In this document: positions 1 through 64,000 of the stretch, one piece after another
How positions within the stretch are numbered: the stretch's first letter is position 1
Layout of the letters: the number at the start of each line of letters is the position of its first letter
Assembly (NCBI GenBank): GCA_963682135.1
Contig: OY821645.1
Span: forward strand, 1,312,001 to 1,376,000
Source: Methanothrix sp.
Lineage (GTDB): Archaea; Halobacteriota; Methanosarcinia; Methanotrichales; Methanotrichaceae
Length of the DNA: 64,000 nucleotides
Direction of reading: 5' to 3'
The notes under the pieces: model-generated
What the model was told of the DNA's origin: nothing
Databases searched by the model: none
Seen by the model: only the letters and a program-made list of their open reading frames with translations
Made by a program: the position numbers and the translations under genes

Positions 1-534
1 ATTGTTAGTGCATCTGGTAATCATGGCCTGTAGACCATAAGTTCGGGCATAGGCCTGCACAAAGACGTCTCCCGCCGCTTTGCTGGCGGAATAGGGCGAT
101 GAAGGTCGAAGGGTGCTCCCTTCTGTAAAAGAGCCATCCATTATATCCCCATAAACTTCGTCGGTGGATATTTGCACAAACCTGGCTGTAGAATTATGAA
201 GTCTTATAGCCTCCAGGAGATTAAATACACCCAGAACATTACTTTGCAGGAACGAGTCGGGTTTCGCAATCGACCTATCCACATGAGTCTCTGCGGCAAA
301 GCTGACTACAGCATCTACATTCTTGATTAAACCGGTGACAAATTCCCTATCTGCTATGTCCCCCTTCCGGAAAGTATATCTGTCATTATTCTTAAATTTC
401 AACAGATTATTCTGGTTGGAGCCGTACCGCAAGTCATCAACATTTAATATTCGGCAGTCATCGTGTTCATGCAACATCAACCTTATGAAGTTGCTTCCTA
501 TGAATCCAAGACCGCCAGTAACAAGAAGCTTCAT
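1..534 (-). CDS. rfbB: dTDP-glucose 4,6-dehydratase (5' part; runs off the window start)
   Basis: Not in the ORF track. The reverse complement from ATG at 534 reads MKLLVTGGLGFIGSNFIR..., later FAAETHVDRSI, ISTDEVYG and YSASKA, which are extended-SDR/RmlB motifs. It lies immediately downstream of rfbA. Confidence 0.92.
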   Translation of the reverse strand, partial: MKLLVTGGLGFIGSNFIRLMLHEHDDCRILNVDDLRYGSNQNNLLKFKNNDRYTFRKGDIADREFVTGLIKNVDAVVSFAAETHVDRSIAKPDSFLQSNVLGVFNLLEAIRLHNSTARFVQISTDEVYGDIMDGSFTEGSTLRPSSPYSASKAAGDVFVQAYARTYGLQAMITRCTNN

Positions 535-539
535 TTAAA

Positions 540-1592
540 TCACAGCGATATCTCGGAGTTGTCGCCCACAATGAGCCTGTTTCCCTTGGGCAGGGCCTCA
601 CCCTCTTGGATGCGGACGTTTCTGCCGATGAGACTCTCTACGATCTTTCCTGCATTGACTATCCGGCTATCATCCATAATTATGGTATCCTCTATCTCCG
701 TTCCACATATTCTGCATCCATCTCCCACAGAGGTATACGGACCGATATAAGAATCAGAGATGACGCTACCATTTCCTATTATGCAGGGCCCCTTTATCAC
801 CGATCTCTCGATCCTTGCCTCTTTTTCAATTATGACCCTGCCCATGACCCTTGAATCCTCCATCCGGCCCTCATTTTTGGTTGTGATATCATCCAGGATG
901 AGGCGATTGGCCTCAAAGATATCCTCAGGCTTACCGGTATCTTTCCACCACCCTTCTACAAAAGAGGCATCGACCTTATAACCGTTCTCGATGAGCCATT
1001 GAATGGCATCTGTTATCTCCAGTTCATTTCTCCAGGAGGGCTTGATGGCCTTACAGGCATCGATTATCAAAGGCCTAAAGAAGTAAACGCCTACCAACGC
1101 ATAATTGGAGGGAGGAACTTTGGGCTTTTCCACCAGACGTCTAATGCTTCCATCCGGATTTAAGTCGGCAACTCCAAAGCGCTGAGGATCATTAACCTGA
1201 GTAAGAAGCACACTGGCATCACTCTTTAAGCTATTAAACCTCTCCTTATGTCGCACTATGCCGTCTCGGAGGATATTGTCTCCCAGATACATCACAAAAT
1301 CGTCATCCAGAAAATTTTCTGCGACCAATATGGTATGGGCAAGACCCCTGGGCTCCCCCTGATAGATGAACTCGATTGGAACATCCCAGGGTCCGGCTCG
1401 CACTGTATCTATCACTTGATCCTTATTCGGGCCCAGGATTATGCCGATCTCATCGGCTCCGGCTTCGATAACATCTTCAATGGCGTAGAAGAGTACGGGC
1501 TTATTGGCCACCGGAATGAGCTGTTTTTGCTGAGAATAAGTAAGAGGACGAAGCCTGGTTCCAGACCCACCGGATAATATGAGAGCTTTCAC
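540..1592 (-). CDS. rfbA: glucose-1-phosphate thymidylyltransferase (long form with C-terminal hexapeptide-like region)
   Basis: MKALILSGGSGTRLRPLT, KQLIPVANKP, EKP, RNELEITDAI and WWKDTG motifs; adjacent to rfbB. Confidence 0.92.
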   Translation of the reverse strand: MKALILSGGSGTRLRPLTYSQQKQLIPVANKPVLFYAIEDVIEAGADEIGIILGPNKDQVIDTVRAGPWDVPIEFIYQGEPRGLAHTILVAENFLDDDFVMYLGDNILRDGIVRHKERFNSLKSDASVLLTQVNDPQRFGVADLNPDGSIRRLVEKPKVPPSNYALVGVYFFRPLIIDACKAIKPSWRNELEITDAIQWLIENGYKVDASFVEGWWKDTGKPEDIFEANRLILDDITTKNEGRMEDSRVMGRVIIEKEARIERSVIKGPCIIGNGSVISDSYIGPYTSVGDGCRICGTEIEDTIIMDDSRIVNAGKIVESLIGRNVRIQEGEALPKGNRLIVGDNSEISL

Positions 1593-1655
1593 GAATATAC
1601 CTCAACGCAACATCTTGATAGCTCAGGATTTGCATAGGCCAAGATATACTCTTCG

Positions 1656-2840
1656 TTAAGGTCCCGGATAGATGACCTCGATATTCTCCATGTTCAATAT
1701 CAGCTTGCGCAGTTCCTCGCAGTTTATGGGATGCTTGAACTCGCTGCACATCTTCACCCGTTCTGATAGATCCCCCAACTCCTTGTCCTTTAAATAGTAG
1801 CCCATTCTCTGGGTGATGTATTTTAGAGCCTTGGCTCCGGTGTGCTTGCCTATGATGATGTGCCGGGCAGCGCCCACCATTTCCGGCGAGTAGAGCTCAT
1901 AGGTCCTGGGCTCTTCCAGAACAGCAGCTACATGAATTCCGGATTCATGAGCAAAAGCATTGCTGCCCACCACGGCTTTATTCTTAGCTACCGGAACCTC
2001 TGAATAGGTCTCCACCAGCTTAGAGAGGTCTTTTACCTTAGTGAGATCGTAAGAATTCAGGTCATAATGCAGCCTTAAGGCCACCAGCAGCTCTTCTAAA
2101 GGCGTGTTGCCGCTGCGCTCTCCGATGCCGTTTACTGTAGTGTGCAGTTGCTTTGCCCCTGCTTCCGCGCCTGCCAGGGTATTGGCCAGGGCCATTCCCA
2201 GGTCGTCATGACAGTGCATGCAGATGGGGATTTTGACAATTTTTTTCAGCTCGCTTATCATGTAATATGTCGTGCGCGGATTCATAATCCCCACAGTATC
2301 GGCGACGCTGATATAATCGGCATGGTAATCCTCTGCCTTCCTGTAAAGCTTCTTTAGAATCTCAAAATCGGTGCGCGTGGCATCTTCAGCCGAGAAGCGC
2401 ACAATCAGGCCATGATCTTTGGCATACTCCACCGTTTGCAGTGCGCAAGAAATCGCCTCGGGACAGCTCATGTGCAGCTTATACTTGAGATGAAGGTCAG
2501 AGGTAGCGATGAAGACGCTGACCATGTCGGCTCCGCATTCGATGGCAGCGTCGACATCCTTCTTGACGGACCGGCAGAGAGCTGAAATCTTGGCATCAAG
2601 TCCCAGATTGCAGACCTCTTTTACGGCATTCATCTCTGCTGCGGATACGACAGGAAAACCGGCTTCTATGACCTCGACACCGATCTCATCCAGCCGCAAG
2701 GCAATATCCAGCTTTTCATCGGCGCGAAAGACTACACCCGGCATCTGCTCACCGTCGCGAAGGGTTACATCGCATATCTCGATGTCCAGTGGCGGTGTCT
2801 TAGCTAATGCCAAGAATTGATTGAGGGAGTAGTCTTGCAT
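1656..2840 (-). CDS. homocitrate synthase / isopropylmalate synthase family protein (AksA-like, probably coenzyme B 2-oxoacid elongation)
   Basis: DVTLRDGEQ, HCHDDLG, GIGERSGN and FAHESGIH DRE-TIM motifs; no LeuA regulatory domain. Confidence 0.85.
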   Translation of the reverse strand: MQDYSLNQFLALAKTPPLDIEICDVTLRDGEQMPGVVFRADEKLDIALRLDEIGVEVIEAGFPVVSAAEMNAVKEVCNLGLDAKISALCRSVKKDVDAAIECGADMVSVFIATSDLHLKYKLHMSCPEAISCALQTVEYAKDHGLIVRFSAEDATRTDFEILKKLYRKAEDYHADYISVADTVGIMNPRTTYYMISELKKIVKIPICMHCHDDLGMALANTLAGAEAGAKQLHTTVNGIGERSGNTPLEELLVALRLHYDLNSYDLTKVKDLSKLVETYSEVPVAKNKAVVGSNAFAHESGIHVAAVLEEPRTYELYSPEMVGAARHIIIGKHTGAKALKYITQRMGYYLKDKELGDLSERVKMCSEFKHPINCEELRKLILNMENIEVIYPGP

Positions 2841-2905
2841 AACGGGCTAATAGTGATAATTCATTACATAAATCGGTTTCGAAGGAAATGAGTTTCCGGC
2901 AATTT

Positions 2906-4231
2906 CTAGAGATTGGCAAAACGTTCCAATATCCATCTGTTTCGCACTTCAGGATGGAATAAGATACCATAAGTAGGATGAGCGGCGTGCTGGAAAGCCA
3001 GGGCCGCATCAGCTCTTCCTGCCAGGAGCGATAATCCCTGCGGCAATGTCACTGCATAGTTATGAAGGTGATAGCCTTCTATCCGCCGCGGCTCGCCCAG
3101 CAGTGGCGAGGCCCTGAAGATCTCGATCTCTTCCAGGCCAATAGCTCGATTTTGCACAATAGATCCTCCATAGACGCTGCCAATTACCTGCATCCCGGCA
3201 CAGATGCCCAAAATGGGCTTTTTTGAATCCTTTATCCAGGAGAAGAGAGGCAAATGCTCGGCATACTCATTATCGAGCAGAGCTGTTCCGCAGAGGATAA
3301 TCTTATCGTAGCTGGCAAGCGCTCGCAGCGTGACCTCTGTATAATGCAGAATTTCGCAGAAGAATCCTGCCTGCATCAATGTATCTCTAATGGGATGGAC
3401 AAATTCGTAATGAGATAGGCAGCCTCTTTCGAAGCACAGGTCAACCAGGAGTATGCGCCTTGCGCGGGGCACTATTTTCGCTGAGTTTTGTCCGACGTCG
3501 CCAGGATTTTCTTCACCAATTTCAGGACTTTCAGGAATTGCCAACCCTGCCGGCTTCTCCACCAGACGCATCTCTTCTATGACAAACTGCCCTCGATAGT
3601 TGGCAAAGCTCTCGGATGCCTTCATGATCTCGATTCTCTTCTGGAAGAATGGAGCATCCAGGACGAAGGTCTCCAGCTCCCCACCCTCTCCGGAAGGATT
3701 TATGCGGTATTTTTTCTCGAGCTGCTCGAGCATCCGTATGCGCTCCTCCGTCAACTCTGCGCCCAACCAGGTGGCATCAAAGGGATAGGCATAGACTCCA
3801 GAGATGATGATGGAAAAGTTTTCCTTTAAAAGCCCTCGGAGGTAAGCGATCTGATTTGTCTGCCAGAGAGGATTATAGCACCAGAGATTCTGGCTGCGAC
3901 AGATCCTTTGCACGCGGGCCGCCTGGTAGACAGACTCGATGGCACCGGTGACTATTCCCTGGATACCATATCTTTCACGGGCTGCATCAATTGCCGCCGA
4001 CAGGTCCGTAAGCTCCTCTTCTTTGATGCCGTGCGTGGGCCAGGTGAGCAGCGGAATGCCCATGGCCTTCGCCTGCAGGCCGGTGCGAGCAATGTTGGGC
4101 GTATGGAACATGTAGCTGTCCGGATTCTGCGAGACCAGAGTTATCAGGCAGGCCACCTCGTTTCTTTCCAAAGCCCGGCGGCAGGCAAAGACTGAATCCT
4201 TGCCGCCTGAGAAGAGCACGCCCAGTTTCAT
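2906..4231 (-). CDS. diphthine--ammonia ligase (Dph6/DUF71 ATP pyrophosphatase) family domain fused to a class I glutamine amidotransferase domain
   Basis: N-terminal LFSGGKDS PP-loop, SYMFH, GAIESVYQ and GEGGELETFV; a Pro/Glu-rich linker; C-terminal LGICAGMQ and FHPE (Cys-His-Glu triad). Confidence 0.85.
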   Translation of the reverse strand: MKLGVLFSGGKDSVFACRRALERNEVACLITLVSQNPDSYMFHTPNIARTGLQAKAMGIPLLTWPTHGIKEEELTDLSAAIDAARERYGIQGIVTGAIESVYQAARVQRICRSQNLWCYNPLWQTNQIAYLRGLLKENFSIIISGVYAYPFDATWLGAELTEERIRMLEQLEKKYRINPSGEGGELETFVLDAPFFQKRIEIMKASESFANYRGQFVIEEMRLVEKPAGLAIPESPEIGEENPGDVGQNSAKIVPRARRILLVDLCFERGCLSHYEFVHPIRDTLMQAGFFCEILHYTEVTLRALASYDKIILCGTALLDNEYAEHLPLFSWIKDSKKPILGICAGMQVIGSVYGGSIVQNRAIGLEEIEIFRASPLLGEPRRIEGYHLHNYAVTLPQGLSLLAGRADAALAFQHAAHPTYGILFHPEVRNRWILERFANL

Positions 4232-4282
4232 CAGGCTTGGAAAATATACTCTTCAGCTAATAAAGGATATTGTCATAATGGT

Positions 4283-5788
4283 CTACGGCGCACCTGGCGA
4301 ATCCAGGTCGAGCATCCGCCAGATCTTCGCCATATCCAAGCTTGCCTCTACAGCCGCGGCCAGCTGCTCAAAGCCATCTCCCTTCGCCGCCCTAGCCCCC
4401 AATTCAGTCTCGTGAGATGAGCCCATGCCCCGGCCCTGACCGAGACCTTTGCGACGACTGAGAAAATCGAGAAAAGCATTGCGGAAGCTTTCATTCTCGA
4501 AGAGGCCATGCAGGTAAGTGCCGATCACCATTCCACTCTCAGATACAGCGCCGTCGTCATCAAAGGCCTTCTGGCCCTTGGGGCTGGTCACGCCCATGTG
4601 AATCTCGTAGCCCGTGACGATTTGGCCGCGGATCGGCTCCAGGATGGGGCCGCCGCCCGTGACGACCTTTTTCACCTGCACTGTCCTCTTCTCATAGAGG
4701 TCGAAGCGGGTCACTGCATCCAAGAGACCGAGTCCGGGGATAGTCCCTGCGCTGTCCTCGACTCCGCTGTCGATGATCTCTTGCCCCAGCATCTGGTAGC
4801 CTCCGCAGATGCCGAGGACGGGGGTATCAACGCAGGATTTTATCTGATCGGCCATGCCCTTTTCCTGCATCTCCCGCAGATCTGAGACCGTGTTCTTGGT
4901 TCCGGGTATGATTATCGCATCCGGATGGCCCAATGGCTCGGAGAGGTTCACATAGCGAACGTGCGCCTGTCGTTCCAGGGGCTCGAAGTCGGTGAAGTTG
5001 CTGATGCGCGGCAGCCTGATCACGGCAATCTCGATCGCATCTGCCGCAGCAGAGCGGGCCTTCTTGTCACCCAAAGAGACAGAGTCCTCGGAGGGGATAT
5101 TCAGATCGAGATAAGGCATGACGCCCAGCACGGGCACGCCGGTGAGCTTTTCCAGCGTCTTCAGGCCGCTGCCTAAAATAGCAGGATCGCCCCGGAATTT
5201 GTTGATCACAAGGCCCTTTACGAGTGGCCGGATGTCCTCAGGCAAGAGCTGCACCGTGCCGAAAAGGCTGGCAAAGACGCCGCCCCGCTCGATATCCCCT
5301 ACCAAAATTATGGGGGCATTAAGGCGGCGAGCCACGTAGATATTGGCTAGGTCCCTATCGAAAAGATTGATCTCTGCCGCTCCGCCCGCGCCTTCTACTA
5401 CGATGTAGTCGTAGTCCTTCTCCAGCTCTTGCAGGGAGCGGTCCACTACCACCTTGAGATCATCGATATCTCGATAGTACTCCTCTGCCGATTTGTCAGC
5501 CATAGGCTTGCCCAGAACGATGACCTGGGAGGTGCGGTCGCCCTTGGGCTTGAGGAGGATGGGATTCATGAACTGCGTCGGCTCCACCCTGGCCGCCCAA
5601 GCCTGCACCGCCTGGGCGATGCCGATCTCCGAGCCGTTTTGGGTGACCCAGGAGTTGAGGCTCATATTCTGGGATTTGAAGGGCGCAACCTTCAGGCCGC
5701 GATCAGAGAGCAGGCGACAGAGGGCCGCAACAAGAGTGCTCTTGCCGGAATGGGAGGTGGTGCCGAGGACCACGATAAAGCGAGACAT
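4283..5788 (-). CDS. cobQ: cobyric acid synthase
   Basis: GTTSHSGKS, PFKSQNMSLNS, EGAGG, DIERGGVFA, ISNFTD, GICGGYQMLG and GTYLHG motifs. Confidence 0.95.
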   Translation of the reverse strand: MSRFIVVLGTTSHSGKSTLVAALCRLLSDRGLKVAPFKSQNMSLNSWVTQNGSEIGIAQAVQAWAARVEPTQFMNPILLKPKGDRTSQVIVLGKPMADKSAEEYYRDIDDLKVVVDRSLQELEKDYDYIVVEGAGGAAEINLFDRDLANIYVARRLNAPIILVGDIERGGVFASLFGTVQLLPEDIRPLVKGLVINKFRGDPAILGSGLKTLEKLTGVPVLGVMPYLDLNIPSEDSVSLGDKKARSAAADAIEIAVIRLPRISNFTDFEPLERQAHVRYVNLSEPLGHPDAIIIPGTKNTVSDLREMQEKGMADQIKSCVDTPVLGICGGYQMLGQEIIDSGVEDSAGTIPGLGLLDAVTRFDLYEKRTVQVKKVVTGGGPILEPIRGQIVTGYEIHMGVTSPKGQKAFDDDGAVSESGMVIGTYLHGLFENESFRNAFLDFLSRRKGLGQGRGMGSSHETELGARAAKGDGFEQLAAAVEASLDMAKIWRMLDLDSPGAP

Positions 5789-5945
5789 GCGACGCGGGAA
5801 TGGGGTGCAAGTTTATTTGCCTTTTGGAATGTTGGGTTTTTCTAATGATTATGATTGATCTGGCAACAAAAGGATAACGGAGCTGGATGGTCTACAGATG
5901 CTCCCGATAAGACTATCCAGCTAAAAACGAAAGAATTAATTATTG

Positions 5946-6302
5946 CTAAGCTTTTACCGATTTTTTCCTCCAGCGCCAGTTTATTTCTGGTTCTACCCCC
6001 CATCGCATCATAAATTCTTTAGCAGAAATTGGAGGTTCGCCATTAGCCGAAACCCATCCCCCAGGCGTAAATCCAGCCGGTTGCCTTTGTTCAGGACCGG
6101 TCCAGGGCACGCACTTATAGGCATTATCCAATTCTCCGGGGGTGACCGACCCGTCTCCAAGCGAAATATATCCGCAATTTCCGCATACTAATATAACTTT
6201 TTTTCCTTGTTTTATTCTATCCAAGATTTTTTGGCGTGGTACATCCTGAGTGGAGCCACAAGATGTATTATTGCACTTCCAAGTATAATTTCCCTCTACC
6301 AT
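5946..6302 (-). CDS. hypothetical protein with putative zinc-binding Cys pairs
   Basis: 118-aa ORF with CNNTSC and CGNC motifs, an AT-rich upstream region, and no competing plausible ORF. Confidence 0.6.
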   Translation of the reverse strand: MVEGNYTWKCNNTSCGSTQDVPRQKILDRIKQGKKVILVCGNCGYISLGDGSVTPGELDNAYKCVPWTGPEQRQPAGFTPGGWVSANGEPPISAKEFMMRWGVEPEINWRWRKKSVKA

Positions 6303-6470
6303 GGCCTGTCCTTCCCTAAACTTATCTTAAATTCGTATTTGCTAGTATATAAGTATATCATTGCATACATATAACATAGAACTGCACATATATAATATTA
6401 ATAAAATCATTTTAGTTGCAGCAAACGATAACAATCCCTCATTTACAGAAAAGATAGAAAATTGGAAATT

Positions 6471-6535
6471 AAACTGCGCGCGGCCACCCCACCCCAAAGG
6501 GATAGGGGATGCCTCGGTCCGCGCGCCCTGGTTGG
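6471..6535. mobile_element. GC-rich nested hairpin resembling an IS200/IS605-family end
   Basis: Perfect 8-bp stem GCGCGCGG (6476-6483)/CCGCGCGC (6519-6526) enclosing CCCC-ACCCC-AAA-GGG-ATA-GGGG, in AT-rich surroundings. The family assignment is from recalled resemblance only. Confidence 0.4.
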
Positions 6536-6557
6536 CCGGATTTCAGAAACATCCGAA

Positions 6558-6611
6558 GATAGCACCCCAGTTTAAATGGAATTAACCGGATAGCGCCCCA
6601 GTTTAACTGGA
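6558..6611. repeat. 23-bp direct repeat, 2 copies, 31-bp period
   Basis: GATAGCACCCCAGTTTAAATGGA (6558-6580) and GATAGCGCCCCAGTTTAACTGGA (6589-6611), 2 mismatches. Confidence 0.8.
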
Positions 6612-7450
6612 GCGTCTCGAGTCCAATTGAGATGTGGCTGTACACTATGGACAAAGACATTATCTCTCTTCAACTGATAATACGCAGAGGTATCGTCAAC
6701 GTTCAAACCATCAAACTTAGGGGATTGAGACTCTGTTGTATTATTAGCTGTACCGACGATAGTGTCGAAGTCATCTGCCGTTATACCACTTGGCGAAATA
6801 TCCTTTTTATTTGTTTCTTCCAGATCGTTTTTCAATTTTGCTTGCATCTTCGTTGCGTTTAGATCCGAATCACCAGATTCAGGTATTCCTGTAAGGATAC
6901 TGTCAAGATCTATCGATGCCAATTGAGACGCTAGACGAAGTGTATCATATTCAGGGGTTTTGACTTCTGTAAATGATGATTTAAAATTAAACATACCTTC
7001 AACTTTAGAAGCTACAAGATCATTATTTAGAGGCCCATCTGTGCTAATTTTGAGAGATTCACTCATTGTGCCATTTGCTTTCACATTAAAATAGGTAGCC
7101 ACTCCAGTGTTATCATCAAATTTTGCCATATTGCTCGATGAAATATTATCTCCTAAGAAAATTGTACTGTGACTCATCCCATAGGCGTTCAAGCTCATTG
7201 AATAGCCATTACCTCCGCGGGTAGAATTTTTGAGGATATATCGGGAGAAGAGCTTGGAAAAACCATAATCGGATTCGAGTATTCTAGTACATACTTGATC
7301 ACCAGATCCATTCACTGAGTCATGTGCAAATTCGTCATTTGTCTTGGAATCTAGTCTTCCAGACACAACATAAGTTGATTGATATACATATGCCGTTGAC
7401 CAAGATGATAATAGCATAAATCCAATTATTAACAAGTTTATGGACCGCAT
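6572..7450 (-). CDS. hypothetical secreted protein (Ser/Thr/Asn/Asp-rich)
   Basis: 292-aa ORF with a signal-peptide-like N-terminus (MRSINLLIIGFMLLSSWSTA), many N-x-S/T sequons and AT-rich codons. Confidence 0.7.
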   Translation of the reverse strand: MRSINLLIIGFMLLSSWSTAYVYQSTYVVSGRLDSKTNDEFAHDSVNGSGDQVCTRILESDYGFSKLFSRYILKNSTRGGNGYSMSLNAYGMSHSTIFLGDNISSSNMAKFDDNTGVATYFNVKANGTMSESLKISTDGPLNNDLVASKVEGMFNFKSSFTEVKTPEYDTLRLASQLASIDLDSILTGIPESGDSDLNATKMQAKLKNDLEETNKKDISPSGITADDFDTIVGTANNTTESQSPKFDGLNVDDTSAYYQLKRDNVFVHSVQPHLNWTRDAPVKLGRYPVNSI

Positions 7451-7660
7451 ATTCCCTCACCATCCGCAATAATTGTCGAAATGCTATTTAGAGCTTTTCC
7501 ACACAATATTTTGCGAAAAAGTCTGATGGGAGAACGGTCAAATCGCCTGCTACTCCCAACCAAAAAGGACCGGGGGTGCCTCTGGATTAGCTCGATAGGG
7601 ATTTTGCATTGGGTTTCCCCTGAGACCCCCAAATCCCTTAGAGACAATAGTTATCGAAAA

Positions 7661-7725
7661 GAGTTATCTTCATCCCCGGCCCTAAGGCAGGTATTCCTGA
7701 CCCCCACTTCTCCCGAAGTAGGAAA
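7661..7725. mobile_element. degenerate IS200/IS605-like end motif
   Basis: TTCATCCCCGGCCCTAAGGCAGGTATTCC resembles the TTCATCCCC..CTAAAG..GGGGT hairpin ends of IS200/IS605 elements. Pairing is imperfect and no transposase is nearby. Confidence 0.3.
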
Positions 7726-7752
7726 AAGAGGCTATCAGGCAGAGCAATCCAT

Positions 7753-8613
7753 TCACACATTTGCCGTGCGGCTGTAATCCACCAGCGCCATCAGGATGTC
7801 TTTGTCCTTTAGCATCCCCATCAGTTTTCCGCTGGATGTGACCACCGGCATCTGGTCGATTCTATTCTTGTGCATTATGGCCGCACATTTTCCGACCTCA
7901 TCTTTTTTGTAACCAGTGATGGGCGGCACCATAGCCTCGGAGACGAGAATATTTTTCAGCTTAATCCGCGAAACGGTGTAATACTTGCTGATGCTCTGCA
8001 TGATCCGGTCCCACATCCAGGTATCCTCTCCGTCATTGGCGGACATATCCGTCTTCTCAACAGTATCCTCGATAACACTGGTCTTGATGAGATCGCGGTC
8101 CGAGATCATGCCCACCAGCTTGAGACTGCTATCGATGACTGGGCAGGCCTCCACTGCGGCAAACTCCATAATCGAACCGGCTACAGCCAGAGGCATCTCG
8201 CTCCAGAGCACCACGGTCTCTTTCTCTAAATAGGGTTGTATGCTCTCCTTTATTCCCAGGTCGGCGGTCACCCGGACGATGTCGGCAACGGTGATAATGC
8301 CTACCAGCTTAATGCCCTCCACCACAGGAAGCCGCCGGATATCGTGCTTGATCAGCAGCCTGCAAGCCTCGATTATGCTCTTGTCCGGACTTATCACCAC
8401 AGGATCACGAGACATAAGCAGAGCCGTCTGGTCCTCATCGCGATTGCGCAGCAGGTCGGTCCTGGTTATCATGCCCACGACCTCACCCTTCTTTATTACA
8501 GGAACGCCGGAGACCTTGTGGTCCTGTAGCGTCTTCAAGACATCATCCCTGCTCCCGGGGATGGCGACAAAAGCCACATCCTGGACCATTACGTCCCTGA
8601 CGAGAATGCTCAA
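7753..8613 (-). CDS. CBS domain-containing protein (two CBS pairs)
   Basis: Repeated CBS motifs: VSGVPV..VGMIT, IRRLPVV..LVGIIT, CPVID..LVGMIS, IDQMPVV..LMGML. Confidence 0.88.
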   Translation of the reverse strand: MSILVRDVMVQDVAFVAIPGSRDDVLKTLQDHKVSGVPVIKKGEVVGMITRTDLLRNRDEDQTALLMSRDPVVISPDKSIIEACRLLIKHDIRRLPVVEGIKLVGIITVADIVRVTADLGIKESIQPYLEKETVVLWSEMPLAVAGSIMEFAAVEACPVIDSSLKLVGMISDRDLIKTSVIEDTVEKTDMSANDGEDTWMWDRIMQSISKYYTVSRIKLKNILVSEAMVPPITGYKKDEVGKCAAIMHKNRIDQMPVVTSSGKLMGMLKDKDILMALVDYSRTANV

Positions 8614-9047
8614 GTCTGCTCCCTCGGAATGGTCAGTACTGGAATCTTGGAGCTTCTTACCACCTTTTCGGCTACACTGCCCAGCAGGAACTTATCAAGA
8701 CCACTGCGCCCCACCGCACCCATGATGATAATATCCATGCCATTCGACTGCGCATAGCTTACGATCTCGCTGCCGGGATTTCCCTCAACCACGACGCCCT
8801 CAGAGGCAACGCCCATATGCTTGGCCAGCGTTTCCACATGTTTCAAGGCCTCTTTTCCTTCCTTGAGCAGAAGCTCTCGAATGCTGAATAGCAGCATATC
8901 ATCCGGCAGATGGCTCGTCCGATTGGTGTCTGCTACATAGATTGCAGTAACCTTTCCGCCTGATATCTTTCCCAGCTCCAATGCCACTTTGGCAGCCCTT
9001 AATCCGTGCTCTGATCCGTCGGTTGCAACTAGAATCTTCTCAAACAT
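8610..9047 (-). CDS. universal stress protein (UspA family)
   Basis: KILVATDGS and MGAVGRSGLDKFLLGSVAEKVVRSSKIPVL. Confidence 0.93.
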   Translation of the reverse strand: MFEKILVATDGSEHGLRAAKVALELGKISGGKVTAIYVADTNRTSHLPDDMLLFSIRELLLKEGKEALKHVETLAKHMGVASEGVVVEGNPGSEIVSYAQSNGMDIIIMGAVGRSGLDKFLLGSVAEKVVRSSKIPVLTIPREQT

Positions 9048-9056
9048 GATTAACCC

Positions 9057-10112
9057 CTAAAAGATAGCTATTATGTCAGATTGTCCGGCCCTTCTCACAA
9101 TGCTGGAAAGAGACGACATGGATCCCCACATATTATCGGATTTTTTATCTATAACCATCACTCTTGCCTCTTTTCCTTCCCGAATGGACCCCAGCCTCTG
9201 ATCAAGCCCAGTCACTTTAGCACCATTTAGCGTGCACATCTTAAATACCTGTCTATCGTCATGCAGCAGAGCCTTGCTGATGAAATGCATCTCCTCAAAG
9301 ATGTCCGGCGAGTTCATCATAACATTATCCGTTCCCGCGGCAACGGTGATGCCTAAATCTAACATTTTTTTCACATTGGGCAGACCTACGCCGGTAACCA
9401 GATTTGACCTGGGACAGACGACGACTGGAATGCCGGCGTGGGCCACGTCCCTCAGATCCGCCTCTTGCGCCCTATTCATATGCACCAGGAAATCCGGATG
9501 GAGGGCAAGAGCTGCGCCAATATCATCATTACCGGCTTCGCCGGCGTGCACGCCTACCGCCAGGCCCCTCCGTCTAGCTGCCGCCACTGCCGCTCGAATA
9601 TGATCCGGATCATGGTCTCGAGTGCTGCTTATTCCCAGGCCCCAGCAATTATCCGGGCTATTTATCAGGCCGGGACCTGGCCGCCCCAGGATTCTGGCAA
9701 TAAGAGGCAGACCGAGCATGGCCTCTTGCAGCATACTCACGCCCTCGCCACCTCCTTCCCTAAAATCAGCAAAAGCACATGTGCCGGACGCAGCCATCAA
9801 TTGCAGGCTTCTTCTCATACCTTCCAGGAGGGCGGAGCGCGGCATTTGGGCTAGCTTTTGTGCCTTCAATCCACCGGGACCTACCAACTCAGAAAGCGGC
9901 AAAAAGGGAGGGTCCTTGAATGCGGAGTCGCCCACATGGACATGCGCATTCACGAAGCGAGGGCAGACAATGCCCTCATAGTCTGCATCTACATGCTCAG
10001 AGCCAAACTCCCGGATGATGCCGTCCCGGATGCAGATATAGCCGTCCAGTGGTGTGAAATCATCGCCATAGATTATGGTTCCTTGTAGCAGGATCTCGCG
10101 TGCCTCTGGCAT
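9057..10112 (-). CDS. metal-dependent amidohydrolase/deaminase family protein
   Basis: NAHVH, HAGE, LVHM, CPRSN, GTDN and TLNGA motifs. Confidence 0.85.
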   Translation of the reverse strand: MPEAREILLQGTIIYGDDFTPLDGYICIRDGIIREFGSEHVDADYEGIVCPRFVNAHVHVGDSAFKDPPFLPLSELVGPGGLKAQKLAQMPRSALLEGMRRSLQLMAASGTCAFADFREGGGEGVSMLQEAMLGLPLIARILGRPGPGLINSPDNCWGLGISSTRDHDPDHIRAAVAAARRRGLAVGVHAGEAGNDDIGAALALHPDFLVHMNRAQEADLRDVAHAGIPVVVCPRSNLVTGVGLPNVKKMLDLGITVAAGTDNVMMNSPDIFEEMHFISKALLHDDRQVFKMCTLNGAKVTGLDQRLGSIREGKEARVMVIDKKSDNMWGSMSSLSSIVRRAGQSDIIAIF

Positions 10113-10307
10113 ATCGTGACCGCTCCCACGAATAAACTCGTCGGCATCTACGGTCTTTCAACCGCAATATATAGCTATGCCGCAGAACGAAAGTAATCTG
10201 GGCGGGGCACGATTCATCCCACCACTGATAAGAGGCAGGGATTCTCTCCCCTGCGCCCAAAATAGTCCTAAACTTGCCAAGCCGCACACGACTGAGGTGG
10301 CAAAAGT

Positions 10308-10985
10308 ACGACCAGGCCCTTTGTATTCATTAATAGCGCCATGAGCGCAGACGGCAAAATAAGCTCCTTTGAGCATAGCCAGGTTAGAATCTCCGGCCAG
10401 GCAGACAGGGCCAGAGTCGACCTTATCCGATCGGAGAGCGATGCCATCATGGTAGGGGTAGGAACAGTGCTGGCAGACGATCCCAGCCTGAGGGTGAAGT
10501 CGCAAAGCTCTCGCGAGGCCAGACGGAAGAAAGGCCAGCAGGAGGACCCGCTTCGCATTATTGCCGATAGCCGGGCAAGAACGCCTCCGTCGGCTAAGAT
10601 ATTAGGACCGGGATGCATCCTGGCCGCCGCCGGTTCTGCGCCCCAGCAACGACTGGACAGACTCTCCTCAACCGGGTCTGAGATAATAGTATGCGGAAAA
10701 GAGAAGGTCGATCTTTCTGAGCTGTTCTCTCAGCTTTTCGATCGTGGGGTCAAGCGTCTCATGGTGGAAGGAGGAGCTACACTCAATTGGTCGCTTCTCA
10801 ATCTCGGCCTGGTGGATGAGCTTTATGTCTACATGGGTGCGATGATCATCGGTGGAAAAAATGCACCTACCCTGGTGGACGGGCCGGGATTCAAAGAGCA
10901 CTTCCCCGGGCTGACCCTGAGCAGTGTGCAGCTGCAGGACGATGGAGTGCTCCTCAAGTGGAGAGTGCCAAGCAAGCCGTCCTGA
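10308..10985 (+). CDS. 2,5-diamino-6-(ribosylamino)-4(3H)-pyrimidinone 5'-phosphate reductase (archaeal RibD-reductase/Rib7 type); start uncertain
   Basis: SADGKI, DAIMVGVGTVLADDPSL and LMVEGGATLNWS motifs. The conserved RPFVFINSA continues in frame upstream of the ATG at 10341. Confidence 0.88.
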   Translation, partial: TTRPFVFINSAMSADGKISSFEHSQVRISGQADRARVDLIRSESDAIMVGVGTVLADDPSLRVKSQSSREARRKKGQQEDPLRIIADSRARTPPSAKILGPGCILAAAGSAPQQRLDRLSSTGSEIIVCGKEKVDLSELFSQLFDRGVKRLMVEGGATLNWSLLNLGLVDELYVYMGAMIIGGKNAPTLVDGPGFKEHFPGLTLSSVQLQDDGVLLKWRVPSKPS

Positions 10986-11022
10986 CGATCATTTGATCTT
11001 GGGATGATGTGCCCGACCGCGC

Positions 11023-11475
11023 CTAATCCTTCCTCACCACAAGCACAGGAATATGACTGCTTCGGACCACCTTATCGGCCACGCTGCCCAGGAGGAAACC
11101 TTCCAGTCCAGTAGCTCCTATTCCGCCCATGACGATGAGGTTCATATCGCCTTCTTTAGAGACACGGATGATGTCTTCGGCTGGATAGCCTTCCACAGTC
11201 TTTCGGGTCACGGCAATGCCGGCCTTCTCTGCCATCTCTTCTACCCTTTTTGTGGCCTTATCGCCCTGATCTTGCAGATTGCGTCTTATGCCTGCGATGA
11301 GGTCGTCGGCAACCTTTGAGACCAGATCTCCCAGGGGCCCATACTCCTTGCCGATATCCACCACAAAAAGAGCTGTTACGGCTGAGCCGTAGAGCCTGGC
11401 CATCTCTATTCCAGCTTCCGCGGCCCTCTCGCTATGCTTGGAGCCGTCGGTTGCAATCAAGATCCGTTCAAACAT
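11023..11475 (-). CDS. universal stress protein (UspA family)
   Basis: RILIATDGS and LLGSVADKVVRSSHIPVLVV. Confidence 0.92.
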   Translation of the reverse strand: MFERILIATDGSKHSERAAEAGIEMARLYGSAVTALFVVDIGKEYGPLGDLVSKVADDLIAGIRRNLQDQGDKATKRVEEMAEKAGIAVTRKTVEGYPAEDIIRVSKEGDMNLIVMGGIGATGLEGFLLGSVADKVVRSSHIPVLVVRKD

Positions 11476-11489
11476 GATCAGTTCCCTCT

Positions 11490-12191
11490 TCAGCTTCTCA
11501 TGAACTTATCCCAGCCCTCGTAATGCGTCTTGAGGACGGTGCAGATGTCTTCCATCATCGCGAAGGGAATGCCCACCACGACAGCCTCATCCTCCAGGCC
11601 GGAGTTTCTCGCTGATCCATCACAGCCAAAAGAGACGTTCACCTCTCCTTTGAGGTAGGGCGAGGCAGTGGCATCCACACAAAGGGACTGAATTCCCGCC
11701 GTATTGAATGTAGACCTGCCCCCCTCCTTGAACATGACCGCCTGCACTATTCGCCTGGCATTAAGCGGATTGCCGATAAATATCACCACATCCGGGTTCA
11801 TTGCCATCTTATCCAGGGGGGATACGTAGGTGGCAATTGTGCTGCCGGGAAGAAGGCGCGGCATATTGGCGGCGATGCTGCTGCCCACATCCTTGGTCTC
11901 GCATTTATGCAGCTTGTCGAAGTACAGAGTTCCGGAAGCGATGTTCTCCGGGCACTGCATCATCCCCAGCCCCGAGGCTCCGCCTTTGCATGCATGATCG
12001 TCGCCACGGGCAAGGAAGCTCTTTCCCTCCTTCCTCGCCTTCAGGATCATGCCGCAGTAATGGATGGGCTTGTCTGCGGTCTCAAGACCCTTGGGAATTT
12101 CCGCTTCACTCTTAAACAGTTTTACGCCAACGATATTATCGCGAATTCCCAGGGAGGACTTCAATATATCGGACATCTCTTCAAGATTCAT
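11490..12191 (-). CDS. DUF169-family protein
   Basis: VGVKL, HYCGMI, HACKGGASGLG, PDVVIF, QSLCVD and SFGCDGSAR pattern; likely start is ATG 12191. Confidence 0.75.
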   Translation of the reverse strand: MNLEEMSDILKSSLGIRDNIVGVKLFKSEAEIPKGLETADKPIHYCGMILKARKEGKSFLARGDDHACKGGASGLGMMQCPENIASGTLYFDKLHKCETKDVGSSIAANMPRLLPGSTIATYVSPLDKMAMNPDVVIFIGNPLNARRIVQAVMFKEGGRSTFNTAGIQSLCVDATASPYLKGEVNVSFGCDGSARNSGLEDEAVVVGIPFAMMEDICTVLKTHYEGWDKFMRS

Positions 12192-12356
12192 CTCAAATAC
12201 ACCGCATTTTAAGAGGAGCGAATGGCATTTCTCACTTGCGCTCTGGGGCAAGGATGGGAAAAATGCTGCAAGTTCAGTTTAGAGATATTGATATTGAGGC
12301 ATTGTCTAGATGGATAGTAAGAAAAATGAAAAAAGAAGAATATCAAAAAGTGATAT

Positions 12357-12779
12357 CTAAGCGGCCTTTGCCTCCTCAGGATAGCGGGAGACAATATTGC
12401 CTGTGGCATCCTTTAAGGTAGCCGTGTCGCCATCATTGTTCCAGATGGAAGAGCTGCGGTTCCAGAAGAGATCTACTGAAGTGTCATTTCCCGTTCCCGT
12501 GCGAATCTTGGCGACGCCGCCGGCTTTCAGGCTGAAATCCGGGAACTTGTAGGTGTGATTCTGTGCGTCCTCCAGCGTCCAGCCGATGAGGCTTACATCC
12601 GCAGTCCCCAGATTGGATATCTCCACCCATTCTTCATCCAGGTTCTCTTTCTCGGGACTTGGAGCCGCAAAATTGGCGTTGGTTATGGCGATACCGCTCT
12701 CTGCTCCCTGCACCAGTGCCGCCCCCAGGAATAGGACGGCGAGGGAGATTAGCGCCCCTGCAAATATTCGGTTATTCAT
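12357..12779 (-). CDS. secreted lamin-tail-domain (LTD) protein
   Basis: Signal peptide; EWVEISN, GWTLED and IWNNDGDTATLKD motifs. Confidence 0.85.
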   Translation of the reverse strand: MNNRIFAGALISLAVLFLGAALVQGAESGIAITNANFAAPSPEKENLDEEWVEISNLGTADVSLIGWTLEDAQNHTYKFPDFSLKAGGVAKIRTGTGNDTSVDLFWNRSSSIWNNDGDTATLKDATGNIVSRYPEEAKAA

Positions 12780-13009
12780 CTTTGTTTCTCCAGATTGCTC
12801 AGTACAGTTTAGTATTTTTAATACTGATCAAACTTCAGTAATATAAATTTTTCGGAAGAGTAATTAGCAAGCATTATTATAACCAATCATCTTTGCAGCC
12901 GGGTTGGACCCCGTAAATCCAAATCATCAAAGACTGAAAGGCACTTTGGAAGAGACCCGGCACGAAGAGCCAACAGCTCTTTCCAGGGCCCTGGGCTCCG
13001 GTGCGCCAC

Positions 13010-13597
13010 ATGAATATATCAGTTGCAACAAACAGCCAGTACATGGAAGACGATATAATTTGTGAGAAGGCTATTGAGATACTCAATCCCGGCCGGCTCT
13101 ATTTCGCCCTCAAAGCCATGAGGACCTCGCCGGTTAAGATATCGTTTGACATGGGCGACCTGAATCTGACATCGGGCAACGTTTCTTCGCTGATAAGCAT
13201 CGAAGGAGATTTGCCGGAGGAAGTTCAGGGTATGCAGTGGTTTGTGCCCCTGGAGGATCTGTTGATATTGCAGGACCTGATCCAGCCGGATACATATTAT
13301 TGGGAGAGCAGGGCCATGGTTTTGGAGTGGCAGTGCGATCTGGTTGTGGATAGCACCATTGACGAGAAGAGCCCCCTGGAGACGCTCGAACAGGAGGAAG
13401 CCTATCGCGATCAGCTCCTGGTCAGCAATCGAGAGTACCGGGAACTGCAGATGGCATTGGATGACTGCAACGCCCACATCCCGCAGGTATTGTTCTCCAT
13501 CTATCCAGACCGACTGAATTTCGCGTTCAACTGTTCTGAGCACGACGAAATCGTGGGGACGATGATCCAACTGAAGAATCAGAAAGAGGCAAGATAA
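13010..13597 (+). CDS. hypothetical acidic protein
   Basis: ~195-aa ORF with coding-like composition, followed by a T-tract. Confidence 0.6.
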   Translation: MNISVATNSQYMEDDIICEKAIEILNPGRLYFALKAMRTSPVKISFDMGDLNLTSGNVSSLISIEGDLPEEVQGMQWFVPLEDLLILQDLIQPDTYYWESRAMVLEWQCDLVVDSTIDEKSPLETLEQEEAYRDQLLVSNREYRELQMALDDCNAHIPQVLFSIYPDRLNFAFNCSEHDEIVGTMIQLKNQKEAR

Positions 13598-13651
13598 AAC
13601 TTTTTAGTATCGGCAATCTTCGAATTCGATTCCATTTCAATCCGTTAATCG

Positions 13652-13750
13652 CTCTGAGCCTCTGTGTCTCTGTGGTTATTGTTCAGTAACAGTAAAGTTA
13701 ATTAGGGCTAAGCATAACGGACCAAACCACAGAGGAGCAGAGACACAGAG
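13652..13750. repeat. ~100-bp inverted-repeat element, copy 1 (CTCTGTGTCTCTGTGGTT ... AACCACAGAG-N-CAGAGACACAGAG)
   Basis: Arms at 13652-13677 and 13725-13750; near-identical arms recur at 16596-16693. Confidence 0.8.
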
Positions 13751-13965
13751 GCAACAGAACCATTTCGTCACCCACACCAAAGAGGGAGGGACCTTAATTG
13801 GGACGAGAGATTCAGAATGCTCCGCACTGTAGGCACTACATCCACCCTTGACCCGTGTTCAGCAAAGTTTCTGCTCGCGCCCCAGGCCTCTCAGGATGGC
13901 CATAATTCGCAACGGCAAAATGTTTTTCAGGTTATAGGTAAACGGATTATAAAAAGGGACTCCCA

Positions 13966-14628
13966 ATGAGAAATGAAATAATACTTATCTCAATTCTGCT
14001 GACGTTATTGCTGGCGCCACTGATTTTAGCAGAGCCCAGAGAAGTCTATGGCAAAGTGACCTATGTTGTGGATGGCGATACAATCCACGTCCAGATCCAG
14101 GGCTACGATGAAAGGATAGGTAATATCACAGTTAGACTAGCAGATGTTGATTCTCCCGAAATGAACACTCCGGAAGGCAATGATTCGAGGAACTATACTT
14201 ACCAAGTATTGAATGGCAAATTCGTCTACTTGGACCTCGATAATGTAACCGAAAGAGATCGATATTGCCGTTGGGTAGCTGTTGCATATCTCCAAGAGCA
14301 AGATGGTACGCTAGCGAACTTTAACCGGATGCTGGTTGACTCCGGTTGTGCCTGCATCTGTAATTTCACAAATAATGAATTTGATCCGCACACCTGGTGG
14401 AATGGAACCTACCCGTCATCTATCTGCATAAAATGTGATCCCTGCACAAAAGATTCCGGGTCATGTTCTGAGGGTTCGCTCGTCGGCAGTACATCATCGC
14501 GCAAATATCACTATTCTAGCTGCCAGTGGGCCAAGAAAATAAATCCGGCAAACTTGATCAGGTTCAACAGCACTCAGGATGCTGCAAACCAGGGGTATGT
14601 GCCATGCAAAGTGTGCAATCCGCCATAA
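13966..14628 (+). CDS. secreted thermonuclease (SNase family) with C-terminal Ada-type metal-binding domain
   Basis: Signal peptide; VVDGDTI, VRLADVDSPE, DRYCRWVA and NRMLVDSG; C-terminal KYHYSSC...GYVPCKVCNP. Confidence 0.88.
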   Translation: MRNEIILISILLTLLLAPLILAEPREVYGKVTYVVDGDTIHVQIQGYDERIGNITVRLADVDSPEMNTPEGNDSRNYTYQVLNGKFVYLDLDNVTERDRYCRWVAVAYLQEQDGTLANFNRMLVDSGCACICNFTNNEFDPHTWWNGTYPSSICIKCDPCTKDSGSCSEGSLVGSTSSRKYHYSSCQWAKKINPANLIRFNSTQDAANQGYVPCKVCNPP

Positions 14629-14779
14629 GGTTTCTCTCCCGCGCTGCCATTGACCAGTTGCACCTCCCCTGCCACTGAGCGAGGATCGCGGGTGCACATG
14701 TGACGCGCAGCCCACTTGCCAAGCTCACGAATCTAAATCGGATATTTCATATCCTTTGAAACCCGAATAGAATATTGGT

Positions 14780-15037
14780 ATGTTCGCAGAATACATTCAG
14801 GCTGCTTTGGAGAAAGCGCAATACAAGGTCATCGATAATGGCGACGAGCCATATTTTGTGGATGTTCCAGAATTAGATGGCGTATGGGCGACAGGCTGCA
14901 CTGTTGAAGAGGCACGCAGGAATTTCATCGAGGCTCTTGAGGATTGGATCGCAGCCCATCTGCTCTGGAATCTGGCACTTCCTCCAATTAGCGGTCAAAC
15001 CATAAGCGTCTCAAAGGAGCCGATACCTATTGCCTAA
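14780..15037 (+). CDS. HicB-family antitoxin (short form)
   Basis: VPELDGVWATGCTVEEARRNFIEALEDWI; overlaps the start of the downstream HicA gene. Confidence 0.85.
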   Translation: MFAEYIQAALEKAQYKVIDNGDEPYFVDVPELDGVWATGCTVEEARRNFIEALEDWIAAHLLWNLALPPISGQTISVSKEPIPIA

Positions 15038-15251
15038 GCTGTCTCCTGTATCGCGATCAGAGTTGATCCACCGACTGAAAGAGCTTGGATTTGAGGGCCC
15101 ATTTCCCGGCAAGAAACATCAACACATGAAAAGAGGGATTACACTGGCCATCATCCCAAATCCGCATGGGGAGAAAATAAGCGTCGATCTACTTTCGGAG
15201 ATTCTGAGAAAGGCACAGATCAGTAGAGATGATTGGTTTTCGGTGGCCTGA
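15030..15251 (+). CDS. HicA-family mRNA interferase toxin
   Basis: ELIHRLKELGF, GKKHQHM, IPNPH and LLSEILRKAQISRDDW. Confidence 0.85.
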   Translation: MPKLSPVSRSELIHRLKELGFEGPFPGKKHQHMKRGITLAIIPNPHGEKISVDLLSEILRKAQISRDDWFSVA

Positions 15252-15267
15252 TGATATCTAGGATTTT

Positions 15268-16755
15268 TTAGTCCCTACCTTTCCAAATCCTGATGATAAG
15301 TGCAATCCCTGCCAGGTTTATGGCCAGGATGAGTATGATCCCGATTATTCTCTTCCAATCACTCTTCGGCGCAGCCTTGCCGGCCAGATCCATCGCTACA
15401 TCTCCGTTCACCAGCACGGCCCACTCCCTGCCTCCGGCCATAAGGCTGTACTGCCCGCGCTCCAGGCCCCGGAAGCAGCAGTCCCCCGCCGCAGCGGCGT
15501 CCGCCAGATGCGCCCCATCCCGCCAGAGCGCGAGGCCCACGGGCGCGCCTGTCACGCGCAGCTCGTAGCTGTCTGCGACGGGCAGGCTACGGCCATTGCC
15601 GGAGAGGTTGCCGGAGATATTGAGCAGATCCATAACCGTTGGCGCGACATCGGTCTCAGACCAGCGGCCGCCCAGGTTCAGCTCCTCCACTCCCGGCCCC
15701 AGGAAGACCAAGGGCACGCGCAGCGCCTCCGGCCTGGCCGCATATTTATCAGCAGAGTGCCCGCCCTTGCCTGTCTCTGAAGGAAAGACCATGCCGTGAT
15801 CGGCGGTGACGGCTAGCAGCACGTTGCTTTTGCGGCAGATCTCGGCCAGCCGGCCCAGGGGCGCATCCAGAGCGGTGACCACTTCGCGATAGCTGTCCGC
15901 TCCCAGGTTCTGCCCGGCACTGTCCACCGCGCCCACATTCACCAGCATGAGAAAATGCTGGCCAGAAAGGTTCTGAACGGTGTCCGCTGCGGCGTCCAGA
16001 GCCCAGGCATCATAGCCGGCATAGCCTGCGGCGCCCTGCGGCGCAGAATACCGGGCAAACCTGTCCCGCCAGGCCTGAAATCGGTACCGGAGGCCCGTCG
16101 GCACGCCGGCCCGAAAGCCGGGAATAGGCTCGGCCCCGTGCAGGGAGTTGTCACCCAGATAGAGAACGCCGTCCATCTCCCGCAATACAGGCATGCTGTC
16201 TCCCCGCTCCAGAACGGCCAGACAGAGGTAGCCCTCAGCGTGCGCGAGGTCGAAGATGGTAGTCCCGAGTCGGTCGGGATTGGTTCCTGAGTTGCCGGTG
16301 ATGAGAATGCTATGGCTCTTGGTGGTCTCGGGCACGGGCACCCGCACGTCCACCGCCCGTGCCCCGCCGCCGGTCAGATTGAAGAGCACAGCCCCATTGA
16401 TGGGCGAGCCGTCCAGGGCGTAGGCGCGATGCTCCGGATAGACGTAAGACGCACCCAGCCCGTCCACTACCAGAATGACAGCTCCGCTGGGCTGGGCCAC
16501 GGGCCCCACCTGCACATCGATGGCACCGACTATGCTGGAAATTATGAATAATAATAATAGTATAGATGATAATAACAACGTAGTTGGCCTGCCTACTCTG
16601 TGCCTCTGTGTCTCTGTGGTTGGTTTTTGTATGCTATGGCTATCATCATCCCAGACAGCTTCAACAAAACCACAGAGGCACAGAGACACAGAGAACGAAA
16701 AAAGACTACCAGCATGCGATAATTTCGTCATCAAAAAAAGAAAAAGACGAATCAT
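15268..16755 (-). CDS. membrane-anchored alkaline phosphatase/metalloenzyme superfamily protein (true start probably near 16578)
   Basis: ILVVDGLG, PETTKSH, VDSAGQ, TADHG and GGHS; signal-like LLLSSILLLLFIISS; C-terminal TM helix. The 5' extension is translated repeat sequence. Confidence 0.75.
   Translation of the reverse strand: MIRLFLFLMTKLSHAGSLFSFSVSLCLCGFVEAVWDDDSHSIQKPTTETQRHRVGRPTTLLLSSILLLLFIISSIVGAIDVQVGPVAQPSGAVILVVDGLGASYVYPEHRAYALDGSPINGAVLFNLTGGGARAVDVRVPVPETTKSHSILITGNSGTNPDRLGTTIFDLAHAEGYLCLAVLERGDSMPVLREMDGVLYLGDNSLHGAEPIPGFRAGVPTGLRYRFQAWRDRFARYSAPQGAAGYAGYDAWALDAAADTVQNLSGQHFLMLVNVGAVDSAGQNLGADSYREVVTALDAPLGRLAEICRKSNVLLAVTADHGMVFPSETGKGGHSADKYAARPEALRVPLVFLGPGVEELNLGGRWSETDVAPTVMDLLNISGNLSGNGRSLPVADSYELRVTGAPVGLALWRDGAHLADAAAAGDCCFRGLERGQYSLMAGGREWAVLVNGDVAMDLAGKAAPKSDWKRIIGIILILAINLAGIALIIRIWKGRD
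16596..16693. repeat. ~100-bp inverted-repeat element, copy 2
   Basis: CTCTGTGCCTCTGTGTCTCTGTGGTT (16596-16621) and AACCACAGAGGCACAGAGACACAGAG (16668-16693). Confidence 0.8.
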
Positions 16756-16772
16756 CCAAGATCTGCAGATCT

Positions 16773-17960
16773 CTAGAAGTCCGTCATGACCCGGTACTGG
16801 TCGATCTCGGTCTGCTTGAGACCCGTCAGGAACTGCTCGGCCATGTCGCGAATATCCCTGGAACGGGTGATAGCTCGGCCCACCACCAGGATGTTCGCGC
16901 CTGCCGCCAGAGCCGCGCCCTCGGTATCCACCCGAATGCCGCCGGCGACTGCCACCAGCAGCCTGCGCCCTTCTTTGGCAAGAGCCTTGATCTCGCCGAT
17001 GTTGCTCCAGGCGTGCGCGCTCTTCTCCATGTCTATTGCCCGGTGCAGCTCGACCACATCCGGCAGAACTTCGAGGCCCTTCAGAACAACCAGAGGATCA
17101 GGCACATTGAGCATATCGATGATGCTATAGATGCCGGTCTTCCTGGCCTCCCGGATGGACAGTTCGATCGTCTTCTTGGGAGCAAGGCCCGATATGACCA
17201 CCGCGTCCGCCGCGGCGTCTGCTGCCAGACGCACCTCCAGGTTTCCGGTATCCAGAGTCTTCAGATCCAGAATGATAAAGGCACCCGGCCTTATGGCGCG
17301 AATTTCCTTGACAACACTCATGCCCAGCATTTTGACCAAAGGCGTTCCCACCTCGATGAGAATGTGATCGCTCTCCGGCAGAGCGGCGAGCACGCGGCGC
17401 ACCTCAGCCAGGTCCACCAGATCAAAGGCCACCTGCAAGTATGGCGGATCCCACAGCCGTGTGACACGGAATCCCATGATGGGATGAGTGGAGCGATCCT
17501 TCTCGTAAAGCATCAGATTTACATCCGGGAATCCAGCCATAGCCCTCTCCAGGGCCAGCTTGGTTGCCCCGTAGTTGTAGCGATAGATAGCATCGTAGTC
17601 TTTTGCCTGGGGATGAATAAACACGGATACGATTATCAGCAGCTCTTCGGCCTTATCCTTGGGAATTATGCCTTCAGCTACCGCATCCGCCACTGCTTTG
17701 GAGACGGCCATCTGGGCCGGCCCGAATATCTGGGCGGCTTGATCCATATTCTTCACGGTAACTTTGGGAACGATAAGAGTGGACGGCTTGGGCGGCAGAT
17801 TGGGCCGAATAACACCTAAGACGGGCGTATGCCCTGCCGAAAGCTGCGTGAGGCCAGAGGCAAATGCCGTGGCCACCGGTCCCTCCTTATCTCCAATTAT
17901 CAGATCGATATGTGCAATCTCAGGCTCTTTTCCTATGAGAGCCTCTCCGACTAAAAACAA
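16773..17960 (-). CDS. fae-hps: bifunctional formaldehyde-activating enzyme / 3-hexulose-6-phosphate synthase (Fae-Hps)
   Basis: N-terminal GEALIG..AHIDLIIG..GHTP, FGPAQ and YNYGATK; C-terminal PPYLQVAFD, EVGTPL, DLKTLDTG and VAGG; TTG start after GAGGTG. Confidence 0.93.
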   Translation of the reverse strand: MFLVGEALIGKEPEIAHIDLIIGDKEGPVATAFASGLTQLSAGHTPVLGVIRPNLPPKPSTLIVPKVTVKNMDQAAQIFGPAQMAVSKAVADAVAEGIIPKDKAEELLIIVSVFIHPQAKDYDAIYRYNYGATKLALERAMAGFPDVNLMLYEKDRSTHPIMGFRVTRLWDPPYLQVAFDLVDLAEVRRVLAALPESDHILIEVGTPLVKMLGMSVVKEIRAIRPGAFIILDLKTLDTGNLEVRLAADAAADAVVISGLAPKKTIELSIREARKTGIYSIIDMLNVPDPLVVLKGLEVLPDVVELHRAIDMEKSAHAWSNIGEIKALAKEGRRLLVAVAGGIRVDTEGAALAAGANILVVGRAITRSRDIRDMAEQFLTGLKQTEIDQYRVMTDF

Positions 17961-18027
17961 AAAGATACACCTCGAAAATGAGGTGAGCCATCTCTCTATT
18001 TTAATCCTTTCTCACGAGGCGCGCCCA

Positions 18028-19179
18028 CTAAATGAGCTGCCAGTAGATAAGAGGAGCAAGCGCCAGCAGTGCCAGGCCCGTGGCCAGCCTCATCCCCACT
18101 CTATGGTCCTTGCGGAAGGCGTTCACCTGCTCCGGGCTCATACCCAGAGCAATTGCCCCGCCCAGAATGATGATAGGCAGAATTACCCCCAGATTGAAGA
18201 ATAGGAGATAAGCTGCCCCCTCAAAGTAGCTTCTGGCGGAGAGAAGATCCAGTATCGCGAGGTAAATAGCCCCCACGCAGGGAGCCTTGACCAGGGAGAA
18301 GAGCGCTCCGATAATGAAATACGAGCTGATTCGGCCCTTATCAATCCCGGCCTGGAAATACTTGAGAGCCCAATCTGTGCGAAAAAGGGATGGCCGTCCC
18401 TGTGAGAGCCGCATCGCATCCCAGACCTGAGAGAGGCCGGCCAGCAAGAGAAAAGCAGTCAGAATATAGCGGAAAGAGCTGGAGATCGCCTCAGTCTGCA
18501 GCAATTGCTGCATGCCCAGGCCAAAGAGAAAGTACATGGTAAAGATGCCCAAGGAAAAGAATACAACCATCATTACCAGCTCGCGCCTCTTTCCCGAAGA
18601 GGAGAGAACCGATGCCACCAGGAACACCAGAATTCCCAGCAAGCAGGGATTGAAGCCCGCCACCAGGCCGGCCACCAGGACGGCGGATATGGTGTAAAGT
18701 GATATCTCCTGCAAGTTAAGGCTCGGGCCGTCGGCAGCCGCGCTTAGATTCTGCTCTGTGCTCTCATCGCCGGGCAGGGTGAAGGCCGCTGGAATATCAC
18801 CGGTCTGATTGGCCAGAGCGCCTTTGATGAGGCTTTCCAGCAATACATTATCCTTCTCATAATCCCGATAGTTGATCACCTGCATTCCGATTATGATGGC
18901 AGGAACATCCTTGGCTCGATACTGTTTGATGATACGATGTCCTTGCTCAGAATAATAGTAATAACTGGTTATATTGATTGGCACATCCTGTCCGACTTTA
19001 TCCAATGTTCTCTCTGCGGCTGCGCATTTCGTGCATCCCGGGGACTTGATGAGTATAACTTCAGCAGCATCTTTCCCAGCAACTGCAGAGCCATTGGAAA
19101 GCAGCAGAGCTGCGCTTGCCAGCAAGATGAACGCAAGAAAGAGGCTTACAGCCGCAATACGAGACATGCCAATGCGCAT
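18028..19179 (-). CDS. CcdA/DsbD-type transmembrane protein with N-terminal thioredoxin-like CxxC domain
   Basis: SPGCTKC after an N-terminal hydrophobic segment; TM domain with GFNPC and KAPC. Confidence 0.8.
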   Translation of the reverse strand: MRIGMSRIAAVSLFLAFILLASAALLLSNGSAVAGKDAAEVILIKSPGCTKCAAAERTLDKVGQDVPINITSYYYYSEQGHRIIKQYRAKDVPAIIIGMQVINYRDYEKDNVLLESLIKGALANQTGDIPAAFTLPGDESTEQNLSAAADGPSLNLQEISLYTISAVLVAGLVAGFNPCLLGILVFLVASVLSSSGKRRELVMMVVFFSLGIFTMYFLFGLGMQQLLQTEAISSSFRYILTAFLLLAGLSQVWDAMRLSQGRPSLFRTDWALKYFQAGIDKGRISSYFIIGALFSLVKAPCVGAIYLAILDLLSARSYFEGAAYLLFFNLGVILPIIILGGAIALGMSPEQVNAFRKDHRVGMRLATGLALLALAPLIYWQLI

Positions 19180-19292
19180 AAGCGACCTATGGACGCAAGA
19201 AGTATAAAATCTCCCTGATCAGAAGAACCGAACCTTTGGCAGGGAATTGATCCGCAGTCCCCTGCCAAAAAAAATTCGCCTTTCTCTCGCAT

Positions 19293-19865
19293 TCACTCCG
19301 TTTCATACTTGAGGACAGGCCCATTTCCAGAAGCCCTGCCAGATGCGAATCCCACAGATGCGTCATCCTCAGCCACAATTACTATGGAGTAGCCACACCC
19401 TTCCGTGCAGGTCTCGACGGCTTTCTTGACGAGAGATGTTACATCAAGGGTATAGCTTCCCTCGTTCTCAATATTCAAGGATGGAGAGGAGACCTCCGAA
19501 TCATAATCAGCCTTATCATACCAGGTTGTTGTATCAAGAGTCTCCCCGTGCTTATAGTAAGCTCTGACCTTGCCGGGCCTGTCCACCTGAGAGGCATCAA
19601 GAGTCAGCGTTGCCGCAGCGATCTGCTCCGGTTTAAAGATTCCCTGGCTGCCGAACATATTGATGACGCTTAAATAGACCATTTTTTCTGGTTCGTTGCC
19701 CTGAGAAGCAGCCCCGAGCAAGTCCTCTTTATCAAAGCTCTGGTTGGCATTGTTCGCATCCACATAGGTCTCGACATCCATCTGGGCTGTAAAGCTCCCG
19801 GCGAGGGCAGTTGCAGCCAGAAGCAGGAATATGCCCATAAGTGCATACAAATATCTCAAAGTCAT
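19293..19865 (-). CDS. hypothetical secreted beta-rich protein
   Basis: Signal peptide; ETYVDANNANQSF, AATLTL and LDVTSLVK resemble DNRLRE/disaggregatase-type surface domains. Confidence 0.65.
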   Translation of the reverse strand: MTLRYLYALMGIFLLLAATALAGSFTAQMDVETYVDANNANQSFDKEDLLGAASQGNEPEKMVYLSVINMFGSQGIFKPEQIAAATLTLDASQVDRPGKVRAYYKHGETLDTTTWYDKADYDSEVSSPSLNIENEGSYTLDVTSLVKKAVETCTEGCGYSIVIVAEDDASVGFASGRASGNGPVLKYETE

Positions 19866-19963
19866 TCCTCCACTAGAGAATACCTGGTGATCTAACAAAT
19901 AAAAAGACGTACGTTCATATGGAGCTTATGTAAGCAATCCATTCCCACATGATCCTGGGAATA

Positions 19964-20872
19964 TCAGAGATCCTCTTTCCTAAACGTCCACACCCCTTCA
20001 ATCGTCACCTTCTTCGCTGCCCTTCCCAACTTCGCATCCAGAATCAGCTCGCCTATCTCCTCCTTCATGACCCTGGCAATACCGATGATAGAGGTTGTTG
20101 GCCGGGCGTTCACATCCACGACCCAGGGCCGCTCCCCCAGCACAAAGTCGATTCCCGCGTACCCGGAAAGAGACAGGGCGTCTGCCGCCTTTCTTGCCTC
20201 TGCCCAAATTTCATCGGCGCGAGGCGTGTTGTAGGGCACCTGGCTTCCCTGATAGCTCATGCCATCGCCCTGAAAGTCGATGAGCTGACGGTTGATGGTG
20301 AGCGGCAAAAAGCCGCCACCGCCCACGATGAAGCTGGCGGATAGATGCAGCCCCTCATGGTAGCGAGTGACTATTTCCCCGGGACCTGCCCTGGCAAAAG
20401 AGGTGATGCGCACTCCCTCCGAGCCGCAGCCCGTACGCGGCTTTACTACATAGCGATGGCAGCCCTGCTCCACAGGATCTGGCCTCTCCACTATCTCGGC
20501 CACGGAGACTCCCGCCCGCGCCAGTGCCCGAGTGCAGAGCAGCTTGTCTGCAGCCAGACGGGCGGCATTGGGACTTGACCCCAGATTTAGCATGTTTTTC
20601 TCCAGGATCTGCAAAAGATGCGGCTGCATGCCGTCCGGGGCAATCAATAGTCCGGCGTCCGCTTTGCCGGCCAGGGCGCCTGCAAACTCCTCTTCTCCCT
20701 TCACGTGAACGGGCCGGCCAGCTTCGATGGTGGGCCCGGATGTGGGATAAGCTACCACATGCCCGGCCCTCTGGAAGCTGCCCGCCAGGGTGGCCAGCAT
20801 GGCCCGGCCCTCCAGCTCATGCGTACCGCCCAGGCCAAGAGCAGAGGCATACTCGGCAATAAGAATCTTCAT
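19964..20872 (-). CDS. ATP-grasp protein, tyramine--L-glutamate ligase (MfnD)-like, methanofuran biosynthesis
   Basis: MKILIAEYA, EGRAML, LIAPD, VKPRTGCGSEG, GYAGIDFV and DVNARPTTS. Confidence 0.75.
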   Translation of the reverse strand: MKILIAEYASALGLGGTHELEGRAMLATLAGSFQRAGHVVAYPTSGPTIEAGRPVHVKGEEEFAGALAGKADAGLLIAPDGMQPHLLQILEKNMLNLGSSPNAARLAADKLLCTRALARAGVSVAEIVERPDPVEQGCHRYVVKPRTGCGSEGVRITSFARAGPGEIVTRYHEGLHLSASFIVGGGGFLPLTINRQLIDFQGDGMSYQGSQVPYNTPRADEIWAEARKAADALSLSGYAGIDFVLGERPWVVDVNARPTTSIIGIARVMKEEIGELILDAKLGRAAKKVTIEGVWTFRKEDL

Positions 20873-20983
20873 AGTTAAGTCCTTGAGGAGATGGCACAAA
20901 ACTCCTTTGCCAGCATTCAATCCCAGCTCCTTTGTACCATTAATAGAAACGATTTAGTAATCCCTGAGTGATCTGTTAAAATC

Positions 20984-22267
20984 ATGTTCGGACCTAAATC
21001 TCATCTCACCTCTCGTGACAATCACCTCTTTCTGGAAGATGTGGATTGCTTCGCCCTGGCAGAGCAGCTGGGCACCCCTCTTTATGTCACCTCAGAGAGC
21101 CGCCTGCGCGAGAATATTCACGCCTACCATCGTGCCTTTCCCGACGCGGACAAGTACTTCGCTGTAAAGGCCAATGGCAACCTCACATTGCTGCGCATCG
21201 CCGCTCAGGAAGACATGGGCGCGGACGTCTTCTCAGCAGGAGAGCTTGCCGTTGTGCGTATGGCCGGCATCCCTCGGGAAAAGATCCTCTACAACGGCAA
21301 CTCCAAGAGCGAGAAGGATCACGAGATGGCCATCCAGGCGAAGGTGCGCATGTCCGTAGACTCTCGCGAGGAGCTGGAGCATCTCGCAGAGACCGCGAAG
21401 CGGCTGGGGCAGGAGGCTGAGATCCTCTTCCGGGTCAATCCTGATGTCTCTCCTAAAACCCATCCCAAGATAGCCACCGGCCTTCGCTCTTCCAAGTTCG
21501 GTATCCCTGCTGAACAGGTGGCGCAGACCTACCAGAGGGCCATGAGCCTGGAAGGAGTAAAGCCGGTGGGCCTGCATTGCCACATCGGCTCGCAGATTTT
21601 GGACACAGCCCCCTTCGCCGAGGCAGCGGGAAAGATGATGGACATCGCTGCCGCCGTTGTGGCCGCAGGCGGCAAGGTTGAGCGCATCGACCTGGGCGGC
21701 GGTCTTGGTATCCAGTATCATCCTGACCTGCCCGCGCCTACCCCCGCCGACCTGGCGGCAGCAGTGCTGCCCATTTTCCAGAGCCGCTGCCAGGCCCTGG
21801 GCATAGCCCCCAAGCTCATCCTGGAGCCGGGCCGCAGCATCGTGGCCGATAGCACAGTCATGCTCTCTCGGGTCAATGCCGTCAAAAAGGCTCATGTCAA
21901 TTTTGTGGACATGGATGCCGGCTTCAACGTCCTGGCCAGGCCCATGCTCTACGACTCTTATCATCATGTCGTGGTGGCTAACCGGACCGGCGAGAGCGCA
22001 GCCGAGACCTACACCGTTGTGGGCCCCATCTGCGAGACGGGAGATGTGCTGGCCAAAGACCGGCGACTGCCTTCTCTGGCACGCGGCGACGTTCTGGCCT
22101 TCCTGGATGCCGGAGCCTACGGATTCTCCATGGCTTCCCAGTACAACGGCCAGCCTCGACCGGCTGAGGTGCTGGTTTCCAGGGACAAGGCAGAGGTCAC
22201 CCGGCGCGCCGAGGATGCCAGCGCCCTTCTGGTCGGGCAGAGGATCTTGCCCAGGCTGATGTTCTAG
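20984..22267 (+). CDS. lysA: diaminopimelate decarboxylase
   Basis: FAVKAN, SKFGI, HCHIGSQ, DLGGG, EPGRS, GPICETGD and GAYG. Confidence 0.95.
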   Translation: MFGPKSHLTSRDNHLFLEDVDCFALAEQLGTPLYVTSESRLRENIHAYHRAFPDADKYFAVKANGNLTLLRIAAQEDMGADVFSAGELAVVRMAGIPREKILYNGNSKSEKDHEMAIQAKVRMSVDSREELEHLAETAKRLGQEAEILFRVNPDVSPKTHPKIATGLRSSKFGIPAEQVAQTYQRAMSLEGVKPVGLHCHIGSQILDTAPFAEAAGKMMDIAAAVVAAGGKVERIDLGGGLGIQYHPDLPAPTPADLAAAVLPIFQSRCQALGIAPKLILEPGRSIVADSTVMLSRVNAVKKAHVNFVDMDAGFNVLARPMLYDSYHHVVVANRTGESAAETYTVVGPICETGDVLAKDRRLPSLARGDVLAFLDAGAYGFSMASQYNGQPRPAEVLVSRDKAEVTRRAEDASALLVGQRILPRLMF

Positions 22268-22275
22268 GTGGAAAA

Positions 22276-22851
22276 ATGACGGGCGAGAGGGCAAGTGACC
22301 AAGAAGGCGCTCAAGAAGAGCGGCCAGAAGTCTCACTGGCGCAGGCTGCGGAAGATGTGCAGAGCCAGTTAATGCCTCTGCGCCAGGGCGAGTTTTCAGA
22401 GAAGATCGGCAAGATCTCCGTCTACGTGCAGTCTGCTGCCAAAGCCCGTGATGCCAAGACACTGGCCAATTTTATTCGCTTCGCTCAGTTGAATCTGGAC
22501 GGCGTCCTGGTGGCAGCGCTGGAGGCACTGGTCTTTCGGCCCCGCCTGGCCAGCAGGGCTGACGAGCAGAAGAAAGCCACCGCGCTGCAAAAAACCTTCG
22601 ACCGGCTGGATCGACCCGCGGTGGCCATGCTGGAGCACTATATGAGCAGCTCCGATCCGCTCAACAAGTATCTGGTGGCAGGACCCTGGGGGCATGAGTA
22701 TCTGAAGAAGCGAGGGGTGGGCGTGGAGAAATACGACAGGGAGCTGATCGAGATGCTGGGCTGCGGGGATACAGTGGCAGGAAGAATTGTAAGAAGCTAC
22801 GCCAGCCTGAAGCGATCGATCGATGAGCTGCAAATTCTGGCACGATATTAG
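22276..22851 (+). CDS. conserved hypothetical protein
   Basis: 191-aa ORF 8 bp after lysA, co-oriented, with host-like codon usage. Confidence 0.65.
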   Translation: MTGERASDQEGAQEERPEVSLAQAAEDVQSQLMPLRQGEFSEKIGKISVYVQSAAKARDAKTLANFIRFAQLNLDGVLVAALEALVFRPRLASRADEQKKATALQKTFDRLDRPAVAMLEHYMSSSDPLNKYLVAGPWGHEYLKKRGVGVEKYDRELIEMLGCGDTVAGRIVRSYASLKRSIDELQILARY

Positions 22852-22905
22852 CTGCTACAAAAGGTATTATATTCCAACGATAGATTGATCAACTGATTGG
22901 AGGTG

Positions 22906-23643
22906 ATGTGGCTGCTGGAGATTGAAGATCTGTCGGTAAGCATCGGCAGTAAGCAAGTTCTAAAGGACTTCAACCTAAGAATAAGTCGGGGCGAGACCCA
23001 TGCCCTATTCGGCCCCAATGGGACGGGCAAAACAACTCTCTTGAATGTCATTGCAGGAATTCCCAGATACACCATTGATGGGGGACGCATCGTATTCAAA
23101 GATGAAGATATCACGCACATGTCTATGGACGAAAGGGCACGCCTGGGCATTGGCATGGCCTTTCAGCGCCCACCGGCCATTCGCGGCCTGCGGCTCAAAG
23201 ACCTCATCAAGATCATCAATCCCAAGGCAGACGCACCAGCTATCCTCCGGAAGATGGACTTTGAGGCCTTTGCAGATAGAGATGTCAATCGCGGCTTCTC
23301 GGGGGGCGAGGTAAAGCGCTCCGAGATGGTTCAGCTCCTGGCGCAGCAGCCCGATTTCGTCATGCTGGATGAGCCCGATTCCGGCGTGGATCTGGAGAAT
23401 ATCAAGCTCATCGGCGAGGCCATCAACGTTCTCACGCAAAAGGACCTGCGCCCCAGCCTGAGGACCAAGTCCGGCGTGATCATCACTCACTTCGGCCATA
23501 TTCTGGATTACATGAAAGCGGACCGGGCCCATGTAATGCTGGGCGGATCGATCGTCTGCAGCGGCAATCCGGGAGAGATCCTGGAGCAGATCAAGAAAAG
23601 CGGATATGAGGGGTGTGTAGGATGCAGCACGTGTCCGGTATAG
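22906..23643 (+). CDS. sufC: Fe-S cluster assembly ABC ATPase, SufC/SmsC-like
   Basis: GPNGTGKT, FSGGEVKR, LDEPDSGVD and ITH; C-terminal CVGCSTC. Confidence 0.88.
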   Translation: MWLLEIEDLSVSIGSKQVLKDFNLRISRGETHALFGPNGTGKTTLLNVIAGIPRYTIDGGRIVFKDEDITHMSMDERARLGIGMAFQRPPAIRGLRLKDLIKIINPKADAPAILRKMDFEAFADRDVNRGFSGGEVKRSEMVQLLAQQPDFVMLDEPDSGVDLENIKLIGEAINVLTQKDLRPSLRTKSGVIITHFGHILDYMKADRAHVMLGGSIVCSGNPGEILEQIKKSGYEGCVGCSTCPV

Positions 23644-24842
23644 AGGATAAGGCCAGAAAGGCACGCGGCAAGAAGGCCTTGTACGGCACAGATGTGGACC
23701 TGGAAAGCTATGAGTCTGAGGCCAAACCCCAGGGCATGGTAGCCAGTGCCGAAGATCTGCCAAGTGTTGTCACGAAAGCCGCCCTGGATGTAGGCGTGAA
23801 GCTGGACGGAGAATCCTCAGGCTCTTTCGTTCAGATGGACCAGACACCAGTAATAGCCAAGTCTCTCTACGAAGGCGTGGAGATCATGGATATGGCCTCC
23901 GCCCTGGAGAAGTATGACTTTTTGCAGGATTACTGGTTCAAGCTGGTGGCGGCCGACGCCGATAAGTATACGGCGGACGTCGCAGCAGCGCCACCAGCAG
24001 GCTACTTCATACGTGCCAAGAAGGGCATGAAGACCGTATTTCCAGTCAAGAGTTGCCTGTATCTGGGGTCATCCAACCTCAACCAGCGGGTGCACAATGT
24101 CATCATTGCCGAAGAAGGCTCGGAGCTGCATGTCATCACCGGCTGTACCACACCGGCGCACGTGCAACGCGGCCTGCATATTGGCGTCTCGGAGTTTTAC
24201 ATTCAGAAGAATGCCAAGGTGAGTTTCACCATGGTGCACAGCTGGGGCAAAGAGGTCGAGGTGAGACCGAGAACGGGCATAACCATCGCGGAAGGCGGAT
24301 CTCTCTCTAACAACTACATACTCTTAAAGCCGGTCAAGACCATCCAGACCTTCCCCACAGCCACGCTGGCGGGACGGGGAGCTGTAGCCAGCTTCAACTC
24401 TGTTATCTACTCCACCATGGGCAACATAGACATCGGCAGCAATGTTAACCTCGATGCGGCTGAGACCAGTGCCGAGTCTATCTCCAGAGTGGTCTCCGTA
24501 GGCGGAGAGGTCATTGCCCGGGGAAGAATGACCGGCAGAGTGCCGGGGGCACGAGCCCATCTGGAGTGCGTCGGGCTTCTGCTCTCAGACAAAGGCAGAA
24601 TCTATTCCATACCGGAGCTGGACGGCCAGTGCCGGGATCTGGATATGTCCCATGAGGCGGCAGTAGGCCGCATCTCAGAGGAGGAACTGGAGTATCTCAT
24701 GGCTCGCGGTCTGACCTCAGAGGAGGCGACGAGCGTTATCGTGCGCGGATTTTTGGATGTGGAGATCAAGGGGCTGCCCGAGGACCTCAAGCAGGAGATC
24801 AAGAACATCACTCAAAGAGAGGATCTGAAGGGTGCGCCCTAA
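23622..24842 (+). CDS. sufB: SufB/SufD-family Fe-S assembly protein (SmsB-like)
   Basis: HNVIIAEEGSELHVITGC, HLECVGL and SHEAAVGRI..YLMARGL; overlaps the sufC stop. Confidence 0.88.
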   Translation: MQHVSGIEDKARKARGKKALYGTDVDLESYESEAKPQGMVASAEDLPSVVTKAALDVGVKLDGESSGSFVQMDQTPVIAKSLYEGVEIMDMASALEKYDFLQDYWFKLVAADADKYTADVAAAPPAGYFIRAKKGMKTVFPVKSCLYLGSSNLNQRVHNVIIAEEGSELHVITGCTTPAHVQRGLHIGVSEFYIQKNAKVSFTMVHSWGKEVEVRPRTGITIAEGGSLSNNYILLKPVKTIQTFPTATLAGRGAVASFNSVIYSTMGNIDIGSNVNLDAAETSAESISRVVSVGGEVIARGRMTGRVPGARAHLECVGLLLSDKGRIYSIPELDGQCRDLDMSHEAAVGRISEEELEYLMARGLTSEEATSVIVRGFLDVEIKGLPEDLKQEIKNITQREDLKGAP

Positions 24843-24855
24843 ACCTGGGGCACTC

Positions 24856-24872
24856 AGTTATTCTTTTTTTAG
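24856..24872 (+). terminator. putative archaeal oligo-T terminator after sufB
   Basis: TTATTCTTTTTTT shortly after the stop codon. Confidence 0.4.
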
Positions 24873-24930
24873 TGCCAAGATCCTCTGCTCAGATAACAGA
24901 TGGCCATAGGGAAAGAAGCTGTGTTGGATC

Positions 24931-25797
24931 ATGTTGTCTTTCTCACCTCTTGTGATCGCAGCAAAGCTGCTAAGAAAGGCTTTTGCAGAATGGCTCAAAG
25001 ACGATGCCTCGCTCCTGGCGGCAGCCCTCGCCTACTACGGCCTTTTCTCCTTTGTGCCGCTTGCCATACTAACATTAATATTAATTAACGCATTATTTCA
25101 GCACGGTTTTCTTGATAGTCAGGTAGTAGCCACCTCTCAAGATCTGGTAGGCCAGCAGATGCCAAACGTAGCTGACGATCTGATCGACCAGGCATCCGAT
25201 CAGGCCTCTTCCTTCAGCTTCACTATGCTCAACATTGGTCTCTTAGTATTTGGTGCTGCGGGTCTCTTCGTTCATACCAGGAGAGCCTTTCATATCATCT
25301 GGAGAGTTCCGGACAGAGCTGTCCCGATTATGAATACCATCATCAATTACCTGCACTCATATCTGCTCATCGCCCTGGTCGCCTTTCTGCTGCTGGTCAC
25401 CTCCATCTTCACCGCTCTTCTTATGCCTGCTGCAAAGTTGATAGAAGCGTCTCTGCCCATTCACCTGGGGCTGCTTCGGCTTCTCACCTTCCTGGTCTCC
25501 TTCTCTTTTGTATCAATTCTCTTTGCCGCTTCCTACAAGACCCTGAGCGAGGTGAAGCTGCGGTGGCGAGAGGTGCTTCCCGGCTCGGCTCTGGCAGCAC
25601 TCCTGTTCGCGGCAGGAAACTTTTGCATTGAGACCTATGTGAGCATCGTCAACATCGGTTCGGCCTATGGAGCAGCCGGATCTCTGGTGATCTTTCTCTT
25701 CTGGATCTATTACTCAGCTCAGATCTTCCTATTCGGAGCAGAGGTGATAAAGGTGCAGAAAGAGGCGAAGGAGAAAGAGCAGCTTGCCGAAAATTAG
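24931..25797 (+). CDS. YihY/BrkB-family membrane protein
   Basis: LAAALAYYGLFS..PL, AFHIIW and YGAAGSLVIFLFWIYYSAQIFLFGAE. Confidence 0.88.
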   Translation: MLSFSPLVIAAKLLRKAFAEWLKDDASLLAAALAYYGLFSFVPLAILTLILINALFQHGFLDSQVVATSQDLVGQQMPNVADDLIDQASDQASSFSFTMLNIGLLVFGAAGLFVHTRRAFHIIWRVPDRAVPIMNTIINYLHSYLLIALVAFLLLVTSIFTALLMPAAKLIEASLPIHLGLLRLLTFLVSFSFVSILFAASYKTLSEVKLRWREVLPGSALAALLFAAGNFCIETYVSIVNIGSAYGAAGSLVIFLFWIYYSAQIFLFGAEVIKVQKEAKEKEQLAEN

Positions 25798-25815
25798 AAA
25801 AAAAAGGCGGAGAGA

Positions 25816-26019
25816 TCAGTCGGTTCTCCTCTTTTGCCCGCTTTGCTCGTAGTCCTCTCTTATGGCCCTGGCCATCTCCTCGTCCGCCTCCACAATCAAA
25901 GCGCCCATGTAATCGCAATTCTTGCAGTGGTAGACCTTGCCGGTATAGCCGCCGGCTTCCAGATAGAGTTGCGAACTGCCGCAGACCGGGCAGACCTCAA
26001 GCACTTTTTCGGGCTTCAT
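25816..26019 (-). CDS. small zinc-ribbon protein
   Basis: CPVCGS and YHCKNCDY; likely start is ATG 26019. Confidence 0.75.
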   Translation of the reverse strand: MKPEKVLEVCPVCGSSQLYLEAGGYTGKVYHCKNCDYMGALIVEADEEMARAIREDYEQSGQKRRTD

Positions 26020-26107
26020 GATAATACCATAAATGCATTGAGAAGTTAATTTTTTTGCTAACAACAATGAGAAGATAGATATATCATCGTTTTCACTCCC
26101 TTGGGCC

Positions 26108-27442
26108 ATGGAATTGAAGCTTGATCCCTGGGGTGCAGTTCATGTAGACGATTACAACAAGCTCTTTGTGGAGTTTGGCATATCAAGCTTTGATGATATA
26201 CTTCCACAGCTTTGTGAGCCTCATCAATACATGGCGCGCAAGATCATCTTCGGCCACAGAAACTACGACTCAGTCCTTCGTGCCATGCAAAAGCATGAGC
26301 CTTTTGCCGTCATGAGCGGATTCATGCCCACCGGCAGAGCCCATTTCGGTCACATGATGGTCATGAATGAGATCATCTGGCACCAGCAACAAGGGGGAGA
26401 CGCTTTTGCAGCGGTCGCCGATATGGAAGCGCATGCCGTGCGGGGCATAAGCTGGGAGAAATGCAGAACCCTAGGCATCAATGAGTATATCCTCAGCCTT
26501 ATCGCCCTGGGATTTGAACCGAAAGAGAACAGCCACATCTATTTCCAGTCGGAAAACTACAGGATGAGAAATCTGGCCTTTGAATTGGGCAGAGAGGCCA
26601 ATTTCTCCGAGGTCAGCGCCATCTATGGATTTTCCGGCGAGACCCATATCTCGCACATGGAGAGCGTCATGGCCCAGAGCGCCGACATTCTTCATCCTCA
26701 ATTGTTGGAATTCGGCGGACCCAAGCCGGTGGTCATACCGGTAGGAGCGGATCAGGATCCGCATATCAAGCTCACCCGCGACCTCGCCTACCGCATGAGA
26801 AAGTTTCTGGTGGAGCTGCGAGGCGACTACATCAGCATCCGGGGCAAAGCGGCTGACCAGGAACTGATGCATGCGGCTGAAAAAGTTTTGAAGGAGACGG
26901 GATTGGGACGAGTTAAACGCTACGAGGAGCATATCGATCTCACAGAGATCCAGGACTGCGAAGGCCGCAGCTATGGCGCTCTTCTGGAGGCCGTCGACCG
27001 GCTCATAATAAAGTTGGAAATTGAGCACGGGCATTACGGCTTCATTCCTCCTGCCTCCATCTATCATCGTTTCATGACCGGCCTGACAGGAGGCAAGATG
27101 TCCTCCTCCAAGCCGGAGAGCCATATCGCTCTCACGGAAGATCCCAAGGAGGCAGGCAAGAAGATCATGCGAGCCATCACAGGCGGCAGGCAGAGCCTGG
27201 CTGAGCAAAAGAAGCTGGGGGGCGAGCCGGACAAGTGCTCCATCTACGAGTTCCTGGTCTTCCATCTCTCCCAAGACGACAAAGAACTGCTGGAGCTGGA
27301 CGCCGAATGCCGCTCTGGAAGGCGCATGTGTGGAACCTGCAAGAAGGATGTGGCGGAAAGGATCGAAATATTCCTGCGCGAGCATCAGCAGGCTCGCGAG
27401 GCAGCCAAGGAGAGGCTGCCGGAGTTTGGGATTAAAGAATAG
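26108..27442 (+). CDS. trpS: tryptophan--tRNA ligase (archaeal type)
   Basis: GFMPTGRAHFGH (HIGH), PVGADQDPH and KMSSS; C-terminal four-Cys motif. Confidence 0.95.
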   Translation: MELKLDPWGAVHVDDYNKLFVEFGISSFDDILPQLCEPHQYMARKIIFGHRNYDSVLRAMQKHEPFAVMSGFMPTGRAHFGHMMVMNEIIWHQQQGGDAFAAVADMEAHAVRGISWEKCRTLGINEYILSLIALGFEPKENSHIYFQSENYRMRNLAFELGREANFSEVSAIYGFSGETHISHMESVMAQSADILHPQLLEFGGPKPVVIPVGADQDPHIKLTRDLAYRMRKFLVELRGDYISIRGKAADQELMHAAEKVLKETGLGRVKRYEEHIDLTEIQDCEGRSYGALLEAVDRLIIKLEIEHGHYGFIPPASIYHRFMTGLTGGKMSSSKPESHIALTEDPKEAGKKIMRAITGGRQSLAEQKKLGGEPDKCSIYEFLVFHLSQDDKELLELDAECRSGRRMCGTCKKDVAERIEIFLREHQQAREAAKERLPEFGIKE

Positions 27443-27508
27443 GGCAGAACCACTCAAGGATAAATATATGTAGGATGAAACTCTTTTTAGCATTATTAAT
27501 TTAAGGAG

Positions 27509-28489
27509 ATGATGACAATGAGGGTTATTTTGTCTATTGCATTCATCGTGCTTTTTTTTCTTTTCTGCGCGTCAGGTAATGCAGATGCACTTGATGCCCA
27601 TAATGGTTCAGTACCCCAAAACAATTCAACATCCCTGGCAGTTCCGTCAGCTTCCTCAATAACGGCGCTATTCGTAATCGTACTGATTCTGGTCCTCTTT
27701 GCGATTATACCTCTATTGCTAAATATGCACCTGGCACACAAGCATCTTGAAAGAACCGATGCAGTTCTGGGTAAATTTCTTGAAAAGCACCATGAAGATC
27801 TTGGCGATGATACCGCTCTGCAAATAATAAAGGAATACATCAACGCTGAACCAGGTGGAGCACCGGGAACCACTCGAGGAATAATGGCTATCGCCATCAT
27901 CCTGGTTGTAGGCATATGTTTGTTCTTCTTGATGGTATATCCTACTAATAATAAAGAAGTAGTCAAGGATGTGATCTTGACTTTGACTGGTGCTTTAACA
28001 TCGATAGTAGGATTCTATTTCGGCGGCAAAGGATCAGCAGAGTCAAAAACCTTCGAGCCTAAACCATCAGAACCACTTAAACCTAATGCATCCGAATCTT
28101 TGCCCGCTTCGTCTGTGCCTACCCCGCCTGTAAAGCCGGAAAAATATACAATAAAAGAAGACTTAACTTATCTGGACAAGCAATATCCGGCAGGAACCGT
28201 GATGGATCTGGAGGACATCCCCGAGGAGATCCGCAAAGAATGGGTCGAGAATAACCGAATAGAGTTCTATGTAGGAGATGAGGTAAAAGATATCCATAAA
28301 GATCTCATCCAAGAGGACAACAAACCCAAACCGGGATGGTACAAGGTAAAATCCAATTTCCGCTATAATGATGATAGGTATATTGCCGGCAACATCATTA
28401 ATCTGTCCAGAATTTCTGCAAGATTGCTGGCAGGATGGGAAAAGAGAGGTTGGATAGAGCCTTACTCTGGATCATTGGCTGCGCCCTAA
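27509..28489 (+). CDS. hypothetical multi-pass membrane protein with duplicated C-terminal domain
   Basis: Signal peptide, three TM segments ending in GFYFG, a Pro-rich linker and two similar ~43-aa modules. Confidence 0.7.
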   Translation: MMTMRVILSIAFIVLFFLFCASGNADALDAHNGSVPQNNSTSLAVPSASSITALFVIVLILVLFAIIPLLLNMHLAHKHLERTDAVLGKFLEKHHEDLGDDTALQIIKEYINAEPGGAPGTTRGIMAIAIILVVGICLFFLMVYPTNNKEVVKDVILTLTGALTSIVGFYFGGKGSAESKTFEPKPSEPLKPNASESLPASSVPTPPVKPEKYTIKEDLTYLDKQYPAGTVMDLEDIPEEIRKEWVENNRIEFYVGDEVKDIHKDLIQEDNKPKPGWYKVKSNFRYNDDRYIAGNIINLSRISARLLAGWEKRGWIEPYSGSLAAP

Positions 28490-28941
28490 TTTCCTTTTTT
28501 TTTCTCGCATACCACGATACCCTCAATCTCCGTATCCGGATAGTTCCCTGTCTCATCCTTCTCCAGGTACTTGACCATATCCCAGACATTGAGCAGCGCC
28601 ACCGAAACCCCGGTCAGTGCCTCCATCTCCACCCCCGTCTTTCCTACGGATGTTACAGTGACAGTTGCCTGCACTCGTCTCTCCTCAATCTCGAAGTTCA
28701 CCTCCAGACCGGTGATGGGGATAGGGTGGCAGAGAGGGATCAAACGGGGCGTATCCTTGACCGCCAGGATGGCAGCCAGCCTGGCTGTGGTTAGAACGTC
28801 CCCCTTCTTCACCCGGCCTGATTTTATGGCCTCAATCGTCGCTTCTCCCAGCCTGATAGATCCAGCCGCCGTGGCCTTTCTGAAGACGATCGGCTTTCCG
28901 GTGATATCCACCATTCCGGCTAACTTCTCTTCCTCGGGCAA
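28486..28941 (-). CDS. moaC: cyclic pyranopterin monophosphate synthase
   Basis: MVDITGK, KKGDVL, LIPLCHP, TGVEMEALT and WDMVK. Confidence 0.95.
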   Translation of the reverse strand: MPEEEKLAGMVDITGKPIVFRKATAAGSIRLGEATIEAIKSGRVKKGDVLTTARLAAILAVKDTPRLIPLCHPIPITGLEVNFEIEERRVQATVTVTSVGKTGVEMEALTGVSVALLNVWDMVKYLEKDETGNYPDTEIEGIVVCEKKKGN

Positions 28942-28945
28942 GTTC

Positions 28946-30343
28946 TCACAGCCTCATAGCCTCTGGAATCTTCTCAATCACATCTGTGGCCGCCATGCCG
29001 AAATCCTTCTCAGGATAGACCAGATCTCCAGCCCGGCCGTTGACAAAGGCGGCAGCCGTCGCCGCCCGCAAAGCCGAGGCTCGAGCATAAAATGCGGCCG
29101 TAATTCCCGCCAGAACGTCTCCCGTGCCGCCCACGGTCATTCCCGGATTTCCGGTGGTATTGGCCCGCACCACCTCTCCGTCCGATATCAGATCGACCTT
29201 TCCTTTGAGCAGGACCACCAGCCCCTTTTGCCGGGCATATTCTTTTAGCGGCTGCGCCCTTTCCCTGTAGTCCAGATCGACCAGTGCAATGCTGCTGATC
29301 CTCTTAAATTCGCCGGCGTGGGGCGTGACAATGCCTCTTAAGGGCAGATCTGCTTGCAGGGCATCGGCATCGATGACCGTCTTCTTGCAGAGAGGGATGA
29401 TCTCGGCCAGAGCCGTAATCGTCTCTGCATGTCTTCCCAGCCCCATGCCCATGACCACCACATCGTGCCTGGCAATCTGCTCTTTGAGAACGGGTATATC
29501 CTCGGGGCAGAGGTGATCGGCAGAGAGCTGCTGAACAATCAGATTGGGTGAATAGCCGGAGATGGTCCGGGCGGCAGCTTTTGGCGCAGCTACAGTGACA
29601 ATGTCCGCACCAGCTCGCAGAGCGGCCATGGCAGAGAGTGCCGGAGCCCCGGTGTACGGCCCGCCGCCGATCACCAGTATCCGTCCGGAGTCTCCCTTGT
29701 GACTCTCCAGAGACCTTCTTCCCATCAGCCACAGGTCTCCTTCTCCCACGAAAAACTCTGCCGCAGGCGGAATGCCGATATCTGCCAGGACGATATCGCC
29801 GGACATGTTCGGTTTTTGGCGGTGAAAGGTCACAGTTAAATCAGAGCGCACGGCTTTGTTAGTCCCCTGGCCGCTGGGAACATCAACCGAGATAACCGGC
29901 TTTCCAGAGGAATTGATGGCATCTATTGCCTGAGCCTCCAGACCCTTGATGCTGCCTCGCACCCCCGTGCCGAAGATGGCATCTACTATCAGGTCACACT
30001 TTTCCAGGGACAGGTCGGCACTATCCATAATCATGCGCAGGTCATAGCCCAGTCGCTCCAGAATTTGCCAGTTCCTCTTTGCCTCCTCTGTAGCGATATC
30101 TCTGGATCGACCCAGGAGATAGACGGTTACGTCAAAGCCGCTCAGGTGGCGGGCAGCAACAAAGGCATCGCCGCCGTTATTGCCCCGGCCTGCCACAATT
30201 GCGATTCTCTTGCCCTTCGCCCGAGCGGCGATCTCCCGAGCCAGAGCTGCGCCTGCATTCTCCATGAGCTGCAAAGGCAGAAGGCCGAAATAGCGGCAAT
30301 TGCAGTCAAGAGCATTCATCTCTTCTGCAGAAATAATTGTCAT
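28946..30343 (-). CDS. nnr: bifunctional NAD(P)H-hydrate epimerase/dehydratase
   Basis: LMENAG, GNNGGD, DAIFGTG, HKGDSG, DADAL, TPHAGEF and GGTGDVLAG. Confidence 0.92.
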   Translation of the reverse strand: MTIISAEEMNALDCNCRYFGLLPLQLMENAGAALAREIAARAKGKRIAIVAGRGNNGGDAFVAARHLSGFDVTVYLLGRSRDIATEEAKRNWQILERLGYDLRMIMDSADLSLEKCDLIVDAIFGTGVRGSIKGLEAQAIDAINSSGKPVISVDVPSGQGTNKAVRSDLTVTFHRQKPNMSGDIVLADIGIPPAAEFFVGEGDLWLMGRRSLESHKGDSGRILVIGGGPYTGAPALSAMAALRAGADIVTVAAPKAAARTISGYSPNLIVQQLSADHLCPEDIPVLKEQIARHDVVVMGMGLGRHAETITALAEIIPLCKKTVIDADALQADLPLRGIVTPHAGEFKRISSIALVDLDYRERAQPLKEYARQKGLVVLLKGKVDLISDGEVVRANTTGNPGMTVGGTGDVLAGITAAFYARASALRAATAAAFVNGRAGDLVYPEKDFGMAATDVIEKIPEAMRL

Positions 30344-30509
30344 AGTAATAGGATAGTGGTGATAAGATAAAGATTCTATCCTTTGGAGAGGAGAGGAAGT
30401 CCTCTCCCAGTTCATCAGGCAGGAGCAGATCAGTGACATACAAAGATTAATAGAGCTAGAGGGTTAACAAAATAGTATAGATTTTCACGAACGACTGGAG
30501 TCTACGAAG

Positions 30510-30746
30510 ATGAAAAAGCTAAATCTAACAGCTACGCTGTGGGAAGAAGAATGTGTCTGGGTAGCTAAGTCTCCCGAAACAGGCATTGCCAGCTGTGGAG
30601 ATACACCACAAGAGGCTTTGAGCAATCTTAAAGAAGCCCTTGAACTTTATCTGGAAAATGCAAGCGAGTTAGGGATGCGAGATGATTTGGATGCCGCCTT
30701 GACCTCAACGCACAAGTTCACAACTTTAATAGAGGTTTCCGCCTGA
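30510..30746 (+). CDS. HicB-family antitoxin (short form)
   Basis: SCGDTPQEALSNLKEALELYLE; TGATG coupling to the next gene. Confidence 0.85.
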   Translation: MKKLNLTATLWEEECVWVAKSPETGIASCGDTPQEALSNLKEALELYLENASELGMRDDLDAALTSTHKFTTLIEVSA

Positions 30747-30982
30747 TGAAGCTTCCATTTCTCTCTTCACAAGAGGTCATTAAAACCCTAATAAAAGCTG
30801 GATTCGATTATGCGCCAAAAAGAGGAAAAGGCAGCCATACAGCTCTTTTCAAGATTGACGAGAATGGTCGAAAGCTGCTCGTGATAATTCCAAGAAGAAA
30901 AGACATGCCGAAGGGGGTCTTATTGTCAATTCTACAGCAGGCGAATCTATCAAAGGATGAGTTTGTTGAACTCTTGAAGTGA
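30746..30982 (+). CDS. HicA-family toxin
   Basis: EVIKTLIKAGF, GKGSH and KGVLLSILQQANLSKDEF. Confidence 0.85.
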   Translation: MKLPFLSSQEVIKTLIKAGFDYAPKRGKGSHTALFKIDENGRKLLVIIPRRKDMPKGVLLSILQQANLSKDEFVELLK

Positions 30983-31008
30983 TGTTCACCCAATAAATCC
31001 CTTGATGA

Positions 31009-33711
31009 CTAGAAATCAAACAGCGACTTCTGCTTCTGCTCTTTGGGTGCCTCACTGAAGCTGAAGAGATTGCTCTGCCCCCTCCTCGAACAAAGCCGGT
31101 CTTTGGTGACCCCAAAGCTCTCGAAGATGCGCAGCACGGGCGGCAAGATCTGTTTTTCCACGTAGTACTCTGTGTCCAGAGGCATGTTCTTCTCCAAGAC
31201 ATAAGAAGGGTCCTCAGCCCGGTTCACAAACAGCTCTTTGTTCTTCTTGCCCCTCTTTCCCTGGACGATGACAAAGGGCACCCTGTCGCCCACGCCCGGC
31301 ACAGTTCCGCCCCGCTCTCTGATCTTCTCGACCAATTGAATATGCGGCTGCTTGTTCTTGTAGGAGCCGGAACTCTTGGTGTAGCGGCGCGTCAGCGTGA
31401 GGTCCTCCAAGAGGGACGGATCCGTTGAGAGATCCAGATTCTGCAGCCTGAGCACCACAGAGCGGACATGCTCAACCGCCTCCTCCACCTTGCCTTCTTT
31501 GAGCACCAGCTCCAGGCAGGTCTTGAGCGTCTTCGAGGTCAGACCGCACCAGTCCCGCCGCACCGTCTCCATGCCCCTCACCTTGATCTTATCCATCCAG
31601 CCGTCGCCCCTCGGCTCGAAGACCCAGAGAGCGTAACGTTTCTTGGCCAGGAATATGCCTCGCCTGGCGAAGGCCTCAAAGACCAACTCCATTGGAGCGG
31701 GAAGCGATGAGGTGACGGTCTGTGCAATCTTTCTGCCAATCAGCTCGGCGTCCTGCAGCGAGATGGCCCCTGCACCGGACCTGGGTCCGGAGGGATGCAA
31801 ACGCACAAAGACGCTGTCCGTATCACCATAGACCACCGAGAGGTCAAAGCATTTCTCTGCCGCCTTTCCGAAAGGCAGCGCATCCTTGAAGACCACCTCT
31901 TTGCCGATCACATAAGCCGAGCCGATCTCATCGATGATCTTCTTGGTGCGCAGGATGTTCTCCCTGCCAAATGAGGTGACGGCATTGGCCAGTGCCAGAC
32001 TGTAGAGCCGGGCGCGGGCATAGCCAGAGTAGCCGTAAAAACTGTTGAGCAGAATCTTCATGGCGTTTTGCTTGGCATCCAAAAAGCGGCGCTCTTCTTC
32101 CCCGGCCTTCTTCATCAGATTCTTGGTTGCAGTCCTCTCATCGAGCAGCTCTCGCAAGACTGCCGGCATTATGCCCGGCGAGACCTGAGGCGAGACGAAC
32201 CTTCCGCCCGAGGGTGCTGTTATGATGCCTTCATCCCCGACCGTCTCTGCCAGGCAGCCCTCAGCCGCAGAAGCCTGTGTCAACACGGTCGTGTAGCAGA
32301 GGTTATGGGCCATCATAATAGTAGGATAAAGGGATTTGTAGTCCAGGATGACCACATCCTCCACCAGCCCCTTCTCCGGCACCAGAACTGCTCCACCTTT
32401 CAGGCCCTCATTCTCCACATAGCGCTCATCCGAGACATCCGCATCTGGCTTGGGCGGCACCACCCTTCCCCTTTCCCGGAAGCGGCGCATGAGCAGGCTC
32501 TCCACCATGCCGGACTGGCCGCCGTTTACGATGTCCTGCAACAATGATCCGCTGGCCCGGGAGAGGGCGATGTACTTGTCCATGAGCCGCAGGTCGAGGA
32601 GCATGTGCAGAGCCAGCACGGCATCTCTTCGGGAGTAGCTGATGAAGCGACGCAGACCATCACCCACCTCCGCCCAGAGGGCCTCGATCTCTTTGGGGTC
32701 CACATCATACTTCTCCATCTTGAGAAGCTCGGCTGCCGCGTTTCTCAGGGTGTACTGCTTGAGGCTGTAAGAAGAGCGTATGATGGGCAGCAAGTCCACC
32801 ACCACCCGACCGGTAATGGAGACATCCGTTCTGCTTACGATCTTTCTTATGTACCAGGAACTGCCATCCCGGCCCATACGCGCTTCCACGCGATTTTGCC
32901 TGCACCTCTCCTGCAGGTAGGGAAAATCGAACTCATTGGAGTTGTAGCCGGCCAGGATATCCGGATTGTAGTCACGAACAATTGATGCGAACGTTGCTAA
33001 AAGATCGCACTCGTCCTGGCAAGATCTTGTGTCGGAACGAGGGCATTCGATATTCTTTCCCACCAAGACCAGGGTCTTATTGCCCTGATATTCCGGTTCG
33101 AAAGCCATGCTGATCAAGATCACGGGCGACTTTTCCGCCTTGGGCATCTCCCCCTGATCCGGCAGACACTCGATATCAAAGCTCATGAAGCGCAGCGGTG
33201 CATTGGTATCATGCGAAACGGGATGCAAAGCCTCAAAAGGTATCGGTGGCAGGGCTGAGGCGGGCGCAGCGGCTCGCGGGCTCACAGTCCACTCCGGGAG
33301 GGGCGCATCCACCCACCCCATACCGCCCAAAGAACAGTCTATGAGAAACCTGTTTTTAAAGAGAATGTCTGTCTCATAGACTGCTTTGATGCCGGCTACC
33401 TCTTTTGCCCTTTCCCTGAGAATTCTCACCTCTTTGGGGTCATGGGTGGTGATCTTGAGCATCTTCTGGGGAGTGGTCTGAAAGCCGATGGGCATAAAGC
33501 GCTCTACCACTTCTACATCCAGTCCCATGGACCTAAGATCCTCCCGGGCGCTTCCCGATAGGTTTTCATCTACGCTCGCATAAAAGTAGGGGCGAAAGCC
33601 TGCCACCCGGCAGGTGACGCTTCTCCCCTCTGGGGTAGTGCCGAAGAGCTGCACTAGAGGATTTCGATCAGAATCGTAGGTGTAATTGGCATCCAGGATC
33701 TGGAAGATCAT
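31009..33711 (-). CDS. polB: family B DNA polymerase
   Basis: Exonuclease SFDIEC and GYNSNEFD; polymerase DYKSLYP, KILLNSFYGY, YGDTDS and KKRYA; C-terminal PIP-box-like QKSLFDF. Confidence 0.96.
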   Translation of the reverse strand: MIFQILDANYTYDSDRNPLVQLFGTTPEGRSVTCRVAGFRPYFYASVDENLSGSAREDLRSMGLDVEVVERFMPIGFQTTPQKMLKITTHDPKEVRILRERAKEVAGIKAVYETDILFKNRFLIDCSLGGMGWVDAPLPEWTVSPRAAAPASALPPIPFEALHPVSHDTNAPLRFMSFDIECLPDQGEMPKAEKSPVILISMAFEPEYQGNKTLVLVGKNIECPRSDTRSCQDECDLLATFASIVRDYNPDILAGYNSNEFDFPYLQERCRQNRVEARMGRDGSSWYIRKIVSRTDVSITGRVVVDLLPIIRSSYSLKQYTLRNAAAELLKMEKYDVDPKEIEALWAEVGDGLRRFISYSRRDAVLALHMLLDLRLMDKYIALSRASGSLLQDIVNGGQSGMVESLLMRRFRERGRVVPPKPDADVSDERYVENEGLKGGAVLVPEKGLVEDVVILDYKSLYPTIMMAHNLCYTTVLTQASAAEGCLAETVGDEGIITAPSGGRFVSPQVSPGIMPAVLRELLDERTATKNLMKKAGEEERRFLDAKQNAMKILLNSFYGYSGYARARLYSLALANAVTSFGRENILRTKKIIDEIGSAYVIGKEVVFKDALPFGKAAEKCFDLSVVYGDTDSVFVRLHPSGPRSGAGAISLQDAELIGRKIAQTVTSSLPAPMELVFEAFARRGIFLAKKRYALWVFEPRGDGWMDKIKVRGMETVRRDWCGLTSKTLKTCLELVLKEGKVEEAVEHVRSVVLRLQNLDLSTDPSLLEDLTLTRRYTKSSGSYKNKQPHIQLVEKIRERGGTVPGVGDRVPFVIVQGKRGKKNKELFVNRAEDPSYVLEKNMPLDTEYYVEKQILPPVLRIFESFGVTKDRLCSRRGQSNLFSFSEAPKEQKQKSLFDF

Positions 33712-33818
33712 TGTTTATAAGTGGAAATTTCTGCTTAAATAGCTAATTGTGCCAAGAGCATTACAGCTAAATATGTACATGAGATACAATATTGTTGGAT
33801 AGTTGCCTGGAGAAAACG

Positions 33819-34154
33819 ATGACAAGAAGAACCGGTTTTTATAATAAAAATAATTTTAATATTATAGTTGTAATTAGTATTATTCTCGCGTCTCAGTCCA
33901 TAATAGCGTCGTCATCTGCTCTATCTGATGATTCGGCACTCATGAAGTTGATCACTCAGAATGAAGATCCGCGAATGGGCGTGAAGGATCTTGTATTCTT
34001 CTTGGTCACACATGATTTTGATGCAGTTCCTAAAAAGGACCGCGTAGAAGTTCAAATAGATGGTACCCCCTACGTATTGGTGCCCAATGGTCAATCACCC
34101 GGACTGGCCAATGTAACCGCAGCGTCTCTAGAAGTAACCGGTCAAAAAAAATGA
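33819..34154 (+). CDS. small hypothetical exported protein
   Basis: Hydrophobic N-terminal segment; co-oriented and 22 bp before the next gene. Confidence 0.6.
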   Translation: MTRRTGFYNKNNFNIIVVISIILASQSIIASSSALSDDSALMKLITQNEDPRMGVKDLVFFLVTHDFDAVPKKDRVEVQIDGTPYVLVPNGQSPGLANVTAASLEVTGQKK

Positions 34155-34176
34155 ATAGGATAAGGGAGATAAAATT

Positions 34177-37035
34177 ATGAAAGCTTTGATAAAATTCGTT
34201 ATCGGATTTCTTCTGATAGCTTTTCTGGTTACAGGTTCTTTGGCGGCAGAAGAGAAGACATCGAAGCAAGTTCTAATTCTTGCCTCCTATAATCTTGGGA
34301 TGAAATGGGATGACAGCATTATCTCCGAGATAAAGCATCAATTTGCGATTTATAAGCCTTCAGCAGTTATCAATGTCGAATTCATGGATACAAAGAGGAT
34401 TGATCCAAATGCAACCCGTCTGGCTGACTTGAAAGCATTGTATCTAAAAAAGTATAATGGCAGGCACTTTGATGTAATCATTTCCATCGATACCGACGCA
34501 TTCCAATTCTTGCTCAATAACCGCGATGAGATTTTTCCGGGAACGCCGGTAGTCTTCTGCGGCGTTATCAGCTTCGAAGATGAGATGCTGCGAGGAAAAC
34601 GCAATTTCACGGGCGTAATGGAAGTATTCGATATCAAGGATACAATTTCTTTGATGCTCAAATTGCATCCCCATACGAAGCTTATTGCTATTGTAAATGA
34701 TAATACATCGACCGGTCAGGCTAATCGAAAGATCATGGATGCTGCGATTCCAGAATTAGAGGGCAAGGTATCTTTTGAGTACCTTGACAACCTCACAGCA
34801 GAGGAGCTTGCGAGGCGTGTCCACTCCCTGCCTGATGACAGCCTCATCTTGGAGATGACCTTTAATCGTGACCGGAATGGAAAAGTATTGACTTATGAGG
34901 ATACGACAAGCCTCATCCAAGGAGCAAGCTCTGTTCCAATTTATGCTTTATGGGATTTCTTCATAGGATATGGTATTGTCGGAGGAAAGTTGCTCACGGG
35001 ATCGTCTCAAGGAAGCGAGGCAGCAAAGCTTGCGCTGCGCATCTTAGAGGGAGAAAAGGCGGAAAATATTGCAGTAGTTAGAGAGAACTTCAACCGCTAC
35101 AAGTTTGATAATTTTGAGTTGATTCGTTTCGGCATTCCCGTCTCCAGCTTACCCGCAGACAGTGTGATAATTAACCGGCCATTCCAATCACGCGTTGATC
35201 TCAGTGGCACAAACCTGAGCGGCCTTAATATATCCGGAGCCAACTTAAGCCGCTCACAGCTGCAAAATACCAATCTGGAAATGACGAACCTCAGCGAATC
35301 AGTGCTGGAAGGATCTGAATTGGGCGATGCCCGACTTGTGAGAACCATCTTCAGAGGAGCAACCATGGATGAGACCGACATTGATGGATCCGATCTGTCT
35401 TTTGCCGACCTGGATGGTGCAATTCTTGTCGGATCTGACATCGCCGGCTCGAATCTGACCGGTGCCGACCTGCGAGGAGCAGACCTGAGCCAGGCCCGTT
35501 TGACCAATGCGATTCTTGCAGGAGCAAATCTGGATAATGCCAACTTGACCGCAGCCAATCTTCCGGATGCAGATCTAACCAAAGCTTCCTTTTTCAGAGC
35601 TTATTTGAGGCGGGCTAACTTATGCAGTTCGCGACTAATGGATGCTAACCTTTCCGAAGCAGATCTCGTGGGGGCTGCCCTGATAGCTTCTGAAATGACA
35701 GGCGCCAATATTTTCAAGGCCAACCTGGAAGAGGCGAGAATGTCCGGCGCAAGATTGATTGATGCAAACCTGGGTGCGGTCGATCTTATGGCCGCCAACC
35801 TCAGCACCTCCAATCTGACAGGTGCAAACCTGGCCGATGCCTACATGAGAAGGGTTATGCTGAGGGATGCAATACTGAAGGGCGCCAATCTATCGATAGC
35901 TGACATGGTTGGGGCTAACATGATTGATGCTGATCTTTCGGATGCAGAATTTTATGGGGCTGATATCTCAGAGAGTCGCTGTCATGGAGCAAAGTTCGTC
36001 GGCTCTCGATTAATCAATTCTCAAATTCGGTTTGCTAACCTGACTTATACGAACTTCAGCATGGCGAACCTCTCTGGATCGGATCTTGCGTCATCCAGTT
36101 TGGAAGGCTCCGATCTCTCTAGAGCTAACCTTTCAAGGGCAAATCTCGAAATTGCCTATATGCACAATGCTAACCTTGCCGGAGCTGATCTTTCCGATGC
36201 CAGCCTGCCAGGAGCGCATCTGGAAGATTCCGACCTATCCAGCACGAATCTTGAAAACGCAGATCTGACCAATGCATTGCTGGGCGGATGCAACCTTACT
36301 GGTGCCAATCTGAATGGAGCCAGGCTTCTTGGTGCGGATCTTAGCCTGGCAATCATGAATGATGCACAGATGACCAGGACAAATATGATCGGTGCCAAAA
36401 TGAGCTGGGCGGATCTGAGCTGCAGCAGTCTTACCGATTGCCAGTTCACCAGAGCGGAGCTTTTTGGAGCCAACCTGAGCAACTGCGACCTGACCGGTTC
36501 GGACTTCACCCGGGCATATTTAGTGAGAGCTAATCTATCAGGTTGCACTCTGAAAGATGTCAACTTGGATTACGCCGACCTTACCGGAGCGAATCTGAGA
36601 AATGCCCGAATAAATGGGGCCAGACTCGCAAATGTATTTCTAAACGAAGCGGACCTATCGAACGCGGACCTCACGGGTTCTTATCTTTATGGCATGACTC
36701 TGAAGGATACTGTTTGGAGCAAGGCGAACTTGAGGTCGTCCAGCATAATTTTGCTGAACTTTTTGGATGCTGATTTCAGCGGCAGCGACCTGCGAAAGAC
36801 CCGTTTTGCCCAGACCTATATGAATAACACCAACTTCTCCGATGCGGATCTGAGTGGCGTTGTCTTTGACACCTGCGCCTTCGAAAACTCTGATTTTACA
36901 GGCGCCAACCTGCAAGAAATCAAATACGATTCCACTGCGCTTAATTTTTTCGCGGCGTCCAAACTCGAAGGGGCCAAGATAAGCGCAGATCTGAAAAATG
37001 ATCTAGAAAAATTGCGGTCAGGAAAAATAGCCTGA
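34177..37035 (+). CDS. secreted protein: ABC substrate-binding/sensor-type domain fused to ~600 aa of pentapeptide repeats
   Basis: Signal peptide; VLILASY, EFMDTKR, PVVFCGV, GIVGG and FGIPVSSLPADSVIINRP; then continuous A(D/N)Lxx repeats. Confidence 0.85.
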   Translation: MKALIKFVIGFLLIAFLVTGSLAAEEKTSKQVLILASYNLGMKWDDSIISEIKHQFAIYKPSAVINVEFMDTKRIDPNATRLADLKALYLKKYNGRHFDVIISIDTDAFQFLLNNRDEIFPGTPVVFCGVISFEDEMLRGKRNFTGVMEVFDIKDTISLMLKLHPHTKLIAIVNDNTSTGQANRKIMDAAIPELEGKVSFEYLDNLTAEELARRVHSLPDDSLILEMTFNRDRNGKVLTYEDTTSLIQGASSVPIYALWDFFIGYGIVGGKLLTGSSQGSEAAKLALRILEGEKAENIAVVRENFNRYKFDNFELIRFGIPVSSLPADSVIINRPFQSRVDLSGTNLSGLNISGANLSRSQLQNTNLEMTNLSESVLEGSELGDARLVRTIFRGATMDETDIDGSDLSFADLDGAILVGSDIAGSNLTGADLRGADLSQARLTNAILAGANLDNANLTAANLPDADLTKASFFRAYLRRANLCSSRLMDANLSEADLVGAALIASEMTGANIFKANLEEARMSGARLIDANLGAVDLMAANLSTSNLTGANLADAYMRRVMLRDAILKGANLSIADMVGANMIDADLSDAEFYGADISESRCHGAKFVGSRLINSQIRFANLTYTNFSMANLSGSDLASSSLEGSDLSRANLSRANLEIAYMHNANLAGADLSDASLPGAHLEDSDLSSTNLENADLTNALLGGCNLTGANLNGARLLGADLSLAIMNDAQMTRTNMIGAKMSWADLSCSSLTDCQFTRAELFGANLSNCDLTGSDFTRAYLVRANLSGCTLKDVNLDYADLTGANLRNARINGARLANVFLNEADLSNADLTGSYLYGMTLKDTVWSKANLRSSSIILLNFLDADFSGSDLRKTRFAQTYMNNTNFSDADLSGVVFDTCAFENSDFTGANLQEIKYDSTALNFFAASKLEGAKISADLKNDLEKLRSGKIA

Positions 37036-37225
37036 CCCGCCTTTTTTTATTGGAACTAATCATGGGATATAGTTCAAGCGGACTGGCATCATGCCGCCTT
37101 GAATAGCTGTGTCGTAAATGGGAATAATTGATTACAAGATTCGATTTAATTGCACTAAGAACATTAATCATTTATAAGTAGGATCATATATGCAATTATC
37201 CGAAATGGAAATGGAGCTGGTTTGA

Positions 37226-38284
37226 TTGAAATGCGTCTCAATGGCAATTCTTTGTGCACTTCTCCTGGTTGGCTTTACTGGAGCTAGCGGTGGTACAGCA
37301 AATAATAGCACCTCAGAGAAGAACAAGCTGAATGTGACTCTGCTCGATTTCGGCCCGATTGGAGACCACGGCTGGACGTACGAGGCCCACACAGGCGCAT
37401 CGGAGATGGCCCAAGAGCTATATTTTGTCAACCTATCCGAGAGAGAAAATGCCGCAGGTCCCGGTGCATCCCAAATTTTAAGGGATTACGCGAAGAATGG
37501 AGCGGAGCTGATATTCTGTCACAGCTACAACTTCATGGATGCCATCAAAGAAGTAGCTCCAGAATACCCGGATGTCGTTTTTATGTGGGGAGGCGGTACG
37601 CATAAGCTGGCGCCCAATGCGGGAGTCTATTACGAAAGGATTTATGAGGCCCAGTATCTTGCCGGAATCGTGGCGGGCAATATGACCAAGACGGGAAAGA
37701 TTGCATTTGTGGCTGCATTGCCCACATCCCAGGTGATAATCGGCATCAATGCCTTTGCTAAAGGTGTGGCATCCTCCAATCATCGCGCCAAAGTGTACGT
37801 AGAGTGGATCGGAGACTGGTATGATCCCGGAAAAGAGCGGGCTGTAGCCTTATCACTTATCAATAAAGGCTGCGATATCATAACCCACTGGTCCGATTCC
37901 GATGCGACGGGTCAAACGGCGGATGAGATGGGCACCTACTTCATATCCTTCGGCTCAGATGTCGGCAGGTTCTCTCCTCAGGTATATCTTACGGGCGCAG
38001 TCTGGAACTGGCAGCCCATTATGACCGATATTGCAGAATCTGTGCATAACGGGACGTGGGATTCTCACCCAGGACAGGAGTGGTGGTACGGACTGGCAGA
38101 AGGTGGAGTAGAGCTGGCACCTTTTGGCGACAAGGTCCCTGACAGTGTTCGATCTTTAGTAGCCGAAAGGCAAAAGGATATTGTGCAAAAAAATTTGACA
38201 ATATTCCCCGGCCAGAGTGATGAAGAGCTAAAAGAGATGTATTACCTCGAACCTAATGTTGTGGGCAAGCTGCCAAAATCATAG
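37226..38284 (+). CDS. BMP-family (PnrA-like) substrate-binding protein
   Basis: GPIGDHGWTYEAH, YEAQYLAGIVAG..TKTGKIAFVA and INAFAKG, WYDP. Confidence 0.88.
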   Translation: MKCVSMAILCALLLVGFTGASGGTANNSTSEKNKLNVTLLDFGPIGDHGWTYEAHTGASEMAQELYFVNLSERENAAGPGASQILRDYAKNGAELIFCHSYNFMDAIKEVAPEYPDVVFMWGGGTHKLAPNAGVYYERIYEAQYLAGIVAGNMTKTGKIAFVAALPTSQVIIGINAFAKGVASSNHRAKVYVEWIGDWYDPGKERAVALSLINKGCDIITHWSDSDATGQTADEMGTYFISFGSDVGRFSPQVYLTGAVWNWQPIMTDIAESVHNGTWDSHPGQEWWYGLAEGGVELAPFGDKVPDSVRSLVAERQKDIVQKNLTIFPGQSDEELKEMYYLEPNVVGKLPKS

Positions 38285-38388
38285 GTATTCTCTTTTTTTC
38301 AGGAGAAAGGGTTGACTTATATCATTGTCTACCCGGAAGAGTCCATCCCAGATAAAAAATTAATAGTAGTAATGTAGATATTATAGTT

Positions 38389-40155
38389 ATGAATATTTCT
38401 TTGATGCGATTGGTTCTATGGTTGTGTTTGCTTCTCACACTTTTAACTATTATTTCATCTGCAATCGTAGAAGATCCCATCAAATTAAAAGATCATCTCC
38501 GGCTTATCGGCGCGAACCTGAGCGGCATGAACTTGTCCGGGGCCCATCTGAATCATTCCGAGTTGCAAGGATCTGATCTTCGCAAAACGAACCTCAGTAG
38601 ATCCTATTTGAACCAATCCAGTCTCTTTGATGCCCAGCTTGTAGAGGCGAACCTCAGCGGAGCAATTTTGGTAGATGCTGACCTTCATGGCTCCGATCTC
38701 TCCCAGGCCGACCTCAGGGGTGCCAATATGCCCATCTGCAATTTATTTGCCTCAAATCTGACGGAAGCAAACCTTTCCGGCACCTTCTTGGCGGGTTGCT
38801 ACTTAACAAGCTCTAATTTAAATCGTGCAAACCTATCTGGCTGCTTTATGGATCAGTCTTTTGCGGATCGTTCAATTATGATTCGTACTAAACTGAATAA
38901 AGCCAGCTTAGGGGGCGTGAAAATGAGCGAAACGAACCTGAGCGAAGCCAGCTTCATAAGGGCGTTCATGGATCGTTCCACATTGCGCCGTTCTCTATTG
39001 ATTGGTGCCAATCTGACCGGCGCAAGCCTGATTGGGGCGAACTTGATTAATGCCACCATATCCAACGCAGATCTCAGCGGTGCGGATCTATCTGAGTCGC
39101 GCTGCTCAGGAGCGAATTTTGTTAGATCTCGGCTGGTTAAATCAAGAATGGGTTTTACCAACCTGACCGGCTCAAACCTGAGCCATGCGGACCTGACCGG
39201 ATCGTATCTTATGGCTTCCTGTCTGGATGGCAGTGATCTCTTCCAGGCAAATCTAACAGGCGCGAACCTGGAAAATGCTTTAATGCATAACGTCAGACTT
39301 GTTGAAGCCAGACTAACCGACGCAATTTTTGCCAGAGCGCATTTAGAGGATGCTGATCTATCTAATTCATATCTTGAACATGCAGATCTTACCGGTGCCT
39401 TGCTCAGCGGGTCTAATCTGACGGATGCCCATCTGTCGGGGGCCAGGCTTCTTAGCGCAGACCTCAGCCTTGCAGTCCTGAAAAGCGCAGATCTTAGCGG
39501 AGCAAACCTGGTAGGTGCCAGATTAAATTGGGCGAATCTGGCAGGAAGCACACTCAAGCGTTGCCAATTCTCCAGAGCAGAGCTATTTGGAGCCGACCTG
39601 AGCCACTGTGACCTCAGCGACTCGGACTTCACCCGGGCATATTTGCCAAGGGCCAAATTGCAGGGGTCCAACCTCAGAAACACAAAGATAGACAATGTCG
39701 ATCTCAGCGATGCGAATATGTCCGATGCTGATCTTGCGGGCGTCCAGATCGTTAAGGCGGATCTGGATGATGCTAACCTATCCGGGGCGAACCTGGCCGG
39801 ATGTAGCATGCAGTCCATGAACTTAAGGGGGACCGTCATGCAAAAAGCTGTATTGAGATCAGCAAGCTTCAATTGGATGATACTTAATGAGGTTGATCTT
39901 CGGGGTGCAGACCTCAGAAATGCTAAATTTGATGCGGTTTTTCTGGAAAATGTGAACCTCTCCGGGGCTGACCTAAGAAATGCAGAATTTAATAAGTCCG
40001 CGCTGGTAAATGTAGATCTGAGCGGAGCGAATCTCGTGGGAATGAAGTATGATCTGGTGGAACTTCCCTTTATTGCCAGCTCAAAACTAGATAACGCCCA
40101 AATGAGTGCTGAAATGAAAAAGGACATTGAAAAATTGAGGGCAGGAAAAGACTGA
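38389..40155 (+). CDS. secreted pentapeptide-repeat protein
   Basis: Signal peptide followed by ~530 aa of A(D/N)Lxx repeats; the C-terminal cap is shared with 34177..37035. Confidence 0.88.
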   Translation: MNISLMRLVLWLCLLLTLLTIISSAIVEDPIKLKDHLRLIGANLSGMNLSGAHLNHSELQGSDLRKTNLSRSYLNQSSLFDAQLVEANLSGAILVDADLHGSDLSQADLRGANMPICNLFASNLTEANLSGTFLAGCYLTSSNLNRANLSGCFMDQSFADRSIMIRTKLNKASLGGVKMSETNLSEASFIRAFMDRSTLRRSLLIGANLTGASLIGANLINATISNADLSGADLSESRCSGANFVRSRLVKSRMGFTNLTGSNLSHADLTGSYLMASCLDGSDLFQANLTGANLENALMHNVRLVEARLTDAIFARAHLEDADLSNSYLEHADLTGALLSGSNLTDAHLSGARLLSADLSLAVLKSADLSGANLVGARLNWANLAGSTLKRCQFSRAELFGADLSHCDLSDSDFTRAYLPRAKLQGSNLRNTKIDNVDLSDANMSDADLAGVQIVKADLDDANLSGANLAGCSMQSMNLRGTVMQKAVLRSASFNWMILNEVDLRGADLRNAKFDAVFLENVNLSGADLRNAEFNKSALVNVDLSGANLVGMKYDLVELPFIASSKLDNAQMSAEMKKDIEKLRAGKD

Positions 40156-40869
40156 TCAGGATTCATCCCGCATCGGTCCCAGCTCTTCCACCACTCTGTC
40201 CAGGAACTGCTCCATCAGGCCTTGAATCTGAGAAAACTGCTCCGCATGAGCCGACAACTCTACCGGCCTATTCACATACGGCCCCTCTGTCAGCTCATCA
40301 GCGCAGTTTTCGAGCAGGTGATCGATGCTGTCGCGGGAGGATTCCAGATGAAACTGCAGTCCAATTGACTTTCCCTTGACAAAAGCCTGGTTTATGCAAG
40401 CCCGGCTCTCTGCCGTTCGCACCGCGCCGGGAGGAATCTCGAAGGTGTCGCCATGCCAGTGCAGGGCCACAAATCTCAGCGGCAGAACTGAGAAGAGAGG
40501 AGAGGCAATGCCCTCTTTTGTAAGGTCGACCGGGAACCAGCCAATTTCCCTGTACCCGTTTCTCCGCACAATGCCACCCAGCACATCAGCCATAAGCTGA
40601 GCGCCCAGGCAGATGCCGAGAACTATCTTGTCGCACGCAATGGCATGACGGATGAATTCCTTCTCCCTCGCTAGCCATGGGTATTTGTCGTTTTCGTAGA
40701 TATTCATGGGCCCACCCATGATTATCAGCCAGTCGAATTGATCCATTTCCGGCAGCGCCTCATCCAAGAACAGCTGCGTGCGGGTTAGATCATGGCCGCG
40801 GGACTTGGCCCAGCTCTCGATGTTGGCCAGGTCTTCAAAGGGCACATGTTGAAGGTAGTGAATTTTCAT
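40156..40869 (-). CDS. class I glutamine amidotransferase (GMP-synthase-like, stand-alone)
   Basis: LQHVPFE, MGGPM, LGICLGAQL, WHGD and QFHLE. Confidence 0.9.
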   Translation of the reverse strand: MKIHYLQHVPFEDLANIESWAKSRGHDLTRTQLFLDEALPEMDQFDWLIIMGGPMNIYENDKYPWLAREKEFIRHAIACDKIVLGICLGAQLMADVLGGIVRRNGYREIGWFPVDLTKEGIASPLFSVLPLRFVALHWHGDTFEIPPGAVRTAESRACINQAFVKGKSIGLQFHLESSRDSIDHLLENCADELTEGPYVNRPVELSAHAEQFSQIQGLMEQFLDRVVEELGPMRDES

Positions 40870-40898
40870 GGAGAACACCCTGGAGATTGCTTGCAGTT

Positions 40899-43127
40899 TT
40901 ACTCCAGGAATGTAAATTCCATTGCCCACTTGTTCAACCTGCCCACATCCCTTTGCTCCAAATCAGTCACCCGCAATATCCAGTTGCCGTTCAAGAGCTG
41001 GCCCTTGAATCCCGCCAGATCGGCAACATCCTTTGCCTCAAAAGTCCTTACAATATCTGGTTTACCGCTACCTGCGGCATTGTGAAGTACGGCCCTCTTT
41101 CCGCCAGGTGAGAATAACTCCACCCTCAGATCGCTGACATAATTATGGCTGATATCAACGCTCACCTTGATGCTCTGCACCACACCTACCCTCTCCACCA
41201 TTATGGCATGGCCAATTCCAGTCGGGTCTGCATCGGGTATATCCAGATTGGGTGAGGCATCATAGCTCGCCGAGCCAGTCGTAGCCTCAAGATCCAGCTC
41301 TATTGACCATCTATTCAGCTTACCGATGTCTATCTTGGCCAGATCGGCTACCCAAAGTGTCCAGTCTCCCAGGGAAGGCTGGCCCAGGAATGCTTTCAGC
41401 TCCTGCTTGCTTATGCAGTCGTAAGTTGCTATCAGGTTATCCTTGCTGCCGCCCTCGCGATTATGCAGCACTGCCCTCTGGCCGGATGGAGCGATGAGCT
41501 CCGCTTTCAGGTCTCCAATGTAGGTATGTGTAATATCCAAAGAGACTCGCATGGCACTGATCTTGCCATTCATAGAAAGTGCGATGACGCTGGATACGCC
41601 CTGCGGATCATTATCATTGATCAAGGCAGCCGCTACTACCTCTCCCCGGGCAACTTTTGCTGATTTAACCGGCCCCGTTCTGAAGCTGATTACCGGGCCC
41701 GGTTCACCGATATTCGAGATGGTCAGTCCCGACTCGGAGAGGTCCCACATGCAGGAGGAGGGCAGCGTGTCATGAGATAAGGCAAGGCCATCGATTCTAC
41801 CAAAGAGGTCCGATGCATCACCCTCATTCCTATTCTTCTCCAGGTCCAAATGCCCATCCGCCTGAAGCAATCCGCATTGGTAATGATGCTCCGGCGTTCC
41901 GCCTTGCCATTCATTTGAGCCGAAGATATCGCAGTGGTAAACGGCCAGGCCGCTGGAAGGAAGATATTCGTCCAGCCCCAGAGTGCTGCGGTTCTCCACA
42001 ATGAAATATTCATTTTCATTGTCCGTTTTGTAGATCAATACGCTGCCATAGTCGCCATGATTGGCCTGATACTCCTCTGCCTCATTCAAGCTCACTACAT
42101 TGTCGCACCAACCAGCCAAATTGCGCAGGTATGTGCATATTGGTGCAGGCGTCTTTCCGTTATCAAGATGATTTCCATAGCTCATCAGGCAATAACTGCC
42201 CATACCGGCGCTGCTTTGGAAGTCGCCATCGCGTTTGCCATAATCGTAAAGATCCGGCAGGCGGCAGAGCATATGGGCGTTCTCGTGACAGAAGGTGCCG
42301 ATGGATAGCTGCGTCTTGTCGTCTCCCAGGCCGGTGAGCATGTAGAAGTAAGCTCTCATATTGCCCAACATCATGTTGATGATGCCATTGTGCGGCCAGA
42401 TGTAGTCGCCCTGGTATAGCGATTTGCCGGCATAAAGAATGTTAATGGCATCAATATAACCCTCACTCTTGCTATCGAATTGCAGTAAGTTAATGCCGGT
42501 ACGCGCTGCCGCTTGCAGCGTCTCCTCGACTAACGGATGCTCTACGTAATACTGCTTCTCGTGACTGAGGGTTATGGGGCCGATTACCACATTGGAATAG
42601 TCGAGCTTTCCGGAAGACATCATAAGGAAATAATCTCGTACTGAACAAAAATTCCCGTAGCTGTTATACCCCTGCGTATTCAACATATCGGAAACGTCTG
42701 CCGGAGTTATGGAGGTCTTGATATCCGAGAATGAAACGAGAATGGTCAATCCCAATACTTTTCCCTGATGGACCCTTCGTCCCTCCAGCAATCCCATATT
42801 TCTGCCCAGAACGCGATAGGCTCCATCTCGGCGGGCATAATTGCGGGCAAATCTCTCCTCGAATTTAGAGGCTATAACCTCCTGCGACTCCCTGAGATGC
42901 CTTTTCACTCCGGACGGTGGGTCCTGGTGCAAAGGAACACCGGTTGAGATCAGCATCCCACCTAGCAGGCGAGCATAGGTGTACAGACCCATCTCCGGGT
43001 CATAGATCACCGAGTAACCATTGTCGTCTTCCTGATAGCTGTAAAACTCATCACCAAAGACAGTTAGCCGGATCTGCGGTCCGTTCCTTTGGGGAAAGAA
43101 CAGCGACTCCCCAAGTATAGCGCTCAT
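40899..43127 (-). CDS. M6-family (immune inhibitor A-like) metalloprotease with two C-terminal proprotein convertase P-domains
   Basis: HENAHMLCRLPDLYD, CLMSYG and EYFIVENR; two repeats of DI(T/S)H.Y..DL..EL..P.G ... G.W.L.V.D....D.G.LN.W. Confidence 0.88.
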   Translation of the reverse strand: MSAILGESLFFPQRNGPQIRLTVFGDEFYSYQEDDNGYSVIYDPEMGLYTYARLLGGMLISTGVPLHQDPPSGVKRHLRESQEVIASKFEERFARNYARRDGAYRVLGRNMGLLEGRRVHQGKVLGLTILVSFSDIKTSITPADVSDMLNTQGYNSYGNFCSVRDYFLMMSSGKLDYSNVVIGPITLSHEKQYYVEHPLVEETLQAAARTGINLLQFDSKSEGYIDAINILYAGKSLYQGDYIWPHNGIINMMLGNMRAYFYMLTGLGDDKTQLSIGTFCHENAHMLCRLPDLYDYGKRDGDFQSSAGMGSYCLMSYGNHLDNGKTPAPICTYLRNLAGWCDNVVSLNEAEEYQANHGDYGSVLIYKTDNENEYFIVENRSTLGLDEYLPSSGLAVYHCDIFGSNEWQGGTPEHHYQCGLLQADGHLDLEKNRNEGDASDLFGRIDGLALSHDTLPSSCMWDLSESGLTISNIGEPGPVISFRTGPVKSAKVARGEVVAAALINDNDPQGVSSVIALSMNGKISAMRVSLDITHTYIGDLKAELIAPSGQRAVLHNREGGSKDNLIATYDCISKQELKAFLGQPSLGDWTLWVADLAKIDIGKLNRWSIELDLEATTGSASYDASPNLDIPDADPTGIGHAIMVERVGVVQSIKVSVDISHNYVSDLRVELFSPGGKRAVLHNAAGSGKPDIVRTFEAKDVADLAGFKGQLLNGNWILRVTDLEQRDVGRLNKWAMEFTFLE

Positions 43128-43232
43128 GGCAACTTACCTCTTTATTGGCTGATTGTTTAGAATGGATCGGTATGTTGCATCACTAAATATTTAGACTTGC
43201 GTAGGAAATATTAAGACTATGGCGGCCCTCGC

Positions 43233-43529
43233 TCACCATCCCTTTCTCTCAGCGCTCTGATCTGCTTTGGCCAGACGAACGCTGCCTGCCTCTTGCAGAT
43301 GCTTTTCCAGATCGGGGGGCGGGCTATGGCTGAAGGGGATCTTGCTGGAGAAAAAGGCTCCTTCCTTGAGGAGGGCATAACAGAATAATCCCAGCTCTCT
43401 GTCATAAATAACAGAGTAGCCTTCCTCTGTCTCGTATTGAGCATAAAATTCGTCACCATTGACTACCAATTTAACATCTGGTCCCTTCTCTTGAGAGAAG
43501 GTCAGCTTCTCACCGAATATTGCGCTCAT
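43233..43529 (-). CDS. stand-alone homolog of the N-terminal (pro-)region of the adjacent M6 protease
   Basis: Gapless ~49% identity (hand count, about 40/81) to residues 1-81 of 40899..43127, including GDEFY and GYSVIYD. Confidence 0.75.
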   Translation of the reverse strand: MSAIFGEKLTFSQEKGPDVKLVVNGDEFYAQYETEEGYSVIYDRELGLFCYALLKEGAFFSSKIPFSHSPPPDLEKHLQEAGSVRLAKADQSAERKGW

Positions 43530-44026
43530 AATAATCTATCCTAATTTTCGATCTGAACATTCCAAGACAGAGCGGACCCAGGATAAATGGAGCAGTGGGC
43601 CTGGCCAGCCATCAAGCCCCCGTTGCCCCGAGTTAATTTGCCTCTCCTCCTTATGACTGGCATTCTTGGAGCAACAAGGGATGAGGCAGGCTATAAGCCT
43701 TTCTTAGGGGGAGTTGAGTCAGATGTTTCCAGGATCTCATGATGAGTAAGTAGGAGGGAGGCAAAAGTCAGTGATGTAGGAGGGAAAAGAGGGTCGACTT
43801 TTGCCATGCACTATATACGGCAATTGCCGAGATAAAAGGCTTTCGGTCCAGGCATAAAACTGCGAAGAGCCGAATTGAGCCGATGTTTGAAGATAGGTGC
43901 AAGGATTCACCACAAGAAATATAAGCCAAAATCCAGTATCGCCACTTGAATCTTTGATGTACCAGATTACACATAAACGATCAATAACAATCACCCGATT
44001 TCGGCACATGAAAATCAAGGAGAAAA

Positions 44027-45784
44027 ATGGCATTGAGACGTTTGATGTCCGGCAACGAGGCCCTGGCCAGAGGCGCCTTTGAGGCCGGTGTAACTGTCGG
44101 CGCGGGCTATCCGGGAACTCCATCAACAGAAATCCTGGAAAACCTGGCCCTGTACAAGCCTGATGTGTATTGCGAGTGGTCGCCCAACGAGAAGGTAGCT
44201 TTTGAGGTGGCGGCAGGGGCAGCTCTGGCCGGAGCCCGCAGCATTGTAACCATGAAGCATGTGGGGCTGAATGTGGCAGCGGACCCGCTCATGACCCTGA
44301 GCTACATCAGCGTGGAGGGAGGATTTGTGGCCTGCGTGGCCGATGATCCGGGCATGCACTCCTCGCAAAATGAGCAGGACACCCGCAATTATGCCCGTTT
44401 TGCCAAGATTCCCTTATTCGAGCCTTCAGACAGTCAGGAAGCCAGGGATTTCCTCATGCTGGCCATACAGGTCTCTGAAGAGTTCAAGACCCCGGTAATC
44501 CTGCGCACCACTACCCGCGTCAGCCACTCCAGAAGCCTGGTGAAGCTTGGCGAACGCACTCTCTCCGAGAAGAAGATCGGCCTGGTAAAGGATCCACCCC
44601 GCTTTGTGCCCATACCGGTATGGGGCAGGCCCATGCGCCAGAGGGTAGAGGACCGGATGATTCGCCTGCAAGCTATTTCGGAAAGCTCGCCCGCCAATCG
44701 CCAAGAATGGCGGGACAGAAGTCTGGGGATCATCACCTCTTCCATCGCCTACCAGTATGCTCGGGAGGTATGGCCCAAGGCAAGCGTACTCAAGCTGGGC
44801 ATGTCCTATCCCTTCCCGGACGCATTGATTCGAGAGTTTGCAGCAGGCGTCTGCAATTTGCTCATCATAGAAGAGCTGGACGACTTCATCGAGCAGCATG
44901 TCCGGGCTTTGGGCCTCGCCTGCCGGGGAAGAGATGTTGTTCCCGGCATCATGGAGCTTTCTGTGGACCGGCTGCTGGCGACAAAAGCGCTCCTGGAAGG
45001 AAGGCCGGTGCAAGAGCCAAAGCCTTCTGCCTTTTCCGACAGACTGCCACCTCGCCCGCCCGTGCTCTGTCCCGGCTGCCCACATCGAGGCATTTTTTAT
45101 TCACTGGGCAAAATGGACGTTGTGGTTACCGGTGACATCGGCTGCTACAGCCTGGGAGCCTTCCCACCCCTGGACAGAATGGACAGCATCCTGTGCATGG
45201 GCGGCGGCATCTCCATGGCGCACGGCCTGGAGAAAGCGGGAGAGCCACGAAAAGTGGTGGGCATCGTGGGCGACTCCACCTTCTTTCACTCCGGCATAAC
45301 GGGCCTGCTGGACATAGCCTACAACCGAGGCAGCAGCACCATAATCGTACTGGATAACCGTACCACCGCCATGACCGGTCATCAAGATCATCCCGGCACA
45401 GGCAGAACACTCATGGGAGAGGCGACAAAAGCTGTTTCCATCGAGGATATCGGCAGAGCCTGCGGAATAGAGCGCGTTTGTGTTATCAATCCCTACGACC
45501 TGGACCAGGCAAGCCGGGTCATATCTGATGAAATCGCATCCGTAGAGCCGTCTCTGATCGTCTCGCGTGCCCCCTGCCCTCTGCGAGAGAAGAAAAGGGT
45601 AGGCGTGATCCGGAAGATTCTGGCGGAGGAGTGTAAGGGCTGCGAGTTATGCCTGAATCTGGGCTGCCCGGCCATCGAAGGCACAGAAGACGGCCCCAGG
45701 ATAAACGAGACACTCTGTGCAGGCTGCAGCCTGTGCGAGCAGGTCTGCCCAGCCGGGGCTATTGTCAGCGGGGGAAGAGCATGA
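44027..45784 (+). CDS. iorA: indolepyruvate:ferredoxin oxidoreductase alpha subunit
   Basis: SGNEALARGA, YPGTPSTE, MKHVGLNVAADP, SSQNEQD, LCPGCPHR and GDSTFFHSG; C-terminal 2x[4Fe-4S] motifs. Confidence 0.94.
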   Translation: MALRRLMSGNEALARGAFEAGVTVGAGYPGTPSTEILENLALYKPDVYCEWSPNEKVAFEVAAGAALAGARSIVTMKHVGLNVAADPLMTLSYISVEGGFVACVADDPGMHSSQNEQDTRNYARFAKIPLFEPSDSQEARDFLMLAIQVSEEFKTPVILRTTTRVSHSRSLVKLGERTLSEKKIGLVKDPPRFVPIPVWGRPMRQRVEDRMIRLQAISESSPANRQEWRDRSLGIITSSIAYQYAREVWPKASVLKLGMSYPFPDALIREFAAGVCNLLIIEELDDFIEQHVRALGLACRGRDVVPGIMELSVDRLLATKALLEGRPVQEPKPSAFSDRLPPRPPVLCPGCPHRGIFYSLGKMDVVVTGDIGCYSLGAFPPLDRMDSILCMGGGISMAHGLEKAGEPRKVVGIVGDSTFFHSGITGLLDIAYNRGSSTIIVLDNRTTAMTGHQDHPGTGRTLMGEATKAVSIEDIGRACGIERVCVINPYDLDQASRVISDEIASVEPSLIVSRAPCPLREKKRVGVIRKILAEECKGCELCLNLGCPAIEGTEDGPRINETLCAGCSLCEQVCPAGAIVSGGRA

Positions 45785-46398
45785 GCAAGATTGAGAATGC
45801 GGCTGAGCAGACTGCCATGGCATTGGAGACGAAGAGCATCGTATTGGTTGGCGTGGGCGGCCAGGGAATTTTGCTGGCCAGCGAGATTTTAGCTCAGACA
45901 GCTATGCTGGAGGGCTACGATGTCAAGACCAACGAGGTGCACGGCATGGCGCAGCGGGGTGGCTCGGTGATGGCCCAGATACGCTACGGCAAAGAGGTCC
46001 ATAGCCCCCTGGTGGCCAGGAATGAGGCTCACATTCTGGGAGCTCTGGAGAAGGTAGAAGCGCTTCGTTATGCTGACTACCTCCGGCCGGATGGCCTGGC
46101 AGCCGTCAGCACCCAGGCCATCATGCCGGTTACCGTCTCCTCGGGCGCGGCCTGCTATCCGGAAGACGCAGAAGAGCTGCTAAAGCAAGCCTTTCCCAGG
46201 CTGGTTTACATCGATGCCGCAAAGATCGCCAGAGAGCTGGGCGACATCCGTGCGGCCAACATAGTCCTCCTGGGCGCCATCTCACAGGGCCTGGATCTGG
46301 CTTTGGAGTCCTGGGAAAGAGCCCTTGCGCTGTGTGTTAAGGAGAAGTTTTTGGAGATCAACCGGAAAGCGTTTGCAGCGGGAAGGTGCCATTCATGA
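45781..46398 (+). CDS. iorB: indolepyruvate:ferredoxin oxidoreductase beta subunit
   Basis: GVGGQG, EVHGMAQRGGSV and NIVLLGA; ATGA overlap with iorA. Confidence 0.93.
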   Translation: MSKIENAAEQTAMALETKSIVLVGVGGQGILLASEILAQTAMLEGYDVKTNEVHGMAQRGGSVMAQIRYGKEVHSPLVARNEAHILGALEKVEALRYADYLRPDGLAAVSTQAIMPVTVSSGAACYPEDAEELLKQAFPRLVYIDAAKIARELGDIRAANIVLLGAISQGLDLALESWERALALCVKEKFLEINRKAFAAGRCHS

Positions 46399-47681
46399 AG
46401 ACAGATGAGAATTTTCACAACAAATCAATAGAAACCAGGTCCTCAAAGGGCATAAAGGAGATGCAGTCCGCAAGGCTACGGGCCATAGTTAAACATGTTT
46501 ACGAGTCCAATGCCTCTTACCGACTGCTATTTGCCCAGGCAGGAGTTAAACCGGAGGACATCCGAACGGCTGACGATGTAGTCAAGCTGCCGATGACCAA
46601 TAAGGATATACTGCGAGAGAGCTATCCTCTGGGGCTGTCCTGCGTGCCCCGGCGGAACATCGTGGAGATGCACATGTCCTCCGGGTCCACGGGAACCCCG
46701 GTAGTCATGCCCTACACGGAGAATGATCTTTTGCAGTGGGCGGAGTGCATGGCCCGATGCTACCGCATGGCGGGAGCGAGGCCAGGAGACGCCACCCAGA
46801 TCACGCCGCTGTTCGGCCTTTTCAACGGCGGATTTGGCATGTACCACGGCGCGCGCGCTGCGGGGCTCTTTGTGATTCCGGCCGGTCCCGGCAATACTGC
46901 CCGGCAGATACGTCTGGCCAAGGATCTGAAGACGCGGGTCTTCACCGGTGTGGTCAGTTACGGTGTGCGGCTTATGGAGATCCTGGAGGAGCAGGAAGAG
47001 ACTCTGCCCGATCTGCAGATAGGCATCTTCGGAGCGGAGGCATTCTCCGAGTCCATGAAAAAGAAGATCTCCGAGGGCCTGAATATCGATGTCTTTGATA
47101 TCTACGGCATGACCGAATCGGGCGGTGTGGGAACGCTGGGCATGGACTGCCCGGCGCATGACGGCCTGCACGTCTGGGAGGATCAGTACATCATCGAGAT
47201 CGTTGATCCCAAGACGGGCGAGCCGGTCTCAGACGGAGAGGAAGGCGAGCTGGTCTTCACCTCGCTGACCAGGGAAGCATTGCCCATGATTCGCTTTCGC
47301 ACCGCAGATCTTACCCACATCATCTCCCGAGATACCTGTGAGTGCGGCAGAACTCACCTCAAGATCGCCCCCATCACCGGCAGGCGGGATGATATGCTCA
47401 TTGTCAAGGGCGTGAATTTCTTCCCCAAGCAGATCGAGCAGACGCTGCTGGGCATACCGGGCATCGGCAACAACTACCAGATCATTGTGGAAGAGGTGGA
47501 CGGGGTCAACAATGTTCGGGTCAATGTGGAAGCAGGGCCGGGTGTGACGGGCTACATGGTGGAAAAGGCGCTCAAAGAGACGCTGGGCTTCTCACCCAAG
47601 GGCGACGTCTATCCGCTGGGGGGGCTACCCAGACAGGAAGGAAAGGCCAAGAGGGTGTTTCACGAGAAGATCGGGAAGTAG
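46395..47681 (+). CDS. paaK: phenylacetate--CoA ligase family protein
   Basis: SSGSTGTP, GAEAFS, IYGMTE, GRRDDMLIVKGVN and GKAKRV; ATGA overlap with iorB. Confidence 0.85.
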   Translation: MKTDENFHNKSIETRSSKGIKEMQSARLRAIVKHVYESNASYRLLFAQAGVKPEDIRTADDVVKLPMTNKDILRESYPLGLSCVPRRNIVEMHMSSGSTGTPVVMPYTENDLLQWAECMARCYRMAGARPGDATQITPLFGLFNGGFGMYHGARAAGLFVIPAGPGNTARQIRLAKDLKTRVFTGVVSYGVRLMEILEEQEETLPDLQIGIFGAEAFSESMKKKISEGLNIDVFDIYGMTESGGVGTLGMDCPAHDGLHVWEDQYIIEIVDPKTGEPVSDGEEGELVFTSLTREALPMIRFRTADLTHIISRDTCECGRTHLKIAPITGRRDDMLIVKGVNFFPKQIEQTLLGIPGIGNNYQIIVEEVDGVNNVRVNVEAGPGVTGYMVEKALKETLGFSPKGDVYPLGGLPRQEGKAKRVFHEKIGK

Positions 47682-47811
47682 AGGAGGAAGATCTCTGCCC
47701 CTATTTTTTAGGCTGACGCTTGTGTGGGACAAGGGTGGGTGTCGTCCCACATGAGCTACATTTAATAATAATAAGCTGAGATATTGGATATGGCACTGAG
47801 AGGTTAATCAA

Positions 47812-47970
47812 ATGGATGACATCACAAAACCTCGTGAATTCATAAGAGACCAATTGCCTTACGGTGGAGCGGTGAATATTCGCGGCGAAATAGTCTGGCG
47901 AATCACCAAGGAAGAGCATGATGCTATGAAGGCCAGAGTACTGAGACTTTTCGAGGAATATGATATCTAG
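47812..47970 (+). CDS. small hypothetical protein (52 aa; not in the ORF track)
   Basis: MDDITKPREFIRDQLPYGGAVNIRGEIVWRITKEEHDAMKARVLRLFEEYDI*, preceded by a GAGAGGT SD-like motif and an AT-rich stretch. Confidence 0.5.
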   Translation: MDDITKPREFIRDQLPYGGAVNIRGEIVWRITKEEHDAMKARVLRLFEEYDI

Positions 47971-48036
47971 CTGCAAGCATAAAATCCCACTTTAAATAGT
48001 ATATTAGATATTTCTTCCCACATTGTAACAGGGAGC

Positions 48037-48369
48037 ATGGCCCAAAACGAATCACGATTTCAGGTGCTGAACCGAATCGCTGTGGAAGAACTTAAAGCAT
48101 GGTTCTTTGGGGATGTGCAGGCGATTCATCAGGCCTATGAGCGAGTTTCTCCATCTCTTGCCGCAAAGGCTGCTTACAGAGACCCTGATGCGATCAAAGG
48201 CGGAACCTGGGAGGCCTTGGAACGCGAGCTGCAAAGTGCTGGCTATTTCAAGAGCGGTCTGGCCAAAATCAAGGTGGCAAGGGCCATATCTGCAAACATG
48301 GTGCCCTCTCGCAATCGTTCCCGAAGCTTTCAAGTCTTCCAGAGTGGACTATTGGAGACTCTAAAATAG
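48037..48369 (+). pseudogene. DUF4276-family C-terminal fragment
   Basis: RIAVEELKAWFFGD, DPDAIKGGTWEALER and NRSRSFQVF; the N-terminal half and the usual ATPase partner are absent. Confidence 0.6.
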
Positions 48370-48407
48370 CATGGCGAATTGCTGCCTGCAATTTTGTTAT
48401 CCAATCC

Positions 48408-49025
48408 CTACACCGTCCCGCATCCGCTATCCGGGAAACTCTTCTCGAAGACCTCTCTCTCCGGCGCTACCTCGGCAAAGATCTGCGCCTGGAAGTGCTG
48501 TACCTGTGTATCCTCATCAAGCCAGGCATCGGGAGGCAACCCTGCCTTGACGCAGGTCTGGGAGAGAAACTCTTGCGAGTCGAATCCCCACTCCGGGGCC
48601 ACCTGGGGCAGGAGCAGGCCGGAGAACGGCCCTTTGGAGACAATCAGCCCGTCCCTGCCGATCACCACCAGCTCAAGCAGCTTCTTCTTGGGCTGCGTGT
48701 AGAATTCAGGCTCGGTAAGTATGGTCACCTCCACTTCGATCCTTCCCAGCTCTCCGGGGCGCACACAGGGAAAGCGCGGGTCGCGACAGCCTGCATTGAT
48801 GGCCGAGTCCACGATGGCTTTGCCCAGCGGCATAATGGGCTGAGGATAGCCGATGCAGCCGCGCAGGTCGCCGTCCTCGTGCAAGGTTACAAAGACTCCC
48901 CGCTTCTCCTCGAATACAGGAGGAAGGCCCTGGGGCTGTATGATCATCTTCTTCTTCTCCGTGTATCCAGTCAGAGCCTGTCTGGCCAGATGAACGGCCA
49001 GACGGCCTTCTTCCAGTGTCAGCAT
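48408..49025 (-). CDS. AMMECR1/TIGR00296-family protein
   Basis: GVFVTL, LRGCIG, DPRF, GLLLPQVA and CVKAGL. Confidence 0.92.
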   Translation of the reverse strand: MLTLEEGRLAVHLARQALTGYTEKKKMIIQPQGLPPVFEEKRGVFVTLHEDGDLRGCIGYPQPIMPLGKAIVDSAINAGCRDPRFPCVRPGELGRIEVEVTILTEPEFYTQPKKKLLELVVIGRDGLIVSKGPFSGLLLPQVAPEWGFDSQEFLSQTCVKAGLPPDAWLDEDTQVQHFQAQIFAEVAPEREVFEKSFPDSGCGTV

Positions 49026-49149
49026 AAACATTATTGTAGGTCTGGAAACTATTAAAAAGTTGTGCGGCACTCACAGGATTGTATCACAGTTCCTCTGGGT
49101 CAGCTCCTCCGGGCGAGGCGGCGGAAATATACACGGTTTGGGTGAGAAG

Positions 49150-49857
49150 ATGAGTAAAGGAGTAATGATTGCATCTACGATTGGTCTGGCCTTCCTTCTG
49201 ATGGCCACAGTAGCAGTGTGCGCAAGTTCAAACCAAGAGACTTCGTATGTAATAAAACTGCCACAGCCGCGCACTGATGGGGGCATCAGTGTGGAGAAGG
49301 CCCTTTTGGAGCGGCGGTCCATCCGAAGCTTCACCGGCGAGCCTCTGACTCTGGATGAGGTCTCTTCGCTCTGCTGGGCGGCGCAAGGAGTGACTGATGA
49401 CAAAGGCCACCGCACATCGCCTTCGGCTATGGCCACATATCCACTGGAGGTCTACCTCCTGGCAGGAAATGTCACAGGCCTGCCTTCCGGCGTCTATCAC
49501 TACTCTCCTCAGGGTCACAACCTGACGCTAATATCCAAGGGCAACAAGATCCCTGATCTATTCAACTCAAGCATGGGTGGCAAGGAGGATTGGCGGAAGA
49601 GCGCTCCAGCTGTTTTCATAGTCACCGGCGTCTTTGAGCGCATCAACAAAGTCCTGGGTCAGGACCTGAGCAGATTCGTTTACGTCGAGGCCGGAACTGC
49701 TTCTGAAAACCTGCTTCTTGAGGTCGTCTCTCTGGATCTAGGTGCCACATATACCGCAGGCTTTGATGAAAACAAGACCAGGGAATGCCTGGGTCTTGCA
49801 TCTGGTGAGACGCCAATCGGTGTTCTGCCCGTGGGACATAAGACAGAGGCAGCTTAA
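49150..49857 (+). CDS. SagB/ThcOx-type nitroreductase-family protein with N-terminal signal-like segment
   Basis: RRSIRSF, WAAQG, RTSPSA..YPLEVY and EAGTASENLLL. Confidence 0.85.
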   Translation: MSKGVMIASTIGLAFLLMATVAVCASSNQETSYVIKLPQPRTDGGISVEKALLERRSIRSFTGEPLTLDEVSSLCWAAQGVTDDKGHRTSPSAMATYPLEVYLLAGNVTGLPSGVYHYSPQGHNLTLISKGNKIPDLFNSSMGGKEDWRKSAPAVFIVTGVFERINKVLGQDLSRFVYVEAGTASENLLLEVVSLDLGATYTAGFDENKTRECLGLASGETPIGVLPVGHKTEAA

Positions 49858-49923
49858 GCCAAATCTTCAGGAAGACTCGTCGATGTCATCAGTCCAGACT
49901 ACCAGATCGACAAATTTCTGCAT

Positions 49924-50586
49924 CTACTTCCAGTCAAGTTTATTCCAATACTCGTACTCGTGCTCCCAGCTCTCTTTGTTCATCTTCACGAGCTTCTTGA
50001 AGTACTCGCGAGTCTCCTCTTGCATCTCCCTCTGCTCGATATAGTCGCGTTTGATCCGGATATCCTCTGCTAGAGATTTGCCCAGCAGGAAGGCCTTCTT
50101 CTCCGCAGCCTCTTGAGCCGCAGGCCCCTGGATCATGGCCGCGCCGACGCTTCCTGTGACGAAGGCTCCGAAGTTGAGCATGATGCCGTCCAGGTAGGTT
50201 GTGACCTGATCGTAGTTGCTGCCGCCGCTGGCCACGCTGCAGCAGTACTTGCCATTAAGAAGCTGGCAGTGAACGGCGTCAGCCATGCGGTCGATGAGCG
50301 TCTTCATCTGAGCCGTCACCGAGCGGAAGTAATTTGGCGCTCCCCAGACCAGGCCGTCCGCAGCCAGGATTTTGTCGTAAAGCCCCTGGAAATCATCCTT
50401 GTGCACGCATTTGCCTTCCTTGAAGCATACCTGGCAAGCGTTGCAGTACTTTATATCCAGCTTGCAGACGTCCACCACTTCCACCTCGGCACCTGAGGCT
50501 TTCGCCCCGTCCAGAGCGGATTGGACAAGGCGCAGAGTCGTGCTCTTGGAGCCGCGCGGGCTGGCACAAATTCCTAAGACCTTCAT
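49924..50586 (-). CDS. iron-sulfur flavoprotein / NADPH-dependent FMN reductase family
   Basis: ASPR, Cx2Cx2Cx5C (CNACQVCFKEGKC) and PNY..SVTAQMKTLIDR. Confidence 0.88.
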   Translation of the reverse strand: MKVLGICASPRGSKSTTLRLVQSALDGAKASGAEVEVVDVCKLDIKYCNACQVCFKEGKCVHKDDFQGLYDKILAADGLVWGAPNYFRSVTAQMKTLIDRMADAVHCQLLNGKYCCSVASGGSNYDQVTTYLDGIMLNFGAFVTGSVGAAMIQGPAAQEAAEKKAFLLGKSLAEDIRIKRDYIEQREMQEETREYFKKLVKMNKESWEHEYEYWNKLDWK

Positions 50587-50658
50587 CTCTTTTCCTCCAT
50601 TAACTTATCATGATAGTCATTGATCTTATGTATTGCGTTCTGGGATCTTTTTTTTAAT

Positions 50659-51495
50659 TCAGGTTACCACTGCGTTCTTGAAAACCCGCCAGGCCACCAG
50701 GAACATAACTGCGGCAAACCCCGTCAGCGCCAGAAAGGAGAGGAGCATGTCGGAGCTGCTGTAAACATAATGGATGCCGATGGCATAAAAGTCGCTTCCT
50801 ACGGCAAAGTAGCGTACACCGTTCACCAGGTGGGTGAGGGGATTGAACTGAGCAAGCATTCTCATTGTCCCCGGGAAGGCATCAATGGGGTAGAGGGCGT
50901 TGCTGGCGAAGAACAGCGGCAAGGTGAGAAGGGTGATCACGGCCTGCAGACCCTCGGGAGTGTCCATGCTCATGGATATGGCCGAGGAGAGGAAGAGAAA
51001 TCCTATAGAAAAGACGCCCACAAAGAGCAGCACTCCCAAGACGGCACCTGCCGTCTGCAGCAAGGTGTAGCCGGGAAAGAAGCGCACTCCGATGAGAAGG
51101 CCAAAACCCATGATGACCATCACCTGGATGAAGGACTTGGTGACGCCGGAAAGACCAATGCCCAGGATTATGTGATTGCGGGGCATGGGGCTGGCCAAAA
51201 GTTCTCTCATCAGCCCCCAATTCTTGTCGAATAGAAGGGTGATTCCCCCAAAGAGGCTGGTAAATAGAGTGGTCAGAGCAATGACTCCCGCACCCATGAA
51301 GGTCAGGTAGGAGACGGCTGTAGCTCCCTGGGGCAAGGTCATGCCCGCGCTAAGCCGTGAGAAGTTGCTGGACATGGCCGCCCCATAAAGCGCCATCCAT
51401 AGAGCCGGCTGGATAAGGGAGGCTACAAGGGCAATCCTGAAGCGAACAAAGCGAAGCATATCGCGCCAGTAGATGGTCAAAAATTCCCAGGACAT
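50659..51495 (-). CDS. ABC-2 type exporter permease
   Basis: Multiple TM segments; QPALW, LASPM, FASNALYP and NPLTH. Confidence 0.88.
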   Translation of the reverse strand: MSWEFLTIYWRDMLRFVRFRIALVASLIQPALWMALYGAAMSSNFSRLSAGMTLPQGATAVSYLTFMGAGVIALTTLFTSLFGGITLLFDKNWGLMRELLASPMPRNHIILGIGLSGVTKSFIQVMVIMGFGLLIGVRFFPGYTLLQTAGAVLGVLLFVGVFSIGFLFLSSAISMSMDTPEGLQAVITLLTLPLFFASNALYPIDAFPGTMRMLAQFNPLTHLVNGVRYFAVGSDFYAIGIHYVYSSSDMLLSFLALTGFAAVMFLVAWRVFKNAVVT

Positions 51496-51496
51496 A

Positions 51497-52480
51497 TCAT
51501 CTGCCTCCTTTGGGCATGATCCGGTGAAGCTTTTCCGCTCCCGCCTCTCTGATACCTCTTCCGGTGTGGTGCACGAATACATCATCCAATGTAGGCTTTT
51601 TTAGGTTGACGCTGATGATCTGGATACCTATTTCCCGCAGCCGGTTCATGATGATGGGAAGACAGTGCGTGCCGTCCGTGTTGATGGTGACCACAAGGCC
51701 CGCGGGCGCGACCTTGACATTCCTAACGGCCTTAATGCCCCGCAGCATGCTCTGCGCGGCGGCGTTATCGCTGGTGTCCAGATAGATCATATCATTTCCC
51801 AGACCGTCTTTGAGGGCAGTCGGATTGCCGGAAGCTATGATCTTGCCGTGGTCCAGGATATCGATCCAGTTACTGACCTGGTCCGCTTCATCCATGTAGT
51901 GAGTAGTAAGAAAGATGGTGGTTCCTGAATCGTTGACCCTTTTGATGTAGTCCCACAACCTGCGCCTGGTCTGCGTATCCAGGCCGATGGTCGGCTCATC
52001 CAGGAAGAGTACCTTTGGTCTGGTCATAAGACCCCTGCCAATTTCCAGCCGCCGCTTCATGCCGCCGGAGAGAAAACGGGTGCGTACATCTCTTTTCTCC
52101 TCCAGCTCCACCAGTTTTATGATCTCATCAATTCTCTCTTTTCGCTCTGCTTTGGGCATGGAATAGATGCGGCCGTGCAGCTCCAGGGTCTCCCAGACGG
52201 TGAGGTCGCGGTCCAGCGTCTCATCCTGAAATACAATGCCTATGGAGCGGCGCACCTGCTGAGGCTCTTTGGCCAGGTCGTATCCGGCAATGATGACGCT
52301 GCCCTTTTGCACAGGCAGAAGGGTGGTTAGAATATTGATGACTGTGCTCTTCCCCGCCCCGTTGGGCCCCAGGAAGGAGAAGATCTCTCCCTCCCGCACG
52401 AAGAAGCAGACGCCGTCAACGGCTCTGAAGTCGCCGTATTTGTATTCGAGATCCTTGACCTCAATAATTCTATCGCTCAT
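51497..52480 (-). CDS. ABC exporter ATP-binding protein (DrrA-like)
   Basis: GPNGAGKS, LSGGMKRRLE, LDEPT, TTHYMDEAD and PTLDDVF. Confidence 0.92.
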   Translation of the reverse strand: MSDRIIEVKDLEYKYGDFRAVDGVCFFVREGEIFSFLGPNGAGKSTVINILTTLLPVQKGSVIIAGYDLAKEPQQVRRSIGIVFQDETLDRDLTVWETLELHGRIYSMPKAERKERIDEIIKLVELEEKRDVRTRFLSGGMKRRLEIGRGLMTRPKVLFLDEPTIGLDTQTRRRLWDYIKRVNDSGTTIFLTTHYMDEADQVSNWIDILDHGKIIASGNPTALKDGLGNDMIYLDTSDNAAAQSMLRGIKAVRNVKVAPAGLVVTINTDGTHCLPIIMNRLREIGIQIISVNLKKPTLDDVFVHHTGRGIREAGAEKLHRIMPKGGR

Positions 52481-52595
52481 TTGCAGCTTCGACTTCCTAC
52501 CTCTGAGAATTTATAGACAGCAGATATGGCCGCAATGGGGACAAAAGTCTTAACATATTTGCCCACCAATTAAGTTAGAAAATATTGTCCAAGGT

Positions 52596-53102
52596 GTGAT
52601 TAAGTTGACAAAGACAGAGGATTTCTTGATGGAGGCTTTTGCCGGAGAATCGCAGGCGAACAGGAAGTACACCGCTTTTGCCGCCCAGGCCGATAAAGAG
52701 GGCCTGGCTCAAGCTGCCAAGCTCTTTCGGGCTGCCGCCGAGGCGGAAGCGGTGCATGCCGCCAACCACCTGCGCGCCCTCAAGGCCATCAAGAGCAGCA
52801 AGGAGAACCTGCGCGAGGCCATCGCAGGAGAGACGCACGAGTTCAAGGAGATGTATCCGGAGATGATCGCCACCGCGAAAGCTGAGGGCGCCAGGGATGC
52901 GGAGCGCAGCTTCAATTTCGCCAACGCCGTGGAGGAGTACCACGCCCGGCTCTATCATGATATGCTGCAGAATCTGGAGGCAAAGAAGGAGAGCTATCCT
53001 TACTTCGTCTGCCCGGTATGCGGCATGACTGTGGAGCGTGAGGCGCCGGAGAAGTGCCCGGTATGCGGCGTGAAGGGATCAATGTTTAAAAAGGTCGAGT
53101 AG
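52596..53102 (+). CDS. rubrerythrin
   Basis: AFAGESQANRKY, EAVHA and EEYHA; rubredoxin-like CPVCG...CPVCG. Confidence 0.92.
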   Translation: MIKLTKTEDFLMEAFAGESQANRKYTAFAAQADKEGLAQAAKLFRAAAEAEAVHAANHLRALKAIKSSKENLREAIAGETHEFKEMYPEMIATAKAEGARDAERSFNFANAVEEYHARLYHDMLQNLEAKKESYPYFVCPVCGMTVEREAPEKCPVCGVKGSMFKKVE

Positions 53103-53167
53103 ACTTTAACATCTTTTTATTCTGATTTGAATATCTTTACCATTGCATTATTTTGTGCAGCAACCAG

Positions 53168-56100
53168 CTATCCCGCTTCGCCCTCTTCCGGATTGTGCCG
53201 GGACATGGCCAGCCATCTGGCCAGCATCTCAGCCAGCTCTCCCGGCTGGACGGGCTTGGCTATGAAGTCGCTCATGCCGGCCAGGAGGCATCTCTCCCTG
53301 TCGGCCTGCATGGCGGAAGCAGTCATGGCGATGATGGGGATGCTCGGACTGCTCGCCGCGGCCTCCTTTTCTCGGATGGCGCGGGTGGCCTCAAAACCGT
53401 CCATCACAGGCATCTGGCAGTCCATCAAAACCAGATCGTAGGAAGCATTCTGCAAAGCCTTTACTGCCTCCCGGCCGTTGGCCACCACATCCGTCCGGCA
53501 GCCCAGCCTTCTCAGCATGGCCAGGGCAACTCTCTGGTTCACGAGATTGTCTTCTGCCAGCAGGATGCGAACCTTACCGGGCAGTGTCGGAGCCGGGCCA
53601 AAAGCCGTGGCCGCTGCCTGGCTCCGGGAGGCAGTCAACTGGACACTGCTTGCAGTCTTCTCGAACCTGGCTGTGAACCAGAATGTCGATCCGACTCCCT
53701 CAACGCTCTCTGCTCCGATCTTGCCGTCCATCATATTGGCCAGTTGCTTGGAGATGGCAAGACCCAGGCCGGTTCCGCCGTATTTACGTGTGGTGGAGCC
53801 GTCTGCTTGCGTAAATGGCATGAAAAGAGCCTTCAGGCAGTCGGCCGGGATACCGATGCCCGTATCGAATACCGAAAAGCGAAGCGTGATATTTTTGTCT
53901 TCTTCTTTCTCGACGCTGACCTGAATTTGGACCTCACCCCGGTTTGTAAACTTCACCGCATTGCCTCCCAGGTTGGCCAGAATCTGACGCAACCTGCCGG
54001 CATCACCACGCAGCTGCATGGGCACGGTCGGCTGGACCTGGCAGGTTATGGACAACCCCTTCTCCCGAGCACTCCTGGAGAGGAGATCGGTTGTATACTT
54101 CAGCACATCAGCCAGGTTGAAGTCCTTCACCTCCATCACCAGCTTACGAGCCTCAATTTTGGAGAAATCCAGGATATCGTTGATCAGTGCCAGCAGCGCT
54201 TCGCCGCTTATGTTGATGGTTTGGGCGTACTCCTGCTGCTCACTACTCAAATTTGTGTCCAACAGCAATTCAGTCATGCCTATGACGCCGTTCAAGGGCG
54301 TGCGGATCTCATGGCTCATGTTGGCCAAAAATTCACTCTTGGCAGCATTGGCCTTTCTGGCAAGTGTAGTCAATTCGTTCGCCTTGGCAATTGCTACCTT
54401 CAGCTGCTGGTTGGTCTTTTGCAGCTCCTCCTCTGCCCACTTGCGCTCAGTTATATCCCGGATGATGCCCACAATAAACTTGCCACCGGAATTGTCGGTA
54501 TACAATGTCTTCTTGGTAATTATGGTGCGATCCTTTCCCCGTGAATCAGTAATAACCTCCTCATTTACGTTCTCTTTTCCCGTTTCAAAGACCCTCTCGT
54601 CCTTCTCCAGGAATACAGAAACCTGCTCAGATGGAAAGAAATCATAGTCCATCTTTCCCAGGAGGACCTCACTGCTGTGGCCCGATAATGCACAGAAAGC
54701 ATTGTTCACCAAAACAAATTGATGCTGCCGATTCTTGACGAATATGGGATCGCCAATGGAATTGATTATCTTTTCCAGGTAGTCCTTGGATTCTTGCAGC
54801 TCTTCTTTTGCTCTCTTACTCTCTGTAATATCGCGAATGGATTCTATGGCACCCAGGCGCTTTCCTTTGGCATCGAAGATGGGCGCCCCCGTCGCCCATA
54901 CATGTGCTCCTTTGCCGCCGAACAATGAAGGCGCAAATATTTCTGCATAGAGTGTGTTGCCTTTCCGTTGCACATATTGATAGTTGGATGCAATTTCCTC
55001 ATCATCCTTATCCAGTAGATCCAGCAACTGTCGCCGCCGTTCACCATAGAACGGGATGGCATAAGCATGATCGCCCTGACCTATCATATTCTTCTTGTTG
55101 ACCCCGGTCATCTCCTCCATGGCCCGGTTCCAGGCGATTACCTTTCCCTGCAAATCAATGACAAATGTTGCATCGGGAAGAAACTCAATAATTGCCGACA
55201 GCCTGCTCTTTGCTTCCTGCTCTGCATCCTCAGCCAGCTTCTGGTCGGTCATATCGGAAAAGCAGATGACTGCGCCATAAGGTGTCATCTCGCGTTCTTT
55301 GAATAGTGGAATGGTATTGATGTTGATCCAGGAGATCTGATCGGTGACGGCATTTCTGACGCCCATGACCACATTTCGGCAGGGCTCTCCCGTCGTAAGG
55401 GTATGAATGGATGGATGCTCGGCCCCTGGGAATTCTGACCCGTCTTTGTGGACCGTACTCCAATTAAAACTGCTCGAATCAAGACCCAAGACATCTTCAG
55501 CTCTTCTGCCAAATACCCGTTCTGCAGCCTTGTTCCAGGTCAGAATTTTTCCCGTACTTTCCTGGAGGATTATCCCGTCGCTGGCCGACGAAACCACCGT
55601 GCGATACCGCTCCTCGCTGCGGCGCAGCTCCTTTGCCTTCTGCTTTTGCTCTGTGATGTCTGACAAGACCCCGGTTATTCCCAATGTCCGACCCTGTTCG
55701 TCATTCTCAATTCGACTGAAGGATCTAACATGCCTGTATTGATTGCATTTGTCGCGTGCGCGGAATTCGTAAGGCTCAAGCACGCCTTGCATTGTTTTGC
55801 AGAGACTGGCTCTCAGACCGGACAAGTCCTCGGGATGAATGAATTTTGCAAAGTCCTCACCAATAACTTCTTCCGGCCTGTATCCCAGCAGTTGCTCTAC
55901 TACCGGACTTACGTAAATAATCAGCCCTGCGCTGTCCAGTGTAAATATAGCATCGTTTAGGTTTTCCACAAGGGTTCGATATTTTTCTTGCGATCGTTTT
56001 AGTGCCTCTTCCATGAGCTTGTGTTCTGTGATATCGATCAAAAATCCCTGGTAGGATGAAACCCTATTGTTCGGGCGATACTCTGCATCGACCATTGCAT

Positions 56101-56410
56101 CAGCCTGGATGGAAACCCAGACCCTATTCCCGTCTCTGCGAAACAGCTCAGCCTCGAAGTTCCTAACGCCGCCCGTTTCTTTCAGGAGGCGATGAAACTC
56201 TCGCTCCTGGAAAGGATCGGCAAAAACCTGCCTATCGATGTCTGTGACGGAATTTATCAGATCCACCGGTGAATCATATCCCAGGATGCGAGCAAGAGCG
56301 GGATTCACAATCGCATATCGTCCTTCCGCTGATGTCTGATAGACTCCTATTGCTGCATTATCAAAGAGGTATTGGGAAATTTCTCGGGCCCTCTTCCCAT
56401 CGTTTTCCAT
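53168..56410 (-). CDS. cytoplasmic multi-PAS hybrid sensor histidine kinase with receiver domain
   Basis: About five PAS/PAC modules; FLANMSHEIRTPLNG, NLGGNAVKFT, DTGIG and GGTGLGL; receiver LVLMDCQMP..KP. Confidence 0.93.
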   Translation of the reverse strand: MENDGKRAREISQYLFDNAAIGVYQTSAEGRYAIVNPALARILGYDSPVDLINSVTDIDRQVFADPFQEREFHRLLKETGGVRNFEAELFRRDGNRVWVSIQADAMVDAEYRPNNRVSSYQGFLIDITEHKLMEEALKRSQEKYRTLVENLNDAIFTLDSAGLIIYVSPVVEQLLGYRPEEVIGEDFAKFIHPEDLSGLRASLCKTMQGVLEPYEFRARDKCNQYRHVRSFSRIENDEQGRTLGITGVLSDITEQKQKAKELRRSEERYRTVVSSASDGIILQESTGKILTWNKAAERVFGRRAEDVLGLDSSSFNWSTVHKDGSEFPGAEHPSIHTLTTGEPCRNVVMGVRNAVTDQISWININTIPLFKEREMTPYGAVICFSDMTDQKLAEDAEQEAKSRLSAIIEFLPDATFVIDLQGKVIAWNRAMEEMTGVNKKNMIGQGDHAYAIPFYGERRRQLLDLLDKDDEEIASNYQYVQRKGNTLYAEIFAPSLFGGKGAHVWATGAPIFDAKGKRLGAIESIRDITESKRAKEELQESKDYLEKIINSIGDPIFVKNRQHQFVLVNNAFCALSGHSSEVLLGKMDYDFFPSEQVSVFLEKDERVFETGKENVNEEVITDSRGKDRTIITKKTLYTDNSGGKFIVGIIRDITERKWAEEELQKTNQQLKVAIAKANELTTLARKANAAKSEFLANMSHEIRTPLNGVIGMTELLLDTNLSSEQQEYAQTINISGEALLALINDILDFSKIEARKLVMEVKDFNLADVLKYTTDLLSRSAREKGLSITCQVQPTVPMQLRGDAGRLRQILANLGGNAVKFTNRGEVQIQVSVEKEEDKNITLRFSVFDTGIGIPADCLKALFMPFTQADGSTTRKYGGTGLGLAISKQLANMMDGKIGAESVEGVGSTFWFTARFEKTASSVQLTASRSQAAATAFGPAPTLPGKVRILLAEDNLVNQRVALAMLRRLGCRTDVVANGREAVKALQNASYDLVLMDCQMPVMDGFEATRAIREKEAAASSPSIPIIAMTASAMQADRERCLLAGMSDFIAKPVQPGELAEMLARWLAMSRHNPEEGEAG

Positions 56411-56559
56411 CTAGATCTTTCCTGCAATCTTCCAAAAAGATCATAGTTATTCTATATACTTTAACTTGTAGGATCGCGATGGATGAATTTAGCTGGTGAT
56501 ATCGCTAACTCTAGAGAAAGAGCAAAAAATATTTACACCCATCCCCCCACCAGTCTGCC

Positions 56560-57537
56560 ATGAAATATCTTATACTTTTGGCGCTGGTTCTGATGATCTG
56601 CAGCTCTGGATCATTCGGCCAGACTAACAACACCACTTTCGATGAGTTAATGGCCTCAGCGTTGAGATCTCTGGTAGTCGATTCTTCTGCCAATCTCGAA
56701 TCCTACCGCTTTACCCTGGAGATGGAACAAAAAATCGATCTGGTTAACCTCTCCTCTGGCGATATTCAGAAGCTTTACACGCGCTCATTCGGCAGTGGCA
56801 TGGCCAACGTGACCGAAAGCGCTCTCAAGTTGTCCATGGCCTCCCTCTCCCACGCAAAAGGCGATGAAGACAACACCAGCGCCATTGCGATGGAAGAGTA
56901 TCTTATCAACGACACCCTCTACCTCAAGGTAGATGGAAACTGGACGGTCATGAAGATGCCCGGCGTGGCTGATGCCTGGTCGGCGCAGAACACAATGACT
57001 CAGCAGCTGGAAATGTTCAATAAGTCTCGCCTCTCTCTGATAGGTTCGGAGAAGGTGGATGGAGTGGACTGCTACAAGGTTCGAGCGGAGACGGATATGG
57101 GCTCGATGGCCGACCAACTCTCTGCAGAAGTGACATCTCTTGTGCCTATGCAGAGCATGAACTACAGCGAACTCTTCCGCAATATGGCCCTGGACGTTCA
57201 CTATTGGATCACCAAAGATACTCACCTTCTCAAGAAGACGGATGTAACGGAGGTCTTCGTGGTGACACCTCAGTCTCTAGGCCTAACAGCCAACGAATCT
57301 GATACCCAGGAGATGCGAATCGAATCTGTTGTCTCCATTCTCTTCGAGGGCTTCAATGAAAGCGTGAACGTCAAGCTTCCGGCTGAGGCAATGCAGGCCC
57401 AGCCCTTCCCCATGGGTCTGATGGCCTCAGAAGCTGCACCTTCCGTCCCGGAAGGCAATGAGACGACGCTAAATGAAACGCTGCATAATGATACAATAGC
57501 AGAAAGAAATACTGCTCAGGCCGCCGTGGCGGCTTGA
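56560..57537 (+). CDS. hypothetical secreted protein (LppX/LolA-like beta-rich fold suggested)
   Basis: Signal peptide; YLINDTLYLKVDGNW, EKVDGVDCYKV and YWITKDTHLLKK pattern. Confidence 0.65.
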   Translation: MKYLILLALVLMICSSGSFGQTNNTTFDELMASALRSLVVDSSANLESYRFTLEMEQKIDLVNLSSGDIQKLYTRSFGSGMANVTESALKLSMASLSHAKGDEDNTSAIAMEEYLINDTLYLKVDGNWTVMKMPGVADAWSAQNTMTQQLEMFNKSRLSLIGSEKVDGVDCYKVRAETDMGSMADQLSAEVTSLVPMQSMNYSELFRNMALDVHYWITKDTHLLKKTDVTEVFVVTPQSLGLTANESDTQEMRIESVVSILFEGFNESVNVKLPAEAMQAQPFPMGLMASEAAPSVPEGNETTLNETLHNDTIAERNTAQAAVAA

Positions 57538-57564
57538 GGTCACTTTTTTCCCAACATGAGAAGG

Positions 57565-57915
57565 TCAAACCATTCTCTTTCGCCTGGCTATAAGGAGCAT
57601 GCTAATTGCCAGAAAGGCAGGCAGCACACCCATGCCGGGTGATTGCTGTGCAGTCCCGTTTTCGGTCTCGTTTTCGAAAAGATCATCATCGAGATGAGTC
57701 TTCTTCTTGGTGTTCTTAGCAGCCATGCCCAGGCTTGAGATTCCTATCATCTTGGCAGCTCCATCGGTGAAGGAACTTGTTGCCTTTGATGAGACGCTCT
57801 TGCTGTGAAAACCGCTCGATTTCCCTCCGCTTCTTCCGCTCGACTTGGCATCTATGGCCGCTACGCTCACCAGAAACAGCACGATCAGCAATACAATGAT
57901 TATCTTCGGCTTCAT
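57565..57915 (-). CDS. small secreted protein with PGF-CTERM-like C-terminal sorting signal
   Basis: Signal peptide; C-terminal QQSPGMG, a hydrophobic helix and RRKR. Confidence 0.65.
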   Translation of the reverse strand: MKPKIIIVLLIVLFLVSVAAIDAKSSGRSGGKSSGFHSKSVSSKATSSFTDGAAKMIGISSLGMAAKNTKKKTHLDDDLFENETENGTAQQSPGMGVLPAFLAISMLLIARRKRMV

Positions 57916-57967
57916 CTCATTTCTCTCCACTGCATCTATCGCCTTTTCATTTAACATTTTATAATAA

Positions 57968-58546
<579 letters not shown>

Positions 58547-58675
58547 TTATTAAGGGGTGATTGGTTTGCTGGTGGCTTGTGGCCTGGGGCGGCTTTTTGT
58601 TACAATCTCCCTTCCTTTGCCTTTTGCCGCCTCGGGCCATCTCCTCCTTTCCATCCAATGGCAATTCTTTGCAGA

Positions 58676-60313
58676 TTAATTTGTCGGACGCGGCCCGCAA
58701 ATCTCCCGGATATTTTCCGCCTGCGTGATCACCTCCGCAAAGTTGGTTGCCGCTCTTCCCCAAGCAGCCGACTTTGCAGAACTATTTTCCTCCAGCAGAG
58801 CCCGGTCGAGCCACCAGACCGCTTCCCAATAATTGTTTTCCGCCTCCGCCCATAAATTAGCTCCTTTTTGCGGCGGCTCTTTTCCCATCATCTGAACCGT
58901 CTTCCACATGGCAGCTGATGCATCATCTTTGAGGTCAAATACCAGGTCTTCCGGTCGCGATCCTATGGTAAAGTTGATATAAGTCCCAGTCTGGCCGCCG
59001 GTCAATGTGCCCCAGTATGGCATATCGGGATTTCCGGTGCAGATGGAGACTTTATGATCAGCGGGAACGGCTATAGCCGAATAGAGTGTGGCAACATCAG
59101 GGCGGAAGCGGCTGATGGTGTTGGTGCTCCAGGGATCGTCAAGATGCCATTTCTTCCCGTCCCACCAATCAGTTAAGGAGAATGTCTCAACGGCCGCCGA
59201 ATAGTTGAATTCCCCCTGCCGATCGGTGATCATCTTCTCAGCCGTCAGGTATCGATAGTAGCTGGAAGGGTAATACTTGAGTGGATCCCATATCGGTTGA
59301 GAAGGCTTCATGACCGGACTCATGTAATGGTTGGTCACAACCAGATAGTCCGACTCGTTGTTGTCTCCAGCTCGCCGGATGGCGTACCTGGACCGGGTAG
59401 CCTCCAGGACAGTGGCATTGCCCCCGGCATCCAGAAGCATGTGATTAAGGCCGAACATGCGAGTGGAGTTGATGAGGAAATTTTCCGCTTCAGGGACATT
59501 GCCGCAGGTCATGGCCACATAGGGCAGCTCCAAAAAGCCAGTAATGCCGGGGCCGTTGTCGCCGGGACCCTTCTGGGGCGCTGCAGCCAGGATGTAAATC
59601 AATCCCTTATCATTGAAGGCAGAGTTGCTGGCCGTGCGCCCCGCACCGCTGGGAATGATACAGGCATTCCCCGAGTCTGGGTAGAGAGCAAGGATGATTG
59701 AATAGGAATTAGATGGCAGATGATAGTAATCGAAATTTGTCCCTGCGATCATACCTTTGCCGGTGGCGTTGCCGAAAGCGGCTATGATTGTGCAGTGATC
59801 TGGAGGCTCCGGCCCCTTGCTGCCGCCCCAGTAGAGCATCACTACTGGATCATCCTGGCCGAAAGAATAGCCCTGATCGATCATGCCGTCCGACAACCCC
59901 AGGAAAAATGAGAAAAAATCAAATTGAGGGAGCTCTCTTGCAATATATTGCCGGTATTCCAGGCAGCGGTGCAAGATCTCCTGCGATGAGTTCTTGGCGA
60001 GAGCACTGGCCCAGGCGGCGTCCCGCACGATGGCAATATACTCGCCTGCCTGAAGGGCATACTGATACCCCATCTCGTAGGGATCGCCTTGCAGCACGAC
60101 GATGGGCATCATGCCCGGTGGAGGGTGATAAGATTGGGATGATATGCCCACTAACGGACCAGAATTATTTAATTGGTCACGAGATAGACTGGCAGGATTT
60201 ATCTTTTCCGCATCTTCGGCGATTGCCAGTTGTGCCGAAGAGCAGTAAGCCAAGATACAGAGCAGTACAAGAGCTAATTGAAGGAAAGAGTCTCGGAACT
60301 TTTTTTGGAACAT
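58676..60313 (-). CDS. secreted C45-family (Ntn-hydrolase, autoproteolytic) peptidase/acyltransferase
   Basis: Signal peptide; G.PYEMGYQY, H-CTIIAA (nucleophilic Cys), NFDY, FNDKGL and TNHY. Confidence 0.72.
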   Translation of the reverse strand: MFQKKFRDSFLQLALVLLCILAYCSSAQLAIAEDAEKINPASLSRDQLNNSGPLVGISSQSYHPPPGMMPIVVLQGDPYEMGYQYALQAGEYIAIVRDAAWASALAKNSSQEILHRCLEYRQYIARELPQFDFFSFFLGLSDGMIDQGYSFGQDDPVVMLYWGGSKGPEPPDHCTIIAAFGNATGKGMIAGTNFDYYHLPSNSYSIILALYPDSGNACIIPSGAGRTASNSAFNDKGLIYILAAAPQKGPGDNGPGITGFLELPYVAMTCGNVPEAENFLINSTRMFGLNHMLLDAGGNATVLEATRSRYAIRRAGDNNESDYLVVTNHYMSPVMKPSQPIWDPLKYYPSSYYRYLTAEKMITDRQGEFNYSAAVETFSLTDWWDGKKWHLDDPWSTNTISRFRPDVATLYSAIAVPADHKVSICTGNPDMPYWGTLTGGQTGTYINFTIGSRPEDLVFDLKDDASAAMWKTVQMMGKEPPQKGANLWAEAENNYWEAVWWLDRALLEENSSAKSAAWGRAATNFAEVITQAENIREICGPRPTN

Positions 60314-60385
60314 GATGAATGATAATGTACCTATTCGATAAAATTCTTTTGAGTTAGTGCAGCTACCAACATCGCATTTCACAGA

Positions 60386-62179
60386 TTACCCGCAGTACTT
60401 GCACCCCGGCACCGTCTCCCCATTACCCAGGTAGAGTACCTGGCTCTTGCTGCCGTAGCGAAAAACGGTGACGCCCTTGCAACCTGAATCGTAAGCCAGA
60501 TGGTACACTCTTAAAACATCGTCCACCGTGGCGCCTTGGGCTAGGTTTACCGTCTTGGATACGGCATTATCCGTGTACTTCTGAAAAGCCGCCTGGACGC
60601 GGACATGCTGATCGGGCGGGATATCCAAAGCGGTCACGAACAGATCCTGCATATCCTGCGACACCCCTGCCAGGCCCTGCACCGAGCCGCTCCTGGCTAG
60701 CTCCGCCTTCATCTCCGCAGTGTAAATGCCGCGTGCCTCTGCCGCCTGCTCAAATAGGGGTGAGACCTCCAGAAGGCGCGAGCCCTCCAGCACCCGGCGC
60801 ACAAAGGCCAGCGCAAAGAGCGGCTCAATGCCGCTGGAGGTTCCTGCGATGATGCTGATGGTGCCCGTGGGCGCAATAGTGGTCACAGTGGCGTTTCTCA
60901 TGGCGCTCCAGCTCTGCAGTTTAGACTCCTCAAAGAGCGGAAAAGAACCGCGCTCCTCGCCCAGACGCTCTGATGCCTCGCGCGCCGCCTGGGAGATAAA
61001 TTTCATGATCTCTTCCGCGAGAAGCAGGGCCTGCGGGGAGTTGTAGGAGATATTCATCATAATCAGCATCTCGGCAAAGCCCATCACCCCCAGTCCGATC
61101 TTTCGCGACTGCATTGTCGCCATTTCAATCTGCCACAGAGGATAGCAATTGACGTCAATTACATCGTCCAAGAAGCGAACGGCAAGCCGGACCAGCTCCG
61201 CCAGTCGCTCCCAGTTCAATTCCCCTTTCCATACCAGCTTAGCGAGGTTGATGGACCCCAGGTTGCAGGACTCGTTAGGAAGCAGGGGCTGCTCGCCGCA
61301 GGGATTGGTGCTTTCAATTATACCGGGCAGAGGATGGGCAGCATTGATCCTGTCTATGAAGATAATACCCGGATCGCCTCCTGCCCAGGCGCATTTTGCG
61401 ATGCGGGCCATTGTCTCTGCGGCATTGAGATGGCCTGCTGCCTGACCGCTGCGCGGATTGATCAACTCGATATCGCCGCCCTTCTGCGCCGCATGCATGA
61501 ACTCATCACTCGCGGCTACAGAGATGTTGAAGTTCTCCAGAAATCCCGGCTTCTCCTTGGCCGAGATGAACTCTAAGATATCAGGATGATCAACGCGAAG
61601 GGTGGCCATGTTCGCGCCTCGGCGACGCCCGCCCTGCTTGATCACATCCGTTGCCACATCGAAGATACGCATGAAGGATACCGGGCCGGAGGCCACACCG
61701 CCGGTAGCCCGTACCACATCATTCCTGGGGCGCAGCCGTGAGAAGGAAAAACCCGTGCCACCCCCGCTCTGGTGAATGAGGGCCATGCTCTTCAGGGCAT
61801 CAAATATGCCGGGTAGTGAGTCCTCCACAGGCAGAACGAAACAAGCAGAGAGCTGCCCCCGCGGCAGACCAGCGTTCATGATTGTAGGGGAGTTGGGCAG
61901 AAATTCCAGACTGCGCATCATCTTTAAAAATTCGCAGCGGCAAATTTTTGCATCGCCACCATACCTGCTTTCCGCTCTGGAGACGTGAGACACCACGCGC
62001 TGGAACATCTCCTGCGGCGTCTCCGCGACAGCCCCGCGTTCGTCGCGACGCAGATATCTTTTATTTAGAACTGCTCTGGCATTGCTGGATAGGAAAAGGT
62101 CACCGGCAATGGTTGCGGCAATATTCTCTTGGCTAAGTTTTTCGGTCTTGCCATCGCTCTTTCTGATGCTCTTGATCAT
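60386..62179 (-). CDS. nrdJ: adenosylcobalamin-dependent (class II) ribonucleotide reductase
   Basis: FLPNSPT, LSACFV, RRGANM, STNPCGEQPL..ESCNLGSINL, TIAPTGT and AVSKTVN; C-terminal CKYC; no beta-subunit gene nearby. Confidence 0.92.
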   Translation of the reverse strand: MIKSIRKSDGKTEKLSQENIAATIAGDLFLSSNARAVLNKRYLRRDERGAVAETPQEMFQRVVSHVSRAESRYGGDAKICRCEFLKMMRSLEFLPNSPTIMNAGLPRGQLSACFVLPVEDSLPGIFDALKSMALIHQSGGGTGFSFSRLRPRNDVVRATGGVASGPVSFMRIFDVATDVIKQGGRRRGANMATLRVDHPDILEFISAKEKPGFLENFNISVAASDEFMHAAQKGGDIELINPRSGQAAGHLNAAETMARIAKCAWAGGDPGIIFIDRINAAHPLPGIIESTNPCGEQPLLPNESCNLGSINLAKLVWKGELNWERLAELVRLAVRFLDDVIDVNCYPLWQIEMATMQSRKIGLGVMGFAEMLIMMNISYNSPQALLLAEEIMKFISQAAREASERLGEERGSFPLFEESKLQSWSAMRNATVTTIAPTGTISIIAGTSSGIEPLFALAFVRRVLEGSRLLEVSPLFEQAAEARGIYTAEMKAELARSGSVQGLAGVSQDMQDLFVTALDIPPDQHVRVQAAFQKYTDNAVSKTVNLAQGATVDDVLRVYHLAYDSGCKGVTVFRYGSKSQVLYLGNGETVPGCKYCG

Positions 62180-62265
62180 TGCAGTGCCTCGCTACTGTTA
62201 TCATGCAGAATCGATATAAACATACATGTTCGTAATAGACTGATCATTCTCACGAGGTTCATAAG

Positions 62266-63042
62266 ATGAAAATCGCAATCTCAGGAAAAGGCGGCGTGGG
62301 CAAGACCACCCTGGCTGGCACCCTGGCCAGACTATTTGCCCGCGACGGCTACAATGTTCTGGCCATAGATGCCGATCCCAGCATGAACCTGGGCTCAGCT
62401 CTGGGAATTCCCACTCTGCCAAAGCCCGTCACCGATCACAAAGACCTGGTCCAGGAGCGGGCGGGCATGCCCGGCGGCATGTTCAAGATGAATCCCAAGG
62501 TCGACGACGTGGTGGCCATGTGCGGCTGCACAGGTCCCGATAATGTCAAGCTGGTGGTCATGGGCACCATCGATTCCGGGGGCTCGGGCTGCATGTGTCC
62601 CGCCAATGCGTTTGTGAAAGCGCTCATCAGACATGTCATCGTCCGAGAAAAGGATCTGGTAATCCTGGATATGGAAGCGGGAATCGAGCACCTGGGCAGG
62701 GCTACGGCTCGCGGGGTCGACGCCATGATCGCTGTGGTAGAGCCGGGCATGAGATCCATTGAGACCGTGGAGAGGATCATGCAACTGGGCAAGGAGATCG
62801 GTATCACTCGGTATTTTGCCGTCATAAATAAAGCAGACAACCCCGGTCCCGTAGCCGAGAAGCTGGCTCAAATGGGCATACCGGTCCTGGGAACCATTCC
62901 CTTTGACAAATGCCTGGTGGAAGCGGACCTTGCCGGCAAGCCGCCCATCGATGTAGACTGTCCGGCTGTGGAGTCCATAAGAAAGATAAAGAGCAAATTA
63001 GAAGAGATGTTCGGCGAAAAAGAAATAGATAAGCAGGCCTAA
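62266..63042 (+). CDS. cooC: CooC/AcsF-type nickel-insertion ATPase (CO dehydrogenase maturation)
   Basis: SGKGGVGKTT, IDADP, GCMC (CxC) and DMEAGIEHLGR. Confidence 0.9.
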   Translation: MKIAISGKGGVGKTTLAGTLARLFARDGYNVLAIDADPSMNLGSALGIPTLPKPVTDHKDLVQERAGMPGGMFKMNPKVDDVVAMCGCTGPDNVKLVVMGTIDSGGSGCMCPANAFVKALIRHVIVREKDLVILDMEAGIEHLGRATARGVDAMIAVVEPGMRSIETVERIMQLGKEIGITRYFAVINKADNPGPVAEKLAQMGIPVLGTIPFDKCLVEADLAGKPPIDVDCPAVESIRKIKSKLEEMFGEKEIDKQA

Positions 63043-64000
63043 AACGTTAAGCTGCCTGCTTTTATTCCCTCTTTTACAATCGATCCGATTACTTTTGAGC
63101 CCGGTCCCATAATGCTACAGGCCTTTGCAGCCTCATCTTCGGCTACTACCACCACGAAGCCCATGCCCATGTTAAAGGTGCGATACATCTCGCCTTCATC
63201 CACATTTCCCTGCTCTTGCAGGAAGCGGAAGATCGGCTGTGGCTCCAGTGGATCGGCGATCTCAAAGCCCAATTGCGAGATGCGCCGCAGCTTGAGAAGG
63301 CCCGAACCGGTGATATGGGCGAGACCATGCACATCGCATTCTGCCACCAGTTTAACGATCTCAGGGTAGATCCGGGTAGGTGTGAGCAGCTCCTCTCCAA
63401 TGGTATTCTTCCCGCCTGGCATCCGGTCGAAATAGGTGTACTTGGACTCAGCGATGATGCGCCGGGCCAGAGTATAGCCGTTGCTGTGCAGGCCGCTGCC
63501 GGGCACACCCACCAGCACGTCGCCCTTCTGAATCTTCTCGCCGGTCACCACCTTGTCTTTATCAACAATTCCAATGGCGGTTCCGGCCAGGTCAAAGCCC
63601 TTAATGATCTCCGGCAAGGATGCAGTCTCCCCTCCCACTATGGTCATATTGGAGATCTCCGCCCCGCGGGCGAGGCCTATCGCAATCTGCGCCGCTCTCT
63701 CTGGGTCCACCTTCTCTACCGCCAGATAGTCCACAAAGGCGATGGGCTCGGCCCCTATGGCATAAAGATCGTTGACATTCATGGCGATGCAGTCGATGCC
63801 GATCGTATCCCACTTGGAAATCGCATTGGCAATAAGAACCTTGGAGCCCACGCCATCGGTGGTCATGGCCAAAGCGAAGCCGCCCATATCCAGAAGCCCG
63901 GCATAGTGACCGATCTCTGTCATGGGGGCTCCGAAACCCTGCCGTTTAGTCGTCAGCACGGCCTTCATGGCGTCAATAGATCTATTCTCCTGATGAATAT
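63039..64000 (-). CDS. purM: phosphoribosylformylglycinamidine cyclo-ligase (start probably lies beyond the window end)
   Basis: TDGVGSK, GIDCIAMNVND, GGETA, GLHSNGY, HITG and TFNMGMG; the frame is open to the window edge. Confidence 0.94.
   Translation of the reverse strand, partial: IHQENRSIDAMKAVLTTKRQGFGAPMTEIGHYAGLLDMGGFALAMTTDGVGSKVLIANAISKWDTIGIDCIAMNVNDLYAIGAEPIAFVDYLAVEKVDPERAAQIAIGLARGAEISNMTIVGGETASLPEIIKGFDLAGTAIGIVDKDKVVTGEKIQKGDVLVGVPGSGLHSNGYTLARRIIAESKYTYFDRMPGGKNTIGEELLTPTRIYPEIVKLVAECDVHGLAHITGSGLLKLRRISQLGFEIADPLEPQPIFRFLQEQGNVDEGEMYRTFNMGMGFVVVVAEDEAAKACSIMGPGSKVIGSIVKEGIKAGSLTF

Follow-up and report, generated by a model that had tools for sequence, protein, structure and literature searches.

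The window, a 64-kb stretch of DNA analysed here as a whole, carries on its minus strand a gene that probably encodes a single-chain, glutamine-hydrolysing diphthamide synthetase, a reading to which we assign a probability of about 0.6. Its product joins Dph6, the diphthine-ammonia ligase (EC 6.3.1.14), to a class I glutamine amidotransferase (GATase) that sequence comparisons place in a distinct family; in several archaeal phyla, its members are either joined to Dph6 in one protein or encoded by the next gene directly downstream. We infer that EF-2 diphthine is the substrate, that the GATase domain is active as a glutaminase and that ammonia is transferred between the domains. The features concerned, with the two flanking genes, are the following:

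2906..4231, minus strand: whole ORF, fused Dph6-linker-GATase, 441 aa plus stop, uninterrupted
3554..4231, minus strand: Dph6 (diphthine-ammonia ligase) PP-loop domain, residues 1-226 (TIGR03679, 273.2 bits for a cutoff of 197.3)
4193..4210, minus strand: PP-loop SGGKDS, ATP pyrophosphatase motif, residues 8-13, identical throughout the 38 fused proteins in alignment A1
3668..3688, minus strand: EGGELET, residues 182-188, the EGG(E/D)xE motif of the Dph6 type, which includes the catalytic Glu (E187 here, E188 in PF0828)
3455..3553, minus strand: 33-aa Pro/Glu/Gly-rich linker PAGLAIPESPEIGEENPGDVGQNSAKIVPRARR, residues 227-259 (AlphaFold2 pLDDT <50 at residues 234-255)
2909..3454, minus strand: class I glutamine amidotransferase domain, residues 260-441 (PF00117, 68.9 bits)
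3194..3208, minus strand: nucleophile elbow GICAG with Cys344 (residues 342-346), followed by M347-Q348; Cys present in 64 of 75 partners
2948..2956, minus strand: His426-Pro-Glu428 of the catalytic triad (FHPE = residues 425-428), placed by motif and alignments; residues 428-430 lie at the predicted interface
4283..5788, minus strand: cobQ (cobyric acid synthase), context, 51 nt upstream (TIGR00313, 601.8 bits)
1656..2840, minus strand: HMGL-like/homocitrate-synthase-like gene, context, 65 nt downstream (PF00682 and PF22617)

The first-pass annotation had described a single ORF bearing the motifs SGGKDS, SYMFH, GEGGELET, GICAG and FHPE, a Pro/Glu linker of about 30 residues and a class I GATase retaining its Cys and His-x-Glu. 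This description held throughout: the frame is open over its full length, each motif was located at its window coordinates (SYMFH at residues 39-43 and GEGGELET at residues 181-188), and Cys344, His426 and Glu428 belong to the region matching PF00117. The ORF starts with MKLGVLFSGGKDS, as do its homologues. Among the best 80 of at least 586 relatives, its nearest relative is a locus of a Methanothrix sp. MAG (L001), 94% identical over residues 1-441.

On sequence criteria, the N-terminal domain is of the Dph6 type and not of the B12-linked DUF71 type. It matched the Pfam model PF01902 over residues 1-222 (E 1.6e-58, 198 bits) and passed the NCBIfam equivalog cutoff of TIGR03679, while the model of the PAB0415 family, which we take to be the second, B12-linked Pyrococcus-type DUF71 copy, scored 49.9 bits against a cutoff of 250. 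The closest solved structures were PH1257 (2d13, E 1.6e-49) and PF0828 (3rjz, E 1e-48), and the predicted fold reached a target-normalised TM-score of 0.95 to both 2d13 and 3rk1. The motif EGG(E/D)xE188 has been assigned to Dph6-type DUF71 proteins and ENGE(F/Y)H to the B12-linked subgroup (PMC3541065); here, EGGELE occupies residues 182-187, followed by T188, and the B12-type signature is absent. Nine residues of PF0828 (S44, Y45, E78, Y103, Q104, A149, E183, E186 and E188) have been proposed to contact EF-2 or diphthine (PMC3541065), and a pairwise alignment to 3rjz indicated that all nine predicted contacts are kept, as S39, Y40, E73, Y102, Q103, A148, E182, E185 and E187. All 18 Dph6 residues that were checked were common to 72 of 81 aligned Dph6 parts. 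The accession PF28410.1, missing from the Pfam copy used, was attached to all Dph6-containing matches in the protein collection.

The C-terminal domain matched PF00117 over residues 276-430 (E 5.8e-19, 68.9 bits for a gathering cutoff of 22.8), and its nearest solved structures were subunits A of GMP synthase (2d7j, E 1.7e-11; 2a9v, target-normalised TM-score 0.80). Orthology to GuaA subunit A was considered and rejected, since the scores for the corresponding NCBIfam equivalogs were far under their cutoffs (59.3 versus 198 bits for NF001975 and 58.6 versus 172 bits for TIGR00888). A profile search with the partner family retrieved 278 representatives at E<=1e-30, compared with 11388 at E<=1e-3, and the residues E276, P280, H390 and R430 were invariant and peculiar to it. 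Its members are presently annotated as 'GMP synthase subunit A', 'GMP synthase-like glutamine amidotransferase', 'gamma-glutamyl-gamma-aminobutyrate hydrolase family protein' or 'hypothetical protein'. The set G315/C344/H390/H426/E428 was complete in 61 of 75 partners. Gln348, the Gln of GxCxGxQ, which we take to be a glutamine-site residue, accompanied the Cys in 59 of 64 cases and was absent from all 11 forms with Ser or Gly. As deduced from the triad and Gln348, this domain would hydrolyse glutamine.

Analysis of the distribution of fused and separate forms was performed on the 80 best-ranked loci; as the ranking was made against the full-length fused query, it favours GATase-bearing loci, and the following counts do not show how often archaeal Dph6 genes have a partner. 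Seventeen loci were fused, 58 had a separate GATase ORF directly downstream of Dph6 and five had Dph6 only, so that glutaminase and PP-loop synthetase genes are coupled as in amidotransferases of the GMPS, AsnB and NadE types. In 49 of the 58 split pairs, stop and start overlapped by 4 nt (ATGA or GTGA). The fused architecture (PF01902 with PF00117) recurred not only at these loci but also in 96 of 120 homologues among the matches listed, one of them on a 3.0-Mb contig; the refuting condition named in the first-pass annotation, that relatives always encode two unlinked genes, did not hold, because most do have two genes, but tightly linked ones. Fused or split pairs were scattered over Methanotrichaceae, Methanomicrobiales, Bathyarchaeia, Woese-, Aenigmat- and Hadarchaeota.

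In the tree, whose root is not established, the fused forms made up three separate clades, each nested among split forms, and at least three changes between fused and split states were required, two of them forced by starred branches. These topologies point to a Dph6-GATase fusion that arose at least two to three times. The split pair is probably the ancestral state, as sequence data suggest from the nesting of the fused clades and from the predominance of split forms (144 stand-alone proteins among the 150 best family representatives, six being of fused length). One MAG (JAQVZT01) contained two fused loci, L001 and L009, both between cobQ and the HMGL-like gene; owing to this shared synteny, they were read as two binned populations and not as paralogues. 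Concerning copy number, no second DUF71 gene was found within the 64-kb window; two DUF71 genes are listed for Methanosaeta concilii GP6, so that the genome of the window may encode a second Dph6. A single DUF71 gene is listed for each of five Methanomicrobiales, including Methanoculleus marisnigri and Methanoregula boonei (Table S1, PMC3541065); judged by genus or order, the Dph6 with a partner is thus probably the sole Dph6.

Modelling predicts, with confidence, an interface through which the two domains dock. Docking of residues 1-226 against residues 255-441 gave a score of 0.90, the best control reaching 0.08; of the 157 solved complexes 116 attained this mark, as did 2 of the 215 mismatched pairs, counts that apply only roughly here because a custom alignment was used. 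Contacts agreed to at least 98% among three runs, with partner pLDDT of at least 92. The predicted interface comprised residues 101-126 on the Dph6 side and E276, P280, 317-319, 364-366, 387/389/391 and 428-430 on the GATase side, thus including the triad residue Glu428. The full-chain AlphaFold2 model had a pTM of 0.89 despite its disordered linker. A fold search against the PDB retrieved no entry spanning both domains, and hence no template for their interface; solved GMP synthetases are distant relatives of both parts, and some likeness in the docking model may have been learnt from these structures.

In the mechanism that we propose, ATP would be bound at the PP-loop of the Dph6 domain, which would adenylate the diphthine carboxylate on EF-2. 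Glutamine would be hydrolysed in the GATase domain by Cys344 together with His426 and Glu428, and the ammonia would cross a fixed interface between the domains to reach the active site of Dph6, where the adenylated diphthine would be amidated to diphthamide. The hand-over of ammonia is modelled, by analogy, on the glutaminase subunit of archaeal GMP synthetase serving its PP-loop subunit.

The partners are not uniform in their catalytic residues. The Cys nucleophile was replaced in 11 of 75, by Ser in nine and by Gly in two. Most of the Ser forms had the GISSG of the Methanoculleus type, and three of the nine also lacked His426; the Gly forms came from Methanomicrobium mobile (L042) and from a Hadarchaeota MAG (L036), and of the 38 fused proteins in alignment A1, five likewise had Gly at this position. 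Since the Ser and Gly variants retain the remaining invariant residues, the sequences suggest that the GATase partner may do more than hydrolyse glutamine. At another locus (L038), the gene order chlorohydrolase-Usp-CBS-cobQ-Dph6-HMGL-like was the same as in the window and the GATase was missing, which argues that the partner is dispensable. As far as gene content tells, it is presumably accessory, Dph6 alone still working with free ammonia.

This variation bears on a different role for the module. It is possible, albeit unlikely, that the GATase-like part is a dedicated Dph6 subunit that serves mainly for something other than providing ammonia from glutamine: it could activate Dph6 structurally or allosterically, aid EF-2 docking or hydrolyse another bond, such as a diphthine ester. 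A hydrolase of that kind would parallel the role of eukaryotic Dph7; no data known to us indicate that a methyl ester is formed by archaeal Dph5. Consistent with such a subunit, the variants without Cys stay adjacent or fused to Dph6 with their interface and other invariant residues kept, six of the nine Ser forms combine G-x-S-x-G with His and Glu, and the predicted interface at Dph6 residues 101-126 lies next to Y102 and Q103, which are proposed to face EF-2/diphthine. However, the full triad set is present in the fused protein of the window as in most partners, the nearest relatives of solved structure are GMP synthetase subunits that are true glutaminases, and the restriction of GxCxGxQ to Cys forms fits a decay of glutaminase better than a new common function. 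A bolder version, which we hold to be improbable, is that archaeal diphthamide synthetase has the GATase-like protein as an obligatory second subunit, with a conserved role that goes beyond ammonia donation. Where Cys has given way to Ser (in G-x-S-x-G, with His and Glu retained) or to Gly, this subunit would hydrolyse or activate at the EF-2 side chain, for example by removing the diphthine ester. Ester removal from diphthine requires Dph7 in eukaryotes, and to our knowledge no archaeal enzyme is known for this step; if true, the obligatory subunit would fill a gap in the diphthamide pathway of archaea.

The genomic neighbourhood had led the first-pass annotation to consider cofactor amidation, the gene being placed between cobQ and an AksA-like gene. 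Both flanks are as described, but the downstream gene (homocitrate/isopropylmalate-synthase-like) scored under every NCBIfam cutoff, so that 'AksA-like' expresses a likeness only. Amidation by the PP-loop domain of another carboxylate, in a corrinoid or other cofactor intermediate instead of EF-2, seems very unlikely to us. In its favour are the same-strand position of cobQ, 51 nt upstream; the 4-nt overlaps that run through cobQ, dph6, the GATase gene and the HMGL-like gene at one locus (L037); the two DUF71 genes listed for M. concilii; and the DUF71 subgroup linked to B12 salvage (PMC3541065). Against these stand the EGGELE motif in place of ENGE(F/Y)H, the nine EF-2-contact residues, the low PAB0415-family score next to a passed Dph6 equivalog, and a GATase domain that CobQ already has of its own, as identified with Pfam. 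Moreover, the synteny is lineage-specific: cobQ at position -1 or -2 (18 of 80 loci) and the HMGL-like gene at +1 or +2 (22 of 80) were all in the Methanotrichaceae clade, even at the locus without a GATase, and elsewhere the neighbours varied (radical SAM, histidine kinase, SbcCD, SerA-like, ABC transporter, AMP-binding). No cobalamin gene was found outside Methanotrichaceae among 23 annotated representatives of recurring neighbour clusters, and neither a B12 transporter nor cbiB lay beside the fused gene in the window. A cofactor role deduced from cobQ and the AksA-like gene was therefore rejected. Likewise, none of dph2, dph5 and EF-2 was found beside the pair among the same 23 representatives, and the neighbourhood thus gives no independent link to diphthamide. 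Of the two readings first put forward, the glutamine-dependent diphthamide synthase is the one favoured by the Dph6 criteria, the dedicated GATase and the predicted docking, whereas another substrate or cofactor is disfavoured by the synteny and the missing ENGE(F/Y)H.

The junction between the domains reflects the split arrangement. Split Dph6 proteins terminate in RLVEK, with the stop on aaATGA, and their partners start with MILLVDLC; in the window, RLVEK is followed by the 33 linker residues and then by ILLVDLC. The Dph6 domain thus ends exactly where stand-alone Dph6 proteins end, and the linker, which is hypervariable in length among the fused homologues of alignment A1, occupies the place of the ATGA stop/start overlap. 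A sequencing or assembly error that deleted the stop between two overlapping genes has a negligible chance of explaining the fusion: the ancestral-looking 4-nt overlap could let one indel merge the frames and a broken copy does exist in a long-read MAG (L011), but the in-frame linker is additional to the split forms and no simple frame merge, the same fused form recurs at 17 independent loci and in 96 of 120 listed protein clusters of several sources, and the fused Methanothrix sequences form one tree group (13 rows, SH-aLRT 91).

The final step in making diphthamide is classed as an ammonia ligase reaction. Dph6 has been described as ammonium-using (PMC3585130) and archaeal diphthamide synthesis as needing only Dph2, Dph5 and Dph6 (PMC6143161), and the ammonia source for Dph6 has been left open, the only fusions noted being those with a class II GATase (AsnB) and with RidA (PMC3541065). 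Our comparisons speak for a class I glutaminase as a dedicated subunit, the gene of which overlaps dph6 in many genomes of Methanomicrobiales, Methanotrichaceae, Bathyarchaeia and DPANN. No description of a fusion or pair of Dph6 with a class I GATase was found in the literature searched; the fusion suggests an undescribed glutamine-dependent form of the diphthamide-completing enzyme. If the activity is confirmed, a glutamine-hydrolysing diphthamide synthetase would be a new activity class, the annotation of the whole GATase partner family would be corrected, and the forms with Cys, Ser, Gly or no partner would provide a natural series for the gain and loss of an ammonia-channelling partnership.

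Compared with known systems, residues 1-226 have the fold, the PP-loop, EGGExE and the proposed EF-2-contact residues in common with yeast YLR143W, Pyrococcus PF0828 (3rjz, 3rk0 and 3rk1) and PH1257 (2d13). Known Dph6 proteins, including the solved ones, stand alone, or carry RidA-like domains in eukaryotes (PMC3541065), whereas a class I glutaminase is covalently joined to the protein of the window and encoded by an overlapping gene in its relatives. With the DUF71-B12 subgroup (PF0295-like), which has the ENGE(F/Y)H motif and clusters with btuCDF/cbiB (PMC3541065), the gene shares the PF01902 superfamily and the vicinity of a cobalamin gene, cobQ; it differs by its Dph6-type motif and EF-2-contact residues and by the lineage-specific nature of that synteny.

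A closer parallel in concept is offered by the AsnB-DUF71 fusions of Methanohalophilus, Methanosalsum and 'Ca. Nanosalinarum', proposed as a source of glutamine-derived NH3 for Dph6 (PMC3541065). The idea is common to both, Dph6 gaining a glutamine-hydrolysing domain by fusion, but in those proteins the GATase is an unrelated class II Ntn-type domain, located at the N-terminus and accompanied by a second PP-loop (Asn-synthetase) domain. The class I partner, its split overlapping form and its wide distribution are unmentioned in the main text of that report, in which 'GATase' and 'Methanosaeta' have no occurrences. The nearest relative of the GATase domain, in both sequence and fold, is subunit A of the two-subunit archaeal GMP synthetase (PH1346, the MJ GATase and Ta0944m). 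The logic is the same in GMP synthetase, where a small class I glutaminase, separate or fused, serves a PP-loop adenylating amidoligase; here, however, the glutaminase is paired with Dph6, and a protein side chain would take the place of XMP as substrate.

The first-pass annotation had described a single reading frame in which a Dph6 domain is fused to an intact glutamine amidotransferase (GATase), and this fusion was borne out by the Pfam analysis of the window gene.

2906..4231, minus strand: fused Dph6-linker-GATase ORF, 441 aa, uninterrupted

PF01902 (Diphthami_syn_2) covered residues 1-222 (E 1.6e-58) and PF00117 (class I GATase) residues 276-430 (E 5.8e-19, 68.9 bits versus a cutoff of 22.8), and every motif previously listed was found in its place. 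A Pro/Glu/Gly-rich linker of 33 residues, between ...RLVEK226 and I260LLVDLC, was predicted by AlphaFold2 to be disordered (pLDDT < 50 at residues 234-255), and both domains folded confidently (mean pLDDT 90.2, pTM 0.89). The window comes from a Methanothrix (Methanosaeta) archaeon, and its remaining genes were typical archaeal and methanogen genes. From sequence and structural models, the protein is best read as a glutamine-hydrolysing diphthamide synthetase, with a probability of roughly 0.6: its substrate would be diphthine on EF-2, the GATase domain would hydrolyse glutamine, and ammonia would be transferred from the GATase to Dph6. The domain identities, the catalytic triad, the genetic coupling, the repeated fusion and a predicted interface including triad residue Glu428 are the established elements.

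By its sequence features, the C-terminal domain belongs to a separate family of class I GATases and is intact; members of this family are called partners here, whether fused to Dph6 or encoded by a separate adjacent ORF. Cys344 lies within GICAGMQ, and His426 and Glu428 within FHPE. The nearest solved proteins were glutaminase subunits of archaeal GMP synthetase, namely 2d7j by sequence (E 1.7e-11) and 2a9v by fold (TM-score 0.80, normalised to the target); the GuaA-subunit-A equivalog model was failed widely (59.3 bits versus 198), and NCBIfam release 20.0 held no model whose cutoff the domain passed. A partner profile of 30 members, searched against 1.84 billion representatives, gave 278 matches at E<=1e-30 versus 11388 at E<=1e-3. 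The best 150, all at E<=7e-45, comprised 6 fused (at least 400 aa) and 144 stand-alone proteins (125-261 aa), the latter publicly named 'GMP synthase-like glutamine amidotransferase', 'GMP synthase subunit A', 'gamma-glutamyl-gamma-aminobutyrate hydrolase family protein' or 'hypothetical protein'. Another class I GATase in the window, a stand-alone protein (40156-40929, minus strand, 257 aa), fell outside this family by score; its best NCBIfam match was PRK07053 'glutamine amidotransferase' (193.6 bits, under the cutoff of 250), the GMP synthase subunit A model gave 47.6 bits, and the gene overlaps the end of a 742-aa M6 metalloprotease-domain protein (40899-43127, minus strand). Elsewhere in the window, two very large pentapeptide-repeat proteins (34177-37035, 952 aa, and 38389-40155, 588 aa, both plus strand) flank a BMP-family ABC substrate-binding protein (37226-38284).

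Genomes were scanned with the patterns SYMFHTPN and [NST][PL][STA]GEGGE[LIF]E, which yielded at least 599 stretches, at least 586 of them encoding relatives; the best 80 of these were used and, being ranked against the fused query, are biased toward loci with a GATase. Among the 75 partner sequences from these loci, the G315/C344/H390/H426/E428 set was complete in 61, one further partner kept the triad with Tyr replacing His390, and two were shortened with Cys kept. Ser replaced Cys in nine, mostly the Methanoculleus-type GISSG plus two Methanotrichaceae, and His426 was also lost in three of these; Gly replaced it in two (the isolate genome of Methanomicrobium mobile and a Hadarchaeota MAG) and occupied the Cys position in 5 of the 38 fused proteins aligned. 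The 11 Ser/Gly variants among the 75 go back to only a few independent events. An unlikely explanation, in which the GATase is a dedicated Dph6 partner with a non-glutaminase role, would be in keeping with the other invariant residues retained in the variants. However, Gln348 of the GxCxGxQ motif, which in class I GATases helps bind glutamine, was present in 59 of the 64 Cys forms versus none of the 11 variants, a pattern that fits glutaminase decay. The variants are read as decay of the glutaminase in some lineages; since they keep the other invariant residues, the partner may have a second, non-catalytic role in addition. The GISSG elbow (G-x-S-x-G) characterised one clade of seven loci (L053, L055, L057, L060, L065, L071 and L072; Methanoculleus and Methanobacteriota MAGs), His and Glu being retained in six. 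Methanoculleus is known from high-ammonia digesters, and any link between habitat ammonia and Cys loss is speculation.

The N-terminal domain is, as its signatures indicate, a true Dph6. It scored 273.2 bits (cutoff 197.3) with TIGR03679, the NCBI equivalog model of archaeal diphthine-ammonia ligase, and 49.9 bits (cutoff 250) with the model of PAB0415, which we take to be the other Pyrococcus-type DUF71 family. Its structural model matched the PH1257 and PF0828 structures with a TM-score of 0.95 (normalised to the target). De Crecy-Lagard et al. in 2012 (PMC3541065) divided DUF71 into Dph6 proper, with the signature EGG(E/D)xE188, and a B12-linked subgroup, with ENGE(F/Y)H, and placed nine PF0828 residues at a modelled EF-2/diphthine interface. 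The window protein carries EGGELE followed by Thr and, in pairwise alignment to PF0828 (3rjz), keeps all nine residues; these Dph6-type features argue against a PP-loop domain acting on another substrate, which is very improbable. No second DUF71 gene was found elsewhere within the 64-kb window. Table S1 of PMC3541065 gives a single DUF71 gene for each of Methanoculleus marisnigri, Methanoregula boonei, Methanosphaerula palustris, Methanospirillum hungatei, Methanoplanus petrolearius and Methanosaeta thermophila, and two for Methanosaeta concilii. Since one gene is listed for M. marisnigri and every Methanoculleus locus among the best 80 of at least 586 relatives was partnered, the partnered Dph6 is probably the sole Dph6 of this genus, M. 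marisnigri itself being absent from the 80 loci.

Among the same best 80 loci, cobQ was found at position -1 (once -2) in 18 and a homocitrate/isopropylmalate-synthase-like (HMGL-like) gene at +1 (once +2) in 22, exclusively in Methanotrichaceae or in MAGs placed inside that clade; elsewhere the neighbours varied (radical SAM enzymes, histidine kinase, SbcCD, SerA-like dehydrogenase, ABC ATPase, AMP-binding enzyme). Cofactor amidation, which the first-pass annotation had left open from this gene setting, was rejected because of this restricted synteny. CobQ has its own GATase_3 domain. In L038, another Methanothrix MAG, the window order chlorohydrolase-Usp-CBS-cobQ-Dph6-HMGL-like is kept with no GATase and only 78 nt from Dph6 to the next gene. 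On this evidence of gene order, the locus is orthologous whether the partner is fused, separate or absent, and it can lose that partner in evolution. In a further Methanothrix MAG (L037, 2108-6253), 4-nt overlaps link cobQ to dph6, dph6 to the GATase gene and the GATase gene to the HMGL-like gene, giving a tightly coupled operon of four genes whose functions seem unrelated. Just upstream of cobQ in the window, a Cys-rich 118-aa ORF (5946-6302, minus strand) with two CxxC pairs (CNNTSC...CGNCGY) had no Pfam or NCBIfam match and may encode a small zinc-ribbon protein or be no gene at all. In one Methanotrichaceae MAG, dph6 is immediately preceded by an IS605 OrfB/TnpB-type gene carrying a Cas12f1-like TNB domain (L018, 8638-9750, plus strand), and a similar gene adjoins the Dph6-GATase pair of L065.

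Both domains of the PF01902 + PF00117 architecture proposed for checking occurred in 96 of the 120 full-protein homologues listed (19 had Dph6 only and 5 were GATase-containing fragments). The precomputed accession PF28410.1 was present on all Dph6-containing matches listed and, to judge by the fragments that have it, seems to be located around residues 170-250 (Dph6 C-terminal part or linker). Classification of the best 80 of at least 586 loci with two HMMs cut from the 38-protein alignment gave 17 single fused ORFs, 58 split pairs (one, L011, apparently a broken copy), with a Dph6 ORF of ~226 aa directly followed by a GATase ORF of ~180-200 aa, and 5 Dph6 without GATase. In 49 of the 58 pairs a start codon and the Dph6 stop shared a 4-nt overlap (ATGA or GTGA), which marks translational coupling; in the remaining nine the gap ran from -22 to +153 nt. 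Fused and split forms are alternative states of a conserved gene pair. Within this sample, split pairs occurred in Methanothrix harundinacea, Ca. Methanocrinis, Methanoculleus, Methanoregulaceae, Methanolinea, Methanofollis, Bathyarchaeia, Woesearchaeota, Aenigmatarchaeota, a Hadarchaeota MAG and a 'Thermococci' MAG, and fused forms in Methanothrix proper, Methanomicrobium and an Aenigmatarchaeota-like pair.

Comparison of the junctions shows a putative origin of the fusion: in split pairs Dph6 ends in ...RLVEK, with its stop inside aaATGA, and the partner starts MILLVDLCYEK, and in the window ...RLVEK is followed by the linker and ILLVDLCFER. In a quick IQ-TREE phylogeny of 74 rows (concatenated Dph6 and GATase parts, 405 columns; L011 and L032, with truncated GATases, and the five Dph6-only loci omitted), fused forms made up three distinct clades, each embedded within split forms. 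At least three state changes were needed, at least two of them forced by starred branches, and the Methanothrix fused group (13 rows including the window) had an SH-aLRT of 91. Fusion thus appears to have arisen more than once, the midpoint root serving for drawing only and the order of events being inferred. That the fusion is an artefact is hardly credible. The closest of the best 80 of at least 586 loci, L001 from a Methanothrix sp. MAG, was 94% identical across the whole protein. The same MAG, JAQVZT01 (Methanothrix sp. STF2_18), holds a second fused locus (L009, 70% identity), both preceded by cobQ and followed by the HMGL-like gene, which suggests that two Methanothrix populations share the bin and that the loci are not paralogues.

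Docking of residues 1-226 against 255-441, each with the 38-row alignment, scored 0.90 (best control 0.08), a value attained in 116 of 157 solved complexes and in 2 of 215 mismatched pairs, a rough calibration here since the alignment was custom. Three runs agreed on at least 98% of contacts, with partner pLDDT of at least 92, and the model supports, rather than demonstrates, binding between the two domains. On the GATase side, the predicted interface comprised E276 and P280, both invariant and specific to the partner family, residues 317-319 (beside Gly315), 364-366 and 387/389/391 (flanking invariant His390), and 428-430, that is, triad Glu428 and invariant Arg430. On the Dph6 side it comprised 19-24, 94 and 101-126, beside Ser100, Tyr102 and Gln103. 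A PDB fold search gave no entry aligned to both domains together (longest alignment ~230 columns), hence no solved Dph6-GATase complex; both parts are distantly related to GMP synthetases.

Fused domains as possible ammonia suppliers to Dph6 were already proposed in 2012 (PMC3541065), the examples named being fusions with AsnB/class II GATase in Methanohalophilus, Methanosalsum and 'Ca. Nanosalinarum' and with RidA in eukaryotes; 'GATase' and 'Methanosaeta' have zero occurrences in its main text. Narrowe et al. in 2018 (PMC6143161) assigned archaeal diphthamide synthesis to Dph2, Dph5 and Dph6, with no amidotransferase mentioned in the passages compared. Full-text searches of literature outside subscription journals found no description of Dph6 partnered by a class I GATase. 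As no such paper was found in these sources and no NCBIfam model was passed, the pairing is rated as new and, on the sequences compared, is widespread and unannotated, the general kind of enzyme being already known. Compared with glutamine-dependent PP-loop amidotransferases, the window protein would thus be the same kind of enzyme, but with a new pairing, Dph6 with a class I GATase.
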